Shown here one piece after another: positions 1-64,000 of a DNA stretch of 64,000 nucleotides. Position 1 is the first letter of the stretch. Each line of letters begins with the position of its first letter. Origin of the DNA: an uncultured Gammaproteobacteria bacterium (GTDB lineage: Bacteria > Patescibacteriota > Patescibacteriia > S139-126); contig CAZBLW010000001.1 in the NCBI GenBank assembly GCA_964493305.1, positions 177,484 to 241,483 on the forward strand. The letters run 5' to 3'. Made by a program: the position numbers and the translations under genes. The notes beneath the pieces are model-generated. The model had not been told where the DNA came from, made no database searches, and worked only from the letters and a program-made list of their open reading frames with translations.

Positions 1-743
1 AGCGTAAGGAAAAAAATGACAAAGAAGCTATGCGTCGGTTGATTGAGGCTAATTTGCGTTTAGTGGTTTCGATTGCTAAAAAATTTACTGGCCGTAGTTT
101 ATCTTTATTGGATTTAATTCAAGAAGGTAATATTGGTTTGTTTAGAGCGGTAGAAAAATATGATTACCGCAAAGGTTTTAAATTTTCTACCTATGCCACC
201 TGGTGGATTCGGCAGGCGATTACTAGAGCATTGGCTGATCAATCGCGGACAATCAGAATTCCAGTTCATATGGTAGAAACTATCAATAAATTTCAACAAG
301 TCGAAAGACGTTTAATTCAAGACCTGGGTAGAGAACCGTTACCTGAAGAAATCGCTTCGGAAATGGGCGAGCCGTTGGATAAGATTTTGCATATCATGAA
401 AATATCTCAAGAAACAGTTTCGTTAGAAACTTCAGTTGGTGATGATGATGATGGTGATTCTAAACTGGGCGATTTTATTGAAGATCAAAAAACTATTACT
501 CCTGATCGAGTGGCGGCTTTGCGACTATTGAAAGATCATGTTACTGAAATAATAAGTCAGTTAACCCCACGTGAACAAAAGATTTTAGAAATGCGTTTTG
601 GTTTAACTGACGGAGTTGCTCATACTTTGGAAGAAGTAGGACAAGAGTTTGGTGTAACCCGCGAACGTATTCGGCAAATCGAAGCTAAAGCTTTAGAAAA
701 GATTCAGCAGAATATGCAAATGAAAAAATTAAAGGACTATTAG
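1..743 (+). CDS. rpoD: RNA polymerase sigma-70 family factor (regions 2-4), 5'-partial at the window edge; reading frame begins at nt 3
   Basis: Translation contains [15 protein letters not shown]...[23 protein letters not shown] and a C-terminal region 4 HTH ([21 protein letters not shown]). In-frame codons continue upstream of the first Met to the window edge. Confidence 0.9.
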
Positions 744-766
744 TATAGAAAGTTGAAAATAAAATT

Positions 767-793
767 AGAGCAGCTTTTGGCTGCTCTTTTTAT
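767..793. terminator. rho-independent terminator hairpin (agagcagcttttggctgctct + T-run), possibly bidirectional
   Basis: Perfect 8-bp stem followed by TTTTTATTT, located between convergent genes. Confidence 0.6.
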
Positions 794-1516
794 TTAGTTA
801 CTAAACGAATTTTCAAATTGACCGATTAGGGCTAGAAGTTTTTCCGTGGTTAGTTGGAAACTCGGATTATCTATTAATAATGGCACAATATGATTGACCA
901 AAAATTTTGAGGTTTTTTCTTCTCCCCATTCAGCTGAATGAAAAAATATGATTTTGGAGTGCTCGGGTGAAAAAGCATAAGTGATTGGTTTGATGTTGTT
1001 TTTTTCTAGATGATCGTTTATAAATTTTTCTTGAATGAATGAGAAATTTTTAATTTTTTCTAAAAATTTTTCCATTCTGAAATCAAATTTAGCAGCGAAT
1101 GATAAACCTTGGACTGCTTCCAAAAAAGCATCAACCAATTGAATAAAAAATTCAAAATGTGTGTCGCACTCTCCCAGATGCTCCCAGTTGAGTAGTTTAG
1201 CATATTGGCCATCAATTGTTTGACTGTCAGTTTTGGCTAACATACCTCTGAGATGTTCCACTATTTCTAAAGTGCTGAATTCATCATATTCTTTGAAATC
1301 ATAAATGTACTGGTAATTGGGATAAGATGCTTTGAAATGGATGTAGACACTGCGTAAGGCAAACCAAACGTGCAGACTGGTTAATTCATTACGAAACCGC
1401 GAAAGTTTTTCTGCCTTATTTTGTCTAGCAGTCAGATCATAGATGTCGCGATAAATTTGTCTAGGGAAATCAGCTCCAATCGGAGAGAAAACTAGGTCAT
1501 TGGTGTTGTTGTTCAT
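794..1516 (-). CDS. hypothetical protein
   Basis: 240-aa ORF with no motif I recognise. Confidence 0.5.
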   Translation of the reverse strand: MNNNTNDLVFSPIGADFPRQIYRDIYDLTARQNKAEKLSRFRNELTSLHVWFALRSVYIHFKASYPNYQYIYDFKEYDEFSTLEIVEHLRGMLAKTDSQTIDGQYAKLLNWEHLGECDTHFEFFIQLVDAFLEAVQGLSFAAKFDFRMEKFLEKIKNFSFIQEKFINDHLEKNNIKPITYAFSPEHSKIIFFHSAEWGEEKTSKFLVNHIVPLLIDNPSFQLTTEKLLALIGQFENSFSN

Positions 1517-1617
1517 GGTAATATTCCTTTTTTAATGTAAGATTCCAAACATATTATCACAAACTATTTTTTTTGTAAATATTAAAAGCCAAGAATTTAT
1601 ATCTTGGCTTTAAGGTT

Positions 1618-1836
1618 TTAATTGATTTTTTCAGTTGGCTGTTTGTGGATTATTTTTCCGTTTTCAAGATAGGCAGATTCACCTGAACGATTGAATACTA
1701 AATTTCCATCAGACCAGTGTATTCTCCCGCAAGTATTACAAGGATAAGCAGTGGCACTACTACTGCAACCAGTACGAAGGTGGATAATTTTTTCTAAATC
1801 AATACTGCCAGAGCAATCTTTTTCTTTACAATTCAT
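1618..1836 (-). CDS. small zinc-ribbon protein (CxxC...CxxC)
   Basis: 72 aa with two Cys pairs (CSGS...CNTCG). Confidence 0.4.
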   Translation of the reverse strand: MNCKEKDCSGSIDLEKIIHLRTGCSSSATAYPCNTCGRIHWSDGNLVFNRSGESAYLENGKIIHKQPTEKIN

Positions 1837-1942
1837 GATTTACCTCTCATTTTTAAATTTTGATAATTAAAGAACCGATTAAGTATAGTAGATAAATTTA
1901 TTAGATTTGTCAATATTGGAAAATTGAGCTCAAATAAATGAT

Positions 1943-1971
1943 TTGACATAAATTATTAAAATTAATAAGAT
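1943..1971 (+). promoter_or_regulatory. sigma-70-like promoter TTGACA-17-TAAGAT upstream of deoD
   Basis: Consensus -35 with a 17-nt spacer to the -10. An SD AAAGGAG lies 7 nt before the deoD ATG. Confidence 0.5.
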
Positions 1972-2016
1972 ATTAAATTCAATTTACCTTAACAAATCAA
2001 AACAAAGGAGAAAATC

Positions 2017-2721
2017 ATGAGTATACATATTGCTGCCAAACCTGGACAAATTGCCGAAACTGTTTTATTAGCTGGTGATCCTTTGCGAGCAAAATTTATC
2101 GCTGACAATTATTTAGAAAAAGTAACTCAGTACAATACTGTTCGTAATATGTTAGGTTTTACCGGTTATACTTTAGATAATAGGAAAGTTTCAGTTCAAG
2201 GTTCGGGTATGGGCATGCCGTCACTGGCAATTTATGTCAATGAATTAATAGATAGCTACAAGGTTAAAAAAATTATCCGAGTAGGTAGTTGTGGTTCGTT
2301 ACAGCCAGAAATAAAATTGCAGGATATAATTCTAGCTATGGGTTCATGCTCTGATTCAGCATTAAATGTGCGTCGTTTTGTGGGTCTTAGTTTTGCCCCT
2401 TTGGCAGATTGGGATTTATTGTGGCGAGCTTATCAGCTGGCGCAACAAACATCTACCTTAGTTAGAGTGGGTAATATTTTTGCCACTGATAAATTTTATG
2501 ATGATTGCTCACCCAGCGCCTGGGAAATATTTGCCCAATACAAAGTATTGGCAATTGAAATGGAAACGGCGGAACTTTATACCTTGGCCGCACAAAAAAA
2601 CATACAAGCTTTATCGATTCTAACTGTCAGCGACAGTTTAGTTACCAAGCAATCAGTGAGTGCTTTAGAGCGGGAACAAAGTTTCACCGAGATGATTGAA
2701 CTAGCTTTGCAGTTATTTTAG
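2017..2721 (+). CDS. deoD: purine nucleoside phosphorylase, DeoD type
   Basis: AGDPLRAKFIADNYLE...NMLGFTGYT...SVQGSGMGMPS...KIIRVGSCGS...EMETAELY are hallmark PNP-I motifs, and the sequence aligns with E. coli DeoD. Confidence 0.9.
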   Translation: MSIHIAAKPGQIAETVLLAGDPLRAKFIADNYLEKVTQYNTVRNMLGFTGYTLDNRKVSVQGSGMGMPSLAIYVNELIDSYKVKKIIRVGSCGSLQPEIKLQDIILAMGSCSDSALNVRRFVGLSFAPLADWDLLWRAYQLAQQTSTLVRVGNIFATDKFYDDCSPSAWEIFAQYKVLAIEMETAELYTLAAQKNIQALSILTVSDSLVTKQSVSALEREQSFTEMIELALQLF

Positions 2722-2726
2722 TTAAT

Positions 2727-2756
2727 AAGCGGATAGTTATTTATCCGCTTTTTTAT
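2727..2756 (+). terminator. rho-independent terminator (aagcggata..tatccgctt + T6)
   Basis: Inverted repeat followed by TTTTTTATT, just after the deoD stop. Confidence 0.7.
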
Positions 2757-2937
2757 TGGTGGCAATAAATTTTTTGGTAATTAGAAATATTCGCATACTA
2801 CTTATAATAACCAAAATTAGTCCAATTAATTGTGCTCCGGGACTGTCATCATATTCTCCAAAAACAATCATAAATACACCAAATAGAAGTAGTGTAAGGA
2901 AAATAAATGATAATAACGCATATCTTATTTTGTTCAT
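2737..2937 (-). CDS. small two-TM membrane protein (hypothetical)
   Basis: 66 aa with two hydrophobic helices. Its 3' end overlaps the deoD terminator, so the call is tentative. Confidence 0.3.
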   Translation of the reverse strand: MNKIRYALLSFIFLTLLLFGVFMIVFGEYDDSPGAQLIGLILVIISSMRIFLITKKFIATNKKADK

Positions 2938-3054
2938 AAGTTAATTATATCATTACATATAAAAAAATGACGAGCAAAAGTTCATCATTTTTTTATGGCT
3001 TGGTGTCGTGGGGGAAATTAGAACCAGAAGTGTGGTGTAATATCAAACTAATCA

Positions 3055-3357
3055 CTATTGTCCATTAACAACCTTTTCAATATAGTCATCCAATAATGAG
3101 CTAAGATTGTTTTGAACCAATTCAGAAAATTCATCCGATGTATATTTTGATGCTAATACCTTTTCTAAACCTGTCGTATCCTTTTTTTCTAAGCACTTAT
3201 TAATATGATTCCAATCCTCATTATTAAATTTTGGTGCAGTAATACTTATTAATTCTAAACCAGCTATTGTTAAAAAATCGTTAGTGTACTTTCCAAGCTT
3301 ATCTTCACTTAATTCTATGCCTCGTGATTTTAATAATGCTCTTAATAATTCTTTCAT
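3055..3357 (-). CDS. hypothetical protein
   Basis: 100 aa, coupled by a 4-nt overlap to the upstream ORF. AT-rich region near a tRNA. Confidence 0.4.
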   Translation of the reverse strand: MKELLRALLKSRGIELSEDKLGKYTNDFLTIAGLELISITAPKFNNEDWNHINKCLEKKDTTGLEKVLASKYTSDEFSELVQNNLSSLLDDYIEKVVNGQ

Positions 3358-3689
3358 ATATTTTGTTCTTTATTTGTATCAAAATTCCCTTCCAAACCTA
3401 ACTTATGAGATAGCGCGCTAAGTGCCATATAAGTAAGTGAGCCACTGCTTACACCATTAACTAATGACATAAATTGTCTAGCATTAGGATCTTCTAACGA
3501 TAAAAAAGTCCCCACTGCGGCGCCTGCTGCTACTGTCCCTGATGCATATAGTTTTATTTTTTCTATTACATCAGGATGATCTGCAGCCCAATTCTGAACC
3601 TTATCTTTAAACCAATTATCATGCCGTTCATCAAGATTCTCTTGATTTTCAAGTACATTTTCATTATTTGGCATTTTTTCAAATTTCAT
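3354..3689 (-). CDS. hypothetical protein (Ala/Gly-rich hydrophobic segment)
   Basis: 111 aa containing GTVAAGAAVGTFL. No recognisable domain. Confidence 0.4.
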   Translation of the reverse strand: MKFEKMPNNENVLENQENLDERHDNWFKDKVQNWAADHPDVIEKIKLYASGTVAAGAAVGTFLSLEDPNARQFMSLVNGVSSGSLTYMALSALSHKLGLEGNFDTNKEQNI

Positions 3690-3847
3690 ATTGCCATAAA
3701 TATTAATAATTAGTCCCTCTATATAATATATATATCACAATTATAGTATTTTTCAAGTTACAATATATTACAATATAGTCTATACTCCAGTTCTAACCTT
3801 CACTTGCCCTATACAAAAAACACCAATAAATACTGGTGTTCTTTGTT

Positions 3848-3867
3848 ATGGCTCCGCGGGTCGGACT
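3848..3867. repeat. 20-bp direct repeat of the tRNA-Asn 3' end (atggctccgcgggtcggact), identical to 3942..3961
   Basis: Exact 20/20 copy of the T-stem 3' half plus acceptor stem and CCA, 94 bp from the genuine tRNA end. Two hairpin plus T-run terminators (3919..3940 and 3815..3840, minus-strand sense) lie around it. Confidence 0.7.
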
Positions 3868-3983
3868 TCCCGCCAAGGCGGGATAAACTTCTCGTCCTCC
3901 CAGAAATGAAAATAGCGCCACCTGATGGTGACGCAATTTTCATGGCTCCGCGGGTCGGACTCGAACCGACGACCCACTGGTTA

Positions 3984-4532
3984 CATCTACCCCTATGTTT
4001 CCATAAGGAATGGACTATCTCATCATCCTGATTTAATTCAGGAGCGGGGCGCTTCCCCCTAATAAAGAGGTACGCCTTTCGGCTAGTCTCTGAACCTTCT
4101 CGCCAAATTAGCGAGCTTGGCTGCGGATTACCTTATCTGTAATTTTCAGACTTAGGCTTCCCGTCAATTCACCCCGTTTTTCTGTCCTCGCTTACGCGAG
4201 GCAGCTGCGTAATACCGACATGTAATTCTCTGTGACAATTAGCACAAATCAAAATGCATTTGTCGACTTCTTTTTTTACACTTTCCCATGACCTTGTCAA
4301 ACCTTGTCCGGATATACCAAATTTCTTTTTGGTTTTATCTAGATGGTGTAAATCGAGAGCTTCAATACATTTTTTATAACCACAAATTATACATTTACCG
4401 CCTTTATATTCAACAACCATTGCTTTAATCTGTTTTCTTCTTTTAGCAACAGCTCGTTTTAAATATTGGGCACGATCGGTATATTTTCTTTTATCTGGCA
4501 TACATTTAAAAGTATACCAAATGATGTTGAAC
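3984..4532 (-). mobile_element. group I self-splicing intron in the tRNA-Asn anticodon loop (between nt 35 and 36), carrying an HNH endonuclease ORF in its P1 loop
   Basis: The 5' exon end GGCUGU can pair with the internal guide GCAGCC (revcomp of 4119..4124), including a terminal U.G wobble at the splice site. The R-like element UUCAGAGACUAGCC (revcomp of 4081..4094) and S-like GAGAUAGUCC (revcomp of 4012..4021) form a GACUA/UAGUC P7. The intron ends in G directly before exon 2. Confidence 0.7.
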
Positions 4533-4534
4533 AC
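4169..4534 (-). CDS. HNH homing endonuclease (intron-encoded)
   Basis: CIICGYKKC...LDLHHLD...NCHRELH is an HNH/zinc-finger endonuclease motif. The ORF starts (GTG or nearby) immediately at the 5' splice site. The track's GTG at 4532..4534 includes the last two exon-1 nucleotides (4533..4534), so this CDS extends 2 nt past the intron annotation (3984..4532); the true start is uncertain. Confidence 0.75.
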   Translation of the reverse strand: MFNIIWYTFKCMPDKRKYTDRAQYLKRAVAKRRKQIKAMVVEYKGGKCIICGYKKCIEALDLHHLDKTKKKFGISGQGLTRSWESVKKEVDKCILICANCHRELHVGITQLPRVSEDRKTG

Positions 4535-4562
4535 AGCCAGTTGCTCTACCGACTGAGCTACC

Positions 4563-4703
4563 GCGGAATAATATTAAACTCATTAAAGAACAAATAACCG
4601 CGAGGCAATTTCACGATAGAGCAACTGACTGACACAGTCGTCAGCTTAGACATCCAGTCCAACCTGACCTCTACCGACAAAAAACCTTACGGAATAATAT
4701 TAA
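4563..4703. repeat. segment flanked by 15-bp direct repeats (cggaataatattaaa at 4563..4577 and 4689..4703), containing diverged pseudo-copies of tRNA-Asn exon 1 in both orientations
   Basis: Plus strand has CCGCGAGGCAATTTCACGATAGAGCAACTGACTG against true exon 1 CCGCGGTAGCTCAGTCGGTAGAGCAACTGGCTG. Minus strand has GTCGGTAGAGGTCAGG. A central hairpin ctgac..gtcag is also present. Confidence 0.5.
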
Positions 4704-4822
4704 AACAGTATTCTTATGCTACTATTTTTATATAAAACCGTCAATATATGTATTCAAATTGGTATTGCTTTTTACTGAAAATACGCGCATACTCAATACA
4801 CTATAATAATTAATATTAATTT

Positions 4823-5275
4823 ATGGGAGATTTTAAAAGAGGTGGTGGTAAACACTTTGGCGGCGGAGGTTTTAGAGGTCGTGATCGAGGTAGAAGCCAC
4901 GGTCCAGTATCGATGCATCACGCGGTTTGCGACCAATGCGGCAAAGATTGTGAAGTACCATTTCGCCCTAGCGGCGATAAGCCAGTTTTTTGTGATGACT
5001 GTTTTGCTAGTAAAAAAAGTGGCGGGGGCAATCGGGGAGGAGATAGATTTGCCCAGAAAAATTTTAGCGCTAAACCAGCGTCTAGTGGGGGAAGTAATGA
5101 TGAAGTAAAGAAGCAGTTAGTGATGTTAAATGAGAAAATGGAACGACTGATTAAAGTAATCGAGTTAAACAATAAACCGCAACCAATGGCAGTTATCCCC
5201 AAAGTCAAAAAAATAGTGAAGGCACTACCAGTAACCAAAGCTAAAAAAGTGGCTAAGAAGAAAGTGAAGAAATAG
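4823..5275 (+). CDS. Gly/Arg-rich protein with a CxxC..VPFRP..PVFCxxC zinc ribbon and a Lys-rich (KAKKVAKKKVKK) tail; putative nucleic-acid-binding protein
   Basis: N-terminal RGG-like GGGKHFGGGGFRGRDRGR, then CDQCGKDCEVPFRPSGDKPVFCDDC, then a histone-H1-like basic C-terminus. A TATAAT box sits at 4801..4806. Confidence 0.55.
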   Translation: MGDFKRGGGKHFGGGGFRGRDRGRSHGPVSMHHAVCDQCGKDCEVPFRPSGDKPVFCDDCFASKKSGGGNRGGDRFAQKNFSAKPASSGGSNDEVKKQLVMLNEKMERLIKVIELNNKPQPMAVIPKVKKIVKALPVTKAKKVAKKKVKK

Positions 5276-5342
5276 CAATATATTTTAGTAAAACAACGGA
5301 TGAAAATCCGTTGTTTTTAATTTAATTGTTTTTCTTAAGTAT

Positions 5343-5371
5343 TGACAAAATCGAAAAAATGTGCTATACTG
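5343..5371 (+). promoter_or_regulatory. promoter TTGACA-17-TATACT. A perfect 14-bp palindrome ATTCTAGCTAGAAT (5379..5392) lies just downstream.
   Basis: Consensus hexamers. The module is about 85% identical to the promoter at 15173..15201. Confidence 0.55.
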
Positions 5372-5441
5372 ATTGGTTATTCTAGCTAGAATAGCACTTT
5401 GAAAATTAAATAACTAAACAAAAATTAGTAAGGAGTTCTAG

Positions 5442-6563
5442 ATGAACTGGTATCACAAATTACTTATTACTTTGGTGATTGGATTATTCTTATTCATCCA
5501 TCAAGATGTAATAATCGAAAATTATCGTGATAATTCGCCAGTTCTATCTAGCGAAGAAATCACGAGTCTTAATGAGCAGGTGTTGAGAGTAGCAACTAAT
5601 GCCCAAGAACAAATAAAATCTGACGGGTATTCCGTCGACCAATGGCAAGCGGATGTTTTCTTATTGAGACAAATATTGAATGAATATAAAAGATACTATA
5701 ATTATAGATTTTATATTCATGCTCAAAATACTATTGATTTTACAATCGAAAATTTTTACCGTCCAAAATCAATGGACAAAGTCAATGGTTTATTATTTCA
5801 ACAAGAAGTTAATTCTGCTCAAGCTAATGTCCTGCACGACAATAATGTTGGAGTAGATTGGTCAAAATTTTTGACAGGACTTTGGAGTTTTTATTTATCA
5901 TTTATACCGTTTGTCTTTTTGATCATCTTGATTAAAAGGTCAACTGTATATAAGTTGAAATTCCATTCTGCCGGAGATATGGCAGTTGTCATACTATGTA
6001 TATTGTTTAGCATCATCGGTATCTTTGTTTATAAACCCAATAGTTTATTACAAAAAACGATTGATGCCGAACTACAAGTTTGGCAAGAGAAAATTGGCAC
6101 TAGAGGCTGGAGATTAGCACTAGCCTATATGTTAGCAATCTTATTTGCCATTGGGACGATTCTTCGTCCCATAAAAATTTATGCCCAAGAAATTGTGCAG
6201 AATAGGGTGACAATTACCCAAATGGTAGTAGAATCTGAAGACGAATCTTTAGAATTCAATTTGCCAATTACGGCAACGGTGCGGAACTATTTTGTAAAAA
6301 TCATTAGAGCAATTCAGAAATATATATTTCTGTTTTTTTCTCCCATGTTTATTTTACTAAACATTCCGCCACCCAGAAGTTTCATCATAGTCAATTGGCA
6401 AACGCCAAGAGACAAATTAGTATTATCTAAAATGATAATTGGCTGTAGAGCTCCAAGTATTTTAGTTCAGTTTAACTTAATTAACCGAACTAAAACAAAA
6501 TACAAAGGAATTTACTACAGTGAAAAACATCATTTTAATATTATTAATCTTTTTGGCAGCTAA
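5442..6563 (+). CDS. hypothetical integral membrane protein
   Basis: 373 aa with several hydrophobic helices and an SD AAGGAG upstream. The 3' end overlaps the next ORF by 44 nt, so the stop or frame should be verified. Confidence 0.5.
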   Translation: MNWYHKLLITLVIGLFLFIHQDVIIENYRDNSPVLSSEEITSLNEQVLRVATNAQEQIKSDGYSVDQWQADVFLLRQILNEYKRYYNYRFYIHAQNTIDFTIENFYRPKSMDKVNGLLFQQEVNSAQANVLHDNNVGVDWSKFLTGLWSFYLSFIPFVFLIILIKRSTVYKLKFHSAGDMAVVILCILFSIIGIFVYKPNSLLQKTIDAELQVWQEKIGTRGWRLALAYMLAILFAIGTILRPIKIYAQEIVQNRVTITQMVVESEDESLEFNLPITATVRNYFVKIIRAIQKYIFLFFSPMFILLNIPPPRSFIIVNWQTPRDKLVLSKMIIGCRAPSILVQFNLINRTKTKYKGIYYSEKHHFNIINLFGS

Positions 6564-7332
6564 TGTCCAAATACTTTCTCAGGATTTAACAATTACCCGC
6601 AAGTATGTCGGAGTAATTTATACCGGAGTAATAGATCAAAAAGTAAATATCAACAGCAATGTTGATTATATGTTTGGTTTAGAAACCAAGTATACATTAT
6701 TTACTGATAATGATTTATTTTTTCGAGCACGTTACTCAAATCCTGATGAAAGTTATGGTAGTTTCTGGTACGAATCAAATTTCAATGACTTGAAAGTCAA
6801 AGTAGGCTATATTGCTAGACAAATTACTCTGACTAGACCTCATCCAATTGGATCAGGAGGACACTTTGAACCTTTCCCTTATGGAAAGATACCTGGTGGT
6901 GCTCCTGGCGTTGATGTTTCTTTAAATGGAAACAGTTGGTCAGTCGGAGTCGGTTACTCCTACAATTCTCAAAAACAAGTCAGCGAAGCAAACCTGGGAG
7001 TTGGCTTCAAAGATAAAGATTTTGAGATTAGGGGCGGGTTAGTTTACAACCAGCTGTATCAGGGAGTAGCAGGTCAGGTGATATATTGTGGTTCTAAGCT
7101 GATGAGTTTTATTGAATCAGATTCTCTACTAACAAATTTTTTGTTTATTAGTGGCCCTATCAACGGCTACTTAGGATCAAGTTATGATCATAAACACAAA
7201 GATTTGGAAAGAGTAGAATTTGGTTTAACCAAAGATTTATCAGCACCTTACGGTTTAAAGGGCGTAATTGCCACTGGATATGATCCTTTAAATAAATTGG
7301 TAAAAATTTATTTTTGGGTCTATTTCCAGTAA
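6520..7332 (+). CDS. hypothetical secreted protein (signal peptide, beta-rich)
   Basis: Begins with a GTG start and a hydrophobic N-terminus (ILILLIFLAANVQ). Composition is Gly/Tyr/Ser-rich. Confidence 0.5.
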   Translation: MKNIILILLIFLAANVQILSQDLTITRKYVGVIYTGVIDQKVNINSNVDYMFGLETKYTLFTDNDLFFRARYSNPDESYGSFWYESNFNDLKVKVGYIARQITLTRPHPIGSGGHFEPFPYGKIPGGAPGVDVSLNGNSWSVGVGYSYNSQKQVSEANLGVGFKDKDFEIRGGLVYNQLYQGVAGQVIYCGSKLMSFIESDSLLTNFLFISGPINGYLGSSYDHKHKDLERVEFGLTKDLSAPYGLKGVIATGYDPLNKLVKIYFWVYFQ

Positions 7333-7382
7333 TAATAAACAATTTTTTCCAACTTTCAAAAAAGAAAGGAGGTAAAATTTTA

Positions 7383-7416
7383 GAGTCGTCTTGAAAAGAC
7401 GACTCTTTTATTTTGT
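7383..7416 (+). terminator. rho-independent terminator (agagtcgtcttgaaaagacgactct + T-run)
   Basis: Perfect 10-bp stem followed by TTTTATTTTG. Confidence 0.75.
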
Positions 7417-7448
7417 TGTATAATTAAATATTACTTAAATTAATCAGT

Positions 7449-8639
7449 ATGAAAAAAATTTTTATTGGTTTATTTTTATTTATTACTTGGTTAATTCCAG
7501 CCAATGCTTTAGCCAATACGACAAATATTTATTTTTTTTGGGGACAGGGTTGTCCGCATTGCGCCAAAGAAAAAACTTTTTTGGCAAAATATATTGATGA
7601 AAATCATCAAGTTAAACTTTATGATTATGAAGTTTATTACAATCAAAATAACCAAGAATCATTACAGGCTCTTGGCAAGTCTTTAGGTTTTTCTATTCAA
7701 GGTGTACCAGTAACTATTATTGGTGACCAACCCTTGGTGGGTTTTAGTGAAACTATAACACCTGCTGAAATAGAGCGTCGGATTGATGCTTGTTTGCAAC
7801 TTGGTTGTCCAGATAAAACCAGTGAAATTTTAGGGATAGCTAAAACAGCACCAATTGCTATTTCAAATTCAGACACTTTAGCAGTTGAGTCAGATAAAAT
7901 CAAATTACCCTGGTTGGGTGAAATTGAAACCAAAAATTTTTCTTTGCCAGTACTAACTATTATTTTAGGAGCGCTTGATGGATTTAATCCCTGTGCGATG
8001 TGGGTACTGTTGTTTCTCATAAGTTTGTTACTAGGCATGAAAGATAAAAAACGGATGTGGATTTTGGGTAGTGCATTTATTATTGCCTCAGCTATGGTTT
8101 ATTTTTTGTTTATGGCCGCTTGGCTAAATTTGATAATTTTTTTAGGATTTATTGTTTGGGTTAGAGTATTGATAGGAATTTTGGCTTTGGTAGGTGGTGG
8201 TTACAATTTGAAAGAGTATTTTACCAATCCCACCGGTGCTTGTAAGGTGACCGGTACGGAAAAAAGACAGAAAATTTTCAGTCGGTTACAAGAAATTACT
8301 AAATCTAACAGTTTTTATTTAGCACTGGGTGGTATTGTTTTGTTGGCAGTAGCGGTCAACTTGGTAGAGCTTATTTGTTCAGCGGGACTGCCAACAGTTT
8401 ATACTCAAATTTTAGCCTTAAATAGTTTAACCAGTTGGCAGTATTATTTATATATTTTGCTTTATATTTTTGTGTTTATGCTTGATGATATGTTGGTTTT
8501 TTTTATTGCCATGGCTACTTTACAAGTAACTGGACTGACTACCAAATACTCCCGTTATTCACATTTAATTGGCGGTGTTTTGATGTTAATTATTGGTATA
8601 TTGCTTATCTTTAAGCCTGAAGTATTGATGTTTGGCTAA
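7449..8639 (+). CDS. thioredoxin-like domain (CPHC) fused to a CcdA/DsbD-type transmembrane thiol-disulfide transporter
   Basis: Signal peptide, WGQGCPHCAKE thioredoxin motif, then the TM core with GFNPCAMWVLLF and LVELICSAGLP conserved cysteines. Confidence 0.75.
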   Translation: MKKIFIGLFLFITWLIPANALANTTNIYFFWGQGCPHCAKEKTFLAKYIDENHQVKLYDYEVYYNQNNQESLQALGKSLGFSIQGVPVTIIGDQPLVGFSETITPAEIERRIDACLQLGCPDKTSEILGIAKTAPIAISNSDTLAVESDKIKLPWLGEIETKNFSLPVLTIILGALDGFNPCAMWVLLFLISLLLGMKDKKRMWILGSAFIIASAMVYFLFMAAWLNLIIFLGFIVWVRVLIGILALVGGGYNLKEYFTNPTGACKVTGTEKRQKIFSRLQEITKSNSFYLALGGIVLLAVAVNLVELICSAGLPTVYTQILALNSLTSWQYYLYILLYIFVFMLDDMLVFFIAMATLQVTGLTTKYSRYSHLIGGVLMLIIGILLIFKPEVLMFG

Positions 8640-8709
8640 ATAACTGTTAATTACTTTATTCTGATATTTGATATATAATAATTAGTAGTAATTAATAATT
8701 GTTTTTATT

Positions 8710-9648
8710 ATGACTAGAAATAAAATATTTCTTATTATTTGGTTAATTTTATTGGCTGTTTTGTTGGTAGGGGCGGGAATCTGGGCTTTGCGCTTATGGG
8801 ATCAAAAGCAATTAGATGAAGTAGTACCAATCAATCAAAATAGCAGTCAGCCAATTGTTGGTAATGATGTTGATAGTTATGGCTGCTTAACTTCCGCTGG
8901 TTATGGTTGGTGTGAGGCTAGTCAGAAGTGTTTGCGAATTTTTGAAGAATTTTGTCCAGATATGGCAACTGGTTTAGTCGGGGCAGTTCGGCAGAATACC
9001 GGAATAGTTTTTACTGGACCAGTTCAGAAAAGTTTCAATTGGGTAACGGGTGATGAAACTACTCAGGCTGATGTTGCCATTGATGGTTTATCTTTTCAAG
9101 CAGAAAATTTGACTATGAATGGTGTTACTACTATAGAAAATTTTCTCAATTCTCTGGCTCAGACTGATTCTTTCAATTTAGCTGATGGTGTTGTTGGTGG
9201 ACAGCGAGGGTATTATTTCAACTATATGGCTTGTTTGTATAATTTTCGTAACAATGAACAGGTAACAACTGAAGCAACTACCACTGAAGCAACTACAACC
9301 GAAGTAGTTAACGATACTTACAATGTAGAATTATCTTGTGGTTATTTTAATCCCAACGATATGCCACAAATAATTACTCAACAAAAAATTAGAGAACTAT
9401 TTGCTCAAAAGTATGATCGTAGCACGGATGAAGTAACCATTGCCATAACTACCAGTACAGCAGATCATATGCGGGGTAGCGTCAAGTTTGGTGATGGTAC
9501 CAAAGGCGAAGGTGGAATATTTTTTGCTGCCAAAGTTGATAACGAGTGGAAGTTGGTGTTTGATGGTAACGGCATGATACCTTGTAATTTATTGACTGAA
9601 TATAAATTTCCTGACGATTTTCAGACTGATTGCGCACCACTAGAATAA
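8710..9648 (+). CDS. hypothetical secreted protein with a TTEATTTEATTTE repeat
   Basis: N-terminal TM/signal region, a short Thr/Glu/Ala tandem repeat and several Cys. Confidence 0.5.
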   Translation: MTRNKIFLIIWLILLAVLLVGAGIWALRLWDQKQLDEVVPINQNSSQPIVGNDVDSYGCLTSAGYGWCEASQKCLRIFEEFCPDMATGLVGAVRQNTGIVFTGPVQKSFNWVTGDETTQADVAIDGLSFQAENLTMNGVTTIENFLNSLAQTDSFNLADGVVGGQRGYYFNYMACLYNFRNNEQVTTEATTTEATTTEVVNDTYNVELSCGYFNPNDMPQIITQQKIRELFAQKYDRSTDEVTIAITTSTADHMRGSVKFGDGTKGEGGIFFAAKVDNEWKLVFDGNGMIPCNLLTEYKFPDDFQTDCAPLE

Positions 9649-9655
9649 TTTTTTA

Positions 9656-9681
9656 AAACCTCGCTAGTTAGCGAGGTTTTT
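9656..9681 (+). terminator. rho-independent terminator (aaacctcgctagttagcgaggttttt)
   Basis: Stem cctcgc/gcgagg followed by a T-run. Confidence 0.7.
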
Positions 9682-9736
9682 ATAGTGGCACTTTTCTAAG
9701 TATTTATTTATCTAACCGCCTAGTTGGCGGGTAATT

Positions 9737-9782
9737 TTGACATTTATTCAATAATATTATAATATCCCTATATAGGGGATAT
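9737..9782 (+). promoter_or_regulatory. promoter TTGACA(9737)-17-TAATAT(9760) with an overlapping palindromic operator ATATCCCTATATAGGGGATAT (9762..9782), a CsoR-type site
   Basis: Near-perfect inverted repeat with C3/G4 tracts overlapping the -10, immediately upstream of csoR. Confidence 0.6.
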
Positions 9783-9820
9783 CGAAAAATTATCAATTAT
9801 AAATTATTAATTTTAAAAAT

Positions 9821-10093
9821 ATGGATAGAAGAAGGAAAACGACGGTTAAATCGCGGGCCTTGCATCGGATAAAGATCATTCAAGGCCATTTGCGTTCAAT
9901 TGAAAAAATGCTTGGTAACAACACTTACTGCATAGATATTGTCCACCAATCGCGGGCAGTACAAAAAGCTTTAAAACAACTTGATTTATTGATTATTGAG
10001 GATCATCTAAAACACTGTGTAGTCAATCAAGTACATCAAGGTCAAGAACAAAAAACTACTAAAGAACTTTTAAAATTATATGAATACAAATAA
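9821..10093 (+). CDS. csoR: CsoR/RcnR-family metal-sensing transcriptional repressor (copper-sensing)
   Basis: RIEGHLRSIEKML..YCIDIVHQSRAVQKAL..LLIIEDHLKHCV carries the conserved Cys/His/Cys ligand positions of CsoR (DUF156). Confidence 0.85.
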   Translation: MDRRRKTTVKSRALHRIKIIQGHLRSIEKMLGNNTYCIDIVHQSRAVQKALKQLDLLIIEDHLKHCVVNQVHQGQEQKTTKELLKLYEYK

Positions 10094-11564
10094 AGATAAT
10101 AAAAAGATCTATTATGTGGAGGGTATGCATTGCTCCTCCTGTGAATTGTTGATTGAAAAAAAGTTATTGAAAAAATTTGACGTCAAGGCCGCAGATGCTT
10201 CTTTAAATAAAAATCAAGTAGAAGTTTATTTAGCTGATGAGCAAGCTTTGGATTTAGCAGCAATTAATCAAGAATTTAAAAATTTAGGATATAGCTTTTT
10301 TGAAAAACCCAAAGCAAAAAAAATAAAAAAATTATTTTATCGTGCCAACAATAGATGGCATGTAAATAAAGAAAAACTGGCTTCTTTTTTAAAAATTATT
10401 GTTGGGTCTGCGATTTTTTTGTTGGCTTATTATTTTTTAGATAAATGGCAGTTGGGTAGATTTGTATCCGTTGATACTCGTTCTTCTTTGCCAGCTTTTT
10501 TTGTTTTAGGTTTGGTGGCTGGGATTTCTAGTTGCGCGGCTTTGGTAGGTGGGTTATTGCTCTCGCTGACTAAAAAATGGCATGAAGTGTACATTGATAG
10601 TGAAAATAAAAAAGAAAAATTACTACCACACTGGTTATTTCATTTGGGGAGATTGGTGTCATTTTTTATTTTGGGTGGTTTATTGGGTTTATTGGGTAGC
10701 GGTTTGTCTTTCAATAGTTCCACTAGTTATGCTATTTTAGTTGGTTTAGTTTCGCTATTAATGATTGTTTTGGCTTTACAAATGTTGGAGGTGGGGTGGG
10801 CAAAAAAAATTTCTTTTAGTCTACCAAAATTTTTTACCAGCAAAATTGTCAGTGAAAACAATTGGTCAGGTAAATTTTTTCCATTTATTATTGGTGGGCT
10901 AACTTTTTTTCTTCCTTGCGGATTTACTTTAATTGCCCAAGGTATTGCCTTGACTACTGGTAGTTTTTTTATCGGGGGAATGATTATGTTGTTTTTTGCT
11001 TTGGGAACTTTGCCTATGCTAGCTGGCATTAGTTATTCTGGTTATCGTTTTACTCAAAAACCTCATTTAACGGCGAAGTTCTCTCGGATAGCTGGAATTA
11101 TTGTTATTTTTTTTGCTTTTTATAATATCAATGGACAGTTAAATGTTTTAGGTCTACCCAGTCTACACGATGTTAAAAATTATTCAGCAGCAAAAACTCA
11201 AACTCAATCAGGGCCCACTATTTTATTTGGCCCTGATGCCGGTAAAAGTTTACCAATCAGTAGTGATACTAATCAACAAAAAGAAATTAATGATGTTCAG
11301 AAATTAAATATAATCGCCAAGGATTTTGAATATACCAATTTAGGTAGCACTATTTTAAAAGCCGACATACCCACTGTGATGATAGTAGATAATCAAGGAG
11401 TTTTGGGTTGTGGTGCCCAAATGGCGGCACGGGGTTTGTTTAGTGGTTTTGTCAATTTAAAACCGGGTGAAAATCAAGTTAATTTAGGCAAACCCAAGGC
11501 TGGTAGTTATAAAATTACTTGTTCCATGGGCATGGTGCCACCATTAACAGTAACTTTTCAATAA
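10080..11564 (+). CDS. heavy-metal-associated (MHCSSC) domain fused to a multi-TM permease with conserved TM cysteines (DsbD_2/TauE-like) and a C-terminal Cys/Met-rich soluble domain
   Basis: YYVEGMHCSSCE HMA motif; TM region with ISSCAALVGG and FFLPCGFTL; C-terminal ..GVLGCGAQMAARG..KITCSMGMVPP. The family assignment for the membrane core is tentative. Confidence 0.55.
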   Translation: MNTNKDNKKIYYVEGMHCSSCELLIEKKLLKKFDVKAADASLNKNQVEVYLADEQALDLAAINQEFKNLGYSFFEKPKAKKIKKLFYRANNRWHVNKEKLASFLKIIVGSAIFLLAYYFLDKWQLGRFVSVDTRSSLPAFFVLGLVAGISSCAALVGGLLLSLTKKWHEVYIDSENKKEKLLPHWLFHLGRLVSFFILGGLLGLLGSGLSFNSSTSYAILVGLVSLLMIVLALQMLEVGWAKKISFSLPKFFTSKIVSENNWSGKFFPFIIGGLTFFLPCGFTLIAQGIALTTGSFFIGGMIMLFFALGTLPMLAGISYSGYRFTQKPHLTAKFSRIAGIIVIFFAFYNINGQLNVLGLPSLHDVKNYSAAKTQTQSGPTILFGPDAGKSLPISSDTNQQKEINDVQKLNIIAKDFEYTNLGSTILKADIPTVMIVDNQGVLGCGAQMAARGLFSGFVNLKPGENQVNLGKPKAGSYKITCSMGMVPPLTVTFQ

Positions 11565-11565
11565 T

Positions 11566-11787
11566 ATGGAGACTAAAATACAAATTAAAGGTATGCATTG
11601 TAACGCTTGTTTAGCACTTATTAGGATGGAACTTGAAGAAAAAGGTTGGGGTGACAGGATAAAAGACATTCAACTAGTAGCTGGTCAAGAAAAAGGGTTA
11701 GTTTATTTTTCTCAACTAACTGCGGATGAATTACATCAGGTGGAAAGTACAATAAATAATTTAGATAATTATCAAGTAATAAAATAA
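11566..11787 (+). CDS. copZ: copper chaperone CopZ (HMA domain)
   Basis: [13 protein letters not shown] in a 73-aa ferredoxin-like protein. Confidence 0.8.
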
Positions 11788-11792
11788 ATTAT

Positions 11793-14246
11793 ATGATTAC
11801 TAAAATATATCCTATTGTCGGCATGCATTGTGCGGCGTGTAAAAATTTAATTGAAAAAATGGTTGGTAAATTGGATGGAGTGGAAGGGGTAGAAGTGAAT
11901 TATGCGGCTGAGCAAATGAAAGTAGTTTATGATGAAAATAAGATAACTGTACAAGATTTAATAACGGCAGTTAGTAGCGCCGGTAGTTATCGCTTAATAA
12001 CTACAGATAGCAACCATACTATTTTAGCTGATCCTCATCAGGCCAAAAAGATAACTTCTCAGTACCCTGATCATCATAATCATGTTGCCACCTTGCGTCA
12101 GCAGGAGTATTTACATTTACAAAAAAAAGTTTGGTGGGTGGGTTTAGCTAGTTTGCCTTTTTTGGTGATTATGATTTTTATGGTGGCAGCTGCGTTTAAG
12201 TTTATAGCTATGCCCATGTCGCCCCTGGGCTATTTGACATTCGAGCAATTTAACTATCAGATTGATTTATTTTATTTGCTGCAATTTTTAGTTGCCACAC
12301 CAATTATCTTTTTTGGCGGTAAACAATTTTTTCAAAGTGCTTGGCAAGCAGTTCGAGTAAAATCAGCTAATATGGATACCTTGATTGCCTTAGGAACTTT
12401 TGTTGCTTGGTCGTATTCTACTATGGTAACTTTCTTGCCCAATTTATTTAGTCAGTTGGCGGTTGAGGTTTTTTTTGAGGCAGGCGTATTTATTACTTTT
12501 TTTATTCTGTTAGGGCGTTTATTGGAAGCTCGTGCCAAAGGACAAGCTAGCGATGCGATCAAAGCTTTGTTACAGCTGGGAGCAAAAGCAGCTACAGTAG
12601 TACGTGATGGTAAAGAGATAACCTTGCCAGTCAATGAGGTTTTAGTAGCTGATGTAGTAGTTGTTAGACCAGGAGAGAAGATACCGGTAGACGGTAAAAT
12701 AATATCAGGCAATAGTACTATAGATGAGTCCATGGTTACTGGTGAGTCGATGCCGGTAGAAAAAAATGTAGGTGATTTAGTAATTGGTGCCACCATAAAT
12801 AAAATAGGTAGTTTTAAATTTGTTGCCACAAAAGTCGGTGAAGATACTCTGTTGGCACAAATAATTAAAATGGTTCAAGAAGCTCAAGGTAGTACTCCAC
12901 CTATTCAAAAATTGGCAGACAGAATTTCTGCAGTTTTTGTACCAATAGTTGTAATCATTGCAGTATTTAGTTTTATTTTTTGGTTGTTGATCGCCCCTCG
13001 ACTGGGTTTGGTTGGTGGGGACACATCCACTTTACAACTAGCGTTATATATTGCGATCACCGTGTTAATCATTGCTTGTCCTTGTGCTTTGGGACTAGCA
13101 ACTCCTACGGCTGTAATGGTAGGTTCGGGTAAGGCTGCAAAAAATGGAATTTTGATAAAAGATGCCACAGCATTAGAGTGGTCCAATAAAATTGAAAAGA
13201 TTGTTTTTGATAAAACCGGAACATTGACCAAAGGTGAACCAGCAGTGACTGATTGGCAAATAGCTAACCAGGAAGATAAAGATGAAATTTTACGTTTAGC
13301 CTATGCAGTTGAACATTTATCTGAGCATCCTTTGTCTACTGCTATCACCAATTATGCCAAACAGCATAATTTAGCGAATGATTTAAAAGTAGAAAATTTT
13401 CAAAGTTTAGTTGGTTTGGGCGTAACAGCAGTAGTTTCAGGCAAAAAAATAATATTGGGAAATGAAAAATTATTTATTAACGAACAAATAAATATTGAAA
13501 GTTTTGGTGAAACTGCTACAAGGTGGAAAAATACTGGTCAGACATTGGTTTATATGGGAATTGACAATAGTGTTGTTGCTCTATTTGCTTTGGCTGATGT
13601 AGTTAAAAATGAAGCTCCAGAATCACTCAATAAATTGCGAAGCTTGGGTATTACCACCATTATGTTAACTGGTGACAATGAGATGACTGCTCGCACAATT
13701 GCAAATCAATTGGGGATAGATGATATAATCGCTGAAGTGCTGCCACAAGACAAAGCCGAGATTATCAAGAAATTACAAAAAAATACAAAAGGCAAGATAG
13801 CTATGGTGGGCGATGGCATCAATGACGCACCAGCTCTGGCACAAGCTGATATTGGTATAGCTATGGGCACAGGTACTGATGTGGCAATTGAGACTGGTAG
13901 CATTGTTTTGGTTAAAGGAAGTTTAGATAAAGTAGTAGAAACCATAGAACTATCCCGTTTGACTTTTGGCATCATCAAACAAAATTTATTCTGGGCGTTT
14001 GGTTACAATGTTATTGCAATTCCGGTTGCAGCTGGTATTTTGTATTCTGCTTTTGGTTTATTACTCTCGCCAATTATTGCTTCTGCCGCTATGGCTTTTA
14101 GCTCTATTTCAGTGGTATTAAATAGTTTACGGTTGAAAAAGTTGACTACAAAAAATAAGAATTTATCAAATTTGTTTTTTTATATTTTTATTTTTATTTT
14201 TGTTGCGCTGGTGTTTTATTTTGGTGCAATTTTAGGAAGGATGTAA
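11793..14246 (+). CDS. copA: copper-translocating P1B-type ATPase
   Basis: N-terminal [14 protein letters not shown](ALGLATP) ion site, DKTGTLT phosphorylation motif, [10 protein letters not shown] hinge. Confidence 0.92.
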
Positions 14247-14316
14247 AAATTACCCTTGGAAATAATTGATTTTCAGTATATAATAAGCTAGCATCTAAAA
14301 ATTAATTATTTTATAT

Positions 14317-14694
14317 ATGCGTAAAAGTTTGCTAGTTGTATTTATGTTCCTGATGGTTTTTTTAGTTGGTTGTACCACTAAACCAGTGAGTCAACCAGTG
14401 GAAACAAACTCAGTAAATAATACTAACAATGAAGATATGACAAATAACAATCCAACTTATAAAATGTCAGAAGTAGCTAGTCACAATACAGCCAGTGATT
14501 GTTGGTCAGTAGTTAGAGGACAAGTGTATGATTTGACTGAATGGATTGCTAAACACCCGGGCGGTGAAGCAGCTATCACCCAGTTGTGTGGAGTTGATGG
14601 TACTGATAAGTTTGTGGGAAAGCATGGCGGTAGTAGTTTGCAGGAAAATACTTTGGCAGAATACAAAATAGGCGATCTATCTGCTGAACAATAA
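14317..14694 (+). CDS. lipoprotein with a cytochrome b5-like heme-binding domain
   Basis: Lipobox FLVGC; HNTASDCWSVVRGQVYDLTEWIAKHPGG..CGVDGTDKF..HG matches the cytochrome b5 HPGG signature. Confidence 0.65.
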   Translation: MRKSLLVVFMFLMVFLVGCTTKPVSQPVETNSVNNTNNEDMTNNNPTYKMSEVASHNTASDCWSVVRGQVYDLTEWIAKHPGGEAAITQLCGVDGTDKFVGKHGGSSLQENTLAEYKIGDLSAEQ

Positions 14695-14705
14695 AATAAA
14701 ATTTA

Positions 14706-14732
14706 AAACCCTTTGTCGATACAAAGGGTTTT
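14706..14732. terminator. bidirectional rho-independent terminator (aaaccctttgtcgatacaaagggtttt)
   Basis: Perfect 9-bp stem flanked by A-run and T-run, between convergent genes. Confidence 0.8.
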
Positions 14733-14737
14733 TTGTT

Positions 14738-15067
14738 TTAGAGATAAGTTTTAGCTGCCATGCGTAAAGTGTCATAACTGCCATCATTGAGGCCACGTTG
14801 GTACATTAGGGTAAGCATACGTTCAATCGTTAAAATATCATCTGGATTTTTTATTTTCTGGACAATAATGCCAAAATCAAACAAAACTGTTTTAACGTCT
14901 TCTTGATCAAATTTTTCCGGGTGCATTAAATCTATAAATTCAAATTCAATATTCGGGTGATTTTTTTGAATATATTGTTTTGCTTGTGAAGGCAGTAAAC
15001 TATCAACTAGCATGACACATGGTACCAGGCGGCGGCCCTTTTTAATATTAATTAATACTGGGTACAT
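14738..15067 (-). CDS. hypothetical protein
   Basis: 109 aa with no recognised motif. Confidence 0.45.
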   Translation of the reverse strand: MYPVLINIKKGRRLVPCVMLVDSLLPSQAKQYIQKNHPNIEFEFIDLMHPEKFDQEDVKTVLFDFGIIVQKIKNPDDILTIERMLTLMYQRGLNDGSYDTLRMAAKTYL

Positions 15068-15172
15068 AATGAACCTCCTTATTTTTAAGTTGCATAACTT
15101 ATGCAGATTAAAACCAATGTCTTATTTTGTCAATAAATAGCGATTCTATTGGTAAATATTGGCATTTTAGTA

Positions 15173-15201
15173 TTGACAAAATCCGAAAAATATGCTATCA
15201 T
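15173..15201 (+). promoter_or_regulatory. promoter TTGACA-17-TATCAT, a paralogue of the 5343 promoter module
   Basis: agtattgacaaaatccgaaaaatatgctatcat against agtattgacaaaatcgaaaaaatgtgctatact. Confidence 0.55.
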
Positions 15202-15249
15202 CAATGGTTAGTTCTTAAATAATTTATCACAAATCAATAGGAGATCGTC

Positions 15250-15732
15250 ATGCATATCAGGCCAAAACATATTATCGTATTGATAATAATGCTTTTCACC
15301 AGTACTTTTCTACTTGATTCTTTTAAAATGGTAAAAGAAGCAGATTACGTTTGTTATTATTCATATCAGTATATAGCAGATGGTTTTCCACCTGCAAGTG
15401 AAATTTCTGACATGGATAATCATGCTCGAGTGGCATTATTTTTTTATCTTTTCTTGGCAGCAGCCATTATTATGTTTTACTTTGTAAAAAATAAAACAGT
15501 CGGGCTTTTTCCGGTAGGTATTATAATATTTTCCGCAATCGTTCTTTCCGTGGTCAGAATTTTTACGACCATGAAGGTAGAAACCTTTCACTGGGAAAAT
15601 ATTTTTGCACCTTTGGTCTTAGGTTTAACCTATGGATTAGTAATTTTTCTCTGGAGATATCAATTTCCAGAAATTAGATTTAAAAAATCAAAAATTGCAA
15701 AAGAATACGAAAAAGCCCATGCAAGTGAATAA
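15250..15732 (+). CDS. hypothetical integral membrane protein (4 TM)
   Basis: 160 aa with hydrophobic helices and an SD AGGAGA upstream. Confidence 0.5.
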   Translation: MHIRPKHIIVLIIMLFTSTFLLDSFKMVKEADYVCYYSYQYIADGFPPASEISDMDNHARVALFFYLFLAAAIIMFYFVKNKTVGLFPVGIIIFSAIVLSVVRIFTTMKVETFHWENIFAPLVLGLTYGLVIFLWRYQFPEIRFKKSKIAKEYEKAHASE

Positions 15733-15749
15733 TAGTTAAATTAAATTTT

Positions 15750-15778
15750 AACCCGCAACAACGTTTGCGGGTTTTTTA
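15750..15778. terminator. bidirectional terminator (aacccgcaaacaacgtttgcgggtt + T-run)
   Basis: Stem cccgcaaac/gtttgcggg between convergent genes. Confidence 0.75.
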
Positions 15779-15797
15779 TTTCGTTTAAATTATTAGA

Positions 15798-17489
15798 TTA
15801 CCAGCTGCCACCACCACCACCACCAAAACCACCACCAGAAAATCCACCTCCTGCAGAACCACTACCTCCCCGGGAGGCCTGGGAAATATTATTTCCCATT
15901 TGCGTATTGAAATTAGATAAGTCATTAGTAAATTGTGTAGCCAAAAAAGCATTGGTTGTACTACCTTGATACCAGTCAGGATTTTGGATATAAATATCTT
16001 TAAACTGCTCAGCCCATTGTTTTTCCACTCCCATGGCTATTGCAAAAGGTAAATACTGCATAAACTGTTCCGGGTTTTTGTCTGGAGCGTTGTGAAATTT
16101 AAATCGGTCCTTGTCAGTAACTGATAAAAATTCTTTAAAACCAAGTAAGTGATCTTTTACTTCCGATCCTTGATAAGTTTTTCTGGGCATGAGCCAACCA
16201 AAAATCATCACCACCCCACCGGTTAAAAGCAGTGCTAGAAAATATACAAAAGCCAAGTCGCCGATAAAAAATCCAATCATTATTAAACCACCAGCAAAAG
16301 TAGTGTATTTAAGCTTGATGGTATTGGGATTTTTATCATACCAACCCAAAGTTACCATTTCTTCACTAATATTTTTTTTGAATTCAGTTATTCTTTTGGC
16401 AATAGATTTATCTTTTTTTATACTAGATAATTTGATACTACTACCGGCTAGTTTATTGTCAGTAAAAAATATTTCACTAACCAAACCAGCTATGCCAGTA
16501 TCCTTGGCCGGGAGATCTTTTAAAACTAGTAATTCATAATCAACCGATTTAAAGATACTGGATTTTTCTACCCGAGTGATTTTGATATAACCTTGTTGGG
16601 CAAGATATATAATTCCTGCTGTGATATCGCGGTTATCAATTTTTTCATCAATCAAAGCTCCCACCAAAGTAGGCGAGACATTTTGGGGAGGTTCGTATTC
16701 GGCAATGATAGTACCCCGACCAACCGGATCTTTGCCATGGCGTTGCCAAATTAAATACATTATTATAAGTGCTACAAAAGGTAGAAGTAAAATAAAATTG
16801 TCTCTGATAATTTTGCCAATTTTTTCCCAAACAGTTGGAGCTTGAAAAAAACCTTTATCTATTCCCAAAGCAATAGTCAGGCCTTCGCCCGGATATAATA
16901 TATTGGTAGTTTGAAAATTGATGTTATTGGCTGTCTGGGTCAGGCGACAAGGGGTTTGTGAACCAACTTGACCCTGATAACAAGCAGCTTGTTTTAATTG
17001 TGCTCCACTTGGTAGATTTATTTCTGTTGTAACTTGGAGCATGTTTACTGGCCAGTCATTGCCAGTCACATTCCAATACAACTCATCATAGTCGTTAAAA
17101 AAGTTGATCGCCCCCTCAACTTGATAAATTATTTGATATTCTTGGCGACCAGTAACTGTACTGTCAGCCGAGCCAATTTTAATATTTAAATTTTCCCCTT
17201 GAATTTTGTCAGAGTAGGTTTCATTTAGGCCATTGCGCAAAACTCCAAGCACTTTAATGGAGATATTTCTGTTGCCATAATCAGTTTTATATCTGATAGG
17301 TATATCTCGATAGATGCCGTGTTTTGGTAAATCGCCAAAATCATAAATAATTGTTTCCCTGACCGTAAAAAATTTTGAGGCCAATTTTATATCAGCACCA
17401 AAACTTTGGATAGTTTCCGCTTGAGCAGTATGGATACCAACTAAAATAAATAAAAATAAACTAAATACAATTTTAGGCAATTTTTTCAT
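15798..17489 (-). CDS. DUF2207-like membrane protein (signal peptide, extracellular domain, TM segments, Gly-rich C-terminal tail ...GGGFSGGGFGGGGGGSW)
   Basis: The architecture and G-rich tail ending in W are typical of the DUF2207 family. Internal TM block at about 225-250 and 395-430. Confidence 0.6.
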   Translation of the reverse strand: MKKLPKIVFSLFLFILVGIHTAQAETIQSFGADIKLASKFFTVRETIIYDFGDLPKHGIYRDIPIRYKTDYGNRNISIKVLGVLRNGLNETYSDKIQGENLNIKIGSADSTVTGRQEYQIIYQVEGAINFFNDYDELYWNVTGNDWPVNMLQVTTEINLPSGAQLKQAACYQGQVGSQTPCRLTQTANNINFQTTNILYPGEGLTIALGIDKGFFQAPTVWEKIGKIIRDNFILLLPFVALIIMYLIWQRHGKDPVGRGTIIAEYEPPQNVSPTLVGALIDEKIDNRDITAGIIYLAQQGYIKITRVEKSSIFKSVDYELLVLKDLPAKDTGIAGLVSEIFFTDNKLAGSSIKLSSIKKDKSIAKRITEFKKNISEEMVTLGWYDKNPNTIKLKYTTFAGGLIMIGFFIGDLAFVYFLALLLTGGVVMIFGWLMPRKTYQGSEVKDHLLGFKEFLSVTDKDRFKFHNAPDKNPEQFMQYLPFAIAMGVEKQWAEQFKDIYIQNPDWYQGSTTNAFLATQFTNDLSNFNTQMGNNISQASRGGSGSAGGGFSGGGFGGGGGGSW

Positions 17490-17562
17490 AGTTTAATTGT
17501 AGGTCTTATTTTTCTTTGTTTCAACCTTTTGGTTTAAGGATAATAAGTTATATAATAGATAT

Positions 17563-18069
17563 ATGAAACTAAAAAAAGTAGTGGTCAATGACAAAATGCA
17601 AACAGGTTATGTTTATTTTTTGACAGAATCAGCAGAAAAAAATTTTCACCCTGAGTTTAAACCCGAGCTTACCCCCAAAGAAATGTTGGCTTTGGGAGTG
17701 TTTGGTGGAAAATATCTCAATGATTGCAGATCCGAGTTTCCCAAGGATTGGTATAAATCAGCTAAGTTAAGTTTAAAGAAAAATATAAAATTAAATTATT
17801 TTAAAGTTGATGCTAGTTTGCCTTTGGCCGAATGGCAGCGTAAAGGCTGGATTTATCCGGAAGACCCCCGCGGTTGGTTTCAGTGGTATTGTCGTTACTA
17901 TTTGGGCAGGCGTATTCCTGAAGAGGATCTTAGACAGATTAAAAGATGGAAGGCGATTCGCAGGCATTACACCGCAGTTAAAATTCACTGTCTCAGGGGT
18001 GATTTCGGTTGCCGGCCTCGGCAAAGACAAGCTTTACTTCATTGGGCGTATGATAGCAGGCGTATATAA
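17563..18069 (+). CDS. hypothetical protein (conserved GWFQWYCRYYLGRR motif)
   Basis: 168 aa. The motif-rich sequence looks like a conserved family but I cannot name it. Confidence 0.5.
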   Translation: MKLKKVVVNDKMQTGYVYFLTESAEKNFHPEFKPELTPKEMLALGVFGGKYLNDCRSEFPKDWYKSAKLSLKKNIKLNYFKVDASLPLAEWQRKGWIYPEDPRGWFQWYCRYYLGRRIPEEDLRQIKRWKAIRRHYTAVKIHCLRGDFGCRPRQRQALLHWAYDSRRI

Positions 18070-18100
18070 AATTATAAATTGTAAATTTTAAATTATAAAA

Positions 18101-19102
18101 ATGGACTTAAGTAAGTTGAATGAAATATTAAAAAGTGAACCGTCGTATCGCCAGCAACAAATTAATCAGGCGGTATTTATTGATTTGGTTGTCACTTGGG
18201 AGGAGGCAACAACTTTACCACAAAAATTACGAAAAGTTTTGATGGACAATTGTCCGTTGGAAATAAAAGCAGATATTTTTCAAAGTCGAGATAACAAAAC
18301 CAGCAAAGCTTTGATTACCTTGGAAGATGGCAATAAAATCGAAACAGTGTTGATGCGACATGAAGGTGAGAGACACACGGTCTGTGTATCCAGTCAGGTT
18401 GGTTGTCCGTTGGCTTGCACTTTTTGTGCTACCGGCAAGTTGGGATTGAAACGCAATTTAACAAGCGATGAAATCGTCGAACAGGTGCTGCTCTGGAATC
18501 GCGTGTTAAAGCAACTAGGTGAAGAAGATCGGGTGACCAATGTAGTCTATATGGGAATGGGTGAGCCGTTTTTAAATTATACCAATGTACTAAAATCAGT
18601 TAGATTGTTAAATGATAAACAAGGGTTTAATATTGCTGCGCGAAAAATTTCTATTTCGACTTCAGGCATTGCTCCCAAAATAAAAAAGTTTGCTGAAGAA
18701 AAAATGCAAATAAATCTTGCTTTGTCCTTACATGCCCCCAATGATGAGTTGCGTTCTCAGTTAATGCCCATTAACACTCACTTCCCCTTGTCGGAGGTAA
18801 TGCAGGCTATTGATTATTATATTAAAAAGACTAATCGAAAAGTTATGTGTGAATATCTGATGATTGCTGGTGTAAATGATTCGCTTGAACAAGCTCGGCA
18901 ATTAGTTAAGTTGTTAAAAAACAAATTAGTTATGGTTAACTTGATTGCTTACAATCCAACCAATGCATACCGACCAGTCAAGTCAAAAAGTATAAAAATT
19001 TTTAAAGATTATTTAGCTGAAGCAGGATTGGAAGTAAGTCAACGTTTTACTTTTGGTCAAGATATTAAAGCGGCTTGTGGACAGTTGGCTTTGGATAATT
19101 AG
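18101..19102 (+). CDS. rlmN: 23S rRNA (A2503-C2)/tRNA methyltransferase, radical SAM
   Basis: VCVSSQVGCPLACTFCATG has the CxxxCxxC cluster; MGMGEPFLNY and C-terminal motifs are as in RlmN. Confidence 0.9.
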   Translation: MDLSKLNEILKSEPSYRQQQINQAVFIDLVVTWEEATTLPQKLRKVLMDNCPLEIKADIFQSRDNKTSKALITLEDGNKIETVLMRHEGERHTVCVSSQVGCPLACTFCATGKLGLKRNLTSDEIVEQVLLWNRVLKQLGEEDRVTNVVYMGMGEPFLNYTNVLKSVRLLNDKQGFNIAARKISISTSGIAPKIKKFAEEKMQINLALSLHAPNDELRSQLMPINTHFPLSEVMQAIDYYIKKTNRKVMCEYLMIAGVNDSLEQARQLVKLLKNKLVMVNLIAYNPTNAYRPVKSKSIKIFKDYLAEAGLEVSQRFTFGQDIKAACGQLALDN

Positions 19103-19244
19103 GTTTTGTATTTTTATCAGATGATTATAAATTTTAAATGAAGTATTAATTATTTATTATTTATTCTTAAATCTTAATTCTATCTATAACTTCGTTTGTA
19201 AAAAACCATTGTTTGACTTACTATTTAATTAGTAAATAAAAGTA

Positions 19245-20240
19245 ATGTCACAAGATAATCTAAAAATAAAACAACAATATCCATCACATACAGCTGGTCG
19301 ATTGGCTATTTCTGCAGTGCCCGTAGTATCACCAGATAAAAAAATCGTCGAAGTAACAAAATGGTTAGAAAAAGATATTCATAAGTTTGAATCAATCAAT
19401 TATATATATGTGGTAGATGGTGCGGGTAAATTGGTTGGTATTTTGTCGATTAAAGATACTCTCCGTCAAGCAGCAGATGCCTTAGTTGGTACAGTAATGA
19501 AAACAGAATTAGTAGTAGCTTATCCGCATACTCATCAGGAGCGGATGGCACTACTGGCTTTGAAACACAACCTTAAAGCTATTCCGGTAGTTGATAGACA
19601 AGGTGTTTTCATTGGCGTGGTACCATCAGACACTATTTTATCTGTGCTTTATACTGAAAGTCAGGAAGACGTGATGCATCTGGCTGGGGTACCTTCAATT
19701 ACTGCCAGGGAAACTATTATAGATTTACCATTGAAAAGTTTATTGTTACATCGCTTGCCCTGGTTATTACTGGGGCTTTTAGGTGGAGTGATGGCAGCTG
19801 AAATTGTTGGTTTATTTGAAGCAACCTTGCAGGAAAATATTATTTTGGCTGCTTTTATTCCGTTGATGATGTATATGGGTGGGGCAGTACTGGCACAAAC
19901 ACAAGCTTTTTTTATTCGTGATTTATCTTTGAATCCGCAACTTAATTTTCGTAAATATTTTTTAAAACAATTAAGTGTAGTACTGATTATTGCTTTGAGT
20001 ATTAGTATTGCCATGATCATAATCGGATTATTACGTTATCAAGATTTAGCAGTAATTAGTATAATTCCGGTGGCGCTGGGGGCAATAATTTTTTCAACCA
20101 TGATTACTAGTTTAATAATTCCATATTTATTCCATAGATTTAAATTTGATCCGGCTGACGGTAGTGGTCCAATCGCCACAGTGTTGCAAGATCTGATGGG
20201 AGTAATAATTTATTTTCTAATTGCTGGTTGGTTGATTTGA
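19245..20240 (+). CDS. mgtE: magnesium transporter MgtE (CBS pair plus MgtE TM domain)
   Basis: CBS-like VGILSIKD../GVVPSDTIL segments followed by five TM helices with the conserved MgtE pore region. Confidence 0.8.
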   Translation: MSQDNLKIKQQYPSHTAGRLAISAVPVVSPDKKIVEVTKWLEKDIHKFESINYIYVVDGAGKLVGILSIKDTLRQAADALVGTVMKTELVVAYPHTHQERMALLALKHNLKAIPVVDRQGVFIGVVPSDTILSVLYTESQEDVMHLAGVPSITARETIIDLPLKSLLLHRLPWLLLGLLGGVMAAEIVGLFEATLQENIILAAFIPLMMYMGGAVLAQTQAFFIRDLSLNPQLNFRKYFLKQLSVVLIIALSISIAMIIIGLLRYQDLAVISIIPVALGAIIFSTMITSLIIPYLFHRFKFDPADGSGPIATVLQDLMGVIIYFLIAGWLI

Positions 20241-20294
20241 TTACATAATTACAATAGTCAATTCTCGTATTTTTTGTTAGTATAGAAAATACTG

Positions 20295-21515
20295 ATGAAA
20301 ACTTACAAAAAACTCATTTTTATAGGTATTATCGTGTTAATAGCCTTGGGGGCTTTTATTTTTTATGGTTGGCAAAAACCTACCTTTTCTGAAGAAAAAA
20401 ATGTTGAACCTGAAGTGGCTGTTATTATTCCGCCGGATAGAATAGTGGAATATGAAATCATTGCCAATGATACTTACGGGGTTATTATGACCAATCAGAG
20501 CATTAGCTCTGCTGACGCGCAGGCAATTTATCAAGTGGCTTTGGAAAAATATGATTTGGCCAAAATCGGGGTGGGTAAAAAAATTAAATTTTATTTTCGT
20601 CCAGAATCCGACGAATTTTATAAATTATACTATCAAATTGATAGTGAGGAAGAGTTATGGGTAGAAAAAGATACTCAAGGTCTGTGGCAGGCTACCAGAC
20701 AAGATATACCTTATGAAATAAAAACTATTACCAGCAGTGGGACGATTGAAAAGTTTTTATATGCTGATGCTTTAGCCGCCGGTGTGGATGAACGAGCAGT
20801 GATAGCTTGGGCAGAAATGTTACAGTGGAGTTTGGATTTTGCTATGGATGTACGCGTCGGTGATTCTTATAAGTTTATTTATGAACAAAGATTTTTAGAT
20901 GGACAGTACGTTATGCCAGGTCGGGTATTGGCGGGAAAATTTATCAATGATGGCAAAGCTTATTATGGATTTTATTATCAAGATCCTGCAGGTGATAGTG
21001 GTTATTATGATGAACAAGGTAACAATGTACAAAAAATGTTTTTGAAAGCACCGGTTGCTTTTAAATATATTTCCAGTGGTTTCACTACAGGTGCTAGATA
21101 TATCCAAGCTTTCAATATTTCTACTGGACATCGGGCGATTGATTATGCAGCTAGTGCTGGAACACCGGTTAGAAGTGTTGGCGATGGCACAGTAATTTTT
21201 GCTGGTTGGGATGGTTCTTATGGAAATAAAGTAAGCATTAGACACAATGGAACTTACACTACCAACTATGCGCATTTATCTAAAATTTTAGTAAAACGCG
21301 GACAAAAAGTTAGTCAGAATGACACGATTGGCTTGGTAGGTTCCACCGGGCTTTCCACTGGTCCACACTTACACTACGAAATGGTAAAAAATGGAGTGAA
21401 AATAAATCCTCTGCAAGAAGTTTTGCCGCCAGGCGAGGCACTTAAGTCCGAATATCAGTCAGACTATTTTGATTATATTGCCAGCTGGCAACAACAACTT
21501 GATTCGACTTATTGA
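20295..21515 (+). CDS. M23-family metallopeptidase (LytM-like) with an N-terminal TM anchor
   Basis: HRAIDYAA..GTPV..DGTVIFAGWDGSYGN.V.IRH..GYTTNYAHLS..GQ.V..G..IG.VGSTGLSTGPHLHYE is the M23 signature. Confidence 0.85.
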   Translation: MKTYKKLIFIGIIVLIALGAFIFYGWQKPTFSEEKNVEPEVAVIIPPDRIVEYEIIANDTYGVIMTNQSISSADAQAIYQVALEKYDLAKIGVGKKIKFYFRPESDEFYKLYYQIDSEEELWVEKDTQGLWQATRQDIPYEIKTITSSGTIEKFLYADALAAGVDERAVIAWAEMLQWSLDFAMDVRVGDSYKFIYEQRFLDGQYVMPGRVLAGKFINDGKAYYGFYYQDPAGDSGYYDEQGNNVQKMFLKAPVAFKYISSGFTTGARYIQAFNISTGHRAIDYAASAGTPVRSVGDGTVIFAGWDGSYGNKVSIRHNGTYTTNYAHLSKILVKRGQKVSQNDTIGLVGSTGLSTGPHLHYEMVKNGVKINPLQEVLPPGEALKSEYQSDYFDYIASWQQQLDSTY

Positions 21516-21581
21516 CAATAGTAATTATTTTATTTAAGATACTTTAATTGTTCAATTACAAATAAATAAGGAGAGTGAGCT

Positions 21582-21770
21582 ATGAAAAAGAAAGTTATGG
21601 TAGCTTTGGCTAGTTTTTGTTTGTTAGTAGGTGCTATAGTGTGCCTAATTTCCTCATTTGTACCTTATAAAAAGTTTGCTGTATCAGCAGATTTAACCGC
21701 AATAATAGGTATTATTTTGATGGTAGGTTCCATTTTATTTTTATTCTATGCTGACTTTATAAAAAAATAA
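21582..21770 (+). CDS. small membrane protein (hypothetical)
   Basis: 62 aa, two hydrophobic helices, SD AAGGAG. Confidence 0.35.
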   Translation: MKKKVMVALASFCLLVGAIVCLISSFVPYKKFAVSADLTAIIGIILMVGSILFLFYADFIKK

Positions 21771-21801
21771 TTTTAAGCTTTGCTCAACGCAAAGCTTTTT
21801 T

Positions 21802-22083
21802 ATGTGTTATATTATAAATATGATTATTAATAATTTTTTTATGATCAATCCACAGCTTGCTATGACATTTATTAAAATAGCAGGACTAACCAATATATTG
21901 TTTTTGCTCTTAACTTTTTTTTCTTGCCGTTGTTTGCTGGGTCCCAAAATATCGCAAAAGTTGGCGCAGTATGAATGGTTTAAAAAGTTTTATCGTTGGC
22001 ATTGTTATTTTTGGTGGGGGTTTTATTTGTCAGTAATTATTCATACCTTACTTGCCTGGTATTTATTTGGTTTTGGTTTTTAG
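21802..22083 (+). CDS. small membrane protein (hypothetical)
   Basis: 93 aa, hydrophobic. Confidence 0.3.
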   Translation: MCYIINMIINNFFMINPQLAMTFIKIAGLTNILFLLLTFFSCRCLLGPKISQKLAQYEWFKKFYRWHCYFWWGFYLSVIIHTLLAWYLFGFGF

Positions 22084-22103
22084 ATTATTAAAAATATTTA
22101 AAC

Positions 22104-23180
22104 ATGGATTATTTAAATTATTTAGACAATTTATATTTTTGGGGAAATAATGGTTGGCAATATACTAAGTTGTTATTGATATTTTTTGGTTTATTGTTAA
22201 TAACAAAAATTTTTCAAGTTTATATAGTTGCTAAGTTGAAAAAGTTGTCAGTTAAAACTAAAACAGATATTGATGATACTGTGATTGATATTTTTGAAAA
22301 ATTAAAACCGCCTTTTTATTTATTGTTGGCTTTTTATTTTGCTATTAAGTCGATCAACTTGCCCGATCTATTGACCAAAACAGTTAACGTGGCCTTTATT
22401 GTGGTAGTTGTCTATAAAATCATTAGAGCTTTGGAAAAAATTGGAGGTTATGTTATTCAAAAATATTTTACCAATAGAGCCGAGTCTGTTAATCACCAAG
22501 AAAAGTTACAAGAGAAAGAGATTGCCAATGTATTTAAAATTGTTTTACGGGTTGTTCTTTGGACATTGGGAATTACTTTGGCTTTAGCCAATATGGGTGT
22601 CAATGTTACTTCGTTGATTGCTAGTTTGGGTATTGGTGGTATTGCTATAGCTCTGGCTTTGCAAAATATTTTAGGTGATTTATTTAGTTCTTTTTCTTTG
22701 TATTTGGACAAACCCTTTCGCGTGGGAGATTTTATTATGATTGGCGAACATTTAGGGACAGTGGAAAAAATCGGTTTAAAAACCACCCGGATCAGAAGTT
22801 TAAGTGGTGAACAGTTGGTAGTATCAAACAATGAGCTTACTTCTTCGCGTATACAAAATTTTGGACGCATGCAGAAACGACGAGTAATATTTAATATTGG
22901 TGTAGTTTATGGTACGCCAGTAGATAAGTTAGAAAAAATCCCCAAGATTATTAAAAAGGTAATTCAGTCCCAGAGTAATGCTGAATTTGATCGTTGTCAT
23001 TTTTTTGAATATGGTGATTTTAGTTTAAATTATGAAACCGTTTTTTATTTAACCAGTCCTGATTACAACCAATATATGGATACTAGACAACGGATAAATT
23101 TGGAAATCTATAAAATATTTGCTGAGGAAAAAATTGAATTTGCTTATCCTACTCAAACCGTTGTATTGTCTAAAACCTAG
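22104..23180 (+). CDS. mscS: small-conductance mechanosensitive channel (MscS family)
   Basis: TM3 region LGIGGIAIALALQNILGDLFS followed by FRVGDFI..G..G.V..I.L..T.IR is MscS-typical. Confidence 0.85.
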   Translation: MDYLNYLDNLYFWGNNGWQYTKLLLIFFGLLLITKIFQVYIVAKLKKLSVKTKTDIDDTVIDIFEKLKPPFYLLLAFYFAIKSINLPDLLTKTVNVAFIVVVVYKIIRALEKIGGYVIQKYFTNRAESVNHQEKLQEKEIANVFKIVLRVVLWTLGITLALANMGVNVTSLIASLGIGGIAIALALQNILGDLFSSFSLYLDKPFRVGDFIMIGEHLGTVEKIGLKTTRIRSLSGEQLVVSNNELTSSRIQNFGRMQKRRVIFNIGVVYGTPVDKLEKIPKIIKKVIQSQSNAEFDRCHFFEYGDFSLNYETVFYLTSPDYNQYMDTRQRINLEIYKIFAEEKIEFAYPTQTVVLSKT

Positions 23181-23183
23181 TGT

Positions 23184-23723
23184 ATGCGCGGGAAGATCGT
23201 TTTGTTTTTATTAGTAGTAGTGTTTACAGGTTGTACTAAACAAACACCAGCTACCAATAATATTATTATTAATAAAAATGTCATGAGATTAACTAGTAGT
23301 GATTTTGTTGATAAAACTGCAATTGATCCTAAATTTACCTGTGATGGTGATAACCTTCGGCCAGAGTTGTCTTGGTTTGATGTTCCTGCTATAGCCAAAT
23401 CCATGGCGCTAGCTATGTTCGATCCAGATGCACCGGGTGATGGTTTTGTCCATTGGTTAGTGGTAAATTTACCAGTGCAAGAGTTGCAATTAGATAGCCA
23501 AGAAAATCTACCAATTGGTGCAGAGCAGATTAAAAATGATACTGGTAAGTTTGATTATTTTGGTCCTTGTCCGCCGCAGGGGGTGCATCATTATCAGTTT
23601 ACATTGTATGCTTTGGACCTAAATTCAATTCAGCCTGTAGATTATCAGGATTTTTTACAACAGATTGATGGTCATATAGTAGAACAGGTAACGCTTACAG
23701 GGTTGTATGAGAGAAAAAGATAA
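23184..23723 (+). CDS. YbhB/YbcL (PEBP/RKIP) family lipoprotein
   Basis: Lipobox FTGC; MFDPDAPGDGFVHWLV...GPCPPQGVHHYQFTLYALD is the PEBP signature. Confidence 0.8.
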   Translation: MRGKIVLFLLVVVFTGCTKQTPATNNIIINKNVMRLTSSDFVDKTAIDPKFTCDGDNLRPELSWFDVPAIAKSMALAMFDPDAPGDGFVHWLVVNLPVQELQLDSQENLPIGAEQIKNDTGKFDYFGPCPPQGVHHYQFTLYALDLNSIQPVDYQDFLQQIDGHIVEQVTLTGLYERKR

Positions 23724-23727
23724 TTAT

Positions 23728-23835
23728 CAATTACTAATTACTAATGATTAATGAATTTTTAATTAGTTAATTATAATTAGTTATTAGTAATTTATTAAAA
23801 CCTTGTTTTATTTTATTGATTGTGTTAATATATTT
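23728..23835. repeat. AT-rich intergenic repeat region built from TAATTAGT/ATTACTAAT units
   Basis: aattactaattactaatgattaatga...taattagttaattataattagttattagtaatttatt. Shares the unit with 27140..27245 and 30045..30100. Confidence 0.6.
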
Positions 23836-23865
23836 TTACCTAATTTTTATATTTAAGAAATTTTT

Positions 23866-24012
23866 ATGCCCAAAAAGAAAAAGTCCCGATCTGGTAACCC
23901 ATCAACCGGTGTGAAATTACCTAAGTTCAAAATGAGTAAGCAAAGCAAAGAATCTCGTAATAGTGGAAAACTTGCCAAAAAAACTTACGGTCGTTTTCGT
24001 AATAAAAAATAA
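23866..24012 (+). CDS. unannotated 47-aa highly basic protein (MPKKKKSRSGNPSTGVKLPKFKMSKQSKESRNSGKLAKKTYGRFRNKK)
   Basis: ATG ORF below the 60-aa track threshold, about 35% Lys/Arg, immediately followed by a strong terminator. Ribosomal-protein-like composition, but I cannot match it. Confidence 0.4.
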   Translation: MPKKKKSRSGNPSTGVKLPKFKMSKQSKESRNSGKLAKKTYGRFRNKK

Positions 24013-24027
24013 TTCTTCTAAACTATA

Positions 24028-24056
24028 AAAAGCACCCAAAGTATGGGTGCTTTTTT
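24028..24056 (+). terminator. rho-independent terminator (aagcacccaaagtatgggtgctt + T6)
   Basis: Perfect stem followed by TTTTTT. Confidence 0.8.
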
Positions 24057-24136
24057 AATTGACAAAACAAAATAGATAGCATAAAATGTAAACTTATTTT
24101 ACAGAACGTTAACAATCAAAATAAAGGAGCGGAAAA

Positions 24137-24670
24137 ATGGAACGGATATTTAAGGCAGTTATTTGTGGTAGTCAGCATACAATGTTGTATGGAAAATTGG
24201 ATGGAGATGGCAAGAAGAATTTTTTTGCTGTCAAAACAGACCAACCCGACCGTGTTGGTGGACATAAAATAACCGCCAATGAATTTGAACAGCAGATTGA
24301 AAAGCATGGCCATATTGTTTTTTTGGTCGAAGGACAAACTAAGCATCGTGCTTTAATGATAGAAGGTATTGATATACCGTGGGAACCACTGTTTAGTTTA
24401 TTTATTTTTGAAAAAAAAGTTGATACTATTTTTCAAACCATTGTCAGTTTAAATAATCAAATCGATCATTACCAATTAGTAGAATTGGAAAAATCATTTT
24501 ATAGTAACCCCGGATTATTGGTAGCAATTCACAATAAATTAGCAGTTTGGTTTGAAGACAATAGCTTATCAGCGGAAGTAGAAAATAAACTGAAAAAAAT
24601 TTGTAACGAGCATGGTTATATTAAATTATTACGACTAATTGAAAGTCACCCAATCAAAAAAGCTGTTTAA
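24137..24670 (+). CDS. hypothetical protein
   Basis: 177 aa, strong SD AAAGGAG, terminator at 24681..24707. Confidence 0.55.
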   Translation: MERIFKAVICGSQHTMLYGKLDGDGKKNFFAVKTDQPDRVGGHKITANEFEQQIEKHGHIVFLVEGQTKHRALMIEGIDIPWEPLFSLFIFEKKVDTIFQTIVSLNNQIDHYQLVELEKSFYSNPGLLVAIHNKLAVWFEDNSLSAEVENKLKKICNEHGYIKLLRLIESHPIKKAV

Positions 24671-24732
24671 TTTTTATAAACTGAAAACCTAGGTTTTCAG
24701 TTTTTTATTTAAATTTTTAGTGTTATACTTAA

Positions 24733-25122
24733 TTGGCATTTATGAAAGATAATATTATTCGAGGTACGGTTATTCATGGTTTTGATAAGGGTAAAACCAT
24801 GGGTTTCCCTACTTATAATTTAAATTTATCAGAAGATTATCCTTTGGTTGATTGGCTAGGAGTGTGGTGCAGTTTGACTTATTTTAGAGGGGAAAAATTA
24901 TTTGGTGTTACACATATTGGTCCAGTGCGAATATTTAAAGAAGAAAAAATTAGAGTGGAAACACACTTGTTTGATTGGGATACAGATTTGTATGGCGAAC
25001 AAATGCAAGTGGAACTAATTTTTAAATTGCGTGATACCAGAGATTTTACCAATGAAACTGAACTGATCAAACAAGTGATGGAGGATATGAGACAAGCTAG
25101 AGCTTATTTTAAGATAGACTGA
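24733..25122 (+). CDS. riboflavin kinase (monofunctional flavokinase domain)
   Basis: RGTVIHGFDKGKTMGFPTYNL...GVTHIGP...ETHLFDWDTDLYGEQMQVELIFKLRD matches the RibF C-terminal flavokinase motifs. Confidence 0.75.
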   Translation: MAFMKDNIIRGTVIHGFDKGKTMGFPTYNLNLSEDYPLVDWLGVWCSLTYFRGEKLFGVTHIGPVRIFKEEKIRVETHLFDWDTDLYGEQMQVELIFKLRDTRDFTNETELIKQVMEDMRQARAYFKID

Positions 25123-25232
25123 TTGTAATTTTAAATTGTAAATTTTAAATTTTTAAATGAATTATAAAATTATTAAATTTAAAAATTAAATATTGATTTA
25201 TAATTGAAAATTTATAATTTAATTTTTTTTAA

Positions 25233-26153
25233 ATGAAAAAAATTTATTCAGGTCCTGTATTTATAATTTTGGCGGCGTTTTTGTGGAGTTTGGATGGATT
25301 TTTGCGTCAATCACTTTATACCTTGCCAGCCACCTTGATAGTTTGGTTGGAGCACTTACTGGGTTTTATTGTAGTTTTACCATTTATTTTTAAATTTAAA
25401 AAAGATTTAAAACTGATTGATCGTCAGACTTGGTTTAGTATTGGCTGGGTAGTAATTTGGGGAGGTATTTTGGGTACATTTTTTTACACCAAAGCCTTAG
25501 GTTTGGTAAATTATATTGATTTATCAGTTGTGGTTTTGTTGCAAAAATTTCAGCCAGTGTTTGCAATTACTTTGGCGCTGGTGGTATTGAGAGAAAAACC
25601 CAAAGCCAGTTACTGGTTCTGGTCTTTGCTGGCTTTGGTTGGGGGTTATTTGGTCACCTTTAAGGATTTAATAATCAATTTTCACGGCGGATTAAATGAA
25701 ATCTATGCAGCTGGATTGGCACTGCTGGCAGCTTTTGCCTGGGGTAGTTCTACAGTGTTTGGTCGGCGAGCTTTGGAGATAGTAAATTATAAACTACTTA
25801 CCGCACTCAGGTTTGGTTTAACAGCTTTGGTGTTATTGCCGATAATATTTATAAACCAAGCTGTTAGTAGCTTGCCTGTTGTCAGCTCCGAACAATGGTT
25901 TAAGTTGATGATTATAGTTTTTTCTACCGGATTGGTAGCGGTCATAATTTATTATGCTGGCTTAAGATCAACTCGTGCTAGTATAGCCACTATTTGTGAA
26001 ATGTTTTGGCCAGTATCAGCAGTAATACTTGATTATACCATCAATAAAACAATACTTACTCCTACGCAAATATTGGGGGCACTAATTTTACTTTTAGCCA
26101 TTTATCGCCTAAGTGCCAACCAAAGTTTAGTGAAAAATAAGCAGATTAGTTAA
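25233..26153 (+). CDS. EamA/DMT-superfamily transporter (10 TM)
   Basis: Two repeated 5-TM halves, each typical of the EamA domain. Confidence 0.7.
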   Translation: MKKIYSGPVFIILAAFLWSLDGFLRQSLYTLPATLIVWLEHLLGFIVVLPFIFKFKKDLKLIDRQTWFSIGWVVIWGGILGTFFYTKALGLVNYIDLSVVVLLQKFQPVFAITLALVVLREKPKASYWFWSLLALVGGYLVTFKDLIINFHGGLNEIYAAGLALLAAFAWGSSTVFGRRALEIVNYKLLTALRFGLTALVLLPIIFINQAVSSLPVVSSEQWFKLMIIVFSTGLVAVIIYYAGLRSTRASIATICEMFWPVSAVILDYTINKTILTPTQILGALILLLAIYRLSANQSLVKNKQIS

Positions 26154-26347
26154 TTGGCGCACAAGAAAAAACCGATTGCTAAGCAATCGGTGTGAGATAA
26201 AATTTGTTTTTTTGTGTTGTTTTTTGTTTGGTTGTGTAAGGTGCGATTGATGTTATTAACAATATAGCCTAGATAAATATTTAGGTCAAGGGCTGGGCTG
26301 GGGATAACTAAAAAAAGAGCCGAAACACTAGGTTTCGGCTCGGGATA

Positions 26348-26590
26348 TTATTTCTTAACTCTTTTAGCACCGCCACAAGTTGGGCAATCTTTTTTTTCTT
26401 TTTTTACCAAAGTTTGGTGATTGGTATCTTTTAATTTATTGACTGGTACTTTTCCTTCACCCAAGCAGGTGGGGCATGGTTTGGTGCTATAAAAAGCATT
26501 ATCCGGGATAATATCCTCGTTTTTTTCAAAATTAATTTCACTATACATAACTCTCTCCTTATTCACATAAAAAAATTTCTTCATAATCAA
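26348..26590 (-). CDS. small zinc-ribbon protein (CPTC...CPTCGG)
   Basis: 80 aa with two CxxC pairs. A terminator hairpin sits downstream at 26318..26345. Confidence 0.45.
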   Translation of the reverse strand: MIMKKFFYVNKERVMYSEINFEKNEDIIPDNAFYSTKPCPTCLGEGKVPVNKLKDTNHQTLVKKEKKDCPTCGGAKRVKK

Positions 26591-26957
26591 TGGCTACCAA
26601 ATAGCCGGGTAAGGTCCTAAATAACCAAATTTCTCTGTCTGCTTTGTCAGCAAATTTATCAAGGTGGGTAGGGATTTTCTTTTTAGCAATCAAGGTTAAG
26701 TTATAAAGTATAAACGGGTCACCAAAACCCAAGGTGTAAGTTTTATTTAAAGGTAGGTCTTGAGGAGGTCTTGATTGATTGCAAGCGCAAGGCAGGAAGT
26801 TGTTTTTGGCAGAAAATTTTTCAATTGGTATTTCACTTACCAAAGTAATAGTAAAAGGTGATTCAGCAATATCACCATCACTGGTATAGCAAATAGCTTT
26901 CTCTGGTAAAGTGGGGTTTATTGGCAAAACGTTTGCCACGGCTGTTTCTTCTCGCAT
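26559..26957 (-). CDS. hypothetical protein
   Basis: 132 aa, overlaps the downstream ORF by 32 nt (operon). Confidence 0.45.
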   Translation of the reverse strand: MREETAVANVLPINPTLPEKAICYTSDGDIAESPFTITLVSEIPIEKFSAKNNFLPCACNQSRPPQDLPLNKTYTLGFGDPFILYNLTLIAKKKIPTHLDKFADKADREIWLFRTLPGYLVAIDYEEIFLCE

Positions 26958-27037
26958 ATGTTTCTCCTATGCATTGGTGAAAGAATAATTTATTTAAAGG
27001 ACAATTAAAAAAGTATATTTATTTTATTATAAAAAGT

Positions 27038-27110
27038 CAAGGAAAGGTGAATAAGAATTCACCCTGTTAAATCCGCCACAGGCGGTGCATAGCAATTTAA
27101 CAGGGTAAAG
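27038..27110. promoter_or_regulatory. nested perfect inverted repeats: ggtgaat..attcacc (27044..27061) and the 12-bp pair accctgttaaat..atttaacagggt (27061..27106) enclosing hairpin ccgcc-aca-ggcgg
   Basis: Seen directly. Lies in the leader of the minus-strand operon 26348..26957. Candidate operator, attenuator or structured RNA. Confidence 0.4.
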
Positions 27111-27250
27111 ATTTAAGATGTAAGATTTAAGAACAAGTATTTTAATGACTAATTATTAATAACTAATTACTAATCAATGATTTAATTCAATAATTATCTA
27201 ATTAGTAATTCATTAGTAATTAGAAATTAGTTATAAGTAATTTTTATAAG
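27110..27250. repeat. AT-rich intergenic repeat region (gatttaagat units, then TAATTAGT-type units)
   Basis: ...taagatgtaagatttaagaac...aattactaatcaatgatttaattcaataattatctaattagtaattcattagtaattagaaattagttataagtaa. Confidence 0.6.
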
Positions 27251-27310
27251 TTTTTCTCTTGAATTTTTAGGTAACAAAGTTTAAACTAAATTTACTTTAT
27301 ATTTCTAAAT

Positions 27311-28000
27311 ATGACTGATAAAAAATTAAATCATCTGGCAATAATTCTGGATGGCAACCGGCGCTGGGCCAAAGAGCGGGGATTGCCTTCGCTATTGGGG
27401 CACAAAGAAGGGGTGGAGGCAGTCAAGCGTACAATTGATGCTTGTATTAAACACGGAATTAAATATCTGACAGTTTATGCTTTTTCTACGGAAAATTGGC
27501 AGCGGAGTCAGGACGAAGTAAATTATCTGATGAAATTGGCTTTAGAAAATATTGGTGGGGGGACAAATTACTTCAATGAACGGGGAGTTAGAGTAAGGAT
27601 TTTTGGTCAACATGATAATTTAGATCCTAAATTAGCCCAGGCTTTCCAAGAAACTGTTGAGCAAACCAAAAACAATCAAGTTTTGAATTTTAATATTTGT
27701 TTCAACTATGGCGGTCGAGCCGAAATTACCCAAGCTATTAGACAAATTGTTAAGGACAATACTAAATTAGAGCAAATCAGCGAAGAAATGATTGCTGCTT
27801 ATTTATATAGTGTTGATCAACCAGATCCAGACATGATTGTGCGTACCAGTGGTGAGATGCGACTTTCTAATTTTTTACCCTGGCAGTCGGTATATAGTGA
27901 ATTTTATTTCCCTAAATATCATTGGCCGGACTTTGATGAGAGTAAAGTAAAAGAAGTAATAGAAGAATTTAGTAAAAGACAACGGAGGTTTGGGAAATAG
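27311..28000 (+). CDS. uppS: undecaprenyl diphosphate synthase (cis-isoprenyl transferase)
   Basis: HLAIILDGNRRWA...GHKEG...YLTVYAFSTENW.R...E are UppS signature motifs. Confidence 0.9.
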   Translation: MTDKKLNHLAIILDGNRRWAKERGLPSLLGHKEGVEAVKRTIDACIKHGIKYLTVYAFSTENWQRSQDEVNYLMKLALENIGGGTNYFNERGVRVRIFGQHDNLDPKLAQAFQETVEQTKNNQVLNFNICFNYGGRAEITQAIRQIVKDNTKLEQISEEMIAAYLYSVDQPDPDMIVRTSGEMRLSNFLPWQSVYSEFYFPKYHWPDFDESKVKEVIEEFSKRQRRFGK

Positions 28001-28099
28001 TTTTTAGCTTATAGTTGTTAGCTTTTAGATATAAAACTCCTTGACCGATTAGATTGGGGAGTTTTTTTATTAACATTTAATAAAATTCTAAATACTAAA

Positions 28100-28300
28100 T
28101 TCGAAAACCAAAACAAATTCAAAATCCTAAATTCAAATGTTTAAAACATTAATTAGTTTTGGATTTATTAAATTTGAATTTAGATATTGTTTAGGGTTTA
28201 GATATTAGTGCTTAGAATTTTGTGCTTATGAGTTATAAGTTAGTGTTTGAGATTAATCGTTTGTGGAAAAGTAAGATTTTGAGATTGGCTAAATTTTAAT
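28100..28300. repeat. AT-rich intergenic low-complexity repeats (aaattcaaat / ttagggtttagatattag / gagttataagttagtgtttgagatt)
   Basis: Imperfect direct and inverted short repeats related to the TTAGGAT/TTTAGAT units seen at 43926..43990. Confidence 0.45.
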
Positions 28301-28367
28301 TATTTGTTATTATAGATTTGAGGAAAAATTTGCCATATTTGGCAAGGCTAATTATTAAAAAAAATTT

Positions 28368-29480
28368 ATGAGGGAGAGAGTAAATTTTAAGCATGGTTTT
28401 ATTTTGACCTTGCTTGTTTTTTTGTTCTCGGCTGTGCTGGTGATAAAATCACCCGTCAAAGCTTATGAACTACCGCCAGTGCTTATCAATGAGATTGCTT
28501 GGATGGGAAACGATGTAAGTACAGCTGATGAGTGGCTAGAGCTCAGAAATACCACCAACGAGGAAATTGATTTAACTGGTTGGCATTTGCGATGGGGAAG
28601 TGTGGATATTGCTTTAACTGGCTTTATCCCAGCCGAAGGATATTTTTTATTGGAAAGAACAGATGATGATAGTGTCCCAGGAGTGACAGCCGATCAGATT
28701 TATGTAGGATCACTTAGTAATACTGGCGGTGATCTCGTTTTAGTAAATGCAGTTGATGTGGTTATTGATAGTGCGGTGTTTGACCTGTGGCCAGCAGGAG
28801 ATAATAACACCAAGCAAACCATGGAAAGAGTCTGTCCGGTGACTGAGGGAAATTTGGCTAGTGCTTGGCAAAATAGTGAGTTAGCCAATGGTTCGCCTCA
28901 GGCAATCAATTTTGGTTGTGAAGTTTTAGTGTGCGAAGCATTAGAATTAAATCGTCTCTGTCAAAGTGAAGGGTTGGCAGAGGTAAATTATACTTATGCT
29001 AATTTGGCTTGCGGAGAAAATTTTAGCCAAGTGGAAGCTGATAGTAGTTGTAGTTGTGAGTATTCTCAATGGGAGGATGCGAGTTGTGTAGCAGCTGGCT
29101 TGCGGGAACAAACCCGCGAAAAAATAACTGACTTTTCTTATTGTCAGGCAGAGCTAACTAGACAAGTAGAAGATTTGGCTTGTGTAGTGGCTACTGATTT
29201 AGTTTGGCAAGCACAAGGCAGAGGCTGTTTCTTAATTGAAAATAGTCGGGAATGTGGTATCAGTACTGCTAGTTTGGATGTTGATAATTTATTGAACGTA
29301 GAATTGGCAGCTAGCTCAGGTTGGGAGAGTGTTGATTATTTAGTGAACCAAATTACTGATCAAGAACCAGTAGCGGTTTATAAAAATACTGAGTCAAAAT
29401 TGCATTTGGTTTGGCAGAAAATGCATGATTTAATTTTGATAATGGGCAAGGGCGTTTGGTTTCAGGGAAAAGTTGAGTAG
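28368..29480 (+). CDS. secreted protein with a lamin-tail-domain-like (LTD) N-terminal module and a Cys-rich C-terminal region
   Basis: Signal peptide; INEIAWMG...EWLELRN.....DLTGWHLRW...GYFLLER resembles LTD. 14 Cys in the C-terminal half. Confidence 0.5.
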   Translation: MRERVNFKHGFILTLLVFLFSAVLVIKSPVKAYELPPVLINEIAWMGNDVSTADEWLELRNTTNEEIDLTGWHLRWGSVDIALTGFIPAEGYFLLERTDDDSVPGVTADQIYVGSLSNTGGDLVLVNAVDVVIDSAVFDLWPAGDNNTKQTMERVCPVTEGNLASAWQNSELANGSPQAINFGCEVLVCEALELNRLCQSEGLAEVNYTYANLACGENFSQVEADSSCSCEYSQWEDASCVAAGLREQTREKITDFSYCQAELTRQVEDLACVVATDLVWQAQGRGCFLIENSRECGISTASLDVDNLLNVELAASSGWESVDYLVNQITDQEPVAVYKNTESKLHLVWQKMHDLILIMGKGVWFQGKVE

Positions 29481-29490
29481 GATATAATTA

Positions 29491-29527
29491 AAACCTCCTG
29501 CCAGTTTGGCGGGAGGTTTTACTTTTG
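29491..29527 (+). terminator. rho-independent terminator (cctcctgccagtttggcgggagg + T-run)
   Basis: Perfect 9-bp stem followed by TTTTACTTTTG. Confidence 0.75.
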
Positions 29528-29651
29528 AATTATAAAATTTAAATTATCAATCAATTTTTAATTATTCAATATTAAAGAAATTAAAATTTATAAAGTTTTA
29601 AGTTGACAATAATTGTTTTTTTGTTTAATTTAATAGATACGTTATAAATAT

Positions 29652-29738
29652 GCCGCGGTGGTGGAATTGGTAGACACGCAGGTCTCAAAAACCTGTGGGC
29701 GCAAGCTCATGAGAGTTCGATTCTCTCCCGCGGCACCA
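29652..29738 (+). tRNA. tRNA-Leu(CAA), class II with a long variable arm
   Basis: GCCGCGGTGGTGGAATTGGTAGACACGCAGGTCTCAAAAACCTGT..long arm..GAGTTCGATTCTCTCCCGCGGCACCA. Anticodon loop CUCAAAA. Confidence 0.85.
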
Positions 29739-29847
29739 GTAAATCAGTATAAGGAATAAAGTATAAAGTATTAAGTATAATGGTTTATTGAAAATTATCT
29801 TGAATAATTCAGATAAATAAGATATAATCTTTAAGCGTATTTATCAT

Positions 29848-29923
29848 CGCGGGGTAGAGCAGTTGGCAGCTCGCCAGGCCCATAACCTGGAGGTCGCTGG
29901 TTCGAGTCCAGCCCCCGCTACCA
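29848..29923 (+). tRNA. initiator tRNA-fMet(CAU)
   Basis: CGCGGGGTAGAGCAGTTGGCAGCTCGCCAGGCCCATAACCTGGAGGTCGCTGGTTCGAGTCCAGCCCCCGCTACCA is near-collinear with E. coli tRNA-fMet, including the unpaired C1x72. The anticodon loop reads CCCAUAA, with C at position 33. Confidence 0.8.
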
Positions 29924-29924
29924 A

Positions 29925-30001
29925 GGCAGGGTAGCTCAGTTGGTTAGAGCGAGGGAATCATAACCCCTAGGTCGGCGGTTCAACTCCGCCCCCTGTCACC
30001 A
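29925..30001 (+). tRNA. tRNA with anticodon CAU; elongator Met or lysidine-modified Ile2 not distinguishable by eye
   Basis: GGCAGGGTAGCTCAGTTGGTTAGAGCGAGGGAATCATAACCCCTAGGTCGGCGGTTCAACTCCGCCCCCTGTCACCA. Cloverleaf with loop AUCAUAA. Confidence 0.7.
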
Positions 30002-30039
30002 GTTTAGAATCTTGAAGTTAGAATAGAGAGTGTTAATTT

Positions 30040-30100
30040 TAAAATTTTTTCTTGAATTATTCATTAGTAATTAGTTATTAGAAATTAGTAATTAATACCC
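30040..30100. repeat. third copy of the TAATTAGT-type intergenic repeat (ttcattagtaattag shared 15/15 with 27207..27221)
   Basis: tcttgaattattcattagtaattagttattagaaattagtaattaata. Confidence 0.6.
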
Positions 30101-30107
30101 ATTCCCC

Positions 30108-30596
30108 ATGTTCTTAATCGTGCACACTGCTGCCGCAACCGTAATATCACAACAAACAGGCAATCCCATGCTCGTTTTTTTATTGTCATTTTTTTCTCAT
30201 TTTGTGCTTGATTTCATCCCTCACGGTGATGAAAAATTAACTGATAAAACCCAACCAAAAAACGTGCAATTTCGAAAACTTTTTTGGGCGGCTACAGCTG
30301 ACAGTTTTTTAATATTTTTATTTTCAGTATATTACTTACTTACGTTTGCTCCTGCTCATTTTGGTTTATTTTTTGTAGGACTAGGTGGTGCAATTCTACC
30401 TGATCTTATTTCCGGCCTAAGTTTTGTGTTAAATGGAAAATTCAATAAAGATTACCCCTTGCTGGCTAAGTTTCAAAAGATACACAAAACTGTACACACT
30501 TTTTTTGAACGTAAATTAAACTTTCTTATTCCCCTCAAATACGGCCTTATCTGGCAAGGCTTTTTCTTTTTAATGTTCGTTAGTTTATTACAATAA
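30108..30596 (+). CDS. hypothetical integral membrane protein (possible metal-dependent membrane hydrolase-like, His/Asp motifs)
   Basis: 162 aa, four hydrophobic helices, HFVLDFIPHGDE motif. Confidence 0.4.
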   Translation: MFLIVHTAAATVISQQTGNPMLVFLLSFFSHFVLDFIPHGDEKLTDKTQPKNVQFRKLFWAATADSFLIFLFSVYYLLTFAPAHFGLFFVGLGGAILPDLISGLSFVLNGKFNKDYPLLAKFQKIHKTVHTFFERKLNFLIPLKYGLIWQGFFFLMFVSLLQ

Positions 30597-30668
30597 GTAT
30601 TTTTTTGGATAATTAAATAAAATATTGTATAATAAAATTGTCTAGTTAAATTTAGAAGATTATTTTTT

Positions 30669-31430
30669 ATGGGCAAAATTATCGCTCTGGTCAATCAAAA
30701 GGGTGGAGTGGGAAAAACTACAACTTCAGTAAATTTAGCTGCTTATTTAGCTTTGTTTGGTAAAAAAGTATTGTTGGTTGATATTGATCCCCAAGGCAAT
30801 GCTTCTTCTGGTTTAGGCATAGTGTTACGGGAATTTGATGAGCATATCTATCATGCTTTGGTTACTCCAGAAAAATTTCCCAAAATTATTCGTAATACCA
30901 ATGTTGACAGTTTGCACATTGCTCCTTCCAATAGTAGTTTAGCTGGCGCGGCGATTGAATTGGTAAATTTTCCCCAACGCGAGTATCGTTTAAGACAATT
31001 ATTGCTGGAAGCTAGGACAAAATATGATTATGTGATTATAGATAGTCCACCCTCACTTGGACTTTTAACCATCAATGGTTTAGTAGCAGCTGACCAAGTA
31101 ATGATACCGGTGCAAGCAGAGTATTATGCTTTGGAAGGGTTAGGACAACTTTTAAAAACTATCAATTTAGTACAAGCCCATTTGCATCCCGAGTTGCAGA
31201 TTTTAGGCGCAGTTATTACTATGTATGATAGAAGAAATCGGTTATCGGAAGCAGTAATGAAAGAGTTGTACCAGTATTTTCCCAACCGGATTTTCAAATC
31301 CGTCATCCCTCGCAGTGTTAGACTGGCTGAAGCACCATCGCACGGGTTGCCGATTGTATTGTATGATAAAAATTCTACCGGTAGCAGGGCTTACCAAGAT
31401 TTAGCCCAAGAAATATTAAATATACCGTAA
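30669..31430 (+). CDS. parA: chromosome partitioning ATPase ParA/Soj
   Basis: Deviant Walker A KGGVGKTTT, DIDPQGN, and collinearity with Soj. Confidence 0.9.
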   Translation: MGKIIALVNQKGGVGKTTTSVNLAAYLALFGKKVLLVDIDPQGNASSGLGIVLREFDEHIYHALVTPEKFPKIIRNTNVDSLHIAPSNSSLAGAAIELVNFPQREYRLRQLLLEARTKYDYVIIDSPPSLGLLTINGLVAADQVMIPVQAEYYALEGLGQLLKTINLVQAHLHPELQILGAVITMYDRRNRLSEAVMKELYQYFPNRIFKSVIPRSVRLAEAPSHGLPIVLYDKNSTGSRAYQDLAQEILNIP

Positions 31431-31434
31431 ACCT

Positions 31435-32352
31435 ATGGCAAAAAAATTTGGTTTAGGCAGAGGTTTAAATTCACTGATACCAGCTAGCGCTGATGATTAT
31501 CAGGAATCAGAACCGTTGACTGAAACAGAAATGACTACTGAAACAGTGGCGCCACTGGATATTGATTCTCAATTAAATCGTCAAGAGAAAATTGAATATA
31601 TTGATCCTGTCAAAATAATTACTTCACACTATCAACCCCGACAGTTGTTTGAACATACGGCTTTGGAAGAATTGGTCAACTCTATCAAGGAGTTTGGTAT
31701 TTTGGAGCCTTTGATAGTTTCACCTTTAAGTGGTAGTACGTATAAGTTAGTAGCTGGGGAGCGACGGTTGCGGGCGGCTAAGATTTTGGGATTGAAAACA
31801 GTACCAGTTATTTTGCGTACTGTTTCTGAACAACAACGCCTAGAAATATCTTTGATTGAAAACGTGCAACGCCGAGATTTAACGCCATTGGAAGAGGCCA
31901 ATGCTTATAAAAAATTGATTGAAGAGTTTAATTTAACCCAAGATCAGCTAGCGAAAAAGGTAGGTAAATCTAGATCAAAAATAGCCAATTCATTGCGTTT
32001 ACTGAATTTACCCACTGAGGTGCAAATTTTATTGGGTAGCGGACGACTGACCGAGGGACACGCCAAGGTTATTTTAGAATTAGCTACACCCCAAGAACAG
32101 ATTATCATGGCCAGAAGGGTAGCTGAACAAAATATGTCGGTCAGGGATGTTGAGAAGAAAGTCGCTCAGCGTAAAGGCAAAAGCAAACCCCCGCAGATTT
32201 TAAATGATAAACTGCAAAGTTTACAGGACGAGTTAAGACAAATATTTAAAACCAAAGTTTTTATTAAACCAAAAAAACAAGGTGGCTTGATTGAGATTGA
32301 GTATTATTCTGACGAAGAATTAAATAATTTAATTGACAAATTAGGAATGTGA
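31435..32352 (+). CDS. parB: chromosome partitioning protein ParB/Spo0J
   Basis: ParB box GERRLRAAK.LGL..VPV, HTH LIENVQRRDLTPLEEA, directly after parA. Confidence 0.9.
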   Translation: MAKKFGLGRGLNSLIPASADDYQESEPLTETEMTTETVAPLDIDSQLNRQEKIEYIDPVKIITSHYQPRQLFEHTALEELVNSIKEFGILEPLIVSPLSGSTYKLVAGERRLRAAKILGLKTVPVILRTVSEQQRLEISLIENVQRRDLTPLEEANAYKKLIEEFNLTQDQLAKKVGKSRSKIANSLRLLNLPTEVQILLGSGRLTEGHAKVILELATPQEQIIMARRVAEQNMSVRDVEKKVAQRKGKSKPPQILNDKLQSLQDELRQIFKTKVFIKPKKQGGLIEIEYYSDEELNNLIDKLGM

Positions 32353-32375
32353 TTGGTTTTAGAATTTTAAATATT

Positions 32376-33881
32376 CTAAAACGGTGATTTAATATGCCAG
32401 CGCGAAAGTGAATCTTTATTTAGAGCCTGTCTAATATGATCCTTCGCGCTTTTTGTTTTGACAATTTTTAACCAATCCTCATTGGGTTTTTTTCTATTTT
32501 TATCAATCATAATTTCTACCATATCACCCGAGCGCAATTTTGTTTCCAGATTAACAATTTGCTCATTGACTTTAGCACCAATACATTTATTGCCTAAATC
32601 CGAATGGACGTGATAAGCAAAATCAATGGGTGTGGCGCCTTCAGGTAGTTCAATAACATCGCCTTTGGGGGTAAAAATAAATATGCGATCACTAAATACA
32701 TCCAATTTGATTTGTTGGAGATACTGTTCAGTATCTTTAACCTTTTTTTGGATAGCCATCAATTGTTTAATCCACTGTTGTTGCTTATCCGGTAGTTTAA
32801 AAGAACCTTTGGTTTTGTAGTGCCAATGGGCGGCAATACCGTATTCGGCTTGTTCGTGCATGGTATTGGTGCGCACTTGAAATTCAACAATTTGTCCATC
32901 GAGTGCAAAGACAGTAGTATGAATTGATTGATAGCCATTGGGCTTAGGAGTAGCAATATAATCTTTTATACGCCCTTTCAATGGCTGCCAAATACTATGG
33001 ATAATGCCAATAGTGGTATAACAAGATTGAATATTGGGAACAATTATTCGTAGGGCAATCAAATCGTAAATACGATTGATATCTCTGTCTTTTTGTAATA
33101 ATTTGCGGTATAAGCTGTAAATACGTTTAGTGCGACCGTGGATGGAAGTGTAGGCTATACCTTCGCGTTGGAGATTCTCTTCCAATATTTTTTTTATTTT
33201 ACTTAAATTTTTTGTTTGTCTTGATAATGGTTCTTGACGCAAAGAAAGTACCCATTTATATTCAGCGGGTTGTAAAATAGCAAAAGACAAATCTTCCAGT
33301 TGGTGTTTTATTTCACCCATACCTAAGCGATCAGCAATCGGTGCATAAATTTCCAAAGTTTCTAAGGCAATCCTTTTTTGTTTGTCAGGCGGTAAATATT
33401 CAATAGTTTGTAAATTGTGTAAACGATCAGCAAATTTGATAAAAATTACTCTGATATCTTTGGCCATGGCAATAAACATTTTGCGTAAATTTTCAGCGTA
33501 ACGCTCAATACCGCGATATTTTAAACGTCCCAGTTTGGTGATGCCGTTGACCAGTTTGGCCACCTCTTTGCCAAAATTTTTTTCAATTTCCGACAGACTA
33601 ACTTCAGTATCTTCCGGCACGTCATGAAGTAATCCCGCCAATAAGGTGGGCATATCAGCCTTCATTTCTGCTAGATTATAAGTGGCTGCCAGTGGGTGAC
33701 TGATATACAAATCACCAGACATACGCTTTTGTTGATCATGAGCTTCAGCGGCAAAATCATAAGCTAACCTGAGCATAGTAAAATCTTCATCCGGTGGTAA
33801 ATAATTTTTAACCTTATCTACCAAGCCCTCGATAGTTTGTTCTGATGGTTGATTGGTTTGATTGAGATTAAGAAAATTCAT
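32376..33881 (-). CDS. rel: RelA/SpoT-family (p)ppGpp synthetase/hydrolase, short form (HD + synthetase + TGS, no ACT/RRM domain)
   Basis: HD motif LLHDVPEDT, synthetase RIKDYIA.PK.NGYQSIHTTV, C-terminal TGS (FTPKGDVIELPEGATPIDFAY). Ends at 501 aa. Confidence 0.85.
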   Translation of the reverse strand: MNFLNLNQTNQPSEQTIEGLVDKVKNYLPPDEDFTMLRLAYDFAAEAHDQQKRMSGDLYISHPLAATYNLAEMKADMPTLLAGLLHDVPEDTEVSLSEIEKNFGKEVAKLVNGITKLGRLKYRGIERYAENLRKMFIAMAKDIRVIFIKFADRLHNLQTIEYLPPDKQKRIALETLEIYAPIADRLGMGEIKHQLEDLSFAILQPAEYKWVLSLRQEPLSRQTKNLSKIKKILEENLQREGIAYTSIHGRTKRIYSLYRKLLQKDRDINRIYDLIALRIIVPNIQSCYTTIGIIHSIWQPLKGRIKDYIATPKPNGYQSIHTTVFALDGQIVEFQVRTNTMHEQAEYGIAAHWHYKTKGSFKLPDKQQQWIKQLMAIQKKVKDTEQYLQQIKLDVFSDRIFIFTPKGDVIELPEGATPIDFAYHVHSDLGNKCIGAKVNEQIVNLETKLRSGDMVEIMIDKNRKKPNEDWLKIVKTKSAKDHIRQALNKDSLSRWHIKSPF

Positions 33882-33998
33882 CTATTATTTTAGTGGTTTT
33901 ATCATACAATAATATTTAGAAAATGCAATTATTGACGGTCGGCTAATTGTTTGCTACTATCTGGAGAATTAGTTTTTTTATAAATTATTGGAGGGAAA

Positions 33999-34598
33999 AT
34001 GAAAACTTATCACGGTAAGCGTGTCTTTGATGTATTGTTGGCAAGTTTGGCTTTGATTGTTTTGTGGCCGATTCTTCTTTTGATTACTGGTTTGGCTTTG
34101 GTCTTTAATGGTCGTCCGATTTTATATCGTCAAACCAGACTTGGTGTGGCTGGTCAAAAATTTACTATTTATAAATTTAGAACCATGGTCAATGGAGCTC
34201 ATGATCAGCTGACGGCAGTTTTGCACCATTATAAGCAACAGCGCTATAATCATAGATTACCGCAAGATCCTAGAGTGACTAAGTTGGGAAAAATTTTACG
34301 ACGTTGGAACGTTGATGAATTACCACAATTATTTAATATTCTCCGAGGAGAAATGAGTTTTGTTGGTCCGCGACCGGCAGAAAATTATTTTTGTGATGAT
34401 AACAACTACCTCAATCAAGTTAAAGATTTGCGTCCCGGCTTAACTGGTTACTATCAAATTTATTCTCATACCACAGATATTAGTAGTGTTGATATTCGTA
34501 TCGAATCAATTGCTAAATATTGGCAAGAAATATCATTTCTAAACGATATTAAAATAATATTACAAACTTTTAGAGTGGTATTGAAGCAGAAATTTTAA
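33999..34598 (+). CDS. bacterial sugar transferase (undecaprenyl-phosphate glycosylphosphotransferase, WbaP/CpsE C-terminal type)
   Basis: KRVFD..LA...L...P...........G.P.L..Q.R.G..G..F...KFRTM...DELPQLFNILRGEMSFVGPRP. Confidence 0.85.
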   Translation: MKTYHGKRVFDVLLASLALIVLWPILLLITGLALVFNGRPILYRQTRLGVAGQKFTIYKFRTMVNGAHDQLTAVLHHYKQQRYNHRLPQDPRVTKLGKILRRWNVDELPQLFNILRGEMSFVGPRPAENYFCDDNNYLNQVKDLRPGLTGYYQIYSHTTDISSVDIRIESIAKYWQEISFLNDIKIILQTFRVVLKQKF

Positions 34599-34626
34599 AA
34601 GACCCAAAATAATTTGGGTCTTTTTA
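34598..34626. terminator. bidirectional terminator (aaagacccaaaataatttgggtcttttt)
   Basis: Stem gaccca/tgggtc with flanking A and T runs, between convergent genes. Confidence 0.7.
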
Positions 34627-34640
34627 TTTTTATCGTAAAA

Positions 34641-34874
34641 TTATTTGCTGGTTAATTTCTTAAGATCATACACCTTACCTTGTTGTCGCCATTTAGCTAG
34701 GGTTTTCAGGGCTTGATTGGATAGTTTAACCCGTACATAGCGACCGGTAGCTGGATTGAGTAATCTTTTACTTTGGAGATTGACATTGAATTTACGTTTG
34801 GTTTTACGATTGCTGTGTGATACATTGTGTCCGCGCAAAGCTCGTTTGCCGGTGATATCGCATTTTTTGGCCAT
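34641..34874 (-). CDS. rpmB: 50S ribosomal protein L28
   Basis: MAKKCDITGKR...GHNVSHSN.KTKR.F.VNLQ is the L28 signature. Confidence 0.85.
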   Translation of the reverse strand: MAKKCDITGKRALRGHNVSHSNRKTKRKFNVNLQSKRLLNPATGRYVRVKLSNQALKTLAKWRQQGKVYDLKKLTSK

Positions 34875-34930
34875 ATAAAAAATCTAATTATAAAATAGTT
34901 GCTTTATTATAGAGTAAAATATTGTTTACG

Positions 34931-37231
34931 TCAAGATTTTTTGGTGCGTTTAACTGTTCGTTTGGTTTTAGTCGGTTTGTCTTTGGCTGAGTCAATAATT
35001 TCTAGACATTCGGCCACGGACAATTTCTCCGGATCTTTGTCTTTGGGTAGACGGATATTGTTTTCTCCATCGGTAATATAAGGACCAAAACGACCCCGCA
35101 AAATTTTAATATTTTGTTCGGAAAATTCTTTAATAGTTTTCTTTTGTTTTTTTTCAATCGCCTCAGCTAAATATTTTTTAGCTGTTTGTTCATCTATGGT
35201 TAGAGGATTTTCGTTTTTAATAGATACAAAATCGTTGCCAATTTTTAAATATGGACCAAAGCGACCAAAACCCGCCAATATTTTTTCACCAGCTTCAGTT
35301 TGACCAACTTCACGGGGCAAGGACAACAGTGCCAAAGCGTCAGTCAAAGTTATATCTTCAATCATTTGTCCAGGTAGGAGAGAGGCAAATTTTGGTTTTT
35401 CAGCATCATCTTTGGTGCCTAGTTGTACATAAGGACCAAAGCGACCAACACGGACACTGATGGGTTTATTGGTAGCAGGGTCTAGGCCCAATTCTTTGGT
35501 AGGCATAATATCTGTTTTGGAAATAGAATTTTCTTTTTCGGTTAGAATTTTGGCAAATGGTTTGTAAAAATCCATAATCACCGGTGGCCAGTCGCGTTTA
35601 CCCTCAGCAATTTCATCCAGTTCATTTTCCATTTGAGCAGTAAAGTTATAATCAAGAATTTGGCTAAAGTGCTCAGTCAATAAATCATTGACTACCATAC
35701 CAATATCAGTAGGTTTTAATTTTTTGTCCGTCAAAGTAACGTAGTTTCTGTCAATAATAGTGGAAATAGTAGGGGCATACGTTGAAGGACGGCCAATACC
35801 CTTTTCTTCCAAAGCTTTGACTAAGCTGGCCTCGGTGTAGCGTGCTGGTGGTTGAGTAAAATGTTGTTCTGGTTTTACAGCTAAGCATTCTAACTGGTCA
35901 TTGACCGTCACTGTAGGCAGAGTGTTTTCTTGTACTTTATCAGGATATATTTTTAACCAACCAGCAAAAGTAATAACTGAACCGTTGGCTCGTAAACCAT
36001 ACTGGCCAGCCGAGATGTCAATACTGTTTTGTTTTATTTTGGCTGGTGGCATTTGGCTGGCTAATGCTCTTTCCCAGATTAGTTGATAGAGTTTGTATTG
36101 GTTGATATTTAAGTAAGCTTTGATGCTTTCCGGATCGCGTTGGGCGCTAGTTGGTCTAATTGCTTCGTGAGCTTCTTGGGCTGACTTATTTTTTGTTTTA
36201 TAGCGGGTGGGTTGAGAAAAATTTTTGCCAAAATTGTTTTGCAAATAACCAGCTGCTTCTTGAATAAATTTTTCTGCTAGATTCAACGAGTCGGTTCGCA
36301 TATAGGTAATCAAACCAGTTTGCCCGGATGAACCCAATTTTATACCTTCATATAATTGTTGTGCCAGCACCATGGTTTGTTTGGCAGAAAACCCCAAACG
36401 ATTATTGGCAGCTTGTTGTAGAGTCGAGGTAGTAAAAGGCGGATAAGGATTTTTTTTGACATCTTTACTTTCAATTTTACTGACATTAAATGTTTGTCTG
36501 ATTAGGTCTTGTTTTATTTTTTCCGCTTCAGAGTCAGAGTTAATGGCAAATTTGTCTAAAGTTTTTTTGTCAATGGTTGTCAGTTTGGCAGCGATGGTAT
36601 CACTTTGGTGTTTTAAATCAGCCGTTATGGTCCAATATTCTTCAGGTTTAAAACTGTTTATTTCTCTTTCCCTTTCCACAATCAATCTGACAGCAACTGA
36701 TTGTACTCTGCCTGCTGAAAGGCCCCTAGCTACTTTTTTCCAGAGAAACGGGGATAATTTATAGCCAACAAGACGATCTAAAATTCGACGAGCCTGTTGA
36801 GCATCAACCAGTTTCAAATCAATCGAACGAGGTTCTTGCAGGGCTTGTTTGATAGCTTCCTCAGTAATTTCGTGAAAAACAATCCGCTGAGAACTGTCAG
36901 GATCAACCCCGATAATATTTGCTAAGTGCCAAGCAATAGCTTCGCCTTCACGGTCTTCGTCAGTTGCAAAATAAATATTGTCAGCACTGGCGGTCTTTTT
37001 TTTAAGTTCAGTAACGTTTTTTTGTTTACTTCTGGGGACTATGTAAGTCGGGGTAAAGTCGTTGTCAATATCAATACCTAGCTTACCCTTGGGCAAGTCA
37101 CGAATATGGCCATAGGAAGAAAGTACCAGGTAATTTTTTCCTAGGAATTTATTGATGGTTTTGGCTTTAGTCGGTGATTCGACTATAATGACGTTTTTTG
37201 ACATAGGTTTAACTGTTTTTGAACATAACAC
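34931..37231 (-). CDS. topA: DNA topoisomerase I
   Basis: TOPRIM N-terminus (VIIVESPTKAKTI..YLV.SS.GH..DLP), active-site region (RTDS) and topo IA core. C-terminal repeats RFGPY x3. Confidence 0.92.
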   Translation of the reverse strand: MLCSKTVKPMSKNVIIVESPTKAKTINKFLGKNYLVLSSYGHIRDLPKGKLGIDIDNDFTPTYIVPRSKQKNVTELKKKTASADNIYFATDEDREGEAIAWHLANIIGVDPDSSQRIVFHEITEEAIKQALQEPRSIDLKLVDAQQARRILDRLVGYKLSPFLWKKVARGLSAGRVQSVAVRLIVEREREINSFKPEEYWTITADLKHQSDTIAAKLTTIDKKTLDKFAINSDSEAEKIKQDLIRQTFNVSKIESKDVKKNPYPPFTTSTLQQAANNRLGFSAKQTMVLAQQLYEGIKLGSSGQTGLITYMRTDSLNLAEKFIQEAAGYLQNNFGKNFSQPTRYKTKNKSAQEAHEAIRPTSAQRDPESIKAYLNINQYKLYQLIWERALASQMPPAKIKQNSIDISAGQYGLRANGSVITFAGWLKIYPDKVQENTLPTVTVNDQLECLAVKPEQHFTQPPARYTEASLVKALEEKGIGRPSTYAPTISTIIDRNYVTLTDKKLKPTDIGMVVNDLLTEHFSQILDYNFTAQMENELDEIAEGKRDWPPVIMDFYKPFAKILTEKENSISKTDIMPTKELGLDPATNKPISVRVGRFGPYVQLGTKDDAEKPKFASLLPGQMIEDITLTDALALLSLPREVGQTEAGEKILAGFGRFGPYLKIGNDFVSIKNENPLTIDEQTAKKYLAEAIEKKQKKTIKEFSEQNIKILRGRFGPYITDGENNIRLPKDKDPEKLSVAECLEIIDSAKDKPTKTKRTVKRTKKS

Positions 37232-37252
37232 AAAATAATTTTACTTGGCAAG

Positions 37253-38341
37253 TCATGACCGGCTAATAACAAACTTTCCGTCAGCCATTTTTTTGATCAT
37301 TTTTTGTAATTCCATAATTGATAGATGCATATTAATTTCCGCGGCTGGTATTTGGGTTCTTCTAATAATTTCATCAATATCCATAGGTTGGGAAGTTAGA
37401 ATTTCTATTATCAATTGTTGTTTTGGATCTGTTGGCTGGGCAATTGGCGGTTGATAAATTTCTTGTAAATTAAGTATGTCAATTATATCCTGATAGCCGC
37501 TGATTAGGTGAGCGCCTTTTTTGATAAGATTGTTTGGTCCGGCGGAATTGTTTGCATAAATAGAACCTGGTACCGCCATAACCTCACGATTTTGTTCCAA
37601 TGCGGTGGTAGCAGTAATTAGCGAACCGGATTCAATGTCTCCTTCTATTACCAAGACAGCCTGTGAGAGTCCGGAAATAATACGATTACGTCTAGGAAAG
37701 TGTTGCTTCAATGGCAGTGTGCCTGGCGGGTATTCAGATATTAATAAACCACCAGCAGCGATAATTTTTTTAGCTAAATAACGATTGCTGGAAGGATAAA
37801 GATTGGCATCATCCAAACCATTCCCTAAGACAGCAACAGTTTGTCCGTCGGCAGATAAGGTTTCTTGGTGTACCAGCGCATCAACCCCTAAAGCCATTCC
37901 CGATACAGTAACCAGATGGTAGTGACATAGAGGTGGTATTAGATCCTTGACTATTTGGGTACCATAGGGTGAAATTTTTCGCGTGCCCACAATAGCCAAA
38001 GTATTTTTTTGAATATTTAAATCACCACGATAATACAAAATTGCTGGTGGATCATAAATTTCCTTTAGTAGAGGTGGGTATGATTGGTCGGTAAACAGCC
38101 AAATTTTTATTTGCTGTTTTTCCACCTCAGCCAGCAATTTATCAGGATCAATATTTACTCGGTGGAGAATAATATTTTCTTTGCTTCTTTGATCTAAATT
38201 GGTTTGGTTGATTTCCTGGTCTGATGCTTGCCAGGCAGTTTTTAAGTTAGGAAAAAATTTTAGCAGCGACAATAACCGCGCAGCTCCGATTTGGGGTAAG
38301 TGACTAAATGCCAACCAGTATTTTAAATCTTTATTACTCAT
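37253..38341 (-). CDS. dprA: DNA-processing protein DprA (Smf)
   Basis: LAIVGTR..S.YG........L....VSG.A.G.D...H...L...G.T.AVLG.GLD is the Rossmann core of DprA. N-terminal SAM-like domain. Confidence 0.85.
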   Translation of the reverse strand: MSNKDLKYWLAFSHLPQIGAARLLSLLKFFPNLKTAWQASDQEINQTNLDQRSKENIILHRVNIDPDKLLAEVEKQQIKIWLFTDQSYPPLLKEIYDPPAILYYRGDLNIQKNTLAIVGTRKISPYGTQIVKDLIPPLCHYHLVTVSGMALGVDALVHQETLSADGQTVAVLGNGLDDANLYPSSNRYLAKKIIAAGGLLISEYPPGTLPLKQHFPRRNRIISGLSQAVLVIEGDIESGSLITATTALEQNREVMAVPGSIYANNSAGPNNLIKKGAHLISGYQDIIDILNLQEIYQPPIAQPTDPKQQLIIEILTSQPMDIDEIIRRTQIPAAEINMHLSIMELQKMIKKMADGKFVISRS

Positions 38342-38408
38342 ATCTATAATATAAAAAAAATATTATAATTGGTAAATAAATTTTTGTCTCCTAGCCGTAC
38401 CAAACAAC

Positions 38409-41400
38409 CTATAGTTTGATTATAGTTTTTTTAATTTCCTCTAACCAATTTTTACCGAGAGCCGACAATTTTATTTTTATATTTTTATCCATTATTAACC
38501 ATTCAGGATTTATTGATTGTATTGTTTTACTAGTTTGGGGAGATAATGATTGTTGAAAATAAATTTTGACTTTTGGTTCGTTTTTAAAACCAGTTTCAGT
38601 TTCAATCGCTAAAATATTTTTTTGTTGTGCAATAATTTTCAATTCCAAGATATTTAAAAGATTGGTGGTTGCTACGGGTAATGACTTTTTCCCCCAGGTT
38701 TTGTCAACAAGAGTTTTTAATTGTTCAATACTTTGGCATTGGGCCAGTTGTTGATAAAAATCAAATCTAGCTTCTAAATCAGGTATGAGTTTTTCGTCCA
38801 AGTGATAGGTGAGTGGCAATTGGATATGAACATCGTTTTCCACTGGGTCGGTTTGACCAGTTTGTAATTCAGTAACAGCTTGTTCTAGTAGTCTTAAATA
38901 TAAGTTAAGTCCTACGGCTTTGATATGACCATGTTGTTTGTTGCCCAATAAATTACCAATTCCTCTGATTTCCATGTCACGTCTGGATAGTTCCAAGCCG
39001 CTACCTAATTGATAAGCTGCTTCAAGGGCTTGTAATCTTTTGGCCGCCAATTTTGTCAATTTTTGTGAACTGTAAAAAAAATAAGCGTAAGCCTGTCTTT
39101 GGCCGCGGCCGACGCGTCCGCGTAATTGATAAAGTTGTGCTAGTCCAAAATTGGCTGCTTGTTCAACAATCAAAGTATTGACATTGGGCAGATCCAGTCC
39201 ATTTTCGATAATAGTTGAGCAAACCAAAACATCTATTTGTTTATTGTCAAATTCGTGCATTACTTTACTCAAGGTGCGTCCCGGCATTTGTCCATGAGCA
39301 TAAGACAGGCGAGCCTTGGGGAGTAGTTTAGCCAATTGTTTAACTTTCAAGGGCATAGCTTCTACTTTATTGAAGAGATAGTAAACCTGACCACCTCGGT
39401 CAAGTTCTTGTTTGATGACAGTTTTTATTTTGTTTTCCTGGTAAGGTTCGATACTACTGATAACGGGTAATCTATCTGCCGGAGGAGTTTGTATTAAGCT
39501 AATAGGTTTGAGCCCAGCTACAGAAAAATAAAGAGTACGCGGTATCGGTGTGGCTGACAGAGTTAAAATATGTGTCAAAGATTTTTGTTTTTTTAGTTTT
39601 TCTTTATGCGCTACACCAAATTTTTGTTCTTCATCAATAATTAATAGTCCTAGATTTTTGTAAATAATATCATCCGATAATAAACGGTGAGTACCAATTA
39701 CCAAATCGCAAGCCCCAGTGGAAAGTTTTTCTATAATTTGTTTTTGGGTAGTTTGATCCTGAAATCTAGTCAACAAAGAGATATTAACTCCAAATTTGTT
39801 CAATCGTTGGTGTAAAGTGTCAAAATGTTGTTGCGCCAAAATTGTAGTCGGACACAGTAGCGCCACCTGTTGCCCGTGCAGGATAGTTTTAAAAGCTGCC
39901 CGTAAGGCAATTTCTGTTTTACCAAAACCCACGTCACCACAAATTAGCCGATCCATTGGTTTGTCTTTTTTGAAATCCGACCAGACCTCAGCCAAAGCTT
40001 GGGTTTGATCAGCGGTTGGCGTATAGGGGAAATCATTGGCCAGTGTTGTTTCTTCCGGGAAGTGTTGATTTAAGGGTTTTATTTTTACAACTTCTCTGTG
40101 GGCTTGATTGTAAATAATTTTTTTGGCAGTTTGTAGTAGATCGAATTTAATTTTTTGTTTCAAATGTTGCCAATTACTTCCTGATAGGCGATGTAAAATT
40201 GGTCTAGCAAGTCCGATGTATTTTTCTAATCGGTCAGCTTTTTCAATTGGTACATAAAGTTTATCATTGGCGGCATAGTTTATCACAAAAAAATCTTTTT
40301 CGATTCCAGCAAAATTTTGCCGAACCGTATTGGTCATTTTACCGATGCCATGATCAATGTGCACCACATAATCGCCGGGTTTAAATGTTTTTTTGAGTGT
40401 AGAAAATTTTTCCCCAGCAGTAACATTTACTTGGTTAGGTAGTTCCAGACTTGTTATCACTGCCAACTTCAGCGATTGATTGACCAGTCCTTGAGCTAAA
40501 GGAAAATTAATAATAGTAACTTGTGGGAATTTTTCTTGAATAAAGCTACTTTGATTGCTGGTAATTAAAATTTTCCAATCAGTTTTGTGTTGTAACCATT
40601 GCAGTAGCTGTTGGGGTTCAACCTGCCATTTTGGGGGGGTAAGAAAATTCATTGGCCAGGTTGTGCTATTAGTCAAATCATGCCAGATTATTTGCCAGGG
40701 TAGAGGTAGATTGATGGGAGTATTTGCCGAATGACAAAGTAGCATTTTTTTATTTAAAAAAACTGACAGATCATTATTGCCCGGAGTTAATTTTATTGGT
40801 GGAACAACAATTTCTTTTTGCTCGGCTATTTTGGTTTGAGACCAGACATCATAACTATAAATTTTTTCAATAGTATTTTTTTGCCAGACTAAACGATAAG
40901 GATTTTTGGAGTTTATTGGCCACAGGTCAATTATCTCTCCTCGTTGGGCAAACTCACCGCTAGCGTATACTTTATTTTGCCGTTCGTAACCCAGGGCAAA
41001 TATATCCTTGGTAAATTTTATCAGGTTATAATTTTGTTGAGTTGATAATTTAATTGTGTTTTTTTGCCACCAATCAAGACTTGGTAATTTTTTTTCCCAT
41101 TTTACGGTAGTGACAATTATTTGTGGTTGCTGGGTAATCAGATTGAACAAAATAATGTTTGCTTGTTCGGGATAACTGTATATAGGGATTTTTTCTGGAT
41201 AAATATTCTGCCAAAATAAAAGATTTTGTTGATAAGTTATTAATTCTTTTTCATCAGCTACACACAACAAAACACCTGAATGTTGGATCAGGGGGGAGGT
41301 AGCCAGTTGCCAGACCAACCAAGTGCGAGCGGTAGCATTGGGTAGTTGGCTTAAGTTGAGCGACTGACCAGATAATAATTTTTTAATTAGTTGTTCGACC

Positions 41401-41447
41401 ATAACCGGTAGCAAATTAACCTTAGCGGAAAAAAAATAAAAAAGCAA
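38409..41447 (-). CDS. mfd: transcription-repair coupling factor Mfd
   Basis: RecG-like wedge, Walker A GDVGFGKTEIA, DEAD-like DEEQKFGV, helicase C motifs, TRCF C-terminal domain. 1012 aa. Confidence 0.9.
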   Translation of the reverse strand: MLFYFFSAKVNLLPVMVEQLIKKLLSGQSLNLSQLPNATARTWLVWQLATSPLIQHSGVLLCVADEKELITYQQNLLFWQNIYPEKIPIYSYPEQANIILFNLITQQPQIIVTTVKWEKKLPSLDWWQKNTIKLSTQQNYNLIKFTKDIFALGYERQNKVYASGEFAQRGEIIDLWPINSKNPYRLVWQKNTIEKIYSYDVWSQTKIAEQKEIVVPPIKLTPGNNDLSVFLNKKMLLCHSANTPINLPLPWQIIWHDLTNSTTWPMNFLTPPKWQVEPQQLLQWLQHKTDWKILITSNQSSFIQEKFPQVTIINFPLAQGLVNQSLKLAVITSLELPNQVNVTAGEKFSTLKKTFKPGDYVVHIDHGIGKMTNTVRQNFAGIEKDFFVINYAANDKLYVPIEKADRLEKYIGLARPILHRLSGSNWQHLKQKIKFDLLQTAKKIIYNQAHREVVKIKPLNQHFPEETTLANDFPYTPTADQTQALAEVWSDFKKDKPMDRLICGDVGFGKTEIALRAAFKTILHGQQVALLCPTTILAQQHFDTLHQRLNKFGVNISLLTRFQDQTTQKQIIEKLSTGACDLVIGTHRLLSDDIIYKNLGLLIIDEEQKFGVAHKEKLKKQKSLTHILTLSATPIPRTLYFSVAGLKPISLIQTPPADRLPVISSIEPYQENKIKTVIKQELDRGGQVYYLFNKVEAMPLKVKQLAKLLPKARLSYAHGQMPGRTLSKVMHEFDNKQIDVLVCSTIIENGLDLPNVNTLIVEQAANFGLAQLYQLRGRVGRGQRQAYAYFFYSSQKLTKLAAKRLQALEAAYQLGSGLELSRRDMEIRGIGNLLGNKQHGHIKAVGLNLYLRLLEQAVTELQTGQTDPVENDVHIQLPLTYHLDEKLIPDLEARFDFYQQLAQCQSIEQLKTLVDKTWGKKSLPVATTNLLNILELKIIAQQKNILAIETETGFKNEPKVKIYFQQSLSPQTSKTIQSINPEWLIMDKNIKIKLSALGKNWLEEIKKTIIKL

Positions 41448-41450
41448 AGC

Positions 41451-42161
41451 TTAAAGCTTTGCTTGATCGGTTTTAGTATAATAAATAATATTTTTGATAA
41501 TATCACTTTTGAGAGTTAGGGCGTTTTTTAAACAAATGAGAATAGGTATTTCACTAAAATTGATATTTTTGAATTTATCAATAACCAAACTTTCGTTTTT
41601 TATATTTTTACTCCAGGGGTAGGTAGCAGTAGTGGTATCAATTACCACCCGATAACGATTGGCTTTGAGTGCTTCTTCAAGTTCAGCTGATTGGTAGTTG
41701 TTGATTTTGACATCAGGATATTGATTTTCAATTTTTTTGTGTTGACGTTCGTCAAAAGTGAACAACTGTTCCGAATAATAATTGAAAAAAACCAAAATTT
41801 TCCCTTGTTTTTTTAGTGGCGCTTGTGAGTTAAGCAAACCGTTGAGAGTGGGTAATTCCCAGTGATTGATGATGTTGGCATTGAAAGCTTCAACAATATT
41901 TTTTAAACTGGGAGTGTATTTTTTTTCGGCATATAGAATTTTTTTGGTAGGAATAGATCTGGTTGCTTCCAAAATAGCGAAATTGTAGTAATAATTATTT
42001 TCACCAACTGAGCTAATGAGCCAGTTGAAATTTTCGTTTTTGGCGCGGTTGATGAGTTCAGTTTGACTGTGAGTTTTTTCCATTTGTTCCCAGGGTAACA
42101 GCGGTGATATTTTTTTGTGAACTTTTGGTAAATGGCAAATAATTTTTTTGGTCGCCTTCAT
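41451..42161 (-). CDS. hypothetical protein
   Basis: 236 aa, no recognised motif. Abuts mfd with a 3-nt gap (operon). Confidence 0.5.
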   Translation of the reverse strand: MKATKKIICHLPKVHKKISPLLPWEQMEKTHSQTELINRAKNENFNWLISSVGENNYYYNFAILEATRSIPTKKILYAEKKYTPSLKNIVEAFNANIINHWELPTLNGLLNSQAPLKKQGKILVFFNYYSEQLFTFDERQHKKIENQYPDVKINNYQSAELEEALKANRYRVVIDTTTATYPWSKNIKNESLVIDKFKNINFSEIPILICLKNALTLKSDIIKNIIYYTKTDQAKL

Positions 42162-42331
42162 GGTTTATACTCCTATATTTTTTAAATAACTAATTGGAGT
42201 ATTTTTACATATTTGTAAAAGTTATGTCAAATTACTTTGGATTCTTATTGTAATAATGGACTTTTTGTTTTTTAGGCAAGTGCTATAATATGTTTGCAAG
42301 AATAAATTATTAATTATTAACCAACAAAAAT

Positions 42332-43093
42332 ATGGAAGAAAATAAAACTCCATCTTGGCGTGAGCCAAAATACTTACTGGTATTGGTGGGGATTTTGTTG
42401 TTAGCAGGTATAGTAACAGTGGCGATTTTACGCGATCGCATAGTCAATAAACAGTACTGGCAGGTGAGTGTCTCTGGTCGCGGTACAGTCAGCTATGAAC
42501 CTGATGTTGCCAATATCACTATGGGCGTACAGGTTGATAAGGTTAACCGGGCTGACCAAGCTCTGACTCAGTTGAATGAAAAGATAAATAGTGTAATTAA
42601 AGCAGTAGAAGAAATTGGAGTGACCAAGGAAAATATTAAAACCCAAAACTATACTTTGTATCCGCAGTATGATTGGATAAACAACGTTCAAACCCCAGGT
42701 GGTTATAATGCCAGTCAATTGTTGGTAGTCAAAGTAACTAATTTATCAGTCAATAAAGATTTGGTTTCACAAGTTATTGCTGCTGCTACCAAGGCTGGTG
42801 TCAATCAAATTCAAGGAGTAACTTTTGACAGTTCAAAATTGGAAGATTTAAAACAAGAGGCCAGACTCAAAGCTATTGCTGATGCCAAAAATAAAGCTGG
42901 TAGTATTGCTAGCAATTTAGGTGTTCGTTTAGGCAAGGTGATTGGTTGGTGGGAAAATCCCATCAATGTACCGGGGGTACCTTATTATGGTGAGATGGGT
43001 GGTATGGGTGGCGGTGGTAATTCGGCTCCAGCAGTACCGGGCGGTAGCCAAGAAATAGTCATGGAAGTAAATATTAATTACGAAGTTAAATAG
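42332..43093 (+). CDS. SIMPL/DUF541-family protein (YggE-like), membrane-anchored
   Basis: TM anchor then V.V.G.G.V...PD.A.I..GV........A.........V...... and a C-terminal Q.....V...Y pattern typical of DUF541. Confidence 0.65.
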   Translation: MEENKTPSWREPKYLLVLVGILLLAGIVTVAILRDRIVNKQYWQVSVSGRGTVSYEPDVANITMGVQVDKVNRADQALTQLNEKINSVIKAVEEIGVTKENIKTQNYTLYPQYDWINNVQTPGGYNASQLLVVKVTNLSVNKDLVSQVIAAATKAGVNQIQGVTFDSSKLEDLKQEARLKAIADAKNKAGSIASNLGVRLGKVIGWWENPINVPGVPYYGEMGGMGGGGNSAPAVPGGSQEIVMEVNINYEVK

Positions 43094-43174
43094 AAAAATC
43101 ACCTCAAAAACTCCCCCAAATTATCTTGGGGGAGTTTTATTGACAAATTTTTTTTGTTTGCTAAAATGCAAAAA

Positions 43175-43351
43175 CGTTATTGTTTAAGTAAGCAGTAGGT
43201 TCCTAGCGCAGTGGTCAACGCAAAAGCACCCCTCCTTGCTTTTGACAAGTAGCCTTAAGTCAAGGACTCTAGATTTTTCTAGTCGTTCTTGCACTGACTA
43301 GGAGCCTAGTGTTTACTAAAAAACCCAAGAATTAGATTCTTGGGTTTTTTT
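43175..43351 (+). ncRNA. candidate structured small RNA (6S-like?) with its own promoter TTGACA(43140)-16-TAAAAT(43162) and an intrinsic terminator
   Basis: The 5' segment 43182..43213 pairs with 43292..43320 in a ~30-bp imperfect helix (TTTA/GTAA/TAGG/TCCTAG/CAGTG blocks), enclosing three short hairpins. Ends in aaaaaacccaagaattagattcttgggttttttt. The upstream gene has its own terminator at 43111..43139. Confidence 0.35.
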
Positions 43352-43925
43352 ATTGGGAGTTAAATGAATTTTGAGTTTTTGTTAGACCTTCTGTGATTGC
43401 CTGGTCAAGGGCGGTGGTAGTTTTTTCTATAGCTTGGTTTATTTTTATCTGTTCTGTTGGGTTAGGTTTTTTTAAAACATAACTACTGACTTTACCAAAT
43501 ATACCAGGTCGGCCTATACCTATTCTAAATCTGATAAAATTTTTATCTCCCAAGGATTCAATAATTGAAGCCACGCCATTGTGCCCACCAGCCGAAGCAT
43601 TGATTGATATTTTAGTTTTTCCTGGAGGCAAATCAAGATCATCATGAATTATCCAAATGTCATTATTGGGTAGGTGGTAAAAAGATTTGATTTTGGCGAT
43701 TGCTTGTCCCGATAAATTCATGAAGGTCAAAGGTTTTACCAATAGTATTTTTTGATCTTGCCAAGAGCCTTGGGATATTTGACTGGTAAATTTTGGTTGG
43801 TCGGTAAAGTCGGTAAAAATATCAGCATGTTTTTTTTGCCAGGCCGTTATTATTTCCCAACCTAAGTTGTGACGAGTATGTTCGTATTTTTTGTCAGGGT
43901 TACCCAGACCAAAAATGGCAATCAT
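43350..43925 (-). CDS. pth: peptidyl-tRNA hydrolase
   Basis: IFGLGNPD.KY..TRHN.G....; HDDLDLP.GK.K...GG.AGGHNG..S. Confidence 0.9.
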   Translation of the reverse strand: MIAIFGLGNPDKKYEHTRHNLGWEIITAWQKKHADIFTDFTDQPKFTSQISQGSWQDQKILLVKPLTFMNLSGQAIAKIKSFYHLPNNDIWIIHDDLDLPPGKTKISINASAGGHNGVASIIESLGDKNFIRFRIGIGRPGIFGKVSSYVLKKPNPTEQIKINQAIEKTTTALDQAITEGLTKTQNSFNSQ

Positions 43926-44010
43926 CTAATTAGGATTTAGGATTTAGGATATAGGGTTTAATTTTTGCATTACACCCTATATCCTAGTTCCTAGTTCCAG
44001 TATCCTAAAT
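43926..44010. repeat. long imperfect palindrome: (ttaggat)x3-atagggt ... accctatatcctag-ttcctag...atcctaaa
   Basis: Perfect 12-bp core inverted repeat aggatatagggt/accctatatcct separated by 16 nt, extended by TTAGGAT/ATCCTAA tandem units. Lies between pth and der on the same strand. Confidence 0.6.
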
Positions 44011-45375
44011 TTATTTTACCGAAGTGATAAAAAGTCGCAATGGCGTGCCTAAAAAGTCAAATTCTGCGCGCAGGTTATTTTCGATGAAGCGCAAATAAGA
44101 TCCGTGTAATGATTTCTTATATTTAATAGTAACTTGAAAAGCAGGTGGATTAATGTCTACTTGTTTAAGATGGTATATATAAGGATGCCCCGCACCTTTA
44201 CCACGTGCCGGTGGATGCAGGCTGATAATTTTTTTGAGAAATTTTTGTAAAGCACTATCAGAAATTTTCGTAAATCTTTTATTGTATAGTTCTACTGCCC
44301 GGTCAAGTACGTCTTTTGTTCTTTGTTTAGTTAGAGCGGAGGTAAAAATAATTGGCGCCCAAGTTAAATAGGGGAAAGTTTGGTAAATATATTTGGTATA
44401 AGTATAAATAGTTTTTTCATCTTTATCAGGAACCAAATCCCATTTGTTGGCCACTATTAAAATGCTATTGCCACTTTTAACTGCGTGTTCAGTCAGGTGC
44501 CTATCTTGAAAAGTTAGTGGTACGGAAATATCTAAAATCAACAAAGTAATGTCAGAGTTTTTTATTTTGTGTAAAGTTTGCTCAATACTAAATTTTTCCA
44601 ATTTGTCATTTTTTTTAGCTTGCCTTCTAATACCCGCAGTATCGGTCAAAATTATTTGTTGTTGTTGATAGTTAATTATAATATCTTGAGCGCCACGAGT
44701 AGTGTGAGCTTGATCAGAGACTATTTGTTTTTCAAAACCCAAGATAGAGTTGATCAGGGAAGATTTACCAACATTTGGTTTGCCAATGATAGCCAAACGG
44801 ATAGGTTGGGTAGGTGATTTTGTTGTTAGCTGAACTTTATTTTTGGTTGGCGGTAGAAAATCAACTATGGCATCTAGTAAGTTACCGGTACCAATACCAT
44901 TGACACCAGACACAGGAAAATTTTGCTCCAGACCAAGTTCTGACCAATCAAGTAAAGTAGCCGCCCATTTTTTAGCATTATCAAGTTTGGTAATTACCAA
45001 AAAACAGGGTCGACCGGTTTTTTTGATAGTTTTATAAACATCGTAATCTTCTGGCAAAAGACCGGCCCGACCGTCAACCACCATTAGTATCAGAGTAGCT
45101 TGTTGGGCGGCTAGTAGAGATTTTTCCGAGACTAGTTGGTCAAAATCATCAGCGGCTGAGTGATTAATTCCTCCAGTATCTATCAAAGTAAATTTTTGTC
45201 CGTTCCATTCCATGTCACAAGCTTGATAATCTCTGGTAGTTCCAGCCACTGGCGAAACAAGCGCAGCTGGTGTTTCTGTCAAACGATTAAATAGAGTTGA
45301 TTTACCAACATTAGTTCGTCCCAAAAGTACGACTGTGGGAAGCGAATTGGTTTTTGTTAGTTTGTTTACAGTCAT
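44011..45375 (-). CDS. der: ribosome-biogenesis GTPase Der (EngA), tandem GTPase domains plus KH-like domain
   Basis: Two G1 motifs (GRTNVGKSTLFN, GKPNVGKSSLIN) and two DTAG/DTGG motifs. Confidence 0.9.
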   Translation of the reverse strand: MTVNKLTKTNSLPTVVLLGRTNVGKSTLFNRLTETPAALVSPVAGTTRDYQACDMEWNGQKFTLIDTGGINHSAADDFDQLVSEKSLLAAQQATLILMVVDGRAGLLPEDYDVYKTIKKTGRPCFLVITKLDNAKKWAATLLDWSELGLEQNFPVSGVNGIGTGNLLDAIVDFLPPTKNKVQLTTKSPTQPIRLAIIGKPNVGKSSLINSILGFEKQIVSDQAHTTRGAQDIIINYQQQQIILTDTAGIRRQAKKNDKLEKFSIEQTLHKIKNSDITLLILDISVPLTFQDRHLTEHAVKSGNSILIVANKWDLVPDKDEKTIYTYTKYIYQTFPYLTWAPIIFTSALTKQRTKDVLDRAVELYNKRFTKISDSALQKFLKKIISLHPPARGKGAGHPYIYHLKQVDINPPAFQVTIKYKKSLHGSYLRFIENNLRAEFDFLGTPLRLFITSVK

Positions 45376-46826
45376 AAATTTTCCTGGGTGTTTTGGGTGC
45401 CAATAACAATCACAAAATCGACCGTTGTTTGGTTGGCTTGAATAAGCGGTTCTTGATTTAATTTTTCTTGGAGTTCAAAAGGTAATTCTGTTTGGATAAC
45501 CGCACCGAGTGAATTACTGATAAATTCGCGTGAACTATTTTTATTTTTTTCACTTAAATCATAGGCGGTTGTTCTAGTCCAGTCTCTAGTGGGAGCATTG
45601 CCGGTTAGAATTACAACATAACCTGCTTGAGTCAATTTGGTCGCGGTGTCAGCGGCTAGTCCTGTAATATTGGTGCCGTTGTAGATTACAACTGTACTAG
45701 CTTCATCTTGAATAGCAGTGGTAGCAAAAAGATTGTTGAAAAATTCATGGATTTGCTTGAAGTCATTACCTCGAGGACTTAAAACATAAGCACCGGTGTC
45801 GGCAATATAAGAGTAGAGTAAGCCATCAGGTGAACTATCTAAAACTTTATTGATAATATCGTCGGGTTTTATATTGTGTCCCAATTGAGCTAGTCGTAGT
45901 GCTTCAAAGGCTTTGAGATTGGTTGAAATATTGGCCGTTAAATTGTCATAAAGGTCGTTGAGTTTCATGGGATTTAATAAAGTACCGGCGGACATAATTT
46001 TATTTTTTACTGCCAGTAAAATTTGCATTTGTCTTCGGGAACGGGCAAAGTCAGAGCCTTGACCGTTGTTGCCATGACGAGATCGAGAATATTGTAAAGC
46101 TCGTTCGCCATCCATGTGTTCTATTCCTTTGCTAAAAGAAATTGTTTGGTAACCATGATCATAATCAGGATACTGACTGTCGCTAAAACTGTTTTCAATA
46201 TTGATATCAATACCTCCCAAATCATCAATTAATTTTTTAAAACCATTGAAATCTACTCGAATAAAATAATCAATTGGTTGGCCGATAATTTGACTTACCA
46301 TTTGCGAGCTAAACGCCGCTCCACCTCCAGGGTAATTACCAGTTTCACCATAGGCATTGGCACTGTTTATTTTACGCCAGCCATAACTACCCATATCCAC
46401 GTATAAATCTCTGGGGATAGAAACCATTGCCAATTGTTTAGTCGTCGGTTTAAAACTCACGACAATAATAGTGTCAGTGAGATAGGCACCATCGTGTCCT
46501 TCGCCACCCATGCCCAGTAAAAGAAAATTTATTTGCTCTCTTTGGTCAGCGGCATTTATTCTATCGGCGTTGGTGAACAGATGTTTAAAACCAGCCAACC
46601 AAGAAAAATCGTTTAAAGTAGCCCCCAAGGGTGTGGCGGAAATACGAATATATACCAACAAAGATCCTAAGAAAATAAGGAAGGCCACAATAAAAATAAC
46701 ACCTTTTATGAGACCGCGCTTGGTGGGTGTTGGTTTAGTAATGGTGACATTACTTTCATTGGCCTCAGTTGGATTGGTGTCGGATTTGAGAAAATCCAAT
46801 TGTATATCTTGGTTTGGTTTGGACAT
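45372..46826 (-). CDS. LytR-CpsA-Psr (LCP) family cell-wall polymer transferase with an N-terminal TM anchor
   Basis: LLLGMGGEGHDGAYLTDTIIVVS......A.VSIPRD.YV is the LCP core, plus a C-terminal LytR_C-like extension. Confidence 0.8.
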   Translation of the reverse strand: MSKPNQDIQLDFLKSDTNPTEANESNVTITKPTPTKRGLIKGVIFIVAFLIFLGSLLVYIRISATPLGATLNDFSWLAGFKHLFTNADRINAADQREQINFLLLGMGGEGHDGAYLTDTIIVVSFKPTTKQLAMVSIPRDLYVDMGSYGWRKINSANAYGETGNYPGGGAAFSSQMVSQIIGQPIDYFIRVDFNGFKKLIDDLGGIDINIENSFSDSQYPDYDHGYQTISFSKGIEHMDGERALQYSRSRHGNNGQGSDFARSRRQMQILLAVKNKIMSAGTLLNPMKLNDLYDNLTANISTNLKAFEALRLAQLGHNIKPDDIINKVLDSSPDGLLYSYIADTGAYVLSPRGNDFKQIHEFFNNLFATTAIQDEASTVVIYNGTNITGLAADTATKLTQAGYVVILTGNAPTRDWTRTTAYDLSEKNKNSSREFISNSLGAVIQTELPFELQEKLNQEPLIQANQTTVDFVIVIGTQNTQENL

Positions 46827-47049
46827 AACTAAAAGCTTGATAAGTCTATATAATAATACCTAACAAACTAAGGTTAGGTCAATATAAATATTTGCTTTTT
46901 TAGTAAATTTTCAGTATTATAGCTACGACTTGAAAAGAGGTGGTTTTTATTTTACACTTAGAGCACTTTGCTATTTTGTTTAAACTCCTCTTAAGACAGA
47001 GTCAGTGGTGCCTAAGTTTAATTTATTGAGTTTTATGAAATGATAGTTT

Positions 47050-47126
<77 letters not shown>

Positions 47127-47164
47127 GCTTAATAAAAATTATTGAATTTTTTTTAAAAATAATT

Positions 47165-47761
47165 ATGTTAAATGATAAACAAATAAATCAAGCGGCTAAT
47201 AAACAAAAAATTAAAGAATTTGTTTTAGAAATATTACGTATTCTGGTAATTTCCGTGGCTATTATTGTTCCAGTTCGTTATTATTTAATCCAACCTTTTT
47301 ATGTTAAGGGCGCCAGCATGGAGCCCAATTTTCATGATCACGAGTATTTGTTGATTGATGAAATTTCTTATCGTCTACGTACACCTGAAAGAGGAGAAAT
47401 AGTTGTTTTTAGATATCCCTTAAATACCAAGGAATATTTTATAAAAAGAATAATTGGCTTACCAGGTGAGACAGTGGTTTTGCGTGACGGTCAGGTTTAT
47501 ATTTACAACAACGACAATCCTGATGGATTTGTTTTGGATGAATCAAGTTATTTATCCGATCAAGTCAAAACTACACCGATGGCTGAAAGTTCGGTTACTT
47601 TGAGTCAAACCGAATATTTTTTAATGGGTGACAATCGACCGCGGAGTATGGATTCGCGGCAATTTGGTAGCGTCAATAAAGATTTAATTGTCGGACGAGC
47701 TATCATTCGGGGTTATCCGTTTGATCGCTGGCAAACTTTTTTTTCAAGTCCATTATATTAG
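47165..47761 (+). CDS. lepB: signal peptidase I
   Basis: VKGASMEPNF (Ser box), KRIIGLPGETV, GDNR..S.DSR. The start was moved to the ATG at 47165; the track ORF start at 47048 overlaps tRNA-Val. Confidence 0.85.
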   Translation: MLNDKQINQAANKQKIKEFVLEILRILVISVAIIVPVRYYLIQPFYVKGASMEPNFHDHEYLLIDEISYRLRTPERGEIVVFRYPLNTKEYFIKRIIGLPGETVVLRDGQVYIYNNDNPDGFVLDESSYLSDQVKTTPMAESSVTLSQTEYFLMGDNRPRSMDSRQFGSVNKDLIVGRAIIRGYPFDRWQTFFSSPLY

Positions 47762-47767
47762 TATTAT

Positions 47768-49147
47768 ATGAATAAAAAAAATACCAAAGATAGCGCTGAG
47801 AAAAAAGATAGCGCTGAAAAAGTAGAAAAAACTAAAAGTCCTACCTTTCAGTTAGTTAGGGGTACCAAAGATATTTTACCTGATGACCAGGCTTATTTTT
47901 TGTGGGTTTTTGATCAGGTGAGAGCAGTGGCTGACAGTTATGGTTTTGGCAAAATTGAAACACCAGTTATAGAAAAAACCAACCTGTTTGTTCGCGGTGT
48001 CGGTAAACAGACTGATATAGTAGAAAAGGAAATGTTTTCATTTACTGATCAAGGCGGTGACAACATAACTTTGCGTCCCGAAGGAACAGCCCCAGTAGCC
48101 CGAGCTTATATTGAGCACGGTATGTTAACTTGGCCGCAACCGGTGAAGTTGTGGTATTTTGACAAAATGTTACGCCACGAAAGACCTCAGGCAGGACGTT
48201 TGAGAGAGTTTCATCAGTTTGGTTTTGAATCCTTGGGAAGTGATGATCCCATGATTGATGCTCAGATCATTTTTATTAGTTATAAAATCATGAAACAACT
48301 GGGCTTAGATGTGTCAGTAGCCATCAATAGTATCGGTACTGAAGAGTGCCGAGCACAATACAAAAAAGTATTGGTAGATTATTTTCGCACCAAGCGCAGT
48401 GAATTGTCTGATGAAGCAAAAAAATTACTAACCAAAAATCCTTTGCGAATTTTAGATACCAAAGAGACGAATCTACTACCAATTATTGATCAAGCGCCAC
48501 AAATATTTGATTATTTAAGCGATGCTAGTCGGGAACATTTTCTAAAAGTAATGGATTATTTGGACGAATTGGATGTGCCGGTTATTTTGAAACCAACTTT
48601 AGTTAGGGGTTTAGATTATTATACTCGAACTGTTTTTGAGATTTGGTCTGGTGAAGAAGAAGCGTCGCGTCAATCAGCTTTAGGTGGTGGTGGCCGTTAC
48701 GATGGTCTAATAGAATTATTGGGTGGTCGTTCCACACCAGCAGCCGGGGTGGCGGTTGGCATTGAAAGAGTGATTAGTTTGTTGAAAGAAAAAAATATTA
48801 CTCCTCAGGGAAGTTATCAGCCTGATATTTTTGTGGCTCAGTTGGGGGAGGAGGCAAAACGTAAAAGTTTATTGTTGTTTGAAGAGTTGAGAGCCGCTGG
48901 CATCAAAGTAGCAGAAAGTTTATCTAAGGAAGGTTTGAAATCGCAACTGGAAAAAGCGGATAAATTAAAAGTAAAATACGCAATTATTTTAGGGCAAAAA
49001 GAAATTTTGGATGGGACAGTGATGTTGAGAGATATGGAAAACGGCATTCAAGAGGTTATCGATATGAAAAAAGTTTTAGTTGAAGTGCAAAAACGTTTAG
49101 AAAAACAGTTGCGCATCCAAGCTGAGCAGGATAAAGCAGGTGAATAG
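47768..49147 (+). CDS. hisS: histidine--tRNA ligase
   Basis: Class II motifs (FRGTKD.LP, ...R.E), HisA/HisB regions GGGGRYDGL, and an anticodon-binding C-terminus. Confidence 0.9.
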   Translation: MNKKNTKDSAEKKDSAEKVEKTKSPTFQLVRGTKDILPDDQAYFLWVFDQVRAVADSYGFGKIETPVIEKTNLFVRGVGKQTDIVEKEMFSFTDQGGDNITLRPEGTAPVARAYIEHGMLTWPQPVKLWYFDKMLRHERPQAGRLREFHQFGFESLGSDDPMIDAQIIFISYKIMKQLGLDVSVAINSIGTEECRAQYKKVLVDYFRTKRSELSDEAKKLLTKNPLRILDTKETNLLPIIDQAPQIFDYLSDASREHFLKVMDYLDELDVPVILKPTLVRGLDYYTRTVFEIWSGEEEASRQSALGGGGRYDGLIELLGGRSTPAAGVAVGIERVISLLKEKNITPQGSYQPDIFVAQLGEEAKRKSLLLFEELRAAGIKVAESLSKEGLKSQLEKADKLKVKYAIILGQKEILDGTVMLRDMENGIQEVIDMKKVLVEVQKRLEKQLRIQAEQDKAGE

Positions 49148-49241
49148 TAATTCGGTTTGACAAAGAGCGGTAAAAAATGTTATACTTAAATAATAAAAAT
49201 AGATTATTATAAATATTTTTTAGAAAGGAAGGTGCATTTAT

Positions 49242-49502
49242 CTGGTAGAAGTAAAAAGGAAAGATAATGAATCTTTTGATCAATTCTTGAGAAGATTTAC
49301 TAAAAAGAACAGAGATTCAGGTGTTTTACTAGAAGCCAAAAAATTACGCTGGCATGAAAAACAAAAAAACAAGCGTCAGCAAAAAGATTCGGCTTTACGT
49401 AAAATAAAGATCAATGACAAAAAAGAATGGCTTAAACGCATAGGTAAATTGGATGATTATACTGATAGTTTTGGTCGCGTAAAAATTAAAATCAAAAAAT
49501 AA
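49242..49502 (+). CDS. rpsU: 30S ribosomal protein S21 (start codon uncertain; non-ATG, CTG/ATT region after SD AAAGGAAGGTG)
   Basis: ..VEVKRKDNESFDQFLRRFTKKNRDSGVLLEAKKLRWHEK aligns with S21 (VRENEPFDVALRRFKR..KAGVL.EVRRR..F.K). Promoter TTGACA(49158)-18-TATACT. Confidence 0.75.
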   Translation: MVEVKRKDNESFDQFLRRFTKKNRDSGVLLEAKKLRWHEKQKNKRQQKDSALRKIKINDKKEWLKRIGKLDDYTDSFGRVKIKIKK

Positions 49503-49954
49503 TGAGTTTAGCTAATCAGTTTGAAGCAGATTTAAAAAGTGCTTTAAAACAAGGTCATAAGGACGTAGCACTGACTTTGCGTATGTTGAAAGCCAGTATC
49601 TTAAATGAGCAAATATCACAAAAAATTGACAAAGCAAATGCCGCTAGCGATGATTTGGTTTTGGCAGTACTGAAAAGGGAAGTTAAGAAAAGAAAAGAAG
49701 CAATTACTAGTTACCAACAGGCTGGGCGCAATGATTTGGTAGCCAAAGAACAAGCTGAATTGGCAATTTTGGATAAATATTTACCAGCCCAATTGTCTGT
49801 TGAGGATATTGCTAGGGTAGTTGATGAAGTAATTAATCAGCTAGCTGCTGATGAAAAAAATATTGGCACGGTGATGAAACAAGTTATAGCCAAAATTGGT
49901 AATCAGGCCGACGGTAAAACTATTTCAGCTATAGTTAAAGACAAATTAGCTTAA
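49502..49954 (+). CDS. yqeY: GatB/YqeY-domain protein
   Basis: L..DLK.A.K.....L...R.L.A.I.N......; the conserved rpsU-yqeY pairing supports the call. Confidence 0.75.
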   Translation: MSLANQFEADLKSALKQGHKDVALTLRMLKASILNEQISQKIDKANAASDDLVLAVLKREVKKRKEAITSYQQAGRNDLVAKEQAELAILDKYLPAQLSVEDIARVVDEVINQLAADEKNIGTVMKQVIAKIGNQADGKTISAIVKDKLA

Positions 49955-49964
49955 AATAATTTTC

Positions 49965-52900
49965 ATGCAATTATTTTCTTTTCCGCTAAGTAATGTTTCG
50001 GAAAAGCGTTCTACTTTTCCTGTTTTAGGTACTCATTTTTTAAAGACAGCTCTACGCAATTTATTGGCAACAATAATTTTAGGAGCTGTTTTTTTTGTGC
50101 CTTCGCTGGTGCAAGCCCAAACGCCTGATTTTGGTTTGGGTTACGGTTCGGCGATTGGTTTGGGTACTCAGGATATCAGAGAAACCGTGGCCCGAATTAT
50201 TAAAATAGTTTTAGGTGTTTTGGGAATAATTGTTACTTTGATTATTATTTATGCCGGGTATGTATGGATGACCGCAGCGGGCAATGAACAACGGGTGAGT
50301 ATGGCCAAAAAGATTCTTATCAATGGTGTAATTGGTTTACTAATTATCATTTTGGCTTATGCCCTGACCGTCTGGATTTTTAGAGTAATTATTGGTGGTA
50401 CTACTGGCGGGGGCGGGGGTAGTTGTATTGATGGGCAAACCAGTGGTTGTACCCGTTGTGTGGGCGGAGCTTGGATTTATGATGGTACTTTACCTGGTTG
50501 TACTTTGCCGGGAGCTGATTTTAGAGTAAAAGACATTACTACCACGCGTGAGGGAGTAAGTCCAGCCCAAAATGTATATTTGTGTTCTCGAGTTCAATCA
50601 ACTTTCAGTAATCGTTTACAAGCAGAGTCCGTGGCAGCAGCTTTGACAGCCAATCAATTAAGAATCGATACTTTTGCGGGTGATTGGCAAACTACCAGTA
50701 ATGTTTTGACTTTTAAACATGATGATAATATATTTACCGCCAACACCGCTTACCGATTGTTACTGCCGCGACAAGGCAACACTACTCCACTGCAAGATCA
50801 AAGCGGATTAACTCTTACTCAGTGTGATCCGATTGTCGGTTGTGCTAGTACCTTGGAACATTTTACTTGGGATTTTACTACCGGTGAAGAAAACGATATT
50901 GTTGCCCCGACTATTACCACAACTTATCCGATTTCTGATGTAACCAGTCCAACTTATCCTGATCGCAATGTTACTCGTTCGCCGATCTTAGAAGCTTATT
51001 TTTCCGAAAGTATAGATGCCACTTCCGTAGCTGATGCCAATGGCCATCCTTTGGCTGGAGTTATTACTTTAGAAAGATTATCTACTCAAGGCGGTAGTGT
51101 TGATTTGACCATACCCAATGACCAGTTGGAGGTTTATTTTGTTGACAATGGTTTTCGTTTCAATTTGATTGATCCAAATTTATTGGATAGTTTCCGGTGG
51201 TACCGAATTACCATTCAAGGAGTAGAGGATTTGTGTGGTAATCAAATGGAAGCTCCCAAGGTGTGGGAATTTCAAACCAATGACTCAGCACCGGGGGTAA
51301 GAAGTTGGTATCCAACTGGTACCAATCAATGTACTGATGTTGATGTGATTGTTGGTTTCAATAGTTCAATGTTTGATCAACAAGTAACCTTGGTAATTAC
51401 TGGAAGCGATGGCAGTGTGTATAGCGCTACTATTAGACCATCTTTACTGGAACCAGGACCTTATCAGGTAGCTGGTAGTGGTGGAACTTTGTCAGTGGCT
51501 GATCCCGGATTGCCTTATAGCAATAATTTTAAATCTTTTGTTTTTAGGTCAACTAATGGCTGGCGAACCAATACAACTTACTCAATCGCTATTACTACTG
51601 ATTTAGTAATCAATACCAATGGCGACACACTGTCACATAACTGGACTTTTAGTACTTCTGACCCAGCTAGTTGTGCTTGCGCTCCTTATATTATGTCAGT
51701 AAATCCCAATCAGGGAATGGCCGGACAATGTGTCACTGTTCAGGGGCGTTGTTTTACTGGTACTACTGCCAACCCAGCTGATCTAACAGCTGTTACTATC
51801 AATGGCCAAACTGTTACCGTTGGCGGGTCTGATAGTAATTATTTTACCACCACCATACCTGATAATTTGCCAGTAGGTACCCAAGCACCAATTGTTGCTA
51901 CGATTACTTATCAAAATCCTACTTTTGGTAGTATCACCAGTAACAACAATGTAAATTACTATGTAAATCAACCCGGAGTTTATAATGGTCCCTGTTTATG
52001 GTCAGTAGTACCTTCTTTAGGATGTGTTGATACAACTGTCACTTTAGCTGGTGTCAGATTTGGAGCTGATCCAGGAAGTTATGAAACTGACCAAAACAAT
52101 GTCACCTTCAATTTAAACAGGCGTGCTCGACAAGCAGATTTTAGTTTGTGGTCAGATAGTTCGATTCGTACCCGAGTACCACAAGCAGCAGTGGATGGTA
52201 ATGTTTATGTGACCGCCAATGGACTGGCAACCAATGGCATTCCTTTTGATATTTCTTGCGGATCAGGGGGGGCTTGTTCGTCAGATCCCAATAGTTGTAT
52301 CCCAAATTCAGCCAGTTGTGCTATTGGTTATGAATGTAATACCAGTTGTATTTGCCAAGCAGTTGGTGGTGGTTTGGGTGATCCTTGTAGTTCTGACCCC
52401 AATAGTTGTGTACCAAGTGATAGTTGTATTCCATCATTGGTTTGTGATCCGACAGATTGTATATGTGTTGATGATGGTACTGGCAGCGGTAGCAGTTTTA
52501 GAGTTTCTACTGCATGGCCAACTTGTGATGGAGCTTGTATCAACTCCGAAGTGGGCTTAAGATTTTCTACCAGTGTAAATCCCACTACCGTCACTAATTC
52601 CAATATAGCCGTGTTTGATTATCGGGACAGCGGTTTCACGCAACTGGTTGGTGAAGAACAAATTACTGTATTTTTAAATACAATCACCAATGAAATTTAT
52701 ATTTATCCTGATGGTAATTTGACTGGTGGTCATTATATCAGAGTAGTAGTGCGCGATGAGCTTTTGGGTAGTTTAGGTCAGACAATCGAGAATTTAAATT
52801 TTGATGAGGATGGCAATGGTACCAACGATAGTTATGCCTGGACCTTTAGTACCAACAACACTACTTGTAGTTTAACTGGTGTGGAAACAAGCCCCGCTCA

Positions 52901-55900
52901 AATGTCATTTTTGAATATCAATCAAAGTCAGACCATTTATGGCAGGGCAATTTCAGCACAACAATGTGGTACTAACCAATATGTCAATCCTTGGGTTTAT
53001 GATTGGAAGTGGGAAGATACTGACCGCGAAACTATTGCTCGGGTGAGTAACAATGACACCAATGATGATCGTCGGTTTGATCCCAATCAAACCGTGACCT
53101 CGGTTGCTACTGGCGAAACCCAAATTATTGGTGCGGTTGATGCTTTGTCGGATTTGACTGATGTAACAGTTGGTAATAGTGGAATTGGGGTGAGTTGTGA
53201 CAATGATCCCAATACGCCACAGTGTGAACTAAACAACGATGTTTGTCGTAATTTTGGTTTGGTTTGCGATCCCAATGCCAATTGTACTTGTCAGGATGCT
53301 GGTAATACCCAACTTACTCCTGGTATTGTCAGTGTTATCCCTTTTAACAATCAAACCAATGTTTGTCGCAACAGTATTGTCCAAGTTACTTTTAACCAAA
53401 GAATGGACACTGGTTCAATTGTTTGGCAAAGCACTTTTAATTTAAACGATGATGATCGTGATGATGTCAGAGGCGGTTTAAGTTTTCTAACTGTCAATAA
53501 CGGTGTTTATGGTTGTAATAACTCTCAAGGGTGTACGGTAGCAAGATTTTATCCTTCCCGACCTTATTTTGCCAATACTTTACATACTATTACTTTAACT
53601 ACCGGAATAAAAAATTTAGCTGGGGTGTCACTACCTGCTAACTTTGTTTCTAGATTTACCAGTGGTAGTCAAATTTGTCGAGTAGAGACAGTTGATTTGC
53701 AACCCAATTATTATCTATTTACCACTCTCAATGAAAGTGTGGTTTATTTGGCAACGCCCAGAGATATACGTGGCGGTCTAATAGCACCTATCCCTGGTTT
53801 TTATGACTGGTCTTGGCAGTGGCAGAAAGTTGATGATGACAATGTAGTCACTATGGAAGATATTGGTAGTCCGGATAGGAGAAATTTAGTAGCACAACCG
53901 CGTAACGGAGTGGCTAGGATTACTGCTACGGCACAAATTACCACCGCTGACAGCTCGATTGGTGATACAGTCGGTAGGCAAATTAGCGATAGTAGTGAGG
54001 CTGAAGTATTTATTTGTATGTATCCCTGGCCAGAGACGCCACCAATGCAGGATTCACAGTATGGTTTTCAAATGAAATATTGTCGGGGTAATGATTCAGC
54101 TAATTTGCTCGGTATGTTGTCCGATCCTGGTAGTTCTATTATTTCTTTAACTACTTCTGACCCGGATTTAGAAAGAGAGTATTTGTTTAATTATCTCGGA
54201 TCTTCTTTACCACCAGGTTATGAAGGTACTGACCCGTTTATTATTAGTAAAATAAAACAATCTAAGATTGGTAGATGGTTGATAGATACTTGGCAAAATT
54301 TATTGACTCTGTTTAATCGTCCTTCAGCCCTAGCACAAGTTTCGCAAGATGTGATTGGGTTGCGTATCTATGACAATCCCAATCGCCTAGGCCCCAGGGC
54401 ATGGTATGAACAAAAATCTTTTCCCAAAGGCAATCCGCAAGATATTACTGTCGATGGTTTTCCAGCAATCAAAGATGGTACCTCAGTTTATATCTTAGGT
54501 CCAAGACGTGCTGGTTCGATAGAAACTTATATTTATGTTTTGTCTTACAATGATCTTTCCAGTCAGACCAATATTCAGATTTTTAACCAATTGTTAAGTA
54601 ATTTCCGTTTTTATACTTTGTCAGCTCAAGAAAAACCACAAGTAGCCAGAGATTTGAAAAGACTAGCTGATGCCAGTTTTATCGCTACCCAAGTCGAGCG
54701 CTATCAAGATCAAACTGGCAGTTATCCAGCTCTAACTGCTGGCAGTTATATTGCTGGTATGTCGACTAGTAAGTGGCCTTCTTGGCAAGCCACACTTGCT
54801 AATCAGTTGGGAGTAAGTATACCCAATGATCCCATCAATAAATTTGCCAGTTATTGCTCCAATAACCCCACTCAAAACTGTTGGCAAAATAGTGATTGTG
54901 GTAGTGGACAGTGTTTATCAGGTTGTGCGGAAGGAGCAAACCCAGATACTTGTTGGAACGAAGTAACTCAACAATATTCTTGTCCGGCTGGTTCAGCTGT
55001 TTATCAATACCGTCGTTACGGAGTCAATGATTTTAGAATCGGAGTTTTGTTGGAAGTAAACGATTATGAAGCTTTACCTGCTTATTTAGATGTAAACGGA
55101 GCATATTGCAATGGTACGATTTATACTGGTGATGGTTTTTGTGGTGATGGTATAGTGCAAGCAGCTCTGGGCGAACAGTGTGAAGAAGGTCAACAAAGGT
55201 TAGCATGTGATCCCACTTGGCCAAATTATTATGATCCAGTTTATCAACAATGTGAATCAGATTGCCAATGGCCTGATGCACAAGTTTTTGCTTGTGGTGG
55301 TTATTGTGGTGATGGATTATTACAATCAGCTCAAGAAGCTTGTGATGGTACGGCTGGACTAGGAGGTGTCGGACCAGCTACTTGTTATACTGACTGTAGT
55401 GGTTTTTATTGTAATCCGGGTTATGTGTTAGTGGGTGGTGTTTGTCAGCTTGATTGGTGCAATCCAGCTACTCAGGACTGCTCTAGTCAAATACCCAATG
55501 GCAGTGGTTTGTATCAATCCTGTAATTTTGTGAGTGGCAATTGGCAGTGGTCAGATTGTCAGGTTACTAGCTGTAATCCTGGTTATGTGATCAGTGGCAA
55601 CTCCTGCGTTTTACCTCAACCCACCGTAACTATCAGTAGTCCGGCCAACAACTCCAATGGTGGCAGTAGTGTCACCATGACTTTTACTATCAACCAAGGC
55701 GGAGTGTACAATGTTTTGCGCGATGGCACAGTGGTTTATACAACCGGAGATAATGCCGGAACTTACACCTATAGTTTTACTGGTCTGACAGCAGGACCGC
55801 ACGTGTTGGGGGTATCAATTACCAATGCCAACGGTACCGGGAACGCACAAATAAATTACACAGTGAACCCACCACCACTACCCACCGTAACTATCAGCAG

Positions 55901-57986
55901 TCCGGCCAACAACTCCAATGGTGGCAGTAGTGTGACTATGACTTTTACTATCAACCAAGGCGGAGTGTATAATGTCTTGCGCGATGGCGTGATTGTTTAT
56001 ACAACCGGAGACAATGCCGGAACTTACACCTATAGTTTTACCGGACTTAGTTCTGGTCCGCACGTTTTAGGAGTATCAATTACCAATGCCAACGGTACCG
56101 GGAATGCGCAAATCAACTACACGGTTAATCCACCACCATTACCAATAGTTACTATTACCAATCCTGCCAATGGCAGTACTGGTACGAGTACAGTATTTTT
56201 GACTTTCAATATTAGTCAAAACGGAGTTTATACCATTTTACGTGACGGCAGTATTGTCTATACTAGTGGCAATGTAACAGCTGGTTCTCATACTTATGTT
56301 TTAGGAGGATTGTTGCCCGGACCCCATGTCTTGGGTGTATCAATTACCAATGCCAACGGTACCGGGAACGCGCAAGTTGTTTACAATGTAAATCCGCCAC
56401 CACCGGCTCCGCCCACAGTGACCATCAATAGTCCTGCTAACGGTACGACTGGGGGAGCTAGTGTAACTATGAATTTTACTATTAGTCAAAACGGCACTTA
56501 CGTAATATTGCGCAACGGAATTGGAATCGCTACCAGTACAGTTGCAGCTGGAACTTACAATTATACTTACAACAATCTAACCAATGGCAATTATATTTTG
56601 GGAGTATCAATTACCAATGCCAACGGTACGGGTCAGGCACAAATCAACTATACCGCCAATACCCCACCACCCACAGTGACTATCAATAGTCCCACCAATG
56701 GTGGCACGGGCAATACCAGTAGCGTCACTATGCAATATACGGTGAGCGCTGCAGTTTCTGCTTCATTTTTTGTTGACGGCACTAATGTTGGTGGCACCAG
56801 TCATGGTAGCAGTGGTACTTACAGTTTTACTTTTACTGGTCTGACCAACGGCACTCATACCTTACAGGTCAATGTCAATAATCCTTATGGCAATGCTAGT
56901 GCACAAATAACTTACAATATCAGTGTGCCTCCGGTGGTTACTATTTTGAGTCCAGCCAACAATAGTAGTGGCGGTAGCACTGTGGTGATGCAGTTTAATT
57001 TAAGCCAAGGCGGTACTTACAATATTTTGTTGGATGGCACTACGGTATTCACCAATGTTTCTACAGCTGGTACGCAAAATTATACCTTTAACAATTTAAC
57101 TACTGGCGGTCATGTGTTGGGAGTAAATATTAGTAATGTTTATGGTAGTGATAGTGACCAAATAAATTATACTAAGTTGGCAGAAATTCCTGCAGCCCCA
57201 ACTGGATTGACTGCAGTTGCCAGTGGCAATAATATAACTTTAAATTGGACTGACAATGCCAACAACGAAACCAATTTTGTAATTGATCGAGCCATTGGTA
57301 GCCCCACTTCTTGGATGATTGAATATGCTACGGTGGGGGCCAATATCACCACTTTCCAAGATACTGGTTTGTCAGATAATACTTATTATTATCGAGTTAG
57401 AGCAGAAAATGCTGATGGCTTTAGTGCCTATTCCAATACCGCCAGTGCTTTAGTTTTAACACAGGCTACTATTTTTATTTCCAGTGCTACCAGACAGGGT
57501 AATATAGGAGCAGGTTATATAGAAAATGTTGATCAATTTTGTCAAAATTTAGCCGATGCTTCTGCTTTAGTTAGAGCTGGACAATGGCGAGCGTGGATAT
57601 CGGGCTGGTCAACTATTGGCGCTTTTCTTAATCCCAGAGATCATTTAACCAGTTATCAACCAACGCCTTTGTACGGACGAAGTGGTACAGGTTTATATTT
57701 TGTTGCCAATCAAATATCAAGTTTGTGGCTAACAGGAATTCAACATGCCATATTAAATGATGAGTCAGGTGTAACAAGGCCTGATAATGTTTGGACGGCT
57801 ACTTATGGTGACGGTTCTGGTTCTGGTATTAATTGCAATAATTGGCAAATTAATTCCTGGACTTATGGTGGAGCGGTTGGTATTAATGATTATTTTCCAG
57901 TTGTTGGTGATTCAAGATGGACTGATGATCATCAAATTGGTTGCGATTTCAATGCTCGTGTTTATTGTATTTGGTATAGACCATAA
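49965..57986 (+). CDS. giant (2673-aa) cell-surface protein: N-terminal two-helix pilin-like membrane module, Ig-like/beta-sandwich region, Cys-rich EGF-like modules, six tandem ~87-aa repeats, an FN3 domain, and a Cys-containing C-terminal domain
   Basis: N-terminus: hydrophobic helix, then charged loop AAGNEQRVSMAKK, then a second helix. Repeated CSSDPNSC.P...C modules at about 2250-2500 nt. Six repeats PTVTISSPANNSNGGSSVTMTFTI.QGGVYN.LRDG..VYT.G.NAGT.TYSF.GL..GPHVLGVSITNANGTGNAQINYTVNPPP (aa ~1885-2400). FN3: PTGLTAVASGNNITLNWTD...YYYRVRAENADGFSAYS. Confidence 0.7.
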   Translation: MQLFSFPLSNVSEKRSTFPVLGTHFLKTALRNLLATIILGAVFFVPSLVQAQTPDFGLGYGSAIGLGTQDIRETVARIIKIVLGVLGIIVTLIIIYAGYVWMTAAGNEQRVSMAKKILINGVIGLLIIILAYALTVWIFRVIIGGTTGGGGGSCIDGQTSGCTRCVGGAWIYDGTLPGCTLPGADFRVKDITTTREGVSPAQNVYLCSRVQSTFSNRLQAESVAAALTANQLRIDTFAGDWQTTSNVLTFKHDDNIFTANTAYRLLLPRQGNTTPLQDQSGLTLTQCDPIVGCASTLEHFTWDFTTGEENDIVAPTITTTYPISDVTSPTYPDRNVTRSPILEAYFSESIDATSVADANGHPLAGVITLERLSTQGGSVDLTIPNDQLEVYFVDNGFRFNLIDPNLLDSFRWYRITIQGVEDLCGNQMEAPKVWEFQTNDSAPGVRSWYPTGTNQCTDVDVIVGFNSSMFDQQVTLVITGSDGSVYSATIRPSLLEPGPYQVAGSGGTLSVADPGLPYSNNFKSFVFRSTNGWRTNTTYSIAITTDLVINTNGDTLSHNWTFSTSDPASCACAPYIMSVNPNQGMAGQCVTVQGRCFTGTTANPADLTAVTINGQTVTVGGSDSNYFTTTIPDNLPVGTQAPIVATITYQNPTFGSITSNNNVNYYVNQPGVYNGPCLWSVVPSLGCVDTTVTLAGVRFGADPGSYETDQNNVTFNLNRRARQADFSLWSDSSIRTRVPQAAVDGNVYVTANGLATNGIPFDISCGSGGACSSDPNSCIPNSASCAIGYECNTSCICQAVGGGLGDPCSSDPNSCVPSDSCIPSLVCDPTDCICVDDGTGSGSSFRVSTAWPTCDGACINSEVGLRFSTSVNPTTVTNSNIAVFDYRDSGFTQLVGEEQITVFLNTITNEIYIYPDGNLTGGHYIRVVVRDELLGSLGQTIENLNFDEDGNGTNDSYAWTFSTNNTTCSLTGVETSPAQMSFLNINQSQTIYGRAISAQQCGTNQYVNPWVYDWKWEDTDRETIARVSNNDTNDDRRFDPNQTVTSVATGETQIIGAVDALSDLTDVTVGNSGIGVSCDNDPNTPQCELNNDVCRNFGLVCDPNANCTCQDAGNTQLTPGIVSVIPFNNQTNVCRNSIVQVTFNQRMDTGSIVWQSTFNLNDDDRDDVRGGLSFLTVNNGVYGCNNSQGCTVARFYPSRPYFANTLHTITLTTGIKNLAGVSLPANFVSRFTSGSQICRVETVDLQPNYYLFTTLNESVVYLATPRDIRGGLIAPIPGFYDWSWQWQKVDDDNVVTMEDIGSPDRRNLVAQPRNGVARITATAQITTADSSIGDTVGRQISDSSEAEVFICMYPWPETPPMQDSQYGFQMKYCRGNDSANLLGMLSDPGSSIISLTTSDPDLEREYLFNYLGSSLPPGYEGTDPFIISKIKQSKIGRWLIDTWQNLLTLFNRPSALAQVSQDVIGLRIYDNPNRLGPRAWYEQKSFPKGNPQDITVDGFPAIKDGTSVYILGPRRAGSIETYIYVLSYNDLSSQTNIQIFNQLLSNFRFYTLSAQEKPQVARDLKRLADASFIATQVERYQDQTGSYPALTAGSYIAGMSTSKWPSWQATLANQLGVSIPNDPINKFASYCSNNPTQNCWQNSDCGSGQCLSGCAEGANPDTCWNEVTQQYSCPAGSAVYQYRRYGVNDFRIGVLLEVNDYEALPAYLDVNGAYCNGTIYTGDGFCGDGIVQAALGEQCEEGQQRLACDPTWPNYYDPVYQQCESDCQWPDAQVFACGGYCGDGLLQSAQEACDGTAGLGGVGPATCYTDCSGFYCNPGYVLVGGVCQLDWCNPATQDCSSQIPNGSGLYQSCNFVSGNWQWSDCQVTSCNPGYVISGNSCVLPQPTVTISSPANNSNGGSSVTMTFTINQGGVYNVLRDGTVVYTTGDNAGTYTYSFTGLTAGPHVLGVSITNANGTGNAQINYTVNPPPLPTVTISSPANNSNGGSSVTMTFTINQGGVYNVLRDGVIVYTTGDNAGTYTYSFTGLSSGPHVLGVSITNANGTGNAQINYTVNPPPLPIVTITNPANGSTGTSTVFLTFNISQNGVYTILRDGSIVYTSGNVTAGSHTYVLGGLLPGPHVLGVSITNANGTGNAQVVYNVNPPPPAPPTVTINSPANGTTGGASVTMNFTISQNGTYVILRNGIGIATSTVAAGTYNYTYNNLTNGNYILGVSITNANGTGQAQINYTANTPPPTVTINSPTNGGTGNTSSVTMQYTVSAAVSASFFVDGTNVGGTSHGSSGTYSFTFTGLTNGTHTLQVNVNNPYGNASAQITYNISVPPVVTILSPANNSSGGSTVVMQFNLSQGGTYNILLDGTTVFTNVSTAGTQNYTFNNLTTGGHVLGVNISNVYGSDSDQINYTKLAEIPAAPTGLTAVASGNNITLNWTDNANNETNFVIDRAIGSPTSWMIEYATVGANITTFQDTGLSDNTYYYRVRAENADGFSAYSNTASALVLTQATIFISSATRQGNIGAGYIENVDQFCQNLADASALVRAGQWRAWISGWSTIGAFLNPRDHLTSYQPTPLYGRSGTGLYFVANQISSLWLTGIQHAILNDESGVTRPDNVWTATYGDGSGSGINCNNWQINSWTYGGAVGINDYFPVVGDSRWTDDHQIGCDFNARVYCIWYRP
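55620..57180 (+). repeat. six in-frame tandem repeats of about 258-270 nt inside the giant gene; copies 1 and 2 are about 90% identical at nucleotide level
   Basis: Units start at about 55620, 55881, 56142, 56412, 56669 and 56929. The string gtatcaattaccaatgccaacggtaccggg is conserved across copies 1-4. Confidence 0.85.
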
Positions 57987-57991
57987 AATAT

Positions 57992-58483
57992 ATGAATGAA
58001 ATTAACGACAAAGTAAACGAATTTAAAGTAAAAAGAAAAATAAAATTTCTCGCCACGTTATTATTGGTTTTGGTGATTGTTACTGGTGGAGTTATTTATT
58101 TTTTCTGGAACAATCGTTTGGAATTGGCTATGTTTGGTCATGACGGTAAACAGGTTGATTTAGCTATTGGCAACAAAGAGGTAATAGATGAAACCTTGGA
58201 CACCGATGGTGATGGCCTGACTGATATGATAGAAATACGTTTAGGAACAGATAAAAATAAAATTGATTCTGACGAAGATGGTATTATTGATGGCGAGGAA
58301 TTAATGGGTTGGGGAACCAATCCTGTAAAAATGGACACTGACAATGACGGCCTGTCTGATTACAACGAGATAAAAGTTTATAGTACTGATCCGCTAAAAC
58401 CGGATACCGACGGTGATGGTTTTGCTGATGGTTGGGAAGTCTATAATAATTTCAACCCTCTGGGAGAAGGTAAATTAGAATAA
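57992..58483 (+). CDS. membrane-anchored protein with thrombospondin-type-3-like DxDxDG calcium-binding repeats
   Basis: TM helix (LATLLLVLVIVTGGVIYFFW), then DTDGDGLTD, DSDEDGIIDGEE, DTDNDGLSDYNE, DTDGDGFADGWE. Confidence 0.65.
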   Translation: MNEINDKVNEFKVKRKIKFLATLLLVLVIVTGGVIYFFWNNRLELAMFGHDGKQVDLAIGNKEVIDETLDTDGDGLTDMIEIRLGTDKNKIDSDEDGIIDGEELMGWGTNPVKMDTDNDGLSDYNEIKVYSTDPLKPDTDGDGFADGWEVYNNFNPLGEGKLE

Positions 58484-58531
58484 TCTGAATTTTTTGTTAT
58501 AATAAATTATTATAACTAAATCATAAATTTT

Positions 58532-59155
58532 ATGTTTGATGATGTAAAACCAAATTTATCAACTGATCAACCGCAATTAAGTGACAACAGTTCTAAACCA
58601 GTTGAAGATATTTTTTCAGAAACAGAAAAATCTAACCCCAGTCAAGTTATGCCTGAGAGTCAAACTGCTACCACAATTCCGCCAGCATATTTACCTGCGA
58701 GTGGTTACGAATCAGGTAAAGGTAGAAAAAAAATACTAAAAGTTCTGCTGGGATTAATTATACTGGGTATTGTCGGAGTGGGTGGTTATTTGGCTTACGG
58801 TAAGTATTTGGCCGGCTGGTTAGCTAAAACCGACAGTAATCCACCAGTGACAAGCACTACTGAAACTGAGGAAAATAATTCCGCTCCAACAAGCAATATT
58901 GTATCAGGAAATATCCAAGACAGTGACAATGACGGTTTATCAGATGAAGAAGAGGGGGTGTATGGAACCAATATAAATTCACCAGATACTGATGAAGATG
59001 GATTATTTGATCGGGAGGAAGTAAAAATTTATGATACTGATCCGCTAAATCCAGATACCGACAATGATGGTTATTTGGATGGCGACGAAGTTAAATCAGG
59101 GTACAATCCGTTGGGACCGGGAAAATTGTGGCCAGACAATCCAATTAGTGAATAA
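58532..59155 (+). CDS. membrane-anchored protein with TSP3-like calcium-binding Asp repeats (paralogue)
   Basis: TM helix (VLLGLIILGIVGVGGYLAY), then DSDNDGLSDEEE, DTDEDGLFDREE, DTDNDGYLDGDE. The C-terminal end NPLGPGKL is shared with the previous protein (NPLGEGKL). Confidence 0.65.
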   Translation: MFDDVKPNLSTDQPQLSDNSSKPVEDIFSETEKSNPSQVMPESQTATTIPPAYLPASGYESGKGRKKILKVLLGLIILGIVGVGGYLAYGKYLAGWLAKTDSNPPVTSTTETEENNSAPTSNIVSGNIQDSDNDGLSDEEEGVYGTNINSPDTDEDGLFDREEVKIYDTDPLNPDTDNDGYLDGDEVKSGYNPLGPGKLWPDNPISE

Positions 59156-59160
59156 AATAT

Positions 59161-60504
59161 ATGAATACAGATCAGTCACAAAATTTTGAACAATTTAACG
59201 GTTATGAACAAGCGCCGGCAGTTTATACTATGCCGGAAAAATTTTTACCTCAAACAAAAACCAAATCAAAAAAAACTGGTAAAGGGATAATTATATTTTT
59301 ATATTTTTTGATTGGCGTAGTGGTTATAGCAGCCGGGGGCGCAGTGTGGTATTTATTTTTACGCCAGGAACCAGTTAGTACTGACCAACCCAGTTTAAAT
59401 ATTCCGCCAGTTAATATTGTTGCTCCTACTACTACCACCACTACCGAAAATACTCCTGAACCGGTGGAAGTGAGATTTGTGGCACGTGATGAATTCAATA
59501 ATGAATTTTCTTCTGTTACTTTGAAATTATCCGGTGCAGACACAGCTTTAGCCCAACAAATAAAGGTAAATTCATTATTACCAGTGCAAATGACCGGGAG
59601 AGCTAGTAGAGCAATTGGAGCTATTTATTCATTTAGTCTAACCAATGGTGGTAATTTGACTCAACCCACTACTTTTGTTTTTGCCTATACTGAGCCCGAT
59701 GATTTAACCAGTAAAAAAGAAAATAGCTTACAATTGGCTGAAGAAATATCAACCGGTACTTGGAAATATTTGGCCGGAAGTAAATTGGATATAGTGGGCA
59801 ACACTATCAGTATTGAATTAAATGCTCTGCCCCAAGACCAAGTCACAATTTTATCCAACTTAGAAGAAGAAGAAAATTTCGATTTTACAACAGAGAACGA
59901 TGAACAAGTAGTTGACGATTCCAATTTAGCTACCACGCCGTTGACGTCGACGCTTGATTCTGACAACGACGGTTTAACTGATGTTGAAGAATTATTATAT
60001 CAAGCCAATCCAGCACTTCCAGATACCGATGGCGATGGTTATTTGGACGGTCAAGAGGTAATCTACGGCTATAGTCCGGTTAGTGCCAATAGTTTAGCTG
60101 GTGATAATTTAGTCACTGCTTATGAAAATCAAGATATGGGAATAAGTTTATACTATCCAAGTAGTTGGGCGGTGCGGGTCGGTACTGCTGATTTAGAGTC
60201 AGTTTCTTTTGAATCGCAGGGTGATGATTTTATGCAAATATCTATCCAGGATAATCTTGATAATTTAAGTATAAGCGACTGGTATGGTTTATTGGTGCCC
60301 AATTTAGATCAGACTCTATTGAATAAAACCTCGGTTAATGGTTATGACGCAATTTTTTCTGCTGATCTAGCCAATTTATATGTAGCAGTAGGTGATAAAG
60401 TGTATATTATGACTTATAGCGCTGGGCTAAAAACTCAAGTTGATTATTTAACTACCTTTGCTATGATGCGGACTAGCCTAAAATTTTTAACTAATGCCAA
60501 TTAA
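59161..60504 (+). CDS. membrane-anchored protein with TSP3-like calcium-binding repeats plus a C-terminal beta-rich domain (paralogue)
   Basis: TM helix (IIIFLYFLIGVVVIAAGGAVWYLFL), a TTTTTT linker, DSDNDGLTDVEE, DTDGDGYLDGQE. Confidence 0.6.
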   Translation: MNTDQSQNFEQFNGYEQAPAVYTMPEKFLPQTKTKSKKTGKGIIIFLYFLIGVVVIAAGGAVWYLFLRQEPVSTDQPSLNIPPVNIVAPTTTTTTENTPEPVEVRFVARDEFNNEFSSVTLKLSGADTALAQQIKVNSLLPVQMTGRASRAIGAIYSFSLTNGGNLTQPTTFVFAYTEPDDLTSKKENSLQLAEEISTGTWKYLAGSKLDIVGNTISIELNALPQDQVTILSNLEEEENFDFTTENDEQVVDDSNLATTPLTSTLDSDNDGLTDVEELLYQANPALPDTDGDGYLDGQEVIYGYSPVSANSLAGDNLVTAYENQDMGISLYYPSSWAVRVGTADLESVSFESQGDDFMQISIQDNLDNLSISDWYGLLVPNLDQTLLNKTSVNGYDAIFSADLANLYVAVGDKVYIMTYSAGLKTQVDYLTTFAMMRTSLKFLTNAN

Positions 60505-60943
60505 AGTTTATTTTTATTCTTTTAAACCAAGTCAGATAACTAAAAAGTTAGTTGCGCAGGTAGTGAAACAAACTCTTAGTTTAGCCAATATTAAAAAGGA
60601 TTATAATGAAGTGTCGGTAGCATTATTGTCTGACCAGGCAGTAAAAAAATTGAATTACAATTACCGCCAAATTAACAAACCAACCGATGTTTTGTCTTTT
60701 TCTGGTCAAACTAAACCTTGGCCGGGGATGAAAAATTTTCTAGGTGAAATAGTAATTGCCAAAGGAGTTTGTCAGCGACAAGCTCAGCTACATCAACATA
60801 GTTTTAAAAAAGAATTTATTATATTACTTATTCATGGCACGCTACATTTATTGGGTTATGATCATCAAAAAGACAAACCGGCCCTGATTATGGAGTCATT
60901 GGAGGCTAAAATATTAAAAAAGTTTTATGAATCTGTTCAGTAA
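60494..60943 (+). CDS. ybeY: rRNA maturation endoribonuclease YbeY
   Basis: HGTLHLLGYDH metal-binding motif. Overlaps the upstream gene by 11 nt. Confidence 0.85.
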   Translation: MPIKVYFYSFKPSQITKKLVAQVVKQTLSLANIKKDYNEVSVALLSDQAVKKLNYNYRQINKPTDVLSFSGQTKPWPGMKNFLGEIVIAKGVCQRQAQLHQHSFKKEFIILLIHGTLHLLGYDHQKDKPALIMESLEAKILKKFYESVQ

Positions 60944-61298
60944 TTTATGGCGTAGCGTCAGTAATGCAGGTAGTGGTTGGCGTTATTTATTTACCAGTCA
61001 ACAAAATTTTCGTATTCAAGTTTTCTTTGCTTTAGTGGTATTTATTGTGGCTTGGTTACTGCAAGTTAGAAGACAAGATTGGATTGTTTTATTGTTGTTA
61101 GTGACCATGGTACTGGTATTAGAGGCCTTGAATACAGTTTTTGAGTTTTTTTTGGATATGTTAAAACCAAAAATCCATAGTTATGTTAAAATGTTTAAAG
61201 ACATGTTAGCTGCTATGGTATTACTGGCATCAGTGGCAGCGGGGATTATTGGTTTGATCATTTTTTATCCTTATCTGAAAAATATTTTTGTTCAGTAG
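60927..61298 (+). CDS. dgkA: diacylglycerol kinase / undecaprenol kinase (DgkA family)
   Basis: 3-TM protein with the EALNTVFEFFLD acidic motif. Conserved ybeY-dgkA adjacency. Confidence 0.75.
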   Translation: MNLFSNLWRSVSNAGSGWRYLFTSQQNFRIQVFFALVVFIVAWLLQVRRQDWIVLLLLVTMVLVLEALNTVFEFFLDMLKPKIHSYVKMFKDMLAAMVLLASVAAGIIGLIIFYPYLKNIFVQ

Positions 61299-61374
61299 TT
61301 TGTTAGTCTTGGTAAATTTTTTAATTTTTTGAAAATATTGTATAATATAAGAGTAAAATTGATAGTCAACAATC

Positions 61375-62610
61375 ATGAGTAAAAACAACATCATCACTGG
61401 CTTAGATATCGGCACTACTCATATTCGAGTGGTAGTTGGTCAAGCCGTGGGTGAACAATTAAATGTGATGGCAGCAGCCGAAGTACCAGCTGAAGGCGTT
61501 AGTAAAGGCGTTATTAACAGTATTGAAGATGCAGTTTCTTCGGTCTCTTCAGCTTTGGAAAAAGCGGAAAGACTATCTGGTTTACCAATCGAAAATACTT
61601 TTGTGGCTATTTCTGGTTCGCATATTATTTCTGAAGATAGTCACGGTGTGGTAGCGGTAGGCAAAGCTGATGGTGAGATTAGGGATGATGATGTTGAAAG
61701 AGTGATTGAAGCGGCTCAAGCGGTAGCCAGTCCACCCAATTATGAAATCTTACATGTTATTCCCAGATCTTTCAGTGTAGACAATCAGACTGGCATCAAA
61801 GACCCGGTTGGGATGACTGGAGTTAGATTGGAAGTTGACACTCAAATTATTCAAGGTTTATCAACCCAGGTAAAAAACTTAACTAAGTGTGTTTATCGTA
61901 CTGGTGTTGATATTGATGATTTAGTATTGGGGGTTTTAGCTGCTTCTGAGGCCGTATTAAGCAAAAGACAGAAAGAATTGGGGGTGGCTTTGGTGAATAT
62001 CGGCGGGGCCACTACCAGTTTAGCCGTATTTGAAGAAGGAGATATTTTACACACTAAGGTTTTACCAGTCGGAGGTATGCATATTACCAATGATATTGCT
62101 ATTGGCCTACGAACTTCAGTCGATGTTGCTGAAGATATTAAACTTACTTATGGTAATTGTGATTTAGCTAAAATAGAGAAAAGAAAAGAAATTGATTTAT
62201 CTGAATTTTCTGAAGTTGAATCTGGCTATGTAAGTTTGAAACAGGTGACTGAAATTATTCAAGCACGAGTTGAGGAAATATTTAAAATGATTGAAACGGA
62301 ATTGAAAAAAATTGATAGATCCGGGATGTTACCAGCTGGTATTGTTTTTACCGGTGGTAGCGCTAAGTTGCCCGGTCTAATAGATTTTGCCAAAAATTAT
62401 TTGAAACTACCAGCCGGACTTGGTAAAAATCAATCAGTCTCTAGTGCCATAGATAAAATCAATGATGTTAGTTTTTCAACAGCTCTAGGTCTGGTAGTTT
62501 GGGGGCAAGGCGTCTATACTGCTCAAGGAACCACTAGTCCCTTTGAAAAGATAAAGCCTGATCAAATGTTTACGAATGTTAAAAAAATATTTAAGAAATG
62601 GATACCCTAG
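61375..62610 (+). CDS. ftsA: cell division protein FtsA
   Basis: Actin-fold motifs GLDIGTT.IRVVV, ..ENTFVAISG, GGGTT...V. Directly upstream of ftsZ. Confidence 0.9.
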   Translation: MSKNNIITGLDIGTTHIRVVVGQAVGEQLNVMAAAEVPAEGVSKGVINSIEDAVSSVSSALEKAERLSGLPIENTFVAISGSHIISEDSHGVVAVGKADGEIRDDDVERVIEAAQAVASPPNYEILHVIPRSFSVDNQTGIKDPVGMTGVRLEVDTQIIQGLSTQVKNLTKCVYRTGVDIDDLVLGVLAASEAVLSKRQKELGVALVNIGGATTSLAVFEEGDILHTKVLPVGGMHITNDIAIGLRTSVDVAEDIKLTYGNCDLAKIEKRKEIDLSEFSEVESGYVSLKQVTEIIQARVEEIFKMIETELKKIDRSGMLPAGIVFTGGSAKLPGLIDFAKNYLKLPAGLGKNQSVSSAIDKINDVSFSTALGLVVWGQGVYTAQGTTSPFEKIKPDQMFTNVKKIFKKWIP

Positions 62611-62631
62611 TTAATTATCTAGTTATTATGA

Positions 62632-62657
62632 CTCCCTAAATACGGGGAGTTTTTTTG
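62632..62657 (+). terminator. terminator/attenuator hairpin after ftsA (actccctaaatacggggagt + T7)
   Basis: Stem ctcccc/ggggag followed by TTTTTTT. Confidence 0.65.
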
Positions 62658-62771
62658 TACAAAAAATATGAACAGATGAACAACAAATTGGTTCATCAAA
62701 CTCTAGCCAAAAATTTTATTTTTTTTTAAACTATAAGCAATTAAATAAACTCTAATATTTATTAAAATTAT

Positions 62772-63959
62772 ATGGAAGTTAAACCTGAAGTTGAAACATT
62801 TGCCAAAATAAAAGTAATTGGTGTTGGCGGATCTGGTGGATCAGCTATCAACCGGATGATTGCCACTAAAATCAGGGGAGTAGAGTTTGTAGCTGTCAAT
62901 ACTGATGCTCAAGCTTTACACCACAATGAAGCACCGCATAAAATTCATATTGGTAAAAATACTACCCGCGGTTTAGGTGCTGGTATGGATCCAGAGTTAG
63001 GTCGCAGTGCAGCTGAAGAAGAACAAGAAGAACTTGAAGATATGGTCCATGATGCTGACATGGTATTTATTACTTGTGGTTTAGGTGGTGGTACCGGTAC
63101 AGGTGCATCACCAATCATTGCCGAGATGGCTAAAAAGGCCGGTGCTTTAACAGTAGCGGTAGTTACTAAACCATTTACTTTTGAAGGTGCCCAAAGGCGT
63201 TATATTGCTGATCAAGGCATGCAAGATTTAGCTGATCGAGTTGATACAATAATTACCATACCCAATGATAGGTTGTTACAGATTATCGATAAAAAAACTT
63301 CATTGATCGATGCCTTTGCGGTAGTTGATGAAGTGTTACGTCAGGGTGTGCAGGGTATTTCGGAAATTATTACCGTACCAGGACTGATCAATGTTGACTT
63401 TGCTGATGTCAAGGCAGTCATGAAAGAAGCCGGCAGTGCTTTAATGGGTATTGGTCGAGGTAGTGGAGAAAATAGAGCAGTTGAAGCGGCTAAAGCGGCC
63501 ATAAACAGTCCTTTATTGGAAATGTCCATCGATGGTGCTAAGGGAATCTTATTTACCGTTTCCGGTGGTAAAGATTTAGGTATGTACGAAGTCAATGAAG
63601 CTGCCAATGTAATTACTCAATCAGCTGATCCTAATGCCAAAGTAATTTTTGGTACAATTGTAGACGATTCTTTAGGTGATGAGGTTAAGGTAACGGTGAT
63701 TGCCACTGGCTTTACTGGTCAGCCCTTGAAACGTAAAGATTTAGATTTAAAAGATTTAAAATCTACTATCAGACCTGACAAAGAACCAACCCCGGTTAGG
63801 GAAATCAAAGAAACTCCCAAATCGTCTGAAGAGGAACCAATGTCACCCTCTCGTAAATATGCCCGACCCTTACCTCAGCAAAAAACTCAAGAACAAAAAA
63901 AGAATGAAGAAGAAGAGGAGTTAGAAATACCCGCCTTTATTCGGAAGAAAATGATGTAA
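62772..63959 (+). CDS. ftsZ: cell division GTPase FtsZ
   Basis: GVGGSGGSAINRMI and the tubulin signature GGGTGTGASPIIAEMAK. Acidic/basic C-terminal tail ending ..IPAFIRKKMM. Confidence 0.95.
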   Translation: MEVKPEVETFAKIKVIGVGGSGGSAINRMIATKIRGVEFVAVNTDAQALHHNEAPHKIHIGKNTTRGLGAGMDPELGRSAAEEEQEELEDMVHDADMVFITCGLGGGTGTGASPIIAEMAKKAGALTVAVVTKPFTFEGAQRRYIADQGMQDLADRVDTIITIPNDRLLQIIDKKTSLIDAFAVVDEVLRQGVQGISEIITVPGLINVDFADVKAVMKEAGSALMGIGRGSGENRAVEAAKAAINSPLLEMSIDGAKGILFTVSGGKDLGMYEVNEAANVITQSADPNAKVIFGTIVDDSLGDEVKVTVIATGFTGQPLKRKDLDLKDLKSTIRPDKEPTPVREIKETPKSSEEEPMSPSRKYARPLPQQKTQEQKKNEEEEELEIPAFIRKKMM

Positions 63960-64000
63960 AAAATTATTTTAGCTAATCTAAAAGAATCTGTCCTTAAGCA

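Follow-up and report, generated by a model that had tools for sequence, protein, structure and literature searches.

A tRNA-Asn(GUU) gene of a Patescibacteria bacterium, split by a very probably self-splicing group I intron that carries an HNH endonuclease gene in its P1 loop

The split tRNA-Asn gene and its surroundings

The stretch of DNA analyzed here (64 kb; "the window") comes from a Patescibacteria (CPR) bacterium, and the closest named relatives of its TopA belong to Buchanan-, Falkow- and Magasanikbacteria and to the Patescibacteria group. On the minus strand, a tRNA-Asn gene lies in two halves that flank a group I intron (Table 1). When the exons (35 nt and 41 nt) were joined, ARAGORN recognized a 76-nt tRNA-Asn(gtt), and when introns were allowed on the unspliced DNA, it again reported tRNA-Asn(gtt) and placed an intron of 549 nt at position 36. 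An earlier sequence-only reading had joined the same halves (4567..4533 and 3983..3943) into a canonical 76-nt tRNA-Asn, and the intron-aware detection agrees with it. The features it listed, U1-A72, G73 and the anticodon loop CUGUUAA, are all present in the spliced tRNA, as is an encoded CCA. It had also called this tRNA near-collinear with E. coli tRNA-Asn; the two are identical at 56 of 76 positions, with no gaps.

Default ARAGORN and the Rfam tRNA model found no other tRNA-Asn within the 64-kb window, as that reading had held, and these searches overlooked the split gene itself. Since the sole tRNA-Asn gene of the window is split, decoding of Asn codons would here depend on splicing. Because standard tRNA finders miss such a gene, the genome seems to have no tRNA-Asn, which distorts completeness estimates.

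The locus is flanked by ghost fragments of the tRNA. Its 3' end is duplicated 94 nt downstream of the genuine one, and on the other side the degenerate copy of exon 1 forms an inverted repeat with it (4534-4551 and 4614-4631, 89% complementary). These fragments imply a past rearrangement. They are not general in the intron family, in which anything similar was found only at two loci (L024 and L073). In public assemblies, many contigs terminate near the split tRNA-Asn locus.

Table 1. Features of the split tRNA-Asn locus in window coordinates
Feature	Coordinates	Strand	Basis or detail
Direct copy (25 nt) of the tRNA-Asn 3' end, covering the T-arm 3' strand, acceptor strand and GCCA	3843..3867	-	
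Terminator-like hairpin directly 3' of the tRNA	3915..3934	-	
tRNA-Asn exon 2, positions 36-76 (UAAC...GCCA, CCA encoded)	3943..3983	-	ARAGORN
Subgroup IA-type group I intron of 549 nt at tRNA position 35/36	3984..4532	-	RF00028; ARAGORN intron call
Ribozyme core	3990..4176	-	Covariation, 60 homologous introns
P9	4009-3990	-	
P8	4043-4026	-	
P7 (GACUA/UAGUC)	4088-4084/4017-4013	-	
P7.1	4083-4074	-	
P7.2	4070-4056	-	
P6-P6a	4121-4094	-	
P5-P5a	4156-4131	-	
P4	4166-4160/4127-4122	-	
P3	4176-4170/4051-4045	-	
P2 hairpin, CCUCGC-GUAA-GCGAGG, GNRA loop	4186..4201	-	96% of cells paired; compensatory changes in 5 of 6 pairs
Internal guide region	4202..4212	-	UUA 4212..4210, C 4209, GCAGCUG 4208..4202
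HNH endonuclease ORF, 110 aa from the conserved ATG at 4501, in the P1 loop	4169..4501	-	Stop UGA 4171..4169
Conserved hairpin GGUAUAC/GUAUGCC pairing the HNH start codon	4493..4522	-	65 HNH copies
TGGTATACT, 5' strand of the start-codon hairpin; resembles an extended -10 box, 9 nt upstream of the ATG	4519..4511	-	
P1 5' strand, exon U29-U35 plus intron G1 and U2; 5' splice site after U35 (4533)	4531..4539	-	Pairs with 4210..4202
tRNA-Asn(GUU) exon 1, positions 1-35, ending ...CUGU	4533..4567	-	ARAGORN, spliced and unspliced; sequence
Degenerate inverted copy of exon 1; similarity ends at the intron insertion site	4597..4631	+	

Fold of the intron and recognition of the anticodon loop

The 549-nt insert had been said to carry group I hallmarks. 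This was upheld by a search with RF00028, which matched 4223..3991 on the minus strand at 88.6 bits (gathering score, 50) and covered model positions 1-253 of 253; with an E value of 2.8e-21, the match is far beyond chance. In an alignment of 60 homologous introns, 85.3% of the cells in the P2-P9 fold were paired, compared to 66.7% in shuffles (0 of 500 as high) and at most 53.3% with slid partners, and 48 of the 62 fold pairs had compensatory changes. P7, which is formed by the two strands proposed earlier, is invariant among the 60 homologues. P7.1 (95.5% paired) and P7.2 (80.8% paired) both have compensatory changes. They lie between the 5' strand of P7 and the 3' strand of P3, where they are the extra hairpins of subgroup IA, and the IA assignment rests on these two hairpins. 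P8 is just about 50% paired in the alignment, probably owing to misalignment of a hairpin of variable length. The final intron nucleotide is G, as claimed. This terminal (omega) G lies at 3984, and a G precedes the 3' splice site in 60 of 60 aligned homologues. The proposed P1-P9 fold is thus backed by covariation from P2 to P9, and in P1 the extension pair covaries.

For P1, the earlier pairing of the exon 1 end, with a U.G wobble at the splice site (U35.G9), held, while the guide it had named, GCAGCC, did not: within the intron this string occurs solely at 4124..4119, at the P4'/P6 junction. The true guide is GCAGCUG, the 3' strand of P1, which pairs with U29-U35 and sits just past the HNH motif. 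Its GCAGC is invariant (60/60 homologues). The next base, C 4209, pairs with intron G1; this P1 extension, between intron position +1 and guide position -1, is paired in 72 of 77 introns (58 G-C, 10 A-U, 2 C-G and 2 U.G or G.U). P10, between UUA and U36-A38, is weak at no more than 3 bp, and 2 or 3 of its 3 possible pairs can form in 69 of the 77. A guide near the 5' splice site, which would place the ORF in P2, was rejected since no nearby sequence pairs with CUGU.

The register of the intron bears on the identity of the host gene: if the intron lay two bases further upstream (33/34), the host would be tRNA-Thr(UGU). In 44 of 81 loci (80 related loci and L001), the ARAGORN call was Thr(tgt), with the intron placed at 33 or 34, and the Asn/Thr ambiguity is documented in the published work on these introns, in which ARAGORN and tFind often report Thr (PMC13011429). 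However, a shifted Thr intron would end in A in the window (...GUAGA, followed by UGUAACC), and the terminal G would be lost, which rules this reading out here. ARAGORN itself reports Asn for the window, 76 of the 80 related loci yield tRNA-Asn(GUU) when spliced at 35/36, with U-1 and a terminal G in place, and intron-less relatives are tRNA-Asn, with 74 of 76 positions identical to the spliced window tRNA (L147). In a homologue, the 35/36 site was confirmed by sequencing of in vitro products (PMC13011429). We give a tRNA-Thr host almost no credence.

A second concern is whether the intron has decayed and lost its ability to splice, leaving this copy a tRNA pseudogene with a functional tRNA-Asn elsewhere. 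Our tRNA-Asn search covered 64 kb of a genome of roughly 558 kb, and the rearranged flanks would fit such a history. Nevertheless, all core helices are intact in the window, every nucleotide that is invariant in the family is present, the Rfam score is high over the full model, and the exons form a perfect cloverleaf. We therefore consider decay very improbable.

Taken together, we are highly confident that a self-splicing group I intron of subgroup IA splits this tRNA-Asn(GUU) gene at 35/36 and carries an HNH gene in its P1 loop. From the fold and from a homologue that splices in vitro (see below), we infer that the window intron is catalytic. In the predicted reaction, the guide 5'-UUA-C-GCAGCUG-3' would read the anticodon loop: GCAG would pair with C32-U35 as P1, in which the U35.G wobble would mark the 5' splice site, and UUA could pair with U36-A38 as P10. 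An external guanosine would attack after U35. G 3984 would then fill the P7 site, and the exons would join to restore the CUGUUAA loop.

The HNH gene and its start-codon hairpin

The HNH cassette expands the P1 loop by about 315 nt. A 121-aa HNH ORF had been described that filled the space between the 5' splice site and the guide. Its place in the P1 loop stands, but its length and its end do not. The 121-aa version is a longer mechanical reading from GTG 4534 to the same end at 4169, and the conserved ORF has 110 aa. It does not stop before the guide but runs through the guide and P2 and stops within P3, so that its last 15 or so codons overlap the ribozyme. The conserved Gln-Leu-Pro (CAG-CUG-CC) is explained by this double use of the ORF 3' end as guide, P2 and P3; the C-terminus of the protein is constrained by RNA and not by protein.

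The HNH motif, called clear from the letters of this stretch, proved to be conserved. In 22 family sequences with 61 to 84% identity, the pattern is CxxC...HH...CxNCH...H, and C37, C40, H52, H53, C86, N88, C89, H90 and H94 are invariant. Invariance of the zinc-binding and catalytic residues over such diverse members implies purifying selection on a nuclease. In profile searches of PDB sequences, the family matched the HNH domains of two entries, 6me0 (a group II intron maturase, E 3.6e-4) and 6ghc (McrA, E 0.005). Pfam HNH (PF01844) matched 8 of the 22 close family members at E ≤ 0.01 (best, 2.2e-6), and the window protein itself scored below the gathering threshold (14.1 versus 21.4 bits, E 0.052). 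An insert of about 27 residues between the HH and the N lowers this score. NCBIfam gave no match to the window protein. Its AlphaFold2 model (pLDDT 81.9) has strands at residues 49-53 and 82-86 followed by a helix at 87-95. A Foldseek search of this model against the PDB returned no individually significant match (best E, 0.09), and its top matches were almost entirely HNH nucleases, among them Cas9 HNH, Cap5, T4 endonuclease VII, Gme HNH and IscB.

The start codon of the HNH gene lies within a conserved hairpin. AUG is paired in 61 of 65 HNH copies, with a mean z of -2.8 and compensatory variants. The 5' strand of this hairpin is the TGGTATACT box, and a motif of this type occurs 9 to 11 nt upstream of the ATG in 48 of 60 loci. 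A consensus promoter scan at the locus did not call the element because there is no -35 box, and as a result its action as a promoter is something that we infer from its sequence. The hairpin would keep the start codon paired in the precursor RNA. Together with the extended -10 appearance of its 5' strand, this suggests that translation of the ORF probably occurs only on nearly leaderless transcripts started internally. Such translation would keep ribosomes off the folding ribozyme.

Judging by other HNH enzymes that are encoded in introns, the most likely function of the HNH protein is homing. The enzyme would attack intron-less tRNA-Asn genes close to the insertion site with a cut or a nick, and repair would copy the intron in. 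It is also conceivable that the ORF is inactive or retained for another role, e.g., in intron folding, and that the intron is passed on purely vertically. The subthreshold HNH scores of the window protein and the RNA constraint on its C-terminus would fit this. We regard it as unlikely given the invariant zinc-binding and catalytic residues and the distribution of the gene, which is described below.

Spread of the HNH gene and comparison with known systems

In a scan of draft genomes, the HNH gene was found in at least 538 species from many Patescibacteria classes. Within a 35/36 tRNA-Asn intron, it is present in 71 of 80 related loci. It is also found as a free-standing gene upstream of tRNA-Asn in some genomes: beside an intron-less tRNA-Asn in one locus (L031), beside an ORF-less intron in five (L011, L021, L035, L045 and L048), and together with an intronic copy in another (L066). 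In the ORF-less homologues of L045 and L048, the exon end CUGU is followed by GU-loop-ACGCAG, with a 5-nt P1 loop where the window carries the ORF. Twenty related contigs keep the synteny of a sigma-factor gene followed by tRNA-Asn, and there the tRNA is intron-less and the HNH gene is missing. Such patchy, modular spread, with free-standing copies and syntenic absences, is the pattern expected of a mobile nuclease gene.

Tentatively, and with the odds somewhat against us, we propose that the HNH gene is a mobile cassette, complete in itself, whose movement does not depend on the ribozyme, and that these loci show different moments in a cycle of nuclease invasion. The cassette would be made up of the promoter-like TGGTATACT box, the hairpin that hides the start codon, and the ORF. 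The stages would be a free-standing gene by an intron-less tRNA-Asn (L031), a free-standing gene by an ORF-less intron, both copies together (L066), and fusion into the P1 loop. At the fusion stage, which would comprise the window and 70 other loci, the last codons would double as guide, P2 and P3. The hairpin could serve as the switch: no HNH protein would be made from the pre-tRNA, and leaderless transcripts started internally would be its only source. Neither the cassette-like mobility nor the hairpin switch is described in the available parts of the published work (PMC13011429).

The intron class, the 35/36 site, the HNH variants and the self-splicing activity were already published in 2025-2026, and the window case is ordinary for its phylum. 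Nakagawa, Amikura, Omae, and Suzuki (mSystems 2026, PMC13011429; preprint of July 2025, 10.1101/2025.07.03.662931) describe group I introns at 35/36 of Patescibacteria tRNA-Asn(GUU), four of them with HNH genes. As cited there, Williams (2020, bioRxiv 10.1101/2020.01.27.920355) was the first to list this site class, under the name Asn.4Ug. In vitro, the ORF-less tRNA-Asn intron of GCA_016700035.1 spliced itself out with precision at 35/36, and its exons were no longer ligated once the terminal G had been replaced by C (PMC13011429). The window core is 74.5% identical to this intron over 216 aligned nt. The arrangement had been called unusual in the sequence-only reading. To the contrary, the 35/36 tRNA-Asn intron is the commonest tRNA-intron type in Patescibacteria and has been published with in vitro validation (PMC13011429).

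The published introns share the host gene, site, phylum and IA-type core with P7.1 and P7.2 with the window. In the four long ones (Table S3 of PMC13011429), the HNH gene lies in the same place, the TGGTATAC...ATGCCAGA start is shared, and the same ...ACGCAGC guide follows the ORF. The window genome is outside the 95 complete genomes of that study, and the window exon 1 is absent from its Table S3. The parts of the paper that are available do not mention the P1-loop position, the overlap of ORF and ribozyme, the start-codon hairpin or the free-standing copies. The study found just 4 HNH-bearing cases, compared to at least 538 species in our draft-genome scan. Our observations on this spread, on the hairpin with its promoter-like box, on the ORF-ribozyme overlap and on the free-standing copies are increments to a known story. 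The locus could be a compact natural system for the invasion of self-splicing introns by a nuclease gene, and it could also show how nuclease expression is kept from disturbing ribozyme folding.

Subgroup IC accounts for 81% of all bacterial tRNA introns, and genes for homing endonucleases are present in some group I introns of bacterial tRNAs (PMC13011429). The classical examples are in tRNA-Leu(UAA) at 34/35, in tRNA-fMet(CAU) at 33/34 with the PD-(D/E)xK enzyme I-Ssp6803I, and in tRNA-Arg(CCU) and tRNA-Ile(CAU) at 36/37 (Azoarcus). Like the window intron, they are self-splicing and interrupt the anticodon loop, and their guide pairs with anticodon-loop nucleotides. However, they are mostly IC introns at other positions with other nuclease families, whereas the window has an IA intron at 35/36 with an HNH gene.

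Introns of subgroup IA with a nuclease ORF in a peripheral loop are found in phages, namely the T4 td intron (I-TevI) and the DNA polymerase introns of SPO1 and SP82 (the HNH enzymes I-HmuI and I-HmuII). The SPO1 and SP82 enzymes nick one strand. No sequence similarity between I-TevI, I-HmuI or I-HmuII and the window HNH enzyme was detected. The phage introns interrupt protein-coding genes and carry their ORFs in other loops, whereas the window intron lies in a cellular tRNA gene with its ORF in P1, and unlike the phage ORFs, the window ORF has a 3' end in common with the guide, P2 and P3. In T4, the ORF has its own promoter, and a hairpin blocks translation from the precursor RNA; this is the same expression logic that we propose for the hairpin at 4522..4493.

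The split tRNA-Asn gene and its ribozyme

With default settings ARAGORN missed the split tRNA-Asn, as did the Rfam tRNA model; the only tRNAs that they returned from the 64-kb window were Leu, two Met, and Val. ARAGORN identified the 76 nt of the joined exons as tRNA-Asn(gtt); they form a perfect cloverleaf that has U1-A72 and G73, and CCA is encoded. With introns allowed, it called the same tRNA on the unspliced DNA and placed a 549-nt intron at position 36. The proposal of the sequence-only reading that the two halves splice in silico to tRNA-Asn(GUU) was thus borne out on spliced and unspliced sequence. That reading had suggested running the Rfam group I model, which matched 4223..3991 (minus) over its full length with 88.6 bits (E 2.8e-21; gathering score 50). 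These data confirm a group I intron in tRNA-Asn(GUU), far beyond chance, and the earlier interpretation was correct in substance. We rejected tRNA-Thr(UGU) split at 33/34, a frequent call in related loci when ARAGORN was used alone, as a known two-base boundary artefact.

Eighty related loci were fetched through the intron ORF, and 60 introns were aligned with MAFFT over the segment that starts at the guide and ends at the 3' splice site. A P2-P9 model was drawn explicitly for the window intron, and its pairs were then counted over the alignment. Standard pairs filled 85.3% of cells compared to 66.7% in column shuffles, with 0 of 500 shuffles as high, and at most 53.3% of cells paired when partners were slid by 1 to 3 columns. 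Compensatory changes were seen in 48 of 62 pairs, and helices P2, P3, P4, P5, P6, P6a, P7.1, P7.2, and P9 were supported. The P7 pairing that had been proposed held throughout. P8 reached only about 50% pairing, most likely owing to misalignment by MAFFT of this hairpin, which varies in length. P7.1 and P7.2, which covary and separate P7 from the 3' strand of P3, place the intron in subgroup IA.

The guide had originally been placed at GCAGCC, but the sole occurrence of this hexamer (4124..4119) is in the conserved junction of P4' and P6. The true guide, GCAGCUG (4208..4202), pairs with U29-U35 and forms the U35.G wobble at the splice site; its GCAGC is invariant (60/60 introns). Intron nucleotide 1 covaries with the nucleotide immediately preceding GCAG (among 77 introns: G-C, 58; A-U, 10; other standard pairs, 4; unpaired, 5). 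A weak P10 can form between UUA (4212..4210) and U36-A38, and two or three of the three possible pairs exist in 69/77 introns. Taken together, these pairings imply that the guide reads the whole invariant anticodon loop, independent of the anticodon stem.

Features of the window and of related loci (L numbers)
Feature	Locus	Position	Strand	Remark
tRNA-Asn exon 1	window	4567..4533	minus	TCCGCGGTAGCTCAGTCGGTAGAGCAACTGGCTGT; read from window 3800..4700
tRNA-Asn exon 2	window	3983..3943	minus	TAACCAGTGGGTCGTCGGTTCGAGTCCGACCCGCGGAGCCA; read from window 3800..4700
Start-codon hairpin	window	4522..4493	minus	GGUAUAC/GUAUGCC; pairs HNH start codon; also upstream of HNH gene in L002-L081
P2	window	4201..4186	minus	GUAA loop; supported in alignment
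P7	window	GACUA 4088..4084 with UAGUC 4017..4013	minus	invariant in alignment
Free-standing HNH gene	L011, L021, L035, L045, L048	about 2501-3150		directly upstream of tRNA-Asn with ORF-less intron (192-244 nt)
Free-standing HNH gene	L031	2501-2969		upstream of intron-less tRNA-Asn
One free-standing and one intronic HNH copy	L066	1275-2254
sigma-70 gene, then intron-less tRNA-Asn	L139, L147, L154, L174, L183, L189, L191, among others
Contigs ending at or just past tRNA/intron	L003-L007, L012, L014, L018, L033, L046, L064, L072, L077, among others
Duplicate of tRNA-Asn 3' end	window	3843-3867	minus	25 nt
Inverted exon 1 copy	window	4597-4631	plus	degenerate
sigma-70 gene	window	30-743	plus
tRNA-Asn gene	window	3943-4567	minus	inverted
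LOOT RNA (RF03000)	L035	3336-3459	plus	71.9 bits, Rfam
Very large ORF	window	49965-57986	plus	2,673 aa

The HNH gene and its proposed expression

The ORF-less intron of L048 starts CUGU/GUUAGUUACGCAGC (slash, splice site), forming a P1 with a 5-nt loop, while the window's P1 loop is about 315 nt. This comparison places the ORF in the P1 loop, as had been claimed. The 121-aa ORF described earlier stands as a mechanical ORF from GTG 4534; however, the conserved start, Met-Pro-(Asp/Glu)-Lys-Arg among 1,166 relatives, is at ATG 4501 and gives 110 aa. Nor is the ORF confined between the 5' splice site and the guide, because its UGA stop (4171..4169) falls within the 5' strand of P3, so that its last ~15 codons double as the guide, P2, and half of P3. 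A conserved Gln-Leu-Pro (CAG-CUG-CC) is the guide itself, and it is relaxed, i.e., not conserved, in free-standing copies of the gene.

The window protein scored 14.1 bits against Pfam HNH, under threshold, and had no match in NCBIfam; PF01844 was matched by 8 of 22 family members. The family alignment has invariant C37, C40, H52, H53, C86, N88, C89, H90, and H94, and the family profile matched 6me0, the HNH domain of a group II intron maturase (E 3.6e-4), and 6ghc, McrA (E 0.005). With an AlphaFold2 model (pLDDT 81.9), Foldseek returned almost solely HNH nucleases, none with a significant E-value. The invariant residues and profile matches uphold the HNH motif claim, and we accept the product as a predicted HNH nuclease whose HH and N motifs are separated by a long insert, with activity and target likewise predicted.

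The start-codon hairpin pairs the AUG in 61/65 gene copies (mean z-score, -2.8). Copies with a different second codon show compensatory changes. The 5' strand of the hairpin, TGGTATACT, resembles an extended -10 box and is located 9 to 11 nt before the ATG in 48/60 loci. This arrangement suggests that the pre-tRNA would not yield HNH protein, which would instead be translated from nearly leaderless transcripts started internally at a putative promoter. The T4 td intron ORF follows an analogous expression logic.

Spread of the intron and history of the locus

The closest named relatives of the window TopA are Patescibacteria proteins, and at least 538 species-representative genomes, almost all of them Patescibacteria, carry the HNH family. 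Of the 80 fetched loci, 76 splice CUGU/...G/UAA into tRNA-Asn(GUU) and 71 carry the HNH gene inside the intron. Several loci have it free-standing with the same start-codon hairpin; for the five with an ORF-less intron, Rfam reports group I introns in four. A metagenome scan using the intron-less junction with the anticodon arm of the window lineage found at least 120 intron-less loci. In 20 of these, the tRNA-Asn lies just downstream of, and in the same orientation as, an orthologue of the window sigma-70 gene (62-86% amino acid identity), and none of the 20 has the HNH gene. The tRNA of one, L147, is identical to the spliced window tRNA at 74/76 positions. These syntenic relatives imply that some related lineages carry the intron and others lack it, as expected of a mobile or frequently lost element.

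In the window, by contrast with this conserved synteny, the tRNA gene has the opposite orientation and is 3.2 kb away from the sigma-70 gene, with several small unannotated ORFs between them; this locus has been rearranged. The duplicate of the tRNA 3' end is direct (92%), 94 nt downstream of the real end, and sits between two terminator-like hairpins; it resembles a scar left by local duplication or by an integrated element. The exon 1 copy, located about 30 nt upstream of the tRNA gene proper, makes up with exon 1 an inverted repeat of 18 nt (89%), with similarity ending at the intron insertion site, and may be a trace of past breakage and repair at the presumed target of the nuclease. Such fragments are rare elsewhere (only L024 and L073).

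Many public contigs run out about 250-600 nt past the HNH gene. Metagenome assemblies may break at tRNA-Asn owing to the conserved intron or to a mixture of populations with and without it. The LOOT RNA lies about 250 nt downstream of its tRNA-Asn, and the very large window ORF is found in a small-genome organism.

Comparison with published tRNA-Asn introns

The arrangement had been called unusual, a claim that did not hold: this exact class was reported by Nakagawa et al. (mSystems 2026; preprint July 2025; PMC13011429). They classified Patescibacteria tRNA-Asn introns as IA, showed precise self-splicing in vitro that was lost on mutation of the terminal G to C, and found HNH (PF01844) nucleases encoded by four of them. 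According to that paper, Williams (2020) had listed the site earlier as Asn.4Ug. The window sequence, absent from their Table S3, thus adds a further member to a known class. The split tRNA-Asn is real, already known, and ordinary for the phylum, and by itself adds little. The start-codon hairpin, free-standing HNH genes, tRNA fragments, and inverted tRNA gene go beyond the consulted portions of the published papers and are of modest value. The HNH-bearing examples in Table S3 share the layout of the window, and the ORF-less intron spliced in that study is 74.5% identical to the window core.

Follow-up and report, generated by a model that had tools for sequence, protein, structure and literature searches.

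A predicted CsoR-controlled copper-efflux operon encoding a fused HMA, DsbD_2-like and CupA-like membrane protein in an uncultured Patescibacteria-like bacterium

The locus described here, part of a 64-kb stretch of DNA from an uncultured Patescibacteria-like bacterium (the window), is almost certainly a copper-inducible efflux operon. It is otherwise standard, and its single interesting, uncharacterised component is a 494-aa membrane protein that joins an HMA domain, seven transmembrane (TM) helices and a CupA-like cupredoxin domain. This fusion is a widespread, unstudied partner of the CopA pump. The best explanation of the locus, which we favour tentatively, is that a CsoR-controlled efflux operon includes a thiolate Cu(I) relay that would cross the membrane alongside CopA.

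The operon and its control

Pfam and NCBIfam assigned CsoR, HMA plus DsbD_2, CopA and Cyt-b5 at the locus, in agreement with an earlier note that had read it as a CsoR-type copper operon, and all the features named there were found in place (Table 1). The identity of the operon rests on these assignments together with the ligands of CsoR, the signatures of CopA, a recurring operator and bounding terminators. After the promoter, the gene order is csoR, the 494-aa gene, the copZ-like gene and copA, packed as had been claimed with overlaps, or gaps of 5 nt or less: the start of the 494-aa gene overlaps the end of csoR by 14 nt, and gaps of 1 nt and 5 nt precede the copZ-like gene and copA. A 70-nt gap separates copA from a cytochrome b5 gene. 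The copper unit is bounded on its 5' side by the hairpin that ends an upstream 312-aa gene (with a second, small hairpin at 9716-9730) and on its 3' side by a terminator shared with a convergent 109-aa gene.

Table 1. Positions of the features in the window.
Feature	Position	Strand	Evidence
Intrinsic-terminator-like hairpin with U-run	9655..9680	+	-15.3 kcal/mol, z = -4.1
Sigma-70-type cop operon promoter, TTGACA-17-TAATAT	9737..9765	+	10/12 consensus match
Predicted CsoR-type operator, 21-nt C-tract/G-tract pseudo-palindrome	9762..9782	+	
csoR, 90-aa Cu(I)-sensing repressor, CsoR/RcnR family	9821..10093	+	PF02583, E 2.5e-22
494-aa three-module membrane protein	10080..11564	+	
Predicted cytoplasmic HMA domain, ~residues 7-74, GMHCSSC	10098..10301	+	PF00403, E 8e-10
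Seven TM helices, ~residues 97-356	10368..11147	+	PF13386, E 2e-31
Predicted extracytoplasmic CupA-family cupredoxin domain, residues 403-494	11286..11561	+	
copZ-like 73-aa metallochaperone, GMHCNAC	11566..11787	+	Weak matches
copA, 817-aa P1B-1 Cu(I)-exporting ATPase, one N-terminal HMA domain	11793..14246	+	TIGR01511
Promoter-like element before b5 gene, TTGGAA-17-TATAAT	14256..14284	+	
Cytochrome b5-type lipoprotein, 125 aa, lipobox LVGC	14317..14694	+	PF00173, E 3.4e-20
Bidirectional intrinsic terminator, 12-bp stem	14705..14732	.	-17.9 kcal/mol, z = -5.4

The cop promoter (TTGACA at 9737-9742, a 17-nt spacer, TAATAT at 9760-9765) was the second-best sigma-70-like match in a scan of 7200-15400. 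Both hexamers are invariant at two related loci (L003 and L004), and another (L008) has TTGACA-17-TACAAT with identical geometry. The palindrome reported over the -10 hexamer, ATATCCCTATATAGGGGATAT, is indeed there. Its 7-bp perfect arms (ATATCCC/GGGATAT) flank TATATAG, and it takes in the final 4 nt of the -10 hexamer together with the predicted transcription start. No second copy occurs in the 64-kb window even at 3 mismatches (0 expected), where the relaxed pattern TATCCC-N2-9-GGGATA occurs once against 0.02 expected. The operator is kept 5' of csoR at twelve other loci (L003, L004, L006, L008, L009, L010, L012, L014, L017, L019, L022 and L091), and its layout over the -10 hexamer is kept in orthologous loci down to ~51% protein identity. 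It is equal in length and design to the Streptomyces type-2 CsoR operator consensus, ATATACCCCTNAGGGGTATAT, although the half-sites are TATCCC/GGGATA here and TACCCC/GGGGTA (TAC-N9-GTA) in published CsoR operators (PMC3902906).

Alignment to solved CsoRs, of which 4M1P and 2HH7 are the closest, showed that the repressor carries the Cu(I) Cys-His-Cys ligands: Tyr36-Cys37, His62, Cys66 and Glu82 align with Tyr35-Cys36, His61, Cys65 and Glu81 of M. tuberculosis. CopA scored 616 bits with TIGR01511 (cut-off 397) compared to 407 bits with the Cd/Zn subfamily model, and its translation contains CPC, N-x6-YN-x4-P, M-x2-SS-x5-N, DKTGT and GMHCAAC. The copZ-like protein matched NCBIfam CopZ (19.8 bits) and E. 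hirae CopZ (1CPZ, E 0.013) weakly and had no Pfam match; a gene of the same size occupies this position at many loci. The CsoR-regulated copZA/copA operons of Gram-positives (Bacillus subtilis, Listeria monocytogenes csoR-copA-copZ, Streptomyces lividans) share four features with this one: their CsoR has Cys-His-Cys ligands, the operator at their promoter is a 21-nt G/C-tract pseudo-palindrome, their chaperone is CopZ-like and their CopA is of the P1B-1 type. Unlike those operons, this one has the 494-aa membrane protein gene inserted between csoR and copZ.

The three-module membrane protein

The motifs MHCSSC, SSCAALVGG, FLPCGFTL, GVLGCGAQM and KITCSMGMVPP all occur in the translation of the 494-aa gene, and its AF2 model has a pLDDT of 86.3 and a pTM of 0.82. 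The HMA domain has its best PDB matches in the metal-binding domains of Cu-ATPases and in CopZ. A DsbD_2-like permease core had been proposed, and Pfam bears this out with HMA and DsbD_2 matches; orthologues pass the PF02683 DsbD_TM threshold almost end to end. The TM region comprises one leader helix followed by a six-helix DsbD_2/CcdA-like core, with Cys152 (SSCAAL) in core helix 1 and Pro279-Cys280 (LPCGFT) in core helix 4, and the modelled helices are kinked at both cysteines. In 114 orthologues Cys18, Cys21, Cys152, Cys280, Cys444 and Cys481-x-Met-x-Met are invariant, as are Pro279 and Pro183-His184..His188..Arg191 of the membrane domain. An internal-repeat test of the membrane core gave no signal. 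From the seven helices and the strong positive-inside bias (a count of 18.6 compared to ~2), the protein is predicted to be N-in/C-out, with the HMA domain inside and the CupA-like domain outside.

The C-terminal domain, previously noted as Cys/Met-rich, is a cupredoxin, specifically of the CupA family. Its top Foldseek match was CupA (4F2E, TM-score 0.77), and a profile search of the PDB found Streptococcus pneumoniae CupA (E 6.9e-19) and the metal-binding domain of pneumococcal CopA (E 7.5e-15). This homology was visible only with a broader profile: with a narrow profile the PDB gave no match, and the window's own domain searched alone fell below the Pfam threshold (E 0.023). In the ligand motif, Cys444 ... 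Cys481-Ser-Met483-Gly-Met485, all four CupA Cu(I) ligands align and Cys-X36-Cys-x-Met-x-Met is kept, the two cysteines being 37 positions apart as in CupA (CupA residue numbers from PMC5646241). The Cys/Met motif is kept across representative clusters. Structural neighbours include CuA domains, such as that in the TlpA-CoxB mixed disulfide (4TXV), and stand-alone CupA-like proteins without a membrane core exist as both lipoproteins and secreted forms.

The cupredoxin fold is common to this domain, CupA and the CupA-like N-terminal domain of S. pneumoniae CopA (4F2E, 2MRY, 4F2F), and CupA too is encoded in a cop operon adjoining CopA. However, CupA is a small protein whose single N-terminal helix is joined to a cytoplasmic domain, whereas here the domain closes a 7-TM protein at its C-terminus, on what is predicted to be the outer side. 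Pneumococcal CupA, anchored in the membrane, serves CopA as its dedicated chaperone (PMC7558416) and feeds a CopA that itself carries the cupredoxin fold, whereas CopA here has a classical HMA domain instead. CupA is described in reviews as limited to a few streptococci (PMC5646241, PMC7558416); in contrast, the branch seen here occurs in Patescibacteria and Chloroflexi.

The earlier note had singled out the 494-aa protein as unusual, but it is very common, with >5,620 homologues, mainly in Patescibacteria, and is conserved in cop clusters of that group and of some Chloroflexi. Its gene adjoins that of a CopA-type ATPase at 33 of the 40 loci having enough flank, and a CsoR-like gene lies 5' of it at 50 of 86; at one locus (L007) a MerR-type regulator replaces CsoR. 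The HMA-DsbD_2 fusion is shared with COG2836 proteins of human-gut Firmicutes, which are predicted members of the CsoR regulon (Hobbs et al. 2016, PMC4938975). Those proteins, uncharacterised and given the annotation heavy-metal transport/detoxification, are linked with CsoR sites and sometimes copA; their third module is a DUF2318 membrane domain rather than a CupA-type cupredoxin, and the link to a copA operon, occasional for them (PMC4938975), is the rule here.

Copper or electrons through the membrane core

How might the 494-aa protein act within the operon? Without copper, CsoR tetramers would occupy the 21-nt pseudo-palindrome over the -10 hexamer and transcription start, thereby blocking RNA polymerase. 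On binding Cu(I) at Cys37/His62/Cys66, CsoR would come off, allowing csoR, the 494-aa gene, copZ and copA to be transcribed. CopZ would deliver Cu(I) to the CopA HMA domain, and CopA would pump it out. The 494-aa protein may provide a second, non-ATPase route or a hand-off station: its cytoplasmic HMA domain would accept Cu(I), probably from CopZ, and the ion could move by thiolate ligand exchange to Cys152 and Cys280 in mid-membrane, then to the outward CupA-type site (Cys444/Cys481, next Met483/Met485), which would keep it outside the membrane before releasing it or handing it on. We infer that copper, not electrons, passes through the cysteine pair, and likewise the outward direction and the energy source; a relay of this kind is possible, and we hold to it with some reserve. 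In its favour count the invariant cysteines and Met-x-Met of the fusion, the CupA homology of the C-terminal domain with its ligands aligned, the predicted topology, the stand-alone CupA-like proteins and the adjacency to copA. Fusion to an HMA domain is, moreover, a typical feature of metal transporters such as P1B ATPases, MerTP and MerA. No energy-coupling element was identified for it. One tethered site can sequester only little copper, so the relay requires an onward acceptor, which the 64-kb window does not encode. The 'dedicated metal or redox shuttle' originally suggested is still the right level of claim, with the C-terminal domain now placed among CupA-family cupredoxins.

The main rival, which we consider unlikely though a serious contender, is a DsbD/CcdA-like reductant conduit. 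Here the membrane cysteines would carry reducing equivalents from the cytoplasm to the outward Cys444/Cys481, keeping the external site in the thiolate form so that it could take up Cu(I) on its way out of CopA, or reduce and trap Cu(II); the HMA domain would be an electron entry point or a copper-dependent gate. The core is homologous to CcdA/DsbD (same superfamily, six helices), as judged by the DsbD_2 match of the window protein and PF02683 in its orthologues, and the invariant cysteines at helix kinks in core helices 1 and 4 correspond to the essential-looking pair of those proteins. DsbD also has the same layout, with an extracytoplasmic cysteine-pair domain (gamma) on the C-terminal side of a six-helix core; this domain is matched here by the CupA-like domain. 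In 4TXV a thioredoxin-like protein reduces the cysteine pair of a cupredoxin. The equivalent cysteines of CupA reduce Cu(II) in vitro, and the source that re-reduces them is not known (PMC5646241). Set against this, CcdA and DsbD draw electrons directly from thioredoxin, so that the fused HMA domain would be unnecessary, and the operon includes CopZ, the natural metal partner of an HMA domain. We know of no HMA domain that acts as a redox relay, and the internal-repeat result also tells against the conduit. The 494-aa protein further differs from DsbD/CcdA in the HMA domain and extra helix fused in front, in SSC rather than PC in helix 1, in a copper-binding cupredoxin where DsbD has a thioredoxin fold, and in having no known redox partner. 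As regards a Cu(I) relay, CcdA and DsbD (PF02683), the closest characterised relatives of the core, move electrons via the equivalent cysteines, which speaks against it.

The remaining readings are less probable still. That the protein is an external chaperone or buffer for copper, anchored in the membrane and taking Cu(I) from the CopA exit or the medium with its membrane domain a mere anchor or CopA docking partner and its HMA domain regulatory, would suit the tight copA synteny, the role of pneumococcal CupA (PMC7558416) and the CupA-like proteins that lack a core. It is nevertheless improbable, as one helix is enough for anchoring and invariant Cys152, Pro279-Cys280 and His184/His188/Arg191 are hard to reconcile with a passive anchor. 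The modules are arranged symmetrically, so direction is unreadable from the sequence, and the external domain could instead capture copper and send it inward, by way of the cysteine pair, as far as the HMA domain and CopZ, by a mer-like logic or to supply copper enzymes; a multicopper oxidase, which requires copper, is encoded in one related cluster (L005). MerP-MerT moves Hg(II) inward via cysteine pairs, and MerT/MerP and MerTP offer, by analogy only, an HMA/membrane-cysteine ligand-exchange relay of a soft metal. However, the Mer membrane domain is unrelated to the 494-aa core, and the Mer HMA domain lies outside whereas this one lies inside. The gene shares a transcript with that of an efflux pump, controlled by a repressor that excess copper releases, and import during copper stress would work against this; no cytoplasmic copper-detoxifying enzyme is encoded nearby, and we regard an importer as quite improbable. 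Least probable is a system for another thiophilic metal, such as Ag(I), Hg(II), Cd(II) or Zn(II). Several soft metals are bound by HMA domains and by cysteine pairs, and there are weak NCBIfam hits to MerTP (in the HMA domain) and to MerP, but the Cys-His-Cys fingerprint of CsoR, the P1B-1 Cu(I) signatures and TIGR01511 score of CopA, and the CupA-like Cu(I)-type site of Cys plus Met-x-Met all point to copper.

Neighbouring redox genes

The upstream 'flanking redox genes' lie behind terminator hairpins, and in relatives two extra genes intervene between them and csoR. The thioredoxin-like membrane protein among them has a housekeeping role and is widely shared in the group; its >7,900 homologues, the labelled ones from several candidate-phyla-radiation groups, showed no copper link.

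The b5 gene does sit, as described, after copA and before a strong terminator, but it has its own predicted promoter and is at most a putative member of the operon. This promoter-like element has no CsoR box, and it is kept with its 75-nt leader at four related loci (L003, L004, L089 and L091), in one of which (L089) a terminator hairpin separates it from copA. The b5 gene directly follows copA at five related loci; it is a lineage-specific neighbour of copA, syntenic with it in this lineage only, and is probably also transcribed on its own. In the protein, His80 of HPGG, Cys62 and Cys91 are invariant and His103 nearly so. Its b5 fold, HPGG, second axial histidine, export signal and conserved cysteine pair resemble those of bacterial extracytoplasmic b5 proteins such as b558 of Ectothiorhodospira vacuolata; unlike b558-type proteins, this one is a lipoprotein whose gene comes straight after copA in a single Patescibacteria lineage. 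A cop cluster of Dojkabacteria contains a rhodanese-b5 fusion.

The copper operon and its control region

Four closely packed genes follow the promoter, as the earlier note had described, with one overlap and two very short gaps between them. The closest solved relatives of the 90-residue CsoR were all CsoRs (Geobacillus 4M1P, Mycobacterium tuberculosis 2HH7), and its Tyr36-Cys37, His62, Cys66 and Glu82 aligned to Tyr35-Cys36, His61, Cys65 and Glu81 of the M. tuberculosis protein, where these positions are the Cu(I) ligands (x-Cys-His-Cys) and second-shell residues. It is thus a predicted Cu(I)-sensing CsoR. The 73-residue protein matched CopZ weakly (19.8 bits on the NCBIfam CopZ model against a cut-off of 95; E. 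hirae CopZ, E 0.013) and had no Pfam HMA match. A gene of the same size stands at the copZ position in many related loci. CopA reached 616 bits on TIGR01511, the model of the copper subfamily (cut-off 397), and its translation contains GMHCAAC, CPC, N-x6-YN-x4-P, M-x2-SS-x5-N and DKTGT; because of this score and these signature motifs we classify it as a predicted P1B-1 Cu(I) exporter.

Features of the copper unit and of the rest of the window
Feature	Position	Strand	Details
Group I catalytic intron	3991-4223	-	full-length Rfam RF00028, 88.6 bits, E 2.8e-21
396-aa protein	7449-8639	+	signal sequence, thioredoxin/glutaredoxin-like CPHC domain, multi-helix membrane domain
312-aa protein	8710-9648	+	membrane-anchored, cysteine-containing, TTEATTTEATTTE repeat
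U-run hairpin	9655-9680		directly 3' of 312-aa gene stop; -15.3 kcal/mol, z = -4.1
Second small hairpin	9716-9730		
cop promoter and palindrome	9737-9782		TTGACA-17-TAATAT with ATATCCCTATATAGGGGATAT; palindrome begins within -10 hexamer
csoR, 90 aa	9821-10093		PF02583, E 2.5e-22, 79.5 bits (cut-off 22.8)
494-aa gene	10080-11564		overlaps csoR by 14 nt
copZ-like gene, 73 aa	11566-11787		1-nt gap after 494-aa gene; GMHCNAC
copA	11793-14246		5-nt gap after copZ-like gene
Cytochrome b5 gene, 125 aa	14317-14694		70-nt gap after copA; lipoprotein signal LVGC
Bidirectional terminator	14705-14732		3' of b5 gene, 12-bp; -17.9 kcal/mol, z = -5.4
Three tRNA genes	29652-29998	+	within 350 nt
Fourth tRNA gene	47050-47123		

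The promoter with a palindrome lying over its -10 hexamer, also proposed earlier, was recovered, and it ranked second among the sigma-70-like matches in the region scanned (7200-15400). The operator 21-mer (9762-9782) occurred once in the 64-kb window at up to 3 mismatches and in none of 100 shuffles, and the relaxed pattern TATCCC-N2-9-GGGATA likewise occurred once (0.02 expected). Neither scan found a further CsoR box elsewhere in the window, including the region ahead of the b5 gene. Published CsoR operators are G-tract pseudo-palindromes; for the type-2 operators of Streptomyces the consensus is ATATACCCCTNAGGGGTATAT, 21 nt long (PMC3902906). The window operator has the length and design of this consensus, but in its half-sites, TATCCC/GGGATA, TAT/ATA stands in place of the TAC/GTA dyad.

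The main evidence that the operator is more than a chance match is its conservation across loci. In two related loci with 75-77% protein identity (L003 and L004), the -35, the -10 and the palindrome were invariant while the spacer around them had diverged. An orthologous locus at 51% identity (L008) has TTGACA-17-TACAAT, with ATATCCCCATATAGGGGATAT likewise overlapping the -10. The exact relaxed pattern was present in 12 of the 91 loci fetched; in ten of those 12 with a scan-mapped csoR-like gene the site lay just upstream of that gene, the exception being L061, where the match (7013-7032) is distant from it. Related C/G-tract palindromes were found upstream of csoR in additional loci. The box was absent from a distant group of loci (L030-L088, for example L040 7730-11813), in which the ORFs of the 494-residue family are about 500-590 aa long and the CsoR-like regulators score about 30 bits against the window CsoR. 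This subgroup presumably uses another operator or effector.

The hairpins after the 312-aa gene, together with the position of the promoter, indicate that the copper unit begins at its own promoter, with predicted insulation from the genes upstream. Three related loci carry two extra genes directly upstream of csoR (L003 2857-5601, L004 2837-5605, L091 1-2292) that are missing from the window (9649-9736), which points to an indel at the 5' border of the operon. In L091 the extra genes encode an ABC1-family kinase (~400 aa) and an amine-oxidase-like flavoprotein (508 aa). The earlier note had attached flanking redox genes to the unit. Upstream we saw no functional tie of this kind; the 396-aa gene is kept apart from csoR by the 312-aa gene and terminators. 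Homologues of the 396-aa protein number more than 7,900 (55-65% identity), the named ones coming from Patescibacteria groups under the label 'thioredoxin family protein', and variants of 520-570 aa carry additional thioredoxin/redoxin domains; its membrane domain matched no Pfam family. We consider it a widespread, putatively extracytoplasmic thiol-redox protein. The 312-aa protein had no family match and was conserved in the closest relatives only (L003 and L004).

Architecture of the 494-residue fusion protein

Pfam placed an HMA domain at residues 11-71 of the 494-residue protein and DsbD_2 at residues 139-348. The membrane core, which the earlier note had likened to DsbD_2-type permeases, matched PF13386 (DsbD_2) with all 199 profile positions covered (107.7 to 109.9 bits, threshold 24.9), and every peptide motif cited there was found in the translation. 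The CcdA/DsbD family in the strict sense is PF02683, to which the window protein itself had no match. Of four orthologues examined, two passed the PF02683 threshold of 27.1 (32.7 and 39.3 bits), with matches nearly end to end and collinear with that to DsbD_2, and the other two were just below it.

Invariance was scored on an alignment of 114 orthologues. Residues invariant throughout were Cys18 and Cys21 of the HMA domain, Cys152 (SSCAAL) in core helix 1, Pro183, His184, His188 and Arg191, Pro279-Cys280 (LPCGFT, with Cys280 in core helix 4), and, in the C-terminal domain, Gly443-Cys444, Cys481, Met483 and Met485. A full-length AlphaFold2 model built on the same alignment (pLDDT 86.3, pTM 0.82) had seven long helices, with helix 2 kinked exactly at Cys152 and helix 5 exactly at Cys280. 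Foldseek of this model against the PDB matched the two soluble domains only, with no solved structure related to the membrane core; a profile search of the PDB returned HMA domains as the sole matches. An internal 3+3 helix repeat gave no signal in the core (hhalign, probability 0.7%).

Hydropathy likewise gave seven transmembrane segments, one helix followed by the six-helix core. The mean Lys+Arg count over the 114 sequences was 18.6 in the four predicted cytoplasmic segments compared to ~2 in the four outside, and the HMA domain has no signal peptide. Both observations point to an HMA domain inside the cell and a C-terminal domain outside. The first helix of the DsbD core starts from the periplasm, and the predicted topology agrees with that orientation.

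The C-terminal domain, searched alone against Pfam, only grazed Cupredoxin_1 (PF13473, E 0.023), and a narrow profile of close orthologues drew no PDB match even with the cut-off at E 10. Homology to CupA became detectable only once distant representatives had been added. The resulting broader profile, with the window domain at its head, matched CupA (E 6.9e-19) and 4F2F (E 7.5e-15) end to end, with the single Cys and the C-x-M-x-M motif coinciding; 23 of its 28 members matched PF13473. An AlphaFold2 model of the domain (pLDDT 89.7) had as its top Foldseek match the S. pneumoniae Cu(I) chaperone CupA (4F2E, TM-score 0.77/0.75), followed lower down by CuA domains, FtrB and the CupA-like domain of pneumococcal CopA (4F2F). 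The full-length model superposed on 4F2E with an rmsd of 2.1 Å over 101 columns. Site 1 of CupA comprises Cys74 and Cys111, and site 2 comprises Cys74, Met113 and Met115 (PMC5646241). Cys444, Cys481, Met483 and Met485 of the fusion align to these binuclear Cu(I) ligands Cys74, Cys111, Met113 and Met115, and the two cysteines are 37 positions apart in both proteins. When 1.84 billion representatives were searched with phmmer, the domain turned up in 84 clusters, mostly as the C-terminal part of proteins of 430-500 aa, and nearly all of these clusters have a Cys with C-x-M-x-M 36-38 positions on.

We conclude that the C-terminal domain is a CupA homologue, predicted to face outward. An orthologue of CupA it is not, although the site is shared: CupA has a single N-terminal anchor and a cytoplasmic domain and serves a CopA of like fold, whereas the domain of the fusion is C-terminal to seven transmembrane helices and predicted outside, and the window CopA has an HMA domain instead. 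Reviews place CupA in a few streptococci only, acting in the cytoplasm (PMC5646241, PMC7558416), so that the range of the fold now extends well beyond the species cited there. Distant relatives of the domain are exported, P0187 as a lipoprotein, P0210 with a cleavable signal peptide and P0215 with an N-terminal anchor, which gives independent support for the outside placement. P0187 (301 aa, signal ending LFSGC) has two tandem CupA-like domains, each with Cys ... CWMGM. These three are the only genuine exported stand-alone proteins, as most of the short matches that appeared to be stand-alone proved to be fragments of the fusion. Two proteins of 1,602 and 2,859 aa each have six stretches that match.

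Occurrence and possible role of the fusion

The 494-residue protein, singled out earlier as the unusual member of the operon, is not peculiar to the window. Its homologues number more than 5,620 and are almost all full length; those with names belong to the Patescibacteria lineages Dojkabacteria/WS6, Buchananbacteria and Nomurabacteria and bear the label 'sulfite exporter TauE/SafE family protein'. A more distant cluster includes a member from Anaerolineaceae (Chloroflexi). The records of two related loci, L003 (CAZUKA010000001.1) and L004 (CAZINS010000002.1), are labelled uncultured Gammaproteobacteria. That label is probably wrong, because their gene content and named best protein matches are Patescibacteria-like.

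Gene context was compared in 86 related loci (two genome records, four look-ups and 80 metagenome contigs). A single-protein scan of genome contigs gave two close loci only, and a metagenome scan supplied the wider context. A CopA-type ATPase lay on the same strand within 3.5 kb of the fusion gene in 54 of the 86 loci, and in 33 of the 40 whose flanks extend 2.6 kb or more in each direction. CsoR-like genes were directly upstream in 50/86 and CopZ-like genes directly downstream in 18/86, with csoR-gene-copA, csoR-gene-copZ-copA and copA-gene-copZ as the commonest orders. In a Nomurabacteria locus (L007), a divergent MerR-family regulator (5513-5908, minus strand) replaces CsoR before a fusion-copA pair, and copZ is absent. 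On these counts the fusion belongs to the core of the cop clusters of these lineages. Proteins of related architecture, with HMA, DsbD_2 and DUF2318 (COG2836), belong to a computationally predicted CsoR regulon of gut Firmicutes (PMC4938975). A literature search combining DsbD_2, TauE, UreH and Patescibacteria or candidate phyla radiation with copper found no experimental study of the fused family.

The window operon is thus an ordinary, well-formed CsoR-CopZ-CopA operon with one additional component that is common in uncultured bacteria; neither its regulator nor its pump is out of the ordinary, and established views are not overturned. What is identified here is the CupA homologue within the fusion, predicted to face outward, from which a clear hypothesis follows that can be tested. 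The usual account of copper export in single-membrane bacteria goes no further than CopZ supplying CopA, and in thousands of uncultured bacteria a third conserved component now joins them within the operon. It unites three modules whose chemistry is in each case well understood and which are not known to have been studied together.

How might the fusion work? From inside to outside it presents three invariant sulfur stations, the CxxC of the HMA domain, the intramembrane pair Cys152/Cys280 and the outward CupA-type site, and Cu(I) could move from station to station by ligand exchange. We tentatively favour such a relay because each of the modules is known to handle metal, fused HMA domains are a hallmark of metal transporters, and a CopZ partner is encoded in the operon. 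The main rival, which we regard as rather unlikely, is a DsbD-like electron flow by which the outer cysteines would stay reduced. Electron flow is the activity of the nearest characterised homologues of the core, and it would also give the cell a means of maintaining external thiolates. Three further roles seem to us less likely still. A passive tethered chaperone fits poorly with the invariant intramembrane residues, an importer would make little sense under a copper-derepressed promoter, and the signatures of CsoR and CopA contradict a specificity for another metal.

Taking the relay and electron flow together, it is possible, if doubtful, that HMA-DsbD_2-CupA-like proteins form an unrecognised class of machine in which Cu(I), or the electrons that hold copper as Cu(I), cross the membrane without ATP. 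Passage of Cu(I) via the cysteine pair would represent a mode of transport new to the DsbD/LysE superfamily. Movement of electrons would instead explain how an extracellular Cu(I) thiolate site stays reduced; the source of re-reduction of the pneumococcal CupA cysteines is an open question (PMC5646241). If the proposal is true, bacteria with small genomes and little cell wall would gain a second copper defence, coupled to CopA, and the CupA site would be confined neither to streptococci nor to the cytoplasm.

The cytochrome b5 gene and other features of the window

Outside the copper unit, the group I intron had no tRNA host, even with introns allowed, no Pfam family was found for the ORFs that flank it, and no rRNA was detected anywhere in the window.

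The b5 protein matched PF00173 (E 3.4e-20, 72.3 bits against 23.7). In an alignment of 12 relatives, His80 of the HPGG motif and two cysteines were invariant, and His103, the second axial ligand, was present in 11. With the LVGC signal, these residues fit a predicted exported, heme-binding, disulfide-stabilised b5. The gene is 3' of copA in the window and in L003, L004, L089 and L091, at b5 identities down to ~50%; a Kaiserbacteria contig has it without linkage to cop genes.

The earlier note had put the b5 gene immediately after copA, ahead of a strong terminator. This position stood, but membership of the operon is doubtful. All five loci share the 75 nt ahead of the gene, which hold TTGGAA-17-TATAAT (the latter hexamer being TACAAT in L089 and L091), and L089 has a terminator-like hairpin (z = -3.5) that separates copA from this promoter-like element. 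The conserved element and the hairpin suggest that the b5 gene probably has its own promoter. Read-through from copA is possible in the window because there is no terminator between the two genes; folding of the spacer gave no significant structure (z = -1.07). Separate control by CsoR was dropped, as the b5 gene has no CsoR box ahead of it. It is a reasonable guess that the b5 protein is an extracellular electron partner in copper redox chemistry.

A Dojkabacteria record (L005, AP024679, 5714-13452) has a larger cop cluster, which starts with a csoR-like gene, an HMA-DsbD_2-CupA-like gene, copZ and a 222-aa gene, and continues with DUF2085, a three-domain multicopper oxidase, a fusion of rhodanese and cytochrome b5, and copA. 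This cluster is a second, independent link of b5 domains to copper genes.
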